Assembly: GCA_046757665.1 (NCBI GenBank)
Contig: JBHHYO010000033.1
Coordinates: forward strand, 1-28,877
Direction: 5' to 3'
Length of the DNA: 28,877 nucleotides
From: Nitrospinales bacterium
GTDB taxonomy: Bacteria > Nitrospinota > Nitrospinia > Nitrospinales > JAJDAT01
Part shown: one piece after another, positions 1 through 28,877 of the stretch
Layout: the number at the start of each line of letters is the position of its first letter
Position numbering within the stretch: position 1 is the stretch's first letter
Notes under the pieces: model-generated
Databases searched by the model: none
What the model was told of the DNA's origin: nothing
The model's input: only the letters and a program-made list of their open reading frames with translations
Position numbers and translations under genes: made by a program

Positions 1-27
1 CCCCGCCCGACGAAAGGATTTGTACCC

Positions 28-546
28 ATGGAAACACTGAAACAGGCGATACGCGACATCCCCGATTTTCCGCAACCCGGGATCGTCTTTAAAGACATCA
101 CTCCCCTGCTGGCCGACCCGGCCCTGTACCGCCGGACCGTGGACCACCTGAAAGACCGGTACAAAAGCCAGGTGATCGACCTCGTGGTAGGGATCGAGGC
201 GCGCGGGTTCATCTTCGGCGCGGGTCTGGCCTACGCCCTCGGGGCCGGACTCGCCATCATCCGCAAACCCGGCAAGTTGCCCTACCAGACCTACCATCAG
301 ACCTACGCGCTGGAATACGGCACCGACGCCATGGAGATCCATAAAGACGCCATCAAACCAGGTCAGCGGGTCCTGCTCATCGACGACGTGCTGGCCACGG
401 GGGGCACCATCCGCGCCGCGGTGGACCTTGTCCGCGGCAACTTCAAAACCCGGATCGTTGAAGTGGCGTTTCTGATCGAACTCGATTTTCTGCACGGGCG
501 GGACAAACTCAGAGATGTGCCCATCCACTCCATGATGCACTTCTAA
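28..546 (+). CDS. apt: Adenine phosphoribosyltransferase
   Basis: IRDIPDFPQPGIVFKDITPLL N-terminus, EARGF, RKPGKLP, YALEYG and PRPP-binding VLLIDDVLATGGT motifs; AAGGA RBS upstream. Confidence 0.97.
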   Translation: METLKQAIRDIPDFPQPGIVFKDITPLLADPALYRRTVDHLKDRYKSQVIDLVVGIEARGFIFGAGLAYALGAGLAIIRKPGKLPYQTYHQTYALEYGTDAMEIHKDAIKPGQRVLLIDDVLATGGTIRAAVDLVRGNFKTRIVEVAFLIELDFLHGRDKLRDVPIHSMMHF

Positions 547-550
547 GTTC

Positions 551-581
551 CTTCACCATAAAGGCAGGAAGGCACAAAGGA
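551..581. repeat. REP-like short repeat, left copy; inverted partner at 1364-1394
   Basis: ttcaccataaaggcaggaaggcacaaagga (552-581) aligns to the reverse complement of 1364-1394 (ttcaccacaaaggccgaaagggcaccaagga) with 4 mismatches and 1 gap. Confidence 0.6.
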
Positions 582-596
582 TCGGGGGAGGAAGTG

Positions 597-1115
597 ATGA
601 AGTATTTTGCCTATGGATCCAACATGTGCACAGCCCGTTTAAAGAAACGGGTTCCGTCAGCGAAGTTTCTTGTTGTGGCTTCCCTGAAAGGACACGATTT
701 GAAACTTAATAAGAAGGGTAAAGATGGTTCCGGCAAATGCAATATTCAGCGGACAAATGATACTGGCAAAGTCGTAATGGGTGTGGTTTTTGAAATGGAC
801 CCTAATGATAAACCGGCTCTCGACAGGGCTGAAGGGCTTGGTCATGGATATTCGGAAAAAAATGTAAAGGTTTCTTCCCAACATGAAAAACGGGAAATAG
901 AAGCCTTTACGTATCAGGCCCAGGATTCTTTTATTGATAATGCTCTCAAGCCCTATGACTGGTACAAGGAGTTTGTGGTCGCCGGGGGAAAAGAACACAC
1001 CTTTCCCGACAGTTACGTGAAGAGGCTGGAGAGGGTCGAGGCTGTTAAGGACCCAGACAAGTGCCGCGCAGAAAAAAACCGTAAAATTTTAAAATCCTGC
1101 AATCAGGATTTATAA
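597..1115 (+). CDS. Gamma-glutamylcyclotransferase (GGCT/AIG2-like) family protein
   Basis: YFAYGSN N-terminal motif, V-x-GVVF, LDRAEG (candidate catalytic Glu), PYDWY; GGAGG RBS; ATG at 597 (GTG at 594 in frame). Visibly AT-richer than neighbouring genes. Confidence 0.85.
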   Translation: MKYFAYGSNMCTARLKKRVPSAKFLVVASLKGHDLKLNKKGKDGSGKCNIQRTNDTGKVVMGVVFEMDPNDKPALDRAEGLGHGYSEKNVKVSSQHEKREIEAFTYQAQDSFIDNALKPYDWYKEFVVAGGKEHTFPDSYVKRLERVEAVKDPDKCRAEKNRKILKSCNQDL

Positions 1116-1120
1116 AGGCG

Positions 1121-1150
1121 GTACAGCGATGGTATGTACAGTGATGGTAT
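1121..1150. repeat. 15-bp tandem duplication
   Basis: gtacagcgatggtat (1121-1135) followed by gtacagtgatggtat (1136-1150), 1 mismatch. Confidence 0.85.
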
Positions 1151-1275
1151 TCGCCTGAAACTGGCTCGGGGCGTTGCCCGGGTGGCCAGGGGGCCGGAGC
1201 CAGTGTGCCGGGTGGCGAGCCGCCACGGGCAGTGCCGCCGCTCACTTGCGTTGCGTCGGGGAAAAATAAAAGATG

Positions 1276-1351
1276 GTCATTCTGAACGAAGTGAAGAATC
1301 TGGGTAGGGCCGGCAATCGGCCCAGATCCCTCGCCAAAGGCTCTGGATGAC
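1276..1351. repeat. GTCA-headed REP/REPIN-like inverted repeat pair
   Basis: GTCATTCTGAACGAAGTGAAGAATCTGGG ... CCCAGATCCCTCGCCAAAGGCTCTGGATGAC forms an imperfect long hairpin; inner gggccg-gcaat-cggccc stem. Confidence 0.7.
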
Positions 1352-1363
1352 ACATCAAATTTT

Positions 1364-1394
1364 TCCTTGGTGCCCTTTCGGCCTTTGTGGTGAA
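1364..1394. repeat. REP-like short repeat, right copy; inverted partner at 551-581
   Basis: tccttggtgccctttcggcctttgtggtgaa; see the 551-581 entry. Confidence 0.6.
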
Positions 1395-1435
1395 AGCCCC
1401 TCCCCATTCGCGTGAATTCGCGGCCATCCTTGAAC

Positions 1436-4816
<3,381 letters not shown>

Positions 4817-4845
4817 GGATCATTCCTCGATGTTCGACTGCCGCC

Positions 4846-5046
4846 TCAGCCGCCGCCGACAGCCTGGACGATTTCGATGGTGTCGCCGTCCTTGACGGGG
4901 GTGGTTTCGTATTGCGATTTGGGAACCACCTGGCAGTTTAGGGCGATGGCGAAGTGAGATGTGCGGATATCCAACTCCCGAATCAGCTCGGTCAGGGTTC
5001 GGCTGGTCAAGTTTTCGCGTTTTTTTCCGTTAATAGTTAACAACAT
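4846..5046 (-). CDS. thiS: Sulfur carrier protein ThiS
   Basis: 66 aa from ATG at 5046; ING...N..VVPK...GDTIEIVQAVGGG with C-terminal GG; lies upstream of thiG. Confidence 0.95.
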   Translation of the reverse strand: MLLTINGKKRENLTSRTLTELIRELDIRTSHFAIALNCQVVPKSQYETTPVKDGDTIEIVQAVGGG

Positions 5047-5068
5047 CAATCTTGCGGAAAACAGGGAC

Positions 5069-5103
5069 AAAAAAAGCCATATTCCGGGAACGGGAATACA
5101 GCC
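5069..5103 (-). terminator. Intrinsic terminator, expression platform of the TPP riboswitch
   Basis: Minus strand reads ggctgtattcc-loop-ggaatatggc followed by a U run, between the aptamer and thiS. Confidence 0.75.
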
Positions 5104-5119
5104 TGTGAAAAAAAAATTA

Positions 5120-5200
5120 TCGCATCCCTACGCCGGCATTACCCAGATCAGGTTCAACGGGTTGTCCAAACGGACTCTCAGCTTGCAAGCACCCCTTGTC
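5120..5200 (-). ncRNA. TPP riboswitch (THI element)
   Basis: Minus strand: AGGGGTGC..GCTGAGA..ACCCGTTGAACCTGATCTGGGTAATGCCGGCGTAGGGA, matching the TPP consensus; directly upstream of thiSGEC. Confidence 0.96.
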
Positions 5201-5210
5201 TATTTTTTTT

Positions 5211-5238
5211 AGGTTACTGCAAAACGCGCCCAAGTCAA
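5211..5238 (-). promoter_or_regulatory. Putative sigma70 promoter of the thi operon
   Basis: Minus strand TTGACT-16 nt-TAACCT just upstream of the TPP aptamer. Confidence 0.6.
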
Positions 5239-5244
5239 GAAATA

Positions 5245-5272
5245 TTGACGTTTAAAAAAAAAAGAGTATTCT
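5245..5272 (+). promoter_or_regulatory. Putative sigma70 promoter of the TPR/SH3 gene, possibly leaderless
   Basis: TTGACG-16 nt-TATTCT; ATG at 5279 is the 7th base after the -10 box; no SD. Confidence 0.55.
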
Positions 5273-5278
5273 TTGATT

Positions 5279-6523
5279 ATGAAATTAAAAACCGGCTTTC
5301 ACATTTTGTGCGTGGTTCTCGTTTTCAGTCTGATTTCCTGTGCCGGCGGCAAACAAACCGCAGGCGGCGGCGGAGGCGGATTCTTCGGCGCGGGGCTGTT
5401 CTCCGGCGGCTCCTCGGATAAAGACACTCTGTTTGAAGACCCGCCGGAAAAAATCCTTTTCTCCGACAAGGAGGTCTTCAAGGAAGCGCTGGCGTTACAC
5501 AAAAAAGGGCAAGTCCTCCCTGCAATGCAACTCTGGAAGGATTTTCTCAAGCAACAGCCCAAATCGTTCGAGGCCTTGAACAACTTGGGAATGTCGTATT
5601 ATTCCAACGACAACCTGGACGAGGCCGTTCGATCGTTCGAGGCCGCCTTGCAACTGGAACCCTCCAGTGAAAAGATCAAGAACAACCTCATGCGGACACT
5701 CCGGTTTCGCGCCACGTTGTCCAGGGAGAACAAGCAACATCACAAGGCGGTGGGCGACCTGCAACGAATGATGGCCCTGACGGCGTCCGGTAAAAAGGAA
5801 AAACTCCTGAAGGAGGTCGAGCAGGAACAGGACGCCATTTACCAGGAAGTGGAACGCCGGGACACCCTTGACGCCTACGAGAATTTTGTCCGCGAATTTC
5901 CCAACAGCATCTTCGCCGAGAAGGCGAGACAGAAAATCGGCAAACGCGCTCCAACGGCCTCGCGCAAGGAGTTCGAGCGTGGTCCGGGGTCCTTTCTCCC
6001 CTCCGGAGAGCGACAAGCCGCAGAGCCGCAGAGCCTGGCCGGCGCCGTTCCACCGCCGCAAGTGGAAGGCGACCTGGACGATGGAATCACCAGGCAGGGC
6101 GGTTTCTCCGAGCCGCTGAGTTTCTCCGAACCGATGGGCGGTCCGGGTATGGAGTCGCCGGGCGTTCCGGAACCGATGCCGGATATGGGCATGGGCGCGG
6201 GCGAGGAGGATGTATTCGCCACCCTGCCTCCGGAGTCTCCTCCGGCTGTCGAGGAATCCTTTCCCGGCGAGGATGATTTTGCTTCCGTCATGCCGTCCAC
6301 GGGCTCGCTGGAGGAAAACCCGCAACAAGTAAAAATCACCACCCGAACCTCGCCGCTGAACGTCCGCAAGGGGCCGTCCTTGAAAGCCGCCATCATCGGC
6401 AAGGTGGACAAGGGCACGGTGCACGATTTGCTGGGAGAAATCGGCGACTGGTTCCACATCGCCTATCCCGACGCCAACACCACCGGCTGGATCAGCAAAA
6501 AATACTCGCAAATAGTGGAATAG
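5279..6523 (+). CDS. Lipoprotein with TPR repeats, acidic/Pro-rich linker and C-terminal bacterial SH3 domain
   Basis: Lipobox-like LISC plus Gly run; TPR pattern ALNNLGMSYY...A...FEAALQLEP; C-terminal LNVRKGPS...IIGKV...WFHI...GWISKKY (SH3_3-like). Confidence 0.8.
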   Translation: MKLKTGFHILCVVLVFSLISCAGGKQTAGGGGGGFFGAGLFSGGSSDKDTLFEDPPEKILFSDKEVFKEALALHKKGQVLPAMQLWKDFLKQQPKSFEALNNLGMSYYSNDNLDEAVRSFEAALQLEPSSEKIKNNLMRTLRFRATLSRENKQHHKAVGDLQRMMALTASGKKEKLLKEVEQEQDAIYQEVERRDTLDAYENFVREFPNSIFAEKARQKIGKRAPTASRKEFERGPGSFLPSGERQAAEPQSLAGAVPPPQVEGDLDDGITRQGGFSEPLSFSEPMGGPGMESPGVPEPMPDMGMGAGEEDVFATLPPESPPAVEESFPGEDDFASVMPSTGSLEENPQQVKITTRTSPLNVRKGPSLKAAIIGKVDKGTVHDLLGEIGDWFHIAYPDANTTGWISKKYSQIVE

Positions 6524-6532
6524 GGGAGCGCC

Positions 6533-7297
6533 ATGACCGATCGCTCCGCGACGGCCCAGTCCGCGGCGGTGCAGTCCGCGCTGGCGGCCGCCATCGAGGC
6601 GCTCGACCGGCGCAAGCTGAAAGCCGACTTCCAGGCTCAAAACGAGTTCCTGGCGATCGACAATTTTCTTCCGCCGCCGGCGCTGGACGCCATCCGGGCC
6701 GATCTGCCGAGCCTGCTCGCCCGCATCCATAGAAACTACGTTCCCACGTACAAAAAAGGTGGCAGTGTCGGACGCCACGCCATCGACCGCCTGTCCCCGG
6801 CCATCGGCCAGGTTTACGCTCACCCGGCGCTGGTGGAATTTCTCGGCGACCTCGCCGGCGAGCCGTTGCAGGACTGCCCGGCCGACGACCCGCACACCTA
6901 CGCCCTGTACTGCTACACCGAGCCGGGCGACCATATTGGTTTTCATTACGACACCTCCTATTACCGCGGCAAGCGCTACACCGTGCTGGTGGGGCTGGTG
7001 GACGACTCCTCCTGCCGGCTGGTGTGCGAGCTGTACCGCGACGACCCGGCGCGGCAGACGCAAACCCTGTCGCTGGCCCTGAAACCCGGCGCCCTGGTGG
7101 TGTTCAACGGCGATAACCTGTACCACAAGGTCACGCCGCTGGGGCCGGGCGAAACGCGCATCGCCCTGACCATGGAGTACGTCACCGACCGGGGCATGAA
7201 CCCGGTCGCCCGGCTGGTCTCCAACATCAAGGACGCCGTCGGCTACTTCGGCTGGCGCGGCGTCTTCGCGCCCGGCAAGGCCGCCCGCAGGAAATAG
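6533..7297 (+). CDS. 2OG-Fe(II) oxygenase (BesD/HalD-like fold, HxD...H triad)
   Basis: GDHIGFHYD (HxD), PGALVVFNGDNLYHKVTPL (distal His), RIALT (2OG-binding Arg); GGGGAG RBS. Confidence 0.85.
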   Translation: MTDRSATAQSAAVQSALAAAIEALDRRKLKADFQAQNEFLAIDNFLPPPALDAIRADLPSLLARIHRNYVPTYKKGGSVGRHAIDRLSPAIGQVYAHPALVEFLGDLAGEPLQDCPADDPHTYALYCYTEPGDHIGFHYDTSYYRGKRYTVLVGLVDDSSCRLVCELYRDDPARQTQTLSLALKPGALVVFNGDNLYHKVTPLGPGETRIALTMEYVTDRGMNPVARLVSNIKDAVGYFGWRGVFAPGKAARRK

Positions 7298-7349
7298 AAC
7301 CCTGCCATCACGACCGCTCGCTCCGCCCTTGTCAAGGGAATAGGGCAAG

Positions 7350-7378
7350 TGTCACACTGAGCTTGTCGAAGTGTGACA
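7350..7378. repeat. GTCA-type REP-like hairpin
   Basis: tgtcacact-gagcttgtcga-agtgtgaca, perfect 9-bp stem. Confidence 0.65.
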
Positions 7379-7481
7379 TTGGGCCAAAAAAAATCTTTCC
7401 GCTTTCCTCTCTGTGTCCATCTGTGGTTCTTGTCTGTTGCCTCGCAACTTCCCGCGGGCGTTGCCCGCTTCCTTATTGGTA

Positions 7482-7510
7482 TTGACGCCGCCGGGTTTTT
7501 CGGCTAGCAT
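7482..7510 (+). promoter_or_regulatory. Sigma70 promoter upstream of the fluoride riboswitch
   Basis: TTGACG (7482-7487), 17-nt spacer, TAGCAT (7505-7510). Confidence 0.7.
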
Positions 7511-7526
7511 TTTTAAAATTCTTTTG

Positions 7527-7592
7527 GGAGATGGAGTTCTCCTTTCAACCAACCGCCGCCTTTTTTCTTTTTGGGGGGCTAATGACTCCTTC
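7527..7592 (+). ncRNA. Fluoride riboswitch (crcB motif)
   Basis: GGAGATGGAGTTCTCC...AACCGCC...GGCTAATGACTCCT matches the GGnGATGnnGTTCnCC / AACCGC / GCTRATGACnCCT consensus. GGAGA pairs with TCTCC and GGAGTT pairs with GACTCC (pseudoknot). Confidence 0.92.
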
Positions 7593-7688
7593 GCATGACC
7601 GTTGTTTTCCGAGGCGAAGGAGCCATCAGTTCGGGCAGACGCTCTTTGACCCGCCTTTGCGCCAACCGCCCGCGCCGGAGTTCCCCGA

Positions 7689-8888
7689 ATGGCGATCAGC
7701 CTGGCCCTCGTTATCCTTCTGGGCCTGTTTTCCGAGTATCTTTTTAGAAAAATCCGTCTGCCCGGACTGCTCGGCATGTTGCTTGTCGGGATTGTCTGCG
7801 GCCCCTATGTCCTGAACATCATCCAGCCCGGCCTGCTGGAAATTTCGGCGGATTTAAGAATGCTGACCCTGATCGTCATTCTCCTGCGGGCCGGACTGGA
7901 ACTCGAACGGGACACGCTCCACCGGGTCGGCAAGACCGCCCTCGCCATGTCCGCCGTCCCCGCCGTTTTTGAAGCCTGCGCCATCACGCTCATGGCTCCC
8001 TTGTTTTTCGATCTGACGTATCTGGAAGCGGCGATTCTCGGCACGATCCTCGCCGCCGTGTCGCCCGCCGTCGTCGTGCCACTGATGCTGAACCTGATCG
8101 GCGAGCGTCGCGGCACCCGCAAGGGCATCCCCACCCTGATCCTCAGCGCGTCGTCGGTGGACGACGTGTTCGTCATCGTCATCTTCACCATTCTTCTGGG
8201 AATCCACGCCGGCGCCGGCGACAACATTTTTCACAAACTCCTGGAGATTCCGGAATCCATCCTGCTGGGCATCATCGTCGGCGGCATCGCCGGTTATTTA
8301 CTGTGCCGGGTTTTCGAGCGCTTCAATCCCCGGGCGACGAAAATGAACCTGATGGTCATCTCCGTCGCCATTGTCCTCACCTGGCTGGAGGAAGAACTGA
8401 AAACGCAGATCGTCATGTCCGCCTTGCTGGGCGTCATGACCATTGGCTTTGTCCTTCTGGAAAGAGCCGAGACGCGGGCGCACAAAATTTCCCAGAAACT
8501 CGCCAAGGTCTGGATATTCGCCGAAATCCTGCTGTTCGTCCTGGTCGGCGCGCAGGTCAATATCCATGTCGCCTGGGAGGCGGGACTGCCGGGGGCCTTG
8601 CTGATCTTCGCGGCCCTGGCCGCCCGGAGCCTGGGCGCCTACGTCTCGCTGTGGGGCGCCGGGCTCAACGAAAAGGAAAAACTGTTCTGCGTTATTTCCT
8701 ACATTCCCAAGGCCACGGTGCAGGCGGCCATCGGCGCCATACCGCTGGAAATGGGCGTCGCCGGAGGAGAAACGATTCTCGCCCTGGCGGTGCTGTCCAT
8801 CCTGCTGACGGCTCCCCTCGGCGCGGTGGGGATTTCCTGCACCGCCAACCGCCTGCTGACGAAGGACGCCGCGAAAGAACCTTGTTGA
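7689..8888 (+). CDS. Cation:proton antiporter (CPA superfamily, SLC9B/NHA2-like)
   Basis: About 12-13 hydrophobic segments; ILLRAGL, AVSPAVVVP, ASSVDDVF (DD motif) and PKATVQAAIG motifs; GGAG SD at 7677-7680. Confidence 0.9.
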   Translation: MAISLALVILLGLFSEYLFRKIRLPGLLGMLLVGIVCGPYVLNIIQPGLLEISADLRMLTLIVILLRAGLELERDTLHRVGKTALAMSAVPAVFEACAITLMAPLFFDLTYLEAAILGTILAAVSPAVVVPLMLNLIGERRGTRKGIPTLILSASSVDDVFVIVIFTILLGIHAGAGDNIFHKLLEIPESILLGIIVGGIAGYLLCRVFERFNPRATKMNLMVISVAIVLTWLEEELKTQIVMSALLGVMTIGFVLLERAETRAHKISQKLAKVWIFAEILLFVLVGAQVNIHVAWEAGLPGALLIFAALAARSLGAYVSLWGAGLNEKEKLFCVISYIPKATVQAAIGAIPLEMGVAGGETILALAVLSILLTAPLGAVGISCTANRLLTKDAAKEPC

Positions 8889-8916
8889 ACGCGGCGGTTT
8901 GCCGTATCCTTGGCGA

Positions 8917-9645
8917 ATGAACGCGATTCTGCTGGCGGCGGGAGTGGGGCGAAGGTTGGGCGCGGGCGAGCCGAAATGCCTGTTGCCGTTCGCCGGCCAA
9001 ACCCTGCTGGCGCGCCACCTCGAAATCCTGCGCGCTTGCGGCATCGACCACGTCACGGTCGGCGTCGGCTACCAGGCCGACCAGGTGCGCGCGGCAATCG
9101 CCGACCTGGACGCCGACAGCTTCGTCACCACCGCGCTCAATCCCGATTACGAACAAGGCAGTATCCTGACCCTCCACGCCCTGCGCGAACCGCTGACCGG
9201 CGGCGGCGACGTGCTCCTCATGGACGCCGACGTCCTGTACGACCGCCGCCTCCTGCGCCGCTTGCTGGATTCCTCCCACCCCGATTGCTGTTTGCTGGAC
9301 CGCAACTTCGAGCCCGGCGACGAGCCGGTTAAACTGTGCGTGCGCGATGGCGCCCTGGTGGAATTTCGCAAGAAGGCGAACGTGCCCTGCGATTTTTGCG
9401 GTGAGTCGGTGGGATTTTTCAAACTGGCGGAAACCACCGCCCAAAAACTGGCCGCGGCAACGCAACGCTATGTGGACGACGGCAAAACCGGAGAATGTTA
9501 CGAAGAGGCCTTGCGCGACGTGTTACTTGCGTCGCGCACCTTCGGTTTTGAAGATATTACCGGCCTGCCCTGGACGGAAATCGATTTCCCGGAAGACGTC
9601 GAACGGGCGCGCCGCGATATCCTGCCCCGATTGATGGACGAATAA
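8917..9645 (+). CDS. Phosphocholine/phosphonate cytidylyltransferase-family NTP transferase (LicC/PntC-like)
   Basis: AILLAAGVGRRL...PKCLL, LLMDADVLY, GESVGFFK, WTEIDFPED motifs. Confidence 0.88.
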   Translation: MNAILLAAGVGRRLGAGEPKCLLPFAGQTLLARHLEILRACGIDHVTVGVGYQADQVRAAIADLDADSFVTTALNPDYEQGSILTLHALREPLTGGGDVLLMDADVLYDRRLLRRLLDSSHPDCCLLDRNFEPGDEPVKLCVRDGALVEFRKKANVPCDFCGESVGFFKLAETTAQKLAAATQRYVDDGKTGECYEEALRDVLLASRTFGFEDITGLPWTEIDFPEDVERARRDILPRLMDE

Positions 9646-9910
9646 CCCCCCGCAGGTTGCCTGCCTGCCGTCTGTTGCCTTTCCTCTGTCTACCTTAAGA
9701 GGATGTTTCATGGGGAGAATCCCTGTCTTTCGTTGTATACAAAAATCGTAATATATTGCAAATAAATTGTATAAATGCAGTATATGTATGATTTTAGATA
9801 AATATTTTCTAGTTTAGCGCGATTTGCCGCATTTTATGTTGCATTATTTTTCAATCATAACTCGGCAAATTTCAAAAATTTTGCACATAAACTAAAATAT
9901 GTTAAAAAAA

Positions 9911-9926
9911 TGGCATGATTGTTGCT
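9911..9926 (+). promoter_or_regulatory. Sigma54 (-24/-12) promoter
   Basis: TGGCAT-GATTG-TTGCT fits TGGCAY-N5-TTGCW; preceded by about 200 bp of very AT-rich DNA. Confidence 0.75.
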
Positions 9927-9979
9927 GGTATATAAATGTAAAAACAATTAAAAACGTGAGATTTGTAAGGAGTTTTGTC

Positions 9980-10270
9980 ATGGAATTTTTAGAGTTGTCC
10001 CCATTATTTACGAGCAGGAATATTCCTGTAGCCTTATGGCAAATGGTCGCCGTTGTTATTTTGTATGGCGTCTTTATTTTTGCCGGCCAGTTCAAATGGG
10101 GGGTGATCGTATCCTATTTTCTGGTTGCTTATTTGATTTTCGGTAGCGACAACCGGATTTTCTGGGTTGATTTGTTTGGCGGCCAGGTTGTGGGCATTTT
10201 TTCCTACGCGGTGATTTGTTTTATCACTGTGAGTGTAGGCATAGCCGGTCTCTTCCGGGGCAGTCATTAG
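9980..10270 (+). CDS. Small hypothetical membrane protein (96 aa, about 3 TM helices)
   Basis: AAGGAG RBS at 9967-9972 before ATG 9980; three hydrophobic stretches. Confidence 0.75.
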   Translation: MEFLELSPLFTSRNIPVALWQMVAVVILYGVFIFAGQFKWGVIVSYFLVAYLIFGSDNRIFWVDLFGGQVVGIFSYAVICFITVSVGIAGLFRGSH

Positions 10271-10276
10271 GCTCAT

Positions 10277-10303
10277 AGGGGTCGGGGGGGGGGTCCCGGC
10301 CCC
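10277..10303 (+). terminator. GC-rich hairpin, possible terminator or REP-like element
   Basis: ggggtcggg...cccggcccc stem just after the stop codon; no immediate U tract. Confidence 0.35.
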
Positions 10304-10378
10304 GCAGGAACAAGAAAGGTTTACTTTTTTTCTGCCGATTCTGTATTCTAGGGTCGCGTTTTTAAACAACGAGGCAGT

Positions 10379-11074
10379 ATGGTTTTGGAAAAGTATAAAG
10401 CGGTGTTTTTCGATGTTGGCGGCACCCTCATCAGGGTGCATCCTTCCGTCGGTGAAGTGTATGCCCGCCATGCGCGGCCCTTTGGGTTTGCCGGCGCCGC
10501 CGCCGATATTGACCGGCAGTTTGCGGTGGAATGGAACCGGTGCGGCGGGCTGTCGACCCTTGGCGGTTCCGGCGGCGAGGCCGCGGAGAAAGAGTTCTGG
10601 TACGGCATGGTGTCGCGGGTGTTCGACCACTTCGGCGACCTGGGCGATTTTGATACTTATTTCGATATCATTTATGATGCTTTTCGAAGTGGTGAAAACT
10701 GGCGGGTGTACGAGGACGTGTTGGCATCCGACCTCCTGGGAACCTTGAAGCGCCGCGGCGTCGTGCTCGGCGTGATCTCCAACTGGGACTCCCGCCTGTT
10801 TGGCATCCTGGAAAACATGGGCCTGGCCCGGCATTTCGATTTCATTCTGGCCTCGGCGGTAGTGGGGTCGGCCAAACCGGACAAAAAAATATTCAGCGAA
10901 GCCCTGCGAAAAAGCGGCGTCACTCCCGAGCAGGCTTGCCACATCGGCGACGACTGGCACAGCGACTGCCTGGGAGCGCGCAATTCGGGAATAGACACCA
11001 TCCTGATAGACCGCAAGGGCCGGTGGGGAGACGAGGCCGCTCCCAAGGTGCGGTCCTTCCTGGAGCTGGTCTGA
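10379..11074 (+). CDS. HAD-superfamily hydrolase (HAD-IA, REG-2/HDHD3-like)
   Basis: FFDVGGTL (motif I), ISNWD (II), KPD (III), HIGDD...D (IV). Confidence 0.92.
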   Translation: MVLEKYKAVFFDVGGTLIRVHPSVGEVYARHARPFGFAGAAADIDRQFAVEWNRCGGLSTLGGSGGEAAEKEFWYGMVSRVFDHFGDLGDFDTYFDIIYDAFRSGENWRVYEDVLASDLLGTLKRRGVVLGVISNWDSRLFGILENMGLARHFDFILASAVVGSAKPDKKIFSEALRKSGVTPEQACHIGDDWHSDCLGARNSGIDTILIDRKGRWGDEAAPKVRSFLELV

Positions 11075-11148
11075 CCGGTGGACGGTCATCAGCCGATTAC
11101 CCCTCAATAATAGCTTCAAAAAAGTAAACGTCTTTAAAGGACCTAACG

Positions 11149-11922
11149 ATGGCCCGGAAGAAGCAGGACAAAATATTAGAATTGGCGGAAGAGGTTTTTC
11201 AGAGCCGCAACCGATTAAAAGGCTTCCTGACGTTGTTGTTGAACCGGGTGATGGCGCAGGAGGTGGCGGCTCATGTGGGCGCCGCGCCTCACGAGCGCAA
11301 CGCGCGCCGCCGCCGGGGTTATCGCAACGGAACCAAACCCCGGACCCTGAAAACCCGCGTGGGCAAGCTGAAACTCTCGGTGCCGCAGACGCGCAACTGC
11401 GAGCCGTATCATCCGTCGGTGTTTGTAAAGTGGCGGCGGTACGAGCGGGACTTGCTGGTGGCGTGCGCGGAGATGTATTTTCAGGGAGTCTCGACACCCC
11501 GGGTGCAGGGCGTGCTGGAGCAACTGTGCGGACCCCATGTTTCGCCAATGACGGCAAGCCGCGTGGCGTCCGAGTTGGATAAAAAATTGAAAACGTTCCG
11601 GAATCGACGCCTAACCGGTCATATTTATCCCTACCTGATGATCGACGCCCGTTATGAAAAAGTCCGCGTCGACGGGCACGTGGTGAGCCAGGCGGAATTG
11701 GTCGTCACGGGTTTCAATGAATTGGGCCACCGCGAGATTCTCGACTGGCGTGTGGGCGACAGCGAGTCGGAGGAAACCTGGGACCATTTGTTTCGGGACA
11801 TCAAGGAGCGCGGCCTTGCGGGAGTCCGGCTGATCGTCAGCGACGCGCACCACGGCATCATCGCGGCGATGAACCGGCATTTTCAGGGCGTGCACCTGGC
11901 GGAGGTTCCAGAGGTGTTTTAA
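11149..11922 (+). pseudogene. Truncated IS256-family (Mutator) transposase
   Basis: GYRNG, KTRVG.L.L.VP..R, EMYFQGVST, YLMIDARYEKVR, G.REIL, GL.GV.LIVSDAH motifs. It stops at 257 aa, where the WQRCxxH motif should be, so the third catalytic Glu is missing; no terminal inverted repeats seen. Confidence 0.85.
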
Positions 11923-12091
11923 ACATCGGAATCGAAAATCTTCTTCTTGAAAACCACGTGCGGGCTCGTTAGTATAGTTTTAACAGGCGTGCGTTTTAAA
12001 ACGAAATGGGTAGCTCCCGGCCTCGGCCAACGTTTTGAACAAGGGGCTATCCTTTTTGTTTGCCGGTATTGCATTTTCCGGGTGGTGCCCA

Positions 12092-12814
12092 ATGACTTCC
12101 AAAATTCTCCTGGTCGAAGACAATGCAATGAACCGGGACATGCTCCTCCGGCGCCTGCAACGCAAGGGCTATCAAGTCGTGGCCGCCGAGGATGGCGTGC
12201 AGGGGGTTTCCAAAGCCCTGGCGGAAACGCCGGAACTGATCCTGATGGACATGAGCCTGCCGGAGATGGACGGCTGGGAAGCGGCGCGCCAGTTGAAAGC
12301 CCATCCGAAAACTCAATTCATTCCCATTTTGGGCCTTTCCGCCCACGCCATGGTCGGCGACCGGGAGAAGGCCATGAACGCGGGCTGTGACGACTACGAC
12401 ACCAAACCGGTGGAGTTCGAGCGTCTGCTCGACAAGATTTCCACCTTGATGGACAAGGAGCGGCCCATGCCGGACACGCAGATCATCAACAAACAAGCCG
12501 CTCTGGCGCTGGTTGACGGCGACGAGGAATTGTTTCTGGAAATCGCCCGGGTGTTTCTGGACGAGGCGCGTGAGTATGCGGATCAACTACGAACCGCCCT
12601 CGACGCGCAAAACGCCGAGGAGGTGGAGCGGTACGCCCACACGTTGAAGGGAACGGCCGCCAATATCTGCGCCGCGCCCTTCAAGAACGCGGCGTTGGAC
12701 ATCGAACGCGCCGCCGCAAACAAGGATTTGCACCTTGCCGTCAGGCTCCACGCACGGTTCGAACGGGAATTCCAAAGACTGATCGCCCGGTTAGCGGCAA
12801 TCGGCGTGTCCTGA
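12092..12814 (+). CDS. Response regulator receiver (DivK/CheY-like) fused to an Hpt domain
   Basis: LLVEDN, ILMDMSLP (phospho-Asp), KP motif; C-terminal DGDEELF...AHTLKGTAANI (Hpt His). Confidence 0.9.
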   Translation: MTSKILLVEDNAMNRDMLLRRLQRKGYQVVAAEDGVQGVSKALAETPELILMDMSLPEMDGWEAARQLKAHPKTQFIPILGLSAHAMVGDREKAMNAGCDDYDTKPVEFERLLDKISTLMDKERPMPDTQIINKQAALALVDGDEELFLEIARVFLDEAREYADQLRTALDAQNAEEVERYAHTLKGTAANICAAPFKNAALDIERAAANKDLHLAVRLHARFEREFQRLIARLAAIGVS

Positions 12815-12852
12815 CGATCCGCAACAAGAAAAATTTTTGGCCATCAAAACGC

Positions 12853-12882
12853 TTGATCGGCTCGCCCCAAATGGAGTATATT
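12853..12882 (+). promoter_or_regulatory. Putative sigma70 promoter of rpsT
   Basis: TTGATC-18 nt-TATATT upstream of the GAGGAGG RBS. Confidence 0.45.
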
Positions 12883-12923
12883 AGCCGGTAATCATCCGTT
12901 ACCCTTAAGAGGAGGCTCGACAC

Positions 12924-13196
12924 TTGGCAAACCACAAATCGGCGATGAAACGCAATCGCCAGACCATCAAGAAAAACGCAAGGAACAATACCTGCCGCAC
13001 CCTGTTGAAGTCCGCTACGAAAAAAGTGCTGGCGGAAGTAAAGAATCAGGATAAGAAGAAAGCCGAGGAAACCCTCCGGCTGGCAACCAAAACGATCTCC
13101 AAGATCGCCAGCAAGGGAGTGATTCACAAACGCACGGCGTCACGCAAGATTTCCAACCTTTCCCGATTGGTTCACCGCCTCGCCTCCACGGGTTGA
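12924..13196 (+). CDS. rpsT: 30S ribosomal protein S20
   Basis: MANHKSAMKRNRQ...SKGVIHKRTASRKISNL; TTG start after GAGGAGG. Confidence 0.97.
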   Translation: MANHKSAMKRNRQTIKKNARNNTCRTLLKSATKKVLAEVKNQDKKKAEETLRLATKTISKIASKGVIHKRTASRKISNLSRLVHRLASTG

Positions 13197-14186
13197 ACAC
13201 AGATTCAGGATCAGGAATTCCAAAACCCGTTCCGGGCTTTTGCCGGTGGTTTTCAGTTCCCGGTCGGCCCGGAAGAGGCTGTCAAACGCGCGGCGCAGGT
13301 CCGCACGGCTGAAGTGCGCCGCGGCTCCCGCCGCCTTGTCCACCAGAAAAGGCCTTGTCCCCATCGTCTCGGCGATCCGCGGCCGCGGCATTCCGCGTTT
13401 CAGGTGATGCTTGACTTCCCAGATGAGCCGGAACTGCCAGGCGACCGCGCCGAAGATTTTTAACGGCTCCTCGCCATGGGCCATCTGGTTGCGGAGCAGG
13501 CGGAGCGCCCCGGCGGCGTCTTTCTTTTTCAGGGCGTCGGTGAGGCTGAACACGCTTTCCAGCTTGGCGCATCCGACCAGCGCCCCGGCCATGGCTTCGT
13601 CGATGTTTTTTTTCTCGCCGGCGAAGGTGGTTATTTTTTCCAATTCGGCGGCCAGAAGGCCCGGCCTGGCTCCCACCCGGTTCACCATCAGTTGCGCCGC
13701 GTCACGAGACAGGTTGTATCCCCGCGCGGCGGCCCGCTCCTTCACCCACGACACGAGCGGCCCTTCCCTGGGCGCGGCGCAGTTCACCGCGGTTTTCAAT
13801 CCGGTCAACGCCTTGTCCAGCTTTCTCTTCCGGTCCACCTTGTCGGCGGTGATCACCAGGCACGTGTCGGGAGAGGGATTGCCGAGATAGTCCAGCAGAA
13901 TTTGCGCGGCGGCTTTGTCCGGCGCGGCCTCGTGCAGGTTGCGGACGACCACGAGTTTTTGTCCGCCCATGAATGAAAGCGTTTGCGCCGCGCCAATCCA
14001 GTCCGCCGCGCCGGTGGCCTTGGCGTCAAACACTTCCAGGTTGAACTCCCGGTTGTCGGCGGTGATCAGGCGGCGCGTCAGCGCGGCCAGAATCTCGTTC
14101 TGGTAAAACCGTTCCTCGCCATACAGAAAATAGACGGACTGCGGCGCGGCCGTCCCGATTTTGCGTATCAACTCGTCGGCGGTCAC
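13140..14186 (-). CDS. holA: DNA polymerase III subunit delta
   Basis: VYFLYGEE.F, FN...D, T.SFMG..KLVVV, ELEK, VF.LTDA, D..LKT; conserved leuS-lptE-holA order. Confidence 0.93.
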   Translation of the reverse strand: MTADELIRKIGTAAPQSVYFLYGEERFYQNEILAALTRRLITADNREFNLEVFDAKATGAADWIGAAQTLSFMGGQKLVVVRNLHEAAPDKAAAQILLDYLGNPSPDTCLVITADKVDRKRKLDKALTGLKTAVNCAAPREGPLVSWVKERAAARGYNLSRDAAQLMVNRVGARPGLLAAELEKITTFAGEKKNIDEAMAGALVGCAKLESVFSLTDALKKKDAAGALRLLRNQMAHGEEPLKIFGAVAWQFRLIWEVKHHLKRGMPRPRIAETMGTRPFLVDKAAGAAAHFSRADLRRAFDSLFRADRELKTTGKSPERVLEFLILNLCSTRGGEAVNQSGKVGNLA

Positions 14187-14202
14187 GGCGGGCTCCGAAG
14201 GT

Positions 14203-14715
14203 TTAAAACTGGTCGATAATCATGCTGACCAACTGGCGTGCCAGGTTCAGGTAGGCCAGTTCCAGCGCATCCAGCCGCGCCGCTTCCGCGTTGACCACGT
14301 TCTGCGGCGCGTCGTAATTCCATTTCGTTTCGATGGACTGCTTGAGGAGGGATTTCTTCTTGACTTGATCGACCACGTCGATATCGACGTTCAGGATGAC
14401 CCAGTACTGTATGGCGACGTCCTGCTTGTTGAAGGCGATGGGGCGGAGTTCGTAATGCGTGAGCGTGCCGTTCAATATCAGGTCGGCCCGGTTCCGGCTC
14501 ACCAGCTTGAGCCGCCCGTCGTTTTGAAATGATTTGCGCACCGCTTCCGTGAGGTTCCGGTGGATCGCCGGTTCGGTCGAGGTGTTCTTGAACACCGGAA
14601 TCGCCAGGCTTTTGATATGGGAAGGCAGTTGACTGGCCGTGCCTACCAGATGGTAACCGCACCCGCCGGCCAGCAACGCGGCGGACAACAAGCTTGCGAA
14701 AAGAAATTTTTTCAT
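14203..14715 (-). CDS. lptE: LPS assembly lipoprotein LptE
   Basis: Lipobox followed by CGYHL, IPVFKN.S.EP; located between leuS and holA. Confidence 0.88.
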   Translation of the reverse strand: MKKFLFASLLSAALLAGGCGYHLVGTASQLPSHIKSLAIPVFKNTSTEPAIHRNLTEAVRKSFQNDGRLKLVSRNRADLILNGTLTHYELRPIAFNKQDVAIQYWVILNVDIDVVDQVKKKSLLKQSIETKWNYDAPQNVVNAEAARLDALELAYLNLARQLVSMIIDQF

Positions 14716-14767
14716 GGGCGGATTTGTCGCAGGGTGCGGGCGGTCGCCGGGACTTCTCGCCGGCCCG

Positions 14768-17272
14768 TCAGGCCCCCACGACGACGTTGACCAGTTTTTT
14801 GGGAACGACGATGATCTTCTTGACCGACTTGCCGCGCGTGTATTCGCCGATTTTGGCGTCCCGGAGCACGAGGGTTTTCAATTCCTCCTCGCCGATATCC
14901 GTGCTTACGGAGAGGCGTTGCCTCACCTTACCATTGACCTGAACGACAATCAACATTTCATCGGCGTGCAGGAGTTCCGCGTCGTATTCCGGCCAGGGTG
15001 TTTGATCGACGCTTTCCTTGCGCCTCAGCAGGCTGTCCATCTCCGCCGCGATGTGCGGCGCGAAGGGAGACAGGACAAGGATCAGCGACTCCACGGCTTC
15101 CCGGACCACCGCCTTGTCGTTTGGCGAGGGTTGCGCGTGGCGGCTCCACCATTCCTTGAAGCCGTAAAGATGATTGACGAATTCCATGATGGCGGCGATG
15201 GCGGTGTTGAACTGCATCCGCCGCTCAATGTCGTCAGTCACTCGTTTGATGGTGAGGTGGGTTCGCCGCCTCAGTTCTTTCAGTTCGCTGGGCAGGTCGG
15301 CGGCGGTGGGTTTGTCCGGCGCGCCCGCGGCCGTTTCCCGAAAGTCATCGACAATCCGCCAAACCCGTTTCAGGAAGCGGAATCCTCCTTCCACTCCCTG
15401 GTCGCTCCACTCCAGGTCCTTGACCGGCGGCGCGGCAAACAGAATGAACAGCCGCGCCGTGTCGGCGCCGTACTTGCCGATGATCTCGTCCGGGTCCACC
15501 ACGTTGCCCTTGGACTTGGACATCTTCGCGCCGTCCTTGATCACCATGCCCTGCGTCAGCAGGCGCGCAAAAGGCTCGGCGCACCGCATCAGTCCCATGT
15601 CTCTCAACACCAGATGAAAGAACCGCGAATACAGAAGGTGCAGGACGGCATGTTCGATGCCGCCGACGTACTGGTCCACCGGCATCCAGTAATCGGCGGC
15701 GTCCGGGTCGAACGGCCCTTCCTCACAGCGTGGCGCGGCGTAGCGGTCGAAATACCACGAGGAACAGATGAACGTGTCCAGGGTGTCCGTTTCCCGGCGC
15801 GCCGCGCGGCCGCACTGCGGGCAGGACGCCTCGACGAACTGTTTCTCGCGGCTGAGCGGCGACTGGCCTCTTTCTCCCAGCTTGGCGTCCAGCGGCAGGA
15901 TGACGGGAAGCTGTTCGTACGGCACGGGAACGATGCCGCAGGCGTCGCAGAAAATGACCGGGATCGGCGTGCCCCAGTAGCGTTGCCGGGACATGCCCCA
16001 GTCGCGCAGGCGGTAGTTGACGGTGGCCTTGCCGATGCCGTTGGACTCCAGATAGTCGCAGACCTTGCGCCGCGCCGCGTCGCCGGACAAACCGTCGAAG
16101 TCGCCCGAGTTCACCATCGCGCCCTCGGCGGTGTAGGCGTCTTCAAGCGTGGCGTCCTCCAGTTTTCGGTCCGGCGGCTGAATCACCACGCGGATGGGCA
16201 GGCCGTATTTTTTGGCGAACTCGAAATCGCGCTGGTCGTGCGCCGGCACCGACATGATGGCGCCGGTGCCGTAATCCATGAGCACGAAATTCGCCGACCA
16301 GACGGGAATGGATTCCCGCGTCATGGGGTTGATGGCGTAGGCGCCGGTGAAGACGCCCGACTTTTCGCCCGTCTCGCTGGTGCGCGAGATTTTGTCTTCC
16401 TTTTTTACGCGGCGGACGAACTCGTCAACGGCGCGCTCCTGCGCCGTGCCGCGGGACAGAGCGTGGGTCAGCGGGTGCTCCGGCGCCAGCACCATGAACG
16501 TCGCGCCGTACAGCGTGTCGGGCCGCGTGGTGAACACCTTGATGACGCCGTCGCCGTCCTTGATAGGGAAATCCACCTCGGCGCCGTAGCTTCTGCCGAT
16601 CCAGTTGGCCTGCATCGTCAGCACCTGCTCCGGCCAGTTTCCCGCAAGCCGTTCGCCGCCCTCAAGGAGCCGGTCGGCATAGGCGGTGATTTTCATGAAC
16701 CAGCCCTCCTGCTCCCTTTGCGTCACCGGGTTGTCGCACCGCCAGCAACGCTCGTCGATGACCTGCTCGTTCGCCAGCACCGTGTTGCAGGAGACGCACC
16801 AGTTCACCGTCGAGTTTTTCCGGTACACCAGGCCGCGCTCCATGAACTTCAGGAACAGCCACTGGTTCCAGCGGTAGTATTGCGGGTGGCAGGTGGCGAT
16901 TTCCCGGTCCCAGTCGTAACTGAACCCCAGCCGCTTGAGTTGCCGGCGCATGGCGCGGATGTTGTCCAGCGTCCATTGCGCCGGATGCGTCTTGTTCAGG
17001 ATGGCGGCGTTCTCCGCCGGCAGGCCGAAGGCGTCCCAGCCGATGGGGTGCAGTACGTTGAACCCGCGCATCCGCTTGAACCGCGCCAGCGCGTCGCCGA
17101 TGGTGTAGTTGCGTACGTGCCCCATGTGAATGTTGCCGGAGGGGTAGGGGAACATCTCCAGCAGGTAATACTTTTTGCGCGACGGATCCTCGTGAACCCT
17201 GAAGGATTTGTTCTGCTCCCAGCGCTCCTGCCATCTGGCCTCGATCGTTTTGAAATCGTAGTCTTGCATCAT
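14768..17272 (-). CDS. leuS: Leucine--tRNA ligase
   Basis: MFPYPSG..HMGH (HIGH-like), FTTRPDT editing domain, RLRDW..SRQRYWG, KMSKS; start placed at MMQDY (17272, or 17269). Confidence 0.98.
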   Translation of the reverse strand: MMQDYDFKTIEARWQERWEQNKSFRVHEDPSRKKYYLLEMFPYPSGNIHMGHVRNYTIGDALARFKRMRGFNVLHPIGWDAFGLPAENAAILNKTHPAQWTLDNIRAMRRQLKRLGFSYDWDREIATCHPQYYRWNQWLFLKFMERGLVYRKNSTVNWCVSCNTVLANEQVIDERCWRCDNPVTQREQEGWFMKITAYADRLLEGGERLAGNWPEQVLTMQANWIGRSYGAEVDFPIKDGDGVIKVFTTRPDTLYGATFMVLAPEHPLTHALSRGTAQERAVDEFVRRVKKEDKISRTSETGEKSGVFTGAYAINPMTRESIPVWSANFVLMDYGTGAIMSVPAHDQRDFEFAKKYGLPIRVVIQPPDRKLEDATLEDAYTAEGAMVNSGDFDGLSGDAARRKVCDYLESNGIGKATVNYRLRDWGMSRQRYWGTPIPVIFCDACGIVPVPYEQLPVILPLDAKLGERGQSPLSREKQFVEASCPQCGRAARRETDTLDTFICSSWYFDRYAAPRCEEGPFDPDAADYWMPVDQYVGGIEHAVLHLLYSRFFHLVLRDMGLMRCAEPFARLLTQGMVIKDGAKMSKSKGNVVDPDEIIGKYGADTARLFILFAAPPVKDLEWSDQGVEGGFRFLKRVWRIVDDFRETAAGAPDKPTAADLPSELKELRRRTHLTIKRVTDDIERRMQFNTAIAAIMEFVNHLYGFKEWWSRHAQPSPNDKAVVREAVESLILVLSPFAPHIAAEMDSLLRRKESVDQTPWPEYDAELLHADEMLIVVQVNGKVRQRLSVSTDIGEEELKTLVLRDAKIGEYTRGKSVKKIIVVPKKLVNVVVGA

Positions 17273-17392
17273 CACCCGAAAAATAGTTGCGCCGTGAACC
17301 TTCGAGTATAAAGAATGTCGCAATGCGCCACAATTAAAAAGCGTCCAATGACGGCCAGGGAGCGCATATCATTCTATATCGAGTATCAGGAG

Positions 17393-17456
17393 ATGATATA
17401 ATCCGGCGTGGGTCGAGCAAGAGGCCGTCAACGTCGATATAATTGATTATCATTAG
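17393..17456 (+). pseudogene. Remnant of higB (RelE-family) toxin gene
   Basis: 17409-17456 reads WVEQEAVNVDIIDYH*, like the typical HigB C-terminus (W....A.DVEI.DYH*), immediately before higA; the rest of the gene is absent. Confidence 0.7.
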
Positions 17457-17467
17457 GAGAAAAAACC

Positions 17468-17767
17468 ATGTTGCCCAGGAATCGTCCTCCCACTCATCCG
17501 GGAGAAATGCTGTTGAAGGAATTTTTGGAACCCTTGGGGATCCCGCAAACCGAACTGGCGCGGCACTTGCGATGGTCCTACGCCCGCTTGAATGAAATCA
17601 TTAACGGCCGCCGGGGGGTCTCCGCCGATTCCGCCATCTCCCTGGGAGAGGCACTGGGTACGGGGCCGGAACTCTGGTTGAATTTGCAACGCGACTGGGA
17701 TCTCTGGCATGGTTTGCGCCGTCACCGGCGCGTATCCCCTCTGAAAAAAGCGGTTGCTGTCCGCTAA
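17468..17767 (+). CDS. higA: HigA/VapI-family antitoxin (XRE HTH)
   Basis: PPTHPGEML..EFL.PLGI.Q..LA......RLNEIING.RGVS.D.A..L...LGT..E.WLNLQ..WDL; AGGAG RBS. Confidence 0.92.
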   Translation: MLPRNRPPTHPGEMLLKEFLEPLGIPQTELARHLRWSYARLNEIINGRRGVSADSAISLGEALGTGPELWLNLQRDWDLWHGLRRHRRVSPLKKAVAVR

Positions 17768-17781
17768 CCTTCCACAGATCC

Positions 17782-19218
17782 ATGATCGAGTCGTCCGGCC
17801 TCATTATAACGGTGTTCTGTTTGTACTTCGCGTTCATGGTGGGGCTGGGCTGGTTTGCGTCGCGGGTGACGCGCTCGCCCGCCGATTTTTTTCTCGCCAA
17901 CCGCAACCTGAAATCCTGGGTGACGGCGATCTCCTCGACCGCCAGTTCGGAAAGCGCCTGGGCGGTGCTGGGCACGGTGGGGCTGGCCTACAAGGACGGC
18001 CTGGCGGCCGCATGGTTCCTGCCCGGCTGTCTGCTGGGCTACGCCGTCAACTGGTTTTTCGTGGCGGAAAAACTACGCCGCCTCTCGCGCGAAAACCGTT
18101 CCCTGACCCTGCCCGATTACCTGGAATCATATTTCCAGGACCGCACGCAGACGCTCAGAATCCTCTCCGTCGCCATCATTTTCGCCTGCATGATGGCCTA
18201 CGTCGCCGCGCAACTCACGGCGGTGGGCAAAACGTTCGACGCGGTGTTCGGCGTTCCCCATTACCTCAGCATCCCGGTGGGCGGGGTGATCATCATCCTC
18301 TATACCATGATGGGCGGGTTTCTGGCGGTGGCGTGGACGGATTTCGTTCAGGGCCTGATCATGGTGGTGGGACTGGCCGTGCTGGCCCTGGCCGCCGTGG
18401 CGAGCCTGGGCGGATTCGACGGCATGATTCGGCAGGTGAACGAGGCCTCGCCGGAGGTTCTCAGCCTGATGGGCGGCAAGACCACCGCCGGCTTTTTCGG
18501 CTCCGCCATCGGATTGCTCGGCATCGGCCTGGGCTACCCCGGCCAGCCGCACGTGCTCACCCGTTACATGGCGGCGAAAGAAACGAAAACGATTCGCAAC
18601 GGCACCTGGATCGCCCTGGGGTGGGGTTTGACGATTTATGCTTCCGCCATCCTGCTGGGGATTTGCGGCCGCGCCATCCTGCCGGGCTTGCCGGACCCGG
18701 AGCACCTGTTCCCGCGCGCCGCGCAAATGCTCCTGCCCGCGCCGGTGACGGCCATCGTGCTGACCGGCGTGCTGGCCGCCATCATGTCCACCGTCTCGGC
18801 GCAACTCATCGTCGCCGCCTCCGCCGTGGCGCATGACGTGTACTGCAAAATGCTGAGCCGGTATCCGACGCACGAAACCATCTTGCGCATCAGCCGCCTG
18901 ACGGTGGTGGTGCTGGGCGTCGGCGCCATCCTGATCGCCCTGACCAACGTGCGCGTCATTTTCTGGTTCGTGTTGTTTGCCTGGTCGGGGCTGGGCGCGG
19001 CGTTTGGGCCGGTGATCCTGTTCACCCTGTACAGCCGCCGCGTCACGCGCCAGGGCGCCGCCGCCGGAATGATTACCGGATTCGCCACCACCGTGTTGTG
19101 GAAAGTCACCGGCCTGTCGGACAGCGTCATCTACGAACTCGTGCCGGCGTTTTTACTCGCCTCGCTTGCCGTCGTTGCCGTCAGCCGCATGACCGGGGAG
19201 GACAACGCTCGGCGATGA
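17782..19218 (+). CDS. Sodium:solute symporter, PutP-like (SSS family)
   Basis: DFFLA.R, TLPDYL, YT..GGF.AV.WTDFVQG, GLGYPGQPHVL.RYMA, AAIMST, AWSGLGAAFGP; substrate not certain. Confidence 0.9.
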   Translation: MIESSGLIITVFCLYFAFMVGLGWFASRVTRSPADFFLANRNLKSWVTAISSTASSESAWAVLGTVGLAYKDGLAAAWFLPGCLLGYAVNWFFVAEKLRRLSRENRSLTLPDYLESYFQDRTQTLRILSVAIIFACMMAYVAAQLTAVGKTFDAVFGVPHYLSIPVGGVIIILYTMMGGFLAVAWTDFVQGLIMVVGLAVLALAAVASLGGFDGMIRQVNEASPEVLSLMGGKTTAGFFGSAIGLLGIGLGYPGQPHVLTRYMAAKETKTIRNGTWIALGWGLTIYASAILLGICGRAILPGLPDPEHLFPRAAQMLLPAPVTAIVLTGVLAAIMSTVSAQLIVAASAVAHDVYCKMLSRYPTHETILRISRLTVVVLGVGAILIALTNVRVIFWFVLFAWSGLGAAFGPVILFTLYSRRVTRQGAAAGMITGFATTVLWKVTGLSDSVIYELVPAFLLASLAVVAVSRMTGEDNARR

Positions 19219-19615
19219 ATGTTTTGATTTCGTCGCGCACCCGGCGGTAGGGGGCCAGGCGTTCCTCATCGCTTGCCGCGTGGCGCGCCAGCCGGGGCGG
19301 ATCGTCGAACGGCGCGTGGATGCGTTGCGTACCGGCGGGAAAGGCCGGGCACTGCTCGTCGGCGTGACCGCACACCGTCACCACGTAATCGAAAATGATA
19401 TCCGTTAACTCATCGACATGCTTGGCGCGCTGACTGGAGATGTCCACTCCAGCCTCGGCCATGACGCGCACCGCCAGGGGGTCCGGCGCGTGCGGCTCGA
19501 CGCCCGCCGACCAGGCGTCGATGGCGTCGCCGCGCAGATGCCGCGCCCAGCCCTCCGCCATCTGACTGCGGCACGAGTTGCCCGTGCAGAGGAAGAGGAT
19601 TTTCAATTTCGCCAT
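19181..19615 (-). CDS. arsC: Thioredoxin-coupled arsenate reductase / LMW-PTP family protein
   Basis: ILFLCTGNSCRSQMAEG (CX5R loop), VTVC....CP.FP, DDP motifs. Confidence 0.88.
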   Translation of the reverse strand: MAKLKILFLCTGNSCRSQMAEGWARHLRGDAIDAWSAGVEPHAPDPLAVRVMAEAGVDISSQRAKHVDELTDIIFDYVVTVCGHADEQCPAFPAGTQRIHAPFDDPPRLARHAASDEERLAPYRRVRDEIKTFIAERCPPRSCG

Positions 19616-19618
19616 GCC

Positions 19619-21280
19619 TCAATCCATGTCGTCGAACACGCCGCTGACCAGGCTTTTCCGGGCGGTTCGCGCTTCCTGCTGGGCGCGGGCGATGCCGTCG
19701 TCATAATCCTCGTTATCGACGAATTGCAGGACGGGCCCCATTTCCGGATGGCGTTTCAGATACAGTTTCACCATGGACTGAACGATGCGCCGGTACTTGG
19801 GGTGTCCGGCCTTCTGGGTACGCAGTTCGGCGAAGTGGCCGAACTCCCGCGGGTTCATGCCGACGTTCCAGCGGATGAAGTGGTTGAACAGCGCCGCGTA
19901 CTGGGCTTCCGGCTCCATGCCGGCGCGCTTGAGGTCGTGGTGCAGGCTTTCGGCGCGCTCGAAACATTCGCGCACCGCCTCGGTCTTGCCGATTTCCCGA
20001 ACCTCGTCGGGGATGGAATAGCCGAGCAGGACGCCGATCTCCTGCCGTTGCTGGGTCAACATGCGGTGGCGTTGCAGGTCGCGGTATTCGGCGAACCCGG
20101 CGACGAGGTCGAAGCCGATGGGGTACCCGTATTCGAGGGCGCGTCCGGGGCGGTCGCGCTTGCTCTTGCGGTCGCCGATGTAGGTTGCGAAAATCTCCCG
20201 GCGTTTCTCCGGCGGCAGGGCTTGCGCCACCCGGCGGATTTGCTCCGTCGGGTGCTGAACGTAGGGAAACATCATGCACGCCAGCAGATTGATTTCCCCA
20301 TCCTCCGGCGCATCGCGCAACAGGACGACTTCCCCGGCCTTGTCGATGGGCTCGTTTTTGAACAAGGCGGCGCACAGTTCTTTCATGCGCCGGTGGACGG
20401 CGCTCTGGTACTCGTTTTTCGCCGCCCGTTTGATGAAGGTGGGGATCTGCTGGTTGAGCGCCCGGCGAATGGACTCGGCGAGGCCGCGGGCTTCCGCCAG
20501 CTCGTGCGACAGCAGTTTGCAGAGCAGTCCGGAATAGAACCTGCCGTTGCCGACGATGCCGAGATTGGCGTTGGTGGACGCGGGCAGGATACAGCGGATG
20601 ACGTCGCAGGCGGCGCTCCGGATGGTGAAGTTGTAGGCGATGCGGTGGGCCTTGCGTTCGGCGTCGCTTGCCAGTTCGGCGGGTTTGACTTGCCTTGCGC
20701 CGCTTTCCCGTTCGACGTCGATGGCGAACTCTTCCCGTGGCAGGCGCTTGCGGAACAGCTCCTGCATCGGTTCCACCATGCCGGCATAGGTTTCGAAGAT
20801 GAAGTCCATGGTGGCGGTGTAGGTTGGCCCGAGGCCGGACCGCATGATGTTTTCCGGGCGGACGTAGCGCCACCGGCCGTTCTTCTTGGCGTCGTACAAT
20901 ACGTAGCGGGTGGACTCCTCGATGGGCGAGCCGCCGATGCGGCAGTCCTCGATGACCTTGGTCATGAGGTTGGAAATTTCCTCGATGCACAAGGGGGCGA
21001 CGGCCAGTTCGGCGACGGACTCATCGCCGAACTTGTTGACGACGCGGTCGATCATGGCGCTTCCCTTGACCTCGTTGGGGCGGCCGTCGGCGGTGAGAAA
21101 TTCGCGGGCGACGGTTTCCTTGAAGCCGGTGGGCGCCCGGCTGTAGCGGGCCAGCGCCGCGCCGATCACTTCCGGGTTGAGGTTTTTCAGGGAAAACACC
21201 CGGGCTTCGACGTCGGTGATGTAGGGCGCGAGAATCCGTTTCTCGCGCTCCGTCAACTCATCGGTTCGTTTGGGTTTCAT
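19619..21280 (-). CDS. thyX: FAD-dependent thymidylate synthase, tandem two-domain ThyX type
   Basis: ARYSR, FGDESVAELA, GSPIEESTRY, R.ILPA.T..N.G...NGR, RDLQRHR, ELRT...GH..YR; 553 aa from MKPK at 21280. Confidence 0.85.
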   Translation of the reverse strand: MKPKRTDELTEREKRILAPYITDVEARVFSLKNLNPEVIGAALARYSRAPTGFKETVAREFLTADGRPNEVKGSAMIDRVVNKFGDESVAELAVAPLCIEEISNLMTKVIEDCRIGGSPIEESTRYVLYDAKKNGRWRYVRPENIMRSGLGPTYTATMDFIFETYAGMVEPMQELFRKRLPREEFAIDVERESGARQVKPAELASDAERKAHRIAYNFTIRSAACDVIRCILPASTNANLGIVGNGRFYSGLLCKLLSHELAEARGLAESIRRALNQQIPTFIKRAAKNEYQSAVHRRMKELCAALFKNEPIDKAGEVVLLRDAPEDGEINLLACMMFPYVQHPTEQIRRVAQALPPEKRREIFATYIGDRKSKRDRPGRALEYGYPIGFDLVAGFAEYRDLQRHRMLTQQRQEIGVLLGYSIPDEVREIGKTEAVRECFERAESLHHDLKRAGMEPEAQYAALFNHFIRWNVGMNPREFGHFAELRTQKAGHPKYRRIVQSMVKLYLKRHPEMGPVLQFVDNEDYDDGIARAQQEARTARKSLVSGVFDDMD

Positions 21281-22208
21281 GGACGGCGTCCTTGGCGCAA
21301 CGAAATCCGGTGTCGTTGAACCGGACTTCCGGGCGGCTCCATCGGCGGAGGGAGCTACGCAGGGTGATGGCATAATTGACCCAGGACCCGCCGCGGACCA
21401 CCTTGAACCGGCCCTCGGCGGGGCCTTGCGGATTTTTCCTTGGGCTTTTTTTGTAATACTCCGCGTCGTACCAGTCGGCGACCCATTCCCAGGCGTTGCC
21501 CGCCATGTCGTACACGCCATAAATGGAAGCGCCGTTGGAATAACTGCCGACGTTGGTCATGGTGAACGGGCCGTGCCATTTTCTTTTGTAGGTGGCGCGG
21601 CCTGCCGGCGATGCGTTGCCCCAGGGGTAAAGACTGCCGGCGGGGCCGCGCGCCGCTTTTTCCCATTCCGCCTCGGTGGGCAGGCGCTTGCCCCGCCACC
21701 GGCAGTAGGCTTCCGCGTCATGCCAGCTCACCTGCACCACCGGCTGATTGCGGATGCTCTCCGGATACGAGACGCCGTCCCACAAATTGCCGGCACGGCA
21801 CTGCCGGGTCCGGCAGGAGTCGTCCAGGGCGGGGCGGTGGCCCGTGGCGGATACAAACTGCATGTAATCCTCGTTGGTGACCTCAAACATGTCGATCCAG
21901 TAATCGTCGAGATAAACTTTATGCTCCGGCAGTTCGTCCTTGAACCACCACTCGCGGCACTTTTTGTCCACTTTCAGGCACTTGTTCCAGGACTTGATGA
22001 TCTGCTGAAACGTCGAACCCATTTTGAATGTCCCCGCCGGGATGTTGACCATGCGGGAAAAATCCTCGTTGAAGGAAACCGGCGCCTTCGGTTCCGGTTG
22101 CCCTGGCGAATCCGGGACCCCTTCCGATCCCCAGGACGCAAGGGACGAACACAGGAGAACCGCCGGCAAGGCTTGCAGAAAACGGATGATCGGGAAGCGG
22201 TTCGACAT
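21258..22208 (-). CDS. Secreted FGE-sulfatase (SUMF1/PvdO) fold protein
   Basis: IPAG.F.MGS, E.P.H.V, FEVTN..Y, PVVQVSW.DA.AYC.W.GKRLPTEAEWEKAARG, DMAGN.WEW, RGGSW, GFRCA; N-terminal signal peptide. Confidence 0.92.
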   Translation of the reverse strand: MSNRFPIIRFLQALPAVLLCSSLASWGSEGVPDSPGQPEPKAPVSFNEDFSRMVNIPAGTFKMGSTFQQIIKSWNKCLKVDKKCREWWFKDELPEHKVYLDDYWIDMFEVTNEDYMQFVSATGHRPALDDSCRTRQCRAGNLWDGVSYPESIRNQPVVQVSWHDAEAYCRWRGKRLPTEAEWEKAARGPAGSLYPWGNASPAGRATYKRKWHGPFTMTNVGSYSNGASIYGVYDMAGNAWEWVADWYDAEYYKKSPRKNPQGPAEGRFKVVRGGSWVNYAITLRSSLRRWSRPEVRFNDTGFRCAKDAVHETQTNR

Positions 22209-22261
22209 TAAACGATTCGATTGGATACAAAAACCTCGGACGATTTGCGCCGCGGGGAGTC

Positions 22262-22966
22262 TCAGGCGGAAGTCCCGTCTTCCGCCTTGAACCGCGCCAG
22301 TTCCTTGCCATGGATGTAAAGCATGGCCAGCCCCAGGATCATGTTGATGGTGTACAGCCAGATAAATTGCTGATGGTAGCGGTCGAACTGGATTTTAAGT
22401 TTTACGTCGCCGGGGTTCTCCTCCCGCAGTGTTTCCAGTTGGCCTTTCAGATTCAATTGTTCGATTGCCGCCGCGGCGCGGGCCGGGTTGTCCAGTTGGG
22501 CGGCGTTGTTCAATGACTCGATCCCCGTCCGGATCAGGTGGTCCAGCCGCGCTTTTTCCAGGGTGTTGACTTGCGCGGCCTTTTTCAACCGGTCAACCTC
22601 GTGCATCCGCGGCCTGAGGACGTTGCCCATGTAAACGGCCAGGACGATCATGACGCCGAGGCAGATTTCCCGGGTGTACCGGCGTTTCCCGGCCGGCGGC
22701 GGGGCAAGTTTTTCCGCGGCGTACTTTTGCACCAGCAACCGGACCAGTTCCGCGACGACGATCACGCTGATGCAGGTATAAATCACGATGTGGACGTTGA
22801 AGATGTCCATGAGGGTGTTCATGACCTTGCTGGCCGTGATGGGCTGTTCCTTGAGTTTGACCCGGACGACGATCTCCGCGAGGATGCCCAGGAGAAACAT
22901 GCCTCCCACCCAGAGGGACAAGGCGAAAAGGTACAGCATGTTCAAAGTATATACGAGTCGTTTCAC
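22262..22966 (-). CDS. DUF4149/TMEM205-like membrane protein with helical insertion
   Basis: LWVGGMF.LG TM1, P.M motif after TM3, F.RYH before the last TM helix. Confidence 0.65.
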   Translation of the reverse strand: MKRLVYTLNMLYLFALSLWVGGMFLLGILAEIVVRVKLKEQPITASKVMNTLMDIFNVHIVIYTCISVIVVAELVRLLVQKYAAEKLAPPPAGKRRYTREICLGVMIVLAVYMGNVLRPRMHEVDRLKKAAQVNTLEKARLDHLIRTGIESLNNAAQLDNPARAAAAIEQLNLKGQLETLREENPGDVKLKIQFDRYHQQFIWLYTINMILGLAMLYIHGKELARFKAEDGTSA

Positions 22967-23033
22967 CGGGTTGTTCCGTGGGAACAGGGAGAAGCGGCGT
23001 TTGCTCCGCCCGGGGTGTAGCGCGGTCCGGCTG

Positions 23034-23342
23034 TCATCGTCCGCCGGAAACCCGCTTGCGCAGGCCCTTGAAACTGGCTTCGATTTCCTTGATGTTTTTT
23101 TCCCTTTCCATCAATTCATGGGACGAGAGCGACCGCCAGCCTCGTTTCACCGCGGTCCCGGTTTGGTTTCGGTTAACGGTGTTGAGAATGGAGAGATAAA
23201 GGACCCCATAGACAAAAGCGACGGTATAAAGCACCAGGGGGATAAACGATTTCAGCCGTTTTTTTTCCTTCCGGGACTTGTGGCCCCACAGCCGGTGCCA
23301 CAGGGAGTTTTTGTTTTTCTTGTCGTTTTTTGCGTGATCCAT
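23034..23342 (-). CDS. Hypothetical basic protein with one TM helix
   Basis: 102-aa ORF co-oriented with the downstream operon; one hydrophobic segment (FIPLVLYTVAFVYGVLYLSIL). Confidence 0.55.
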   Translation of the reverse strand: MDHAKNDKKNKNSLWHRLWGHKSRKEKKRLKSFIPLVLYTVAFVYGVLYLSILNTVNRNQTGTAVKRGWRSLSSHELMEREKNIKEIEASFKGLRKRVSGGR

Positions 23343-23405
23343 GAGGACGCCCTCGAACCCGGGCCGGCCGGAAAATGCCGCGGCAAGCCCTCGGTAAACC
23401 CATCA

Positions 23406-23480
23406 TAACAAAATAGGATTTTGTTAACAAGGCAGGCGCCGCCGCTCTCATTTGAAATGAACCGGACGGAATGATATAAC
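23406..23480 (+). promoter_or_regulatory. Sigma70 promoter with palindromic operator-like sites
   Basis: TTGAAA (23452-23457)-17 nt-TATAAC (23475-23480) with extended TG. Perfect inverted repeats TAACAAAAT-agg-ATTTTGTTA (23406-23426) and TCATTT-g-AAATGA (23448-23460). Confidence 0.65.
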
Positions 23481-23550
23481 TGATGCCGCGCCGGGGAATC
23501 CGGCGGTCCCATTCAAAGCGTTTATCGCCAATTGGTCGAGAGGAGAAGCG

Positions 23551-23781
23551 ATGCCGTATCAAAACCGGCCCGTGAACGTCGAGGAGACGCCCGGCATAAA
23601 ATTCTACTGCACTTGCGGGGAATCCGCGAACAAACCTTACTGCGACGGTTCCCATGACCGGCTGAATACGGGAAAATCGCCGAAGGAATCTTTTTTTGAG
23701 GACGACCGGCGGGTTTCCATTTGCGATTGCGGCAAAACCGGCAACCCGCCGTTTTGCGACGGCACGCACTCCCGCAAGTGA
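23551..23781 (+). CDS. CDGSH iron-sulfur domain protein with two motifs (MiNT/CISD3-like)
   Basis: CTCGESANKPYCDGSH and CDCGKTGNPPFCDGTH; GAGGAG RBS. Confidence 0.95.
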   Translation: MPYQNRPVNVEETPGIKFYCTCGESANKPYCDGSHDRLNTGKSPKESFFEDDRRVSICDCGKTGNPPFCDGTHSRK

Positions 23782-23796
23782 TGCCGTTGAACTTTC

Positions 23797-24738
23797 ATGA
23801 AAACCCACCGGCTACGAATCGGCATTTCCTCCTGCCTGCTGGGACAGGAGGTTCGCTGGGACGGCGCGCACAAGCGCGACGCCTGGCTGTCCGGCATCCT
23901 GGGACGCTATGTCGAATGGGCCGCCGTGTGCCCGGAAGTCGATATGGGCTTGCCGGCGCCCCGCGAACCGATGAACCTGGTGCGGCGAAACGGCAAAATC
24001 CATTTGACCGCCGACGCCGGCAGGACCGATCTCAGCCGGCGGTTGCGGGCCTTTGCCGCCGGGCGGCTGGCCGCATTGGACGATATTTGCGGGTACGTTC
24101 TGAAGAGCCGGTCGCCGAGTTGCGGCGCGTTCGGGGTGCGGGTGCGCGATGACCGGGGCCGCGTTGCGCGCAACGGGCGCGGCTTGTTCGCCGAGGCGTT
24201 GTTGCGCCGGTTCCCCTGTCTTCCCGTGGAAGAGGAGTCCGGCCTGGCGTGTCCGCGGCGGCGCGAGAATTTTATTCGCCGGATTTTTACGTATTATCGC
24301 TGGCGGGCGATGGCGTCGTCCGGAGCGTCGCCGCAGGCAATCCGGCGGTTCCATGACCGCCACCGCTATTTGATCCTGGCCCACGGCCGGGCCGCCCTGG
24401 CGCGGCTGGAACGGGTCGCGGGCGCTGTGGAGTATTTTCGCCTGCTGTTCCGCGCCCTGTCACGCACTCCCTCCCTTGGCAATCACGCCTATGCCTTGTC
24501 CCGCCTCGCCGGCCAACTGGAATGCTCCGAACACCGGCGGGTGGATGGGGCAATCGAGGCTTACCGTTGTGGCCGAGCGCCGCTGACTTCGCCCTTGAGC
24601 CTTATGCGCCGTTACGCGGACCGGTCGCGCAATGCCGCTTTGCGGAAGCAGGTGTATTTGTACCCGCATCCGGACGAATGGGCGTTGCTGAAACAAGTTT
24701 CCGCCGCCGCGCCGCGGGGGTCATTCACCGGGGCTTGA
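23797..24738 (+). CDS. DUF523 (TudS)-DUF1722 fusion, YbgA/RudS-like thiouracil/thiouridine desulfidase
   Basis: IGISSCLLG..VR.DG.HK, VCPEV..GL..PRE, K..SPSCG, G.GLFA, PVEEE; C-terminal FH...Y..LAH and Q.YL.PHP. Confidence 0.88.
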   Translation: MKTHRLRIGISSCLLGQEVRWDGAHKRDAWLSGILGRYVEWAAVCPEVDMGLPAPREPMNLVRRNGKIHLTADAGRTDLSRRLRAFAAGRLAALDDICGYVLKSRSPSCGAFGVRVRDDRGRVARNGRGLFAEALLRRFPCLPVEEESGLACPRRRENFIRRIFTYYRWRAMASSGASPQAIRRFHDRHRYLILAHGRAALARLERVAGAVEYFRLLFRALSRTPSLGNHAYALSRLAGQLECSEHRRVDGAIEAYRCGRAPLTSPLSLMRRYADRSRNAALRKQVYLYPHPDEWALLKQVSAAAPRGSFTGA

Positions 24739-25858
24739 GCAGTTCGTCATAGAGGGCCAGCATTTCCCGGGTATTGTTTTCCCGGGGAAACTTTTCCGCA
24801 AGCTGTCTTGCTCGCCGTCCCATTTCCTGCCTGATACCGGGGTCGAACAAAAAATTGATGTGGTCGGCGATTTCCTTTGGGTCGCCGGGGCGTTGCAGAA
24901 CCATGCCGTTTTGCTTGTGGGCGATCAGCTCCGCCGCGCCGGAATTTTTTCCGGCAACGACCGGCAGGCTGGTTGCCAGGGCTTCCAGATGGACGTTGCC
25001 GAACGGCTCATAAATGGCAGGCAAGACAAACGTGTCCGCCGCGGCATAATATTTTTCGATGTCGCCGACTTGCGGCAGATGGATCATCTTTCCCCGCATC
25101 GCTGGCGGGGCGAAGGCGCGGTAACGGTTCCAGTTGCCCTTGCCGATCACCAGCAGACGCCAGGCGTCGTTACGCAAATGCGCCAGGGCGCGGATCAGAA
25201 ATTTCAGTCCCTTGCGCTCGAACCCCGACCCCACGGTCAAGAGAAGAAAAGCGTCTCGGGGGACGCCGAGCCGTTGCCGGACGGCCTCGCCGTGGAGCGC
25301 CTTGTTTTTCGGGTGGAATTTTTCCAGGGCGACGCCGTTATAAATGACGACGATGTCCCGGTCGGGAACGGCGTAGTGTTTTTGAATATCGCGTTTCACC
25401 ATTTCCGAGATGGCGACGATTTTTTTGTAATGGCCGGGCGTGAAGATAAATTTTTCGATTGCCAGCGCCGCCCGGTGGAACGGGTTGACGGCGATGGACA
25501 GTTTTTTTGCCGGGGAGAGGAAGGCGTTTCTTCGTTCCAGCCATTCCTTGTGACAGCCGTCTCCGGCGCGGTAGATGTCCTGATAGAGGGTTCGCTCGTG
25601 GCTTTGGATGAGGTCGAACGATTCGCGCTTCAGCAGGCGTTTCGCGGCCAGGGCGAAGGACAGCAGGCGGGTCAGCGCGTTGAGGCGGACGACGGGCACC
25701 TTGTGGAAATGGATTCCGGGCCGGTCGTCGGGCGTCCATTCGCTTGCGAAAACATGCGCTTCGTTGCCGGCGTCGGCGATTTGCCGGATGTAGTCCGAGG
25801 AAAACGTTTCCGCGCCGCCGTAGGGCACATATCGTTGTCGGATGATCGCTATTTTCAT
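24725..25858 (-). CDS. GT4 glycosyltransferase (WaaG/RfaG-like LPS core)
   Basis: GGAE, YRAGDGCH, VGSGFERKG, YEPFGNVHLEA motifs. Confidence 0.9.
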   Translation of the reverse strand: MKIAIIRQRYVPYGGAETFSSDYIRQIADAGNEAHVFASEWTPDDRPGIHFHKVPVVRLNALTRLLSFALAAKRLLKRESFDLIQSHERTLYQDIYRAGDGCHKEWLERRNAFLSPAKKLSIAVNPFHRAALAIEKFIFTPGHYKKIVAISEMVKRDIQKHYAVPDRDIVVIYNGVALEKFHPKNKALHGEAVRQRLGVPRDAFLLLTVGSGFERKGLKFLIRALAHLRNDAWRLLVIGKGNWNRYRAFAPPAMRGKMIHLPQVGDIEKYYAAADTFVLPAIYEPFGNVHLEALATSLPVVAGKNSGAAELIAHKQNGMVLQRPGDPKEIADHINFLFDPGIRQEMGRRARQLAEKFPRENNTREMLALYDELLKPR

Positions 25859-25898
25859 GGACGGTTTTGGGTCGGCCCGGTTGCCCTCGGGCGGGGCC

Positions 25899-26966
25899 TC
25901 ACAGTTTGTCTTCGAACCATCGGATCAGTTGCGCGCAATTTTCCTGCCAGTCGAAATCCTGGATTTTTTGATGGCCGGATTCGGACAGCCGCCGCATCAG
26001 GCCGCGGTCGGCGATCACCGCGGCCAGGTTGTCGGCGAGTTGGTCGATATTCCGGGGTTGCGATAACAGGGCGGTTTGGTTGTGAAGGGCGTAATCCCGG
26101 CAACCGCCGGTGTCCGTGGTGATCAGGGCGGCGCGGCAGGCCATGGCCTCCATGGCGGGCATACCCAATCCCTCGTGCCAACTGGCGCAAAGGTAAATAT
26201 CGCATTCCGTGTATATGCGGCGCAACAGCTCCCCCGTTGGCCGATAATGGTAGTCGAACTCGAATCCGGCGGCGCGGTAGAGCGCCTTGGGGTTTTTCAA
26301 TTTGGCGCCGAACACCGTCACCCGCAAATCGCCGTGGCGGGACAAAACTTTTTTGACGGCCAGGATCGCGTCCGCGTAGCCTTTCCAGTCATAGTCGTGA
26401 TGCAGGAGGCAAACCCGCGGCGGCCGGTTCCATTTTTTGGCGTCGCAGAAAAACAGCTCCCGGTTGACGGGGGTTACCAGCACGTCGGACTGCTGGTGGT
26501 ACGTCCTGGCCAGGATGTCTTGTAGCCAGCGGGAAATCACGATCTTGTGAAACGGCATACCGTAGGTCTGCCGGGCCTGTTCCTTGTGTTTGGTCCAGAG
26601 GGCTTCGTGGTGCTGGATGAAATAAAACTTGCCGCCTTTTTCGGAGGGGAATCCGGCGGCGGCATGGGCGGTTTCCCAGGAGGAAGCGATCAGAATATCC
26701 GCTGTCGGGACGTATTTCGGATGCAGTTCCGGCACAACGTCGATGGCGATCCGGTTCTCGAACCAGTCGATGGACTCGGGGTTCACGGTGACGACGCCGT
26801 TCGCCCGGTTTTTCAATTTTTGGTCGAGGCGGTACCATTTGGATTTTTCCCGCGGGATGACCAGATGCACCGTATGCCCCTTGCCGTTTAGGAGATTGGC
26901 GTATTCGAGGAGGGTTTTAACGCCGCCGCTGATCTTGACATGAGGAAGTAGAAAGGTGATTTTCAT
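25899..26966 (-). CDS. GT4 glycosyltransferase
   Basis: SGGVK....AN.L...GH, YFIQH.E, KG, EGLGMPAMEAMAC motifs. Confidence 0.88.
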   Translation of the reverse strand: MKITFLLPHVKISGGVKTLLEYANLLNGKGHTVHLVIPREKSKWYRLDQKLKNRANGVVTVNPESIDWFENRIAIDVVPELHPKYVPTADILIASSWETAHAAAGFPSEKGGKFYFIQHHEALWTKHKEQARQTYGMPFHKIVISRWLQDILARTYHQQSDVLVTPVNRELFFCDAKKWNRPPRVCLLHHDYDWKGYADAILAVKKVLSRHGDLRVTVFGAKLKNPKALYRAAGFEFDYHYRPTGELLRRIYTECDIYLCASWHEGLGMPAMEAMACRAALITTDTGGCRDYALHNQTALLSQPRNIDQLADNLAAVIADRGLMRRLSESGHQKIQDFDWQENCAQLIRWFEDKL

Positions 26967-26967
26967 T

Positions 26968-28116
26968 TTATGCGTTCGAGTTCAGGACGTCTTCATAGAC
27001 GGCGATGGTTTTATCCATCATTTTTTCGATGGTTAATTCCTTTTGGCAATATTGGTAAGCCTTTTCGGCAAGCTCCCGTCCCGTTTCGGGATGTTGCAGA
27101 AGGGTCAGGATGGCCTGGGCGAGGCTGGGCGCGCTTTTGATTTCGGCGAGGATGCCGCGCTCCCCATGCCCGAGGATTTCCGGGATGCCGCCGGCCCGCG
27201 TGCCGACCACGGGTGTTTTCATGGCAAACGCCTGGGGGATGACCTGGGAAGTAGCCTCGCCGCCGGTGGACGCCAGAACCATGACGTCGAGGCTGGCCAG
27301 GATTTCCGGGATGTCCTCCCGATGGCCGAGCATGGTGACGGCGCCGTCCATGCCCCGGTGCGTGATTTTTTGTCTGAGTTCGTCGTGGCCCGGCCCGTGG
27401 CCGGCGATGAGGAAGCGGGCGTTGGGATACTTTTCGCGCACCAGGGGAACCGCCTGGAGAAAATATTCATGTCCCTTCCATCCCCGGATGACGCCGATTT
27501 TGCCGATCACCGGGCAGTCGGGCGGCAGGCCAAGCCGGTCGCGGATCGGCGCGATATGGAAATCGAACCGCCGCATGTCCACCCCGGCGGCAACCGGCAC
27601 GACCGTCTCCCGGCGCACGCCGGACACCTGCGTCATCATCGTCCGGATCATCTCCCCGCTGGTGATGATGCGGTCGGGGAAATAGGAATAAATCAGACTG
27701 CTCGGCCGGAAATTTTTAACCGGGATGGAGACGTGCCGGCTACGCACGATGGGAATGCCCAACAGCTTGCCGCAAAAAGAAACCAGCCAACTGTCGATGG
27801 AACTGTGCGTGTGCAGGATATTCGGGCGGATGCCGGCGATTAGCCGGCGCAGGGCGAGAAAGGATGAAGCGCTTAATGTGCCGTTCATGCGGATCGTGTG
27901 CAGGCTGAACCGGGAGTCGGCGATGGCGCGGCACCGCTCGGCGAGGGGACTGCCCGGCTGGCAGACGACGGACACGCGGTGGCCGCGCTCCAGCAACAGG
28001 CGGGTTTCCTGGAAGATGCGTATTTCCTGGCCGCCCCAGCCGGTGGCGGCCTCCGAATGCAGGATGTGCAGGGAGTTCAAAACGACCGATATGATTTCAG
28101 GTGATTGTCGGGCCAA
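26968..28116 (-). CDS. GT4 glycosyltransferase
   Basis: ILHSEA..GWGGQE.R, HTHSS.D, RSRH, KGH, E..SQVI.QA.A motifs; the true start may be the TTG at 28080. Confidence 0.9.
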   Translation of the reverse strand: MARQSPEIISVVLNSLHILHSEAATGWGGQEIRIFQETRLLLERGHRVSVVCQPGSPLAERCRAIADSRFSLHTIRMNGTLSASSFLALRRLIAGIRPNILHTHSSIDSWLVSFCGKLLGIPIVRSRHVSIPVKNFRPSSLIYSYFPDRIITSGEMIRTMMTQVSGVRRETVVPVAAGVDMRRFDFHIAPIRDRLGLPPDCPVIGKIGVIRGWKGHEYFLQAVPLVREKYPNARFLIAGHGPGHDELRQKITHRGMDGAVTMLGHREDIPEILASLDVMVLASTGGEATSQVIPQAFAMKTPVVGTRAGGIPEILGHGERGILAEIKSAPSLAQAILTLLQHPETGRELAEKAYQYCQKELTIEKMMDKTIAVYEDVLNSNA

Positions 28117-28161
28117 ATCCGATTAAAATGTGACGGATAAATTTATCACTCTCTTTATACA

Positions 28162-28877
28162 ATGTTTACATCCTTCATTGCCAAGCTTTTGGCATTTATT
28201 TTCAGGCAGGTCCGTCCGCCGGGCCGGGTTGCGGCGCTTCCCGCCACGGTTTCCCGGGTGACCGTGGTGTGCACCGGCGGCGTGGGCGACGTGTTGTTAT
28301 CCACCCCGGCCATCCGCGCCATCAAGGAATCCCATCCCCGGTGCCGGCTGACGGCGGTCGTGCATCATAAAAGAATCGACATGCTGAAATTCAACCCGTA
28401 TGTCGATGAACTACTGCCGCTGAAAAAAAGTTTGTTCTATTATGCCAAAATTCACCGACGGCTCAAGGCCGAGCCTCCCGACGTCGTTTTTTTATTTCAT
28501 GCCAACGACCCTTACATTTACTGTCTGGCGTCGCTGGCGTGCCCCGGCGGCCTGGTCGGCTTTCAAAGTCCGAACCCGTTTTCCTTCCTGCTCGGCAGGG
28601 TGTTTGAGTTCGACGGCGCTCTGCACGCCATCGAGAACAACTTGAAACTGGTCGCCCTGATCGGAGCGCGCACCGGCGACCTGTCGATGAACCTTTTCCC
28701 GGGCGATGGCGGCGGGCAGGCGGCCGAGCGGTTTTTCAACAAGGCGCGGTACGCCGTGGGATTCCAGCTGGGTTCCGCCACTAACTCAACAATCCGGGTT
28801 ACCTCGACCTCCTCTCCCTCGACTTCAACCACTTCGGTGACGATTTCGGTGACCTGGACCTCGACCTGCTCTGTAAC
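28162..28877 (+). CDS. GT9 (heptosyltransferase-like) glycosyltransferase, partial; runs off the window, and the 3' ~100 bp look foreign
   Basis: Not in the ORF track (no stop codon). ATG 28162 gives ...CTGGVGDVLLSTPAIRAIKESHP...NPYVDE...HAIE...VGFQLGSA, typical GT9 motifs. Confidence 0.85.
   Translation, partial: MFTSFIAKLLAFIFRQVRPPGRVAALPATVSRVTVVCTGGVGDVLLSTPAIRAIKESHPRCRLTAVVHHKRIDMLKFNPYVDELLPLKKSLFYYAKIHRRLKAEPPDVVFLFHANDPYIYCLASLACPGGLVGFQSPNPFSFLLGRVFEFDGALHAIENNLKLVALIGARTGDLSMNLFPGDGGGQAAERFFNKARYAVGFQLGSATNSTIRVTSTSSPSTSTTSVTISVTWTSTCSV

Follow-up and report, generated by a model that had tools for sequence, protein, structure and literature searches.

In the literature up to 2026, just two fluoride exporters, Fluc (CrcB) and CLC-F, are recognised in bacteria, and the species in which both are missing tend to be symbionts with reduced genomes (PMC11139923 and PMC13104614, in the available portions of both). 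The two exporters are mutually exclusive, about 3% of strains having both (PMC11139923, section 11), and approximately 15% of Flucs and 30% of CLC-Fs are described there as riboswitch-controlled. For E. coli, the NaF MIC given in the same review is about 1 mM in the crcB knockout and 200 mM in wild-type. After the exporters, the genes most commonly associated with the fluoride riboswitch are Na+/H+ antiporters (PMC11139923, citing Baker 2012), the PF00999-type antiporter gene class being a common cargo, and the role assigned to them in the available portion of that source is pH homeostasis, countering acidification. In C. difficile (CD0656-7), the riboswitch drives an operon of a CLC-F plus an NhaP-type antiporter (PMC11477304).

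The pairing of this riboswitch with antiporters has been known since 2012, and an earlier note on the DNA described here had mentioned it. That note called the antiporter at this locus a candidate new fluoride-resistance transporter. As far as the available portion of PMC11139923 shows, this overstates the novelty of the pairing; on the other hand, the exclusivity with CrcB described below, which we found in no searched paper, backs substitution for an exporter. The text and gene lists of Baker et al. (2012), as well as Breaker (2012), may bear on exporter-less species. Our literature searches found no experiment on the protein described here (P0001) or on any member of its clade.

A fluoride riboswitch leading an NHA2-like antiporter gene

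The window, i.e., the whole stretch of DNA that was analysed (28,877 nucleotides of contig JBHHYO010000033.1 from a Nitrospinales bacterium), contains a fluoride riboswitch aptamer in the 5' leader of a PF00999 gene, on the same strand and separated from the start codon by 90 nt (Table 1).

Table 1. Features of the riboswitch-antiporter locus, in window positions.
Feature	Position	Strand	Basis
Sigma-70-like promoter, TTGACG-17 nt-TAGCAT	7482-7510	+	Pattern match only
Fluoride riboswitch aptamer (crcB motif, RF01734)	7518-7598	+	Rfam covariance-model match
Aptamer P1	~7526-7543	+	
Aptamer P3, with U-rich 13-nt loop insertion	~7555-7579	+	
Competing hairpin (putative expression platform)	7586-7622	+	Pair probabilities 0.98-1.0, free ensemble
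Ribosome-binding region: GGAG (7677-7680), 8 nt, ATG (7689)	7675-7691	+	Read from sequence
399-aa NHA2/SLC9B-like cation:proton antiporter (P0001), NhaA fold	7689-8888	+	PF00999
MobA-like nucleotidyltransferase gene, possibly co-transcribed	8920-9645	+	PF12804, E 6.2e-18

The leader matches RF01734 over model positions 1-64 of 64 with 43.5 bits (gathering score 34, E 4.2e-09), and the aptamer proposed in the earlier note at 7527-7592 is the core of this match. A search of the whole host genome returned the same match as the sole riboswitch found. In the RF01734 alignment the conserved nucleotides of P1, P3 and the 3' tail are all present, GGGAGAUGGAGUUCUCC, AACCGCC and GGCUAAUGACUCCU agree with the upper-case consensus, and one non-canonical pair is flagged in P3. 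By eye, the tail ACUCC (~7584-7589) is complementary to the P1-loop GGAGU and could form the pseudoknot, for which the Rfam structure line carries no annotation. The sigma-70-like promoter recognised earlier is the one such match within 7300-9100, against 0.2 expected from shuffles, and transcription from it would begin roughly where the aptamer does.

At the tail of the aptamer, a hairpin is predicted in which CUCCUUCGC (7586-7594) pairs with GCGAAGGAG (7614-7622) across a 19-nt loop. Since its 5' arm overlaps the 3' tail of the aptamer, ligand binding and hairpin formation should be mutually exclusive. The same hairpin is possible in G131, an 81%-identical relative, where A-to-G changes keep G-U pairing (alignment, by eye). 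No U-run follows the hairpin (three T among the next nine bases); a classical terminator is present in 23 of the 46 close-linked relatives. When the leader was folded with the aptamer locked, GGAG mostly remained paired, so a ligand-dependent freeing of the ribosome site is not clear, and for the leader as a whole the predicted fold is no more stable than those of shuffled sequences (z -0.37). The ORF listing gave no in-frame start between the TGA at 7647-7649 and the ATG.

P0001 matches PF00999 with 172 bits (cut-off 26.2), its residues 9-383 covering positions 4-370 of the 375 in the profile, and the Pfam search detected this family only, with no homology to CrcB (PF02537) or CLC-F. Its identification as an SLC9B/NHA2-like protein is borne out by both sequence and fold. 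The best sequence relative is NHA2 (7b4l, E 1e-42, query residues 23-392), followed by NhaP1 as the next family at 1e-10, and the top four Foldseek matches of the predicted structure, a model of modest confidence (pLDDT 62.6), are likewise NHA2 (31% identity, TM ~0.72). Scores stayed below cut-off for TIGR00932 (CPA2; 58.6 vs 238.3 bits) and for the K+/H+ antiporter equivalogs NF003714-6 (63.6 vs 355, 54.4 vs 309 and 49.2 vs 471 bits). P0001 does not have the extra N-terminal domain-swapped helix of the 14-TM mammalian NHA2: the alignment pairs residue 23 of P0001 with residue 142 of NHA2, leaving no room for an N-terminal extension, and it is therefore NHA2-like in the core only.

The key residues of P0001 are E95, D158-D159 (the DD motif), R313 and K341 within PKATVQAAIG, and both motifs, which the earlier note had picked out, align with those of NHA2 itself. 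D158 and D159 align with the NHA2 "FDD" (Asp277/Asp278), and R313 aligns with the arginine of NHA2 "LIRIL", which we take to be Arg431. Among 82 clade members, E95 is kept in 81, D158 in 81, D159 in 78, and both R313 and K341 in all 82. The roles of the DD and Arg residues are taken from work on NHA2, an electroneutral, H+-driven Na+(Li+)/H+ exchanger in which that arginine stands where the electrogenic NapA and NhaA have lysine (PMC8850199, available portion). Judged by these residues, P0001 is probably an NHA2-like monovalent cation/proton exchanger, and an electroneutral one.

The ATG of the MobA-like gene lies 31 nt past the antiporter stop, and no terminator-like site was found between the two. 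The sequencing runs listed as containing 7300-9100 are two DNA runs (X1 and X2), which may be its source, with no RNA run among them. As the sampled neighbours of related loci varied and no such partner was kept, this gene is probably outside the fluoride function. Pfam searches of 60 neighbouring ORFs, four intervening genes and six long antiporter forms from related loci revealed no conserved partner gene, which argues that the antiporter unit is self-sufficient.

Distribution of the antiporter and of the known exporters

Relatives of the antiporter gene occur in at least 597 species genomes, those of the cultured Geosporobacter subterraneus DSM 17957, Thermotalea metallivorans B2-1 and Tissierella creatinophila DSM 6911 among them. 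We sampled the best 80 of these relatives, and Rfam searches of their whole genomes placed an RF01734 match upstream on the same strand in 52 (including one match of 33.6 bits and one separated from the antiporter gene by ~1.95 kb and a dynamin-like gene). For 41 of the 80, the genome contains no riboswitch over the cut-off other than the antiporter-linked one. The closest relative, G131, has the same arrangement, with the riboswitch at 52.4 bits. No fluoride riboswitch was found within 4 kb of the other 28 relatives, nor of four of the five other copies in the phylum, one of which is at a contig end. A search for Na+ or Li+ riboswitches upstream of 29 initially unlinked loci found none, the matches being a distant fluoride riboswitch (L044) and two tRNAs.

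The earlier note had suggested checking whether the riboswitch-linked proteins form a clade. We rejected a linked sub-clade. In a FastTree phylogeny of 82 rows, computed without L025, L040 and L080 (no clean ORF) and L174 (no ORF found by the motif filter), linked proteins (52 of 81 labelled rows) turn up throughout the NHA2-like clade, and the starred branches require linkage to have changed at least 13 times. It is the NHA2-like clade as a whole that is tied to fluoride. A second, unrelated CPA clade is also found behind fluoride riboswitches in the same phylum, which suggests selection on a shared property, namely cation/H+ exchange. In G088, a different CPA shares one riboswitch-led operon with crcB.

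Neither Fluc/CrcB nor CLC-F is encoded in the window, as was noted before, and this absence extends to the whole host genome (G000; 97.56% complete, 160 contigs). The PF02537 search gave no match there. The PF00654 search detected one CLC, on another contig, which has none of the three CLC-F signature motifs (GNNLI/GMGLI, GREGT/V, GEVTP) and is far closer to canonical CLCs (E 2.7e-36 for 1kpl vs 8.4e-07 for the CLC-F 6d0j).

The same absence was evident among the relatives, as the earlier note had proposed to check. CrcB was over cut-off in only 3 of the 80 genomes with the best-matching antiporters (mostly metagenome bins of unstated completeness), compared with 11 of 14 well-known genomes searched with PF02537 as a control. 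CLC proteins are wholly absent from 30 of the 80, and a CLC-F-like CLC (with GKEGV and GEVIP) was detected in two (G078 and G080); these calls rest on motifs only, and the strict CLC-F signature was found in none of the 80. The result is strongly positive and gives real support for the antiporter substituting for an exporter.

The contrast is also visible within lineages (CrcB in genomes with vs without the antiporter). In 120 genomes of the host's own phylum, where the antiporter gene is patchy (six genomes, in five genera and four families), the counts are 0/6 vs 75/114, or 0/5 vs 44/52 when only high-quality genomes are considered. They are 1/22 vs 119/179 in 201 genomes from the order of G015, sampled with a requested completeness of at least 90, and 5/73 vs 42/78 in 151 genomes from the order of G048. 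Fisher p values are 0.002 for the phylum, 1.3e-8 for the G015 order and 1.5e-10 for the G048 order, all of which overstate the significance because related genomes are not independent. Within a single genus (g13), G121 has the antiporter without CrcB and G122 has CrcB without the antiporter. The two occur together in few genomes (G054, G073, G076, G347, G475, G505, G528 and G534). As a control, we considered the host's other CPA, a housekeeping protein of 661 aa. Of the 120 phylum genomes, 100 encode it, namely 70 of the 75 that have CrcB and 30 of the 45 that do not, and it displays no exclusivity with CrcB. Overall, the NHA2-like clade is nearly exclusive with CrcB/Fluc, and the distributions of the two are complementary. 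Antiporter-carrying genomes could, however, encode an unrecognised exporter.

We also considered replacement of crcB by the antiporter in situ and rejected it: all ORFs of 100 aa or more from the first 20 kb of the window were searched by tblastn against the 16-kb crcB neighbourhoods of G092, G093, G095 and G122, and none gave a match at E 1e-10. The crcB genes of these four genomes have no riboswitch.

Possible modes of protection

Our preferred reading, to which we assign an even chance, is that the locus encodes a fluoride-inducible single-gene defence in which a cation/H+ exchanger stands in for an exporter, probably by resetting the pH gradient. Rising cytoplasmic fluoride would be bound by the aptamer, which would then hold its 3' tail and block the competing hairpin, such that the antiporter is expressed (an ON switch acting at the level of either transcription or translation). 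Here and in most genomes of the clade, the antiporter would replace the missing Fluc/CrcB and CLC-F rather than act as an accessory to them. Where an exporter is absent, cytoplasmic F- should be set by HF equilibration, and hence [F-]in/[F-]out = 10^(pHin-pHout). Admission of H+ in exchange for Na+ or K+ would shrink the inside-alkaline pH gradient, the proton-motive force then being carried as membrane potential, and the smaller gradient would remove the force that concentrates fluoride, so that no fluoride transport would be needed. The aptamer, the gene with its family and conserved cation site, and the distribution complementary to that of CrcB are observed; we infer that this copy responds to fluoride and that it would protect the cell by exchanging Na+ or K+ in this direction. 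The view of exchange printed in PMC11139923 (available portion) is the opposite, with the antiporter counteracting acidification.

On that published interpretation, the antiporter is an accessory that only supports pH homeostasis, expelling H+ in exchange for Na+ or K+ to compensate for the acid entering as HF. The absence of exporters would then have other causes, such as habitat, incomplete bins or an unrecognised exporter. The canonical cation site is in keeping with it, and the CPA-crcB operon of G088 together with the CLC-F-antiporter operon of C. difficile (PMC11477304) indicates that antiporters can be accessories. However, an accessory should accompany exporters, whereas this clade is depleted in CrcB genomes in four separate samples, a pattern that the housekeeping CPA does not share. 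Fluc activity, with HF entering and F- leaving, would amount to net proton import and should raise the need for acid relief, and from the weak-acid equilibrium a higher cytoplasmic pH without an exporter would increase the trapping of F-. Thus, simple relief of acidification, one of two roles proposed in the earlier note, appears to fit poorly with the exclusivity with Fluc, and we consider an accessory role rather unlikely. The other role proposed there was direct export, which would make the protein a third exporter class moving fluoride on an NhaA-fold scaffold, coupled to H+ or to a cation. Anion carriers are known within the wider CPA/AT fold, and Cl- transport has been reported for an SLC9B protein of Drosophila. 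Towards CrcB, the clade shows a mutual exclusivity similar to the one that separates Fluc from CLC-F, and it is riboswitch-controlled more often (52/80) than either exporter family at the frequencies given in the available portion of PMC11139923. Yet the two acidic ion-binding residues and those partnering them are kept as in NHA2, for which Na+(Li+)/H+ exchange is proven (PMC8850199, available portion), the sequence gives no hint of an anion site, and the unrelated CPA clade under the same riboswitch points to a property common to CPAs; direct export is therefore disfavoured, and we regard it as improbable.

The gene might alternatively provide back-up cation extrusion, an induced antiporter keeping Na+ out when fluoride disables phosphoryl-transfer enzymes, including primary Na+ or H+ pumps. 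Many of the hosts are anaerobes (Clostridia, Desulfobacterota, Thermotogota and Methanobacterium), which depend on Na+ pumps and membrane pyrophosphatases. Fluoride does inhibit phosphoryl-transfer enzymes (PMC11139923) and NHA2 is an H+-driven Na+ extruder (PMC8850199), according to the available portions of these sources, but back-up extrusion alone gives no reason, beyond lower need, for the absence of the gene from CrcB genomes, and its probability appears small. It is very improbable that the riboswitch match arose by chance, or marks a relic that no longer works, in front of an ordinary housekeeping gene. The score is in the lower range of those of the relatives and the expression platform is atypical; against this, the match is full-length with a low E value, lies on the correct strand and in the correct position behind a promoter-like site, and recurs in the majority of the sampled relatives, including the closest one, while the gene is patchy in the phylum where the housekeeping CPA is widespread.

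Extending the preferred reading of fluoride-inducible cation/H+ exchange to the whole clade, we propose tentatively, and at somewhat less than an even chance, that the NHA2-like clade may constitute, in bacteria and archaea, a third kind of transporter that confers fluoride resistance by itself. It would take the place of Fluc/CLC-F in several hundred species or more, would often move as a cassette of riboswitch and gene, and would protect either by collapse of the pH gradient or, as the bolder option, by carrying fluoride itself. If the gene alone confers tolerance, this would be a concrete answer to the 2012 question on riboswitch-linked Na+/H+ antiporters, would add a resistance strategy without fluoride transport, and would provide a simple part for engineering fluoride-tolerant strains in organofluorine work. 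In contrast to the printed link between exporter lack and reduced-genome symbionts, free-living lineages that lack both exporters, from at least 13 NCBI phyla in addition to that of the window, carry the fluoride-riboswitch antiporter.

Comparison with known systems

Like the riboswitch-linked Na+/H+ antiporters described previously (Baker et al., 2012, as cited in PMC11139923, available portion; PMC11477304), the present locus has the same riboswitch class leading a PF00999 gene, and induction by fluoride would be expected. It differs from these pairings in that the riboswitch has no cargo other than the antiporter and the genome is without CrcB or CLC-F, as is true of most members of the clade. 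In C. difficile CD0656-7, by contrast, the antiporter follows a CLC-F gene (PMC11477304).

At the protein level, P0001 and mammalian NHA2/SLC9B2 (7b4l, 7p1i) have identical SPAVVVP and PKATVQAAIG motifs, a common DD motif, and Arg rather than Lys as its partner. NHA2 has 537 aa, whereas the 399-aa P0001, a putative exchanger, is without the long N-terminal region with TM-1 and is prokaryotic and riboswitch-linked. Fluc/CrcB and CLC-F resemble the antiporter clade in being commonly found behind fluoride riboswitches, in their patchy distribution and in apparently occupying the same genomic niche, but have no sequence or fold relationship to P0001, whose conserved cation site speaks for an indirect mode of action. 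The NhaA fold and the DD motif are common to P0001 and the CPA2 proteins of the NapA, NhaA and KefC types; however, NapA is a Foldseek match at 18-20% identity only, and P0001 has Arg in place of the Lys proton carrier.

Promoter, aptamer and antiporter gene

The earlier note's reading of this DNA as a fluoride riboswitch joined to a cation:proton antiporter (CPA) gene was confirmed: the crcB motif model RF01734 matches the leader, PF00999 (Na_H_Exchanger) matches the product P0001 at 172 bits (cut-off 26.2), and a promoter-like site lies ahead of both. The RF01734 match spans all 64 model positions and keeps every upper-case consensus nucleotide of P1, the AACCGCC junction and the GCUAAUGACUCCU 3' segment, with a 13-nt U-rich loop insertion in P3. 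The sigma-70-like match is the only one in 7300-9100 (0.2 expected from shuffles), and a transcript from this putative promoter would begin close to the first base of the aptamer. The ORF listing holds no in-frame start upstream of 7689 after the TGA at 7647.

Features of the window and of related loci (L, fetched loci; G, genomes)
Feature	Position	Strand	Basis or remark
Sigma-70-like site TTGACG-17-TAGCAT	7482-7510	+	Pattern match
Fluoride riboswitch aptamer	7518-7598	+	RF01734 covariance model, 43.5 bits (gathering score 34), E 4.2e-09
Antiporter ORF, 399 aa (P0001)	7689-8888	+	GGAG 8 nt ahead of start
Inverted repeat	7350-7378	+	Perfect 9 bp (TGTCACACT, 11 nt, AGTGTGACA)
Oxygenase-type gene	6533-7297	+	HalD (PF23169), E 3.7e-15; BesD lysine halogenase model weakly
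TPP riboswitch	5108-5206	-	73.3 bits
thiG	4019-4816	-	Behind TPP riboswitch
thiE	3343-4026	-	Behind TPP riboswitch
thiC	1436-3346	-	Behind TPP riboswitch
CLC of window's genome	L002:1414-2742	-	Contig C21
Dynamin-family GTPase	L044:2099-3940	+	Between riboswitch and antiporter
Dynamin-family GTPase	L031:3322-3975	+	Between riboswitch and antiporter
DUF190 (PF02641), G073	L077:5151-5528	+	Directly after antiporter
Extended antiporters	L012, L013, L019, each 4001-5482	+	C-terminal extension
Second-clade CPA, G196	L183:1339-2478	-	PF00999, behind fluoride riboswitch
Second-clade CPA, G192	L185:356-1606	-	PF00999, behind fluoride riboswitch
Second-clade CPA, G088	L186:944-2131	-	PF00999, behind fluoride riboswitch

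On folding, the ligand-free ensemble is dominated by a 9-bp hairpin whose 5' arm begins with the 3' tail of the aptamer (CUCC, 7586-7589) and pairs with 7614-7622. In the window no U-run follows this hairpin, and ligand-dependent release of the ribosome site is not clearly shown by folding of the leader. By our own reading of the alignment, the leader of the closest relative (phylum-mate G131; protein 81% identical, riboswitch 52.4 bits) can form the same hairpin with pairing-preserving changes. Among 46 close-linked relatives examined, five longer-spacer loci being set aside, 23 have a hairpin at or just past the aptamer 3' end and then a T-run, the form of a classical terminator and thus of an ON switch.

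The gene directly upstream of the unit encodes a hydroxylase-type H-Y-D triad, not the halogenase one, and its position beside a fluoride switch is probably coincidence. The inverted repeat between it and the promoter is followed by an A-run and no T-run. The TPP riboswitch stands ahead of a thiamine operon, an ordinary arrangement.

An NHA2-like antiporter and its riboswitch linkage

Among PDB sequences, P0001 is by a wide margin most similar to mammalian NHA2/SLC9B2 (7b4l; E 1e-42, P0001 residues 23-392 aligned to 142-519), followed by archaeal NhaP1 (E 1e-10); no NCBIfam equivalog matches at cut-off. For an AlphaFold model of modest confidence (24 homologues; pLDDT 62.6, pTM 0.65), the top four Foldseek matches are NHA2 (31% identity, TM ~0.72), and all listed matches are Na+/H+ antiporters with the NhaA fold. 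The segments SPAVVVP and PKATVQAAIG are identical in NHA2 and P0001. P0001 has no counterpart to NHA2's long N-terminal region and so resembles NHA2 in its core only. D158-D159 align to the DD motif of NHA2, and R313 to an arginine that we take to be NHA2 Arg431. Across 82 clade members, E95 and D158 are each kept in 81, D159 in 78, and R313 and K341 in all 82. Excerpts of a study of NHA2 describe an ion bound by Asp277/Asp278, and electroneutral transport with Arg431 replacing the lysine of electrogenic NapA and NhaA (PMC8850199). Conservation of this NHA2-type site favours cation/H+ exchange as the activity of P0001. Many Desulfobacterota copies are longer (485-530 aa), with roughly 100 additional C-terminal residues that have no Pfam match.

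At least 597 species genomes contain a relative of P0001; the best 80 (43-73% identity), together with the copies from the window's own phylum, span at least 13 further NCBI phyla, including Methanobacterium. RF01734 was searched in the 80 whole genomes and matches were mapped by coordinate, contig identity being taken from coordinate agreement. A same-strand upstream fluoride riboswitch was found for 52 of these 80, one at 33.6 bits and one at a distance of about 1.95 kb, with a dynamin-like GTPase gene in between. The linked riboswitch is the sole match over cut-off in 41 of the 80 genomes. At 28 loci there is none within 4 kb, and an Rfam re-search of 29 seemingly unlinked loci revealed no other riboswitch class near those without a fluoride riboswitch. 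Dynamin-family genes intervene at two Desulfobacterota loci. DUF190, otherwise found beside crcB, follows the antiporter in G073, which also has a weak CrcB match (36.3 bits).

The suggestion that riboswitch-linked antiporters might form a clade of their own did not hold: linkage is scattered throughout a FastTree of 82 proteins (52 rows linked, 29 unlinked), whose starred branches force at least 13 changes. The protein tree also cuts across taxonomy, with, for example, Methanobacterium inside Bacillota forms and P0001 grouped with G131, Nitrospirota and one Magnetococcales copy. Since no neighbour genes are conserved at related loci, riboswitch and antiporter gene together look like a self-contained mobile cassette.

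Antiporter and fluoride exporters across genomes

The window's genome (97.56% complete) is without both known fluoride exporters. It has one RF01734 match, that of the window, and no PF02537 (CrcB) match in a profile search; in its single CLC, which has GRHGP and GILAP, all three CLC-F motifs are missing, and the match to canonical CLCs (E 2.7e-36) is much stronger than that to CLC-F (6d0j; E 8.4e-07). GRHGP, standing for the canonical GREGP, puts a histidine at the position of the gating glutamate; this CLC has no GSGIP-type first motif either, and GRHGP recurs in the CLC of G057 (L152).

CrcB in genomes with and without the antiporter (E <= 1e-60 against P0001); most genomes are metagenome bins, and the p values overstate significance because related genomes are not independent
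Genome set	CrcB with antiporter	CrcB without antiporter	Fisher p
80 best relatives of at least 597 (CrcB over cut-off; control, 11/14 well-known genomes)	3/80
Own phylum, 120 genomes	0/6	75/114	0.002
Own phylum, high-quality only	0/5	44/52	3e-4
Order of G015, 201 genomes (completeness >=90 requested)	1/22	119/179	1.3e-8
Order of G048, 151 genomes	5/73	42/78	1.5e-10

The six own-phylum carriers represent 5 genera and 4 families, and one genus (g13) divides into a species with the antiporter and a species with CrcB. Of the five genomes with both genes in the order of G048, two (G475, G528) have CrcB about 5 kb from the antiporter on the same contig. As a negative control, the other CPA of the window's genome (661 aa) occurs in 100 of 120 phylum genomes, 70/75 with CrcB and 30/45 without.

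No CLC at all was found in 30 of the 80 best-relative genomes. A six-frame, motif-only scan of 89 CLC loci (the CLC stretches of the 80 genomes, those of 5 other phylum carriers and the window's CLC) yielded no strict CLC-F signature; CLC-F-like GKEGV and GEVIP occur in one gene each in G078 and G080 only. Most CLCs scanned read GHGVP/GREGP/GIFAP and are ~600 aa long, a length that suggests putative CBS-domain types. The expectation that host genomes lack crcB and CLC-F is borne out for nearly all of the 80, of which three have CrcB over cut-off and two have CLC-F-like motifs.

A possible substitute for fluoride exporters

The antiporter looks like a stand-in for the fluoride exporters that most likely does not itself export F-. 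Of the proposed fluoride-resistance transporter, the substitution is supported by the exclusivity with CrcB, and direct F- export is disfavoured by the conserved NHA2-type cation site. From weak-acid equilibrium, intracellular F- in a cell without an exporter would track the pH gradient; by admitting H+ against cation efflux, the exchanger would shrink that gradient and remove the force accumulating F-.

In the published view, as excerpted from Stockbridge and Wackett (2024; PMC11139923), riboswitch-linked Na+/H+ antiporters are pH-homeostasis helpers. Such acid relief predicts co-occurrence with Fluc, because HF entry with F- exit is a net import of protons, and not exclusion. Back-up Na+ extrusion is a minority alternative, as is direct fluoride transport, on which a second clade bears. 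RF01734 scores over cut-off in 8 of 120 genomes of the window's phylum, and the other fluoride riboswitches there precede, in all three cases inspected, a different, weakly NapA-like PF00999 clade that has no significant match to P0001 by BLASTP. In G088, one of these three cases, the operon continues with crcB. The convergent recruitment of two unrelated CPA clades behind fluoride switches suggests that their shared activity was selected, rather than a special anion function. At the NapA 'DD' position the second clade has TN, TD or ND; both ion-binding aspartates are therefore missing from at least one form. In one family of the phylum (f9), the riboswitch occurs in 5/8 genomes and CrcB in 1/8.

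Bacterial exporter classes number two, Fluc/CrcB and CLC-F, in the excerpted review (PMC11139923) and still in excerpts of a 2026 paper (PMC13104614). The former reports that >85% of GEBA strains have one class and only ~3% both, that exporter-less species tend to be reduced-genome symbionts, and, citing Baker 2012, that among genes associated with the riboswitch only the exporters are commoner than Na+/H+ antiporters; such pairings were thus already known. An operon of riboswitch, CLC-F and antiporter is described for C. difficile in the excerpted PMC11477304. The comparative result sharpens the 2012 association of antiporters with fluoride riboswitches into a testable hypothesis.
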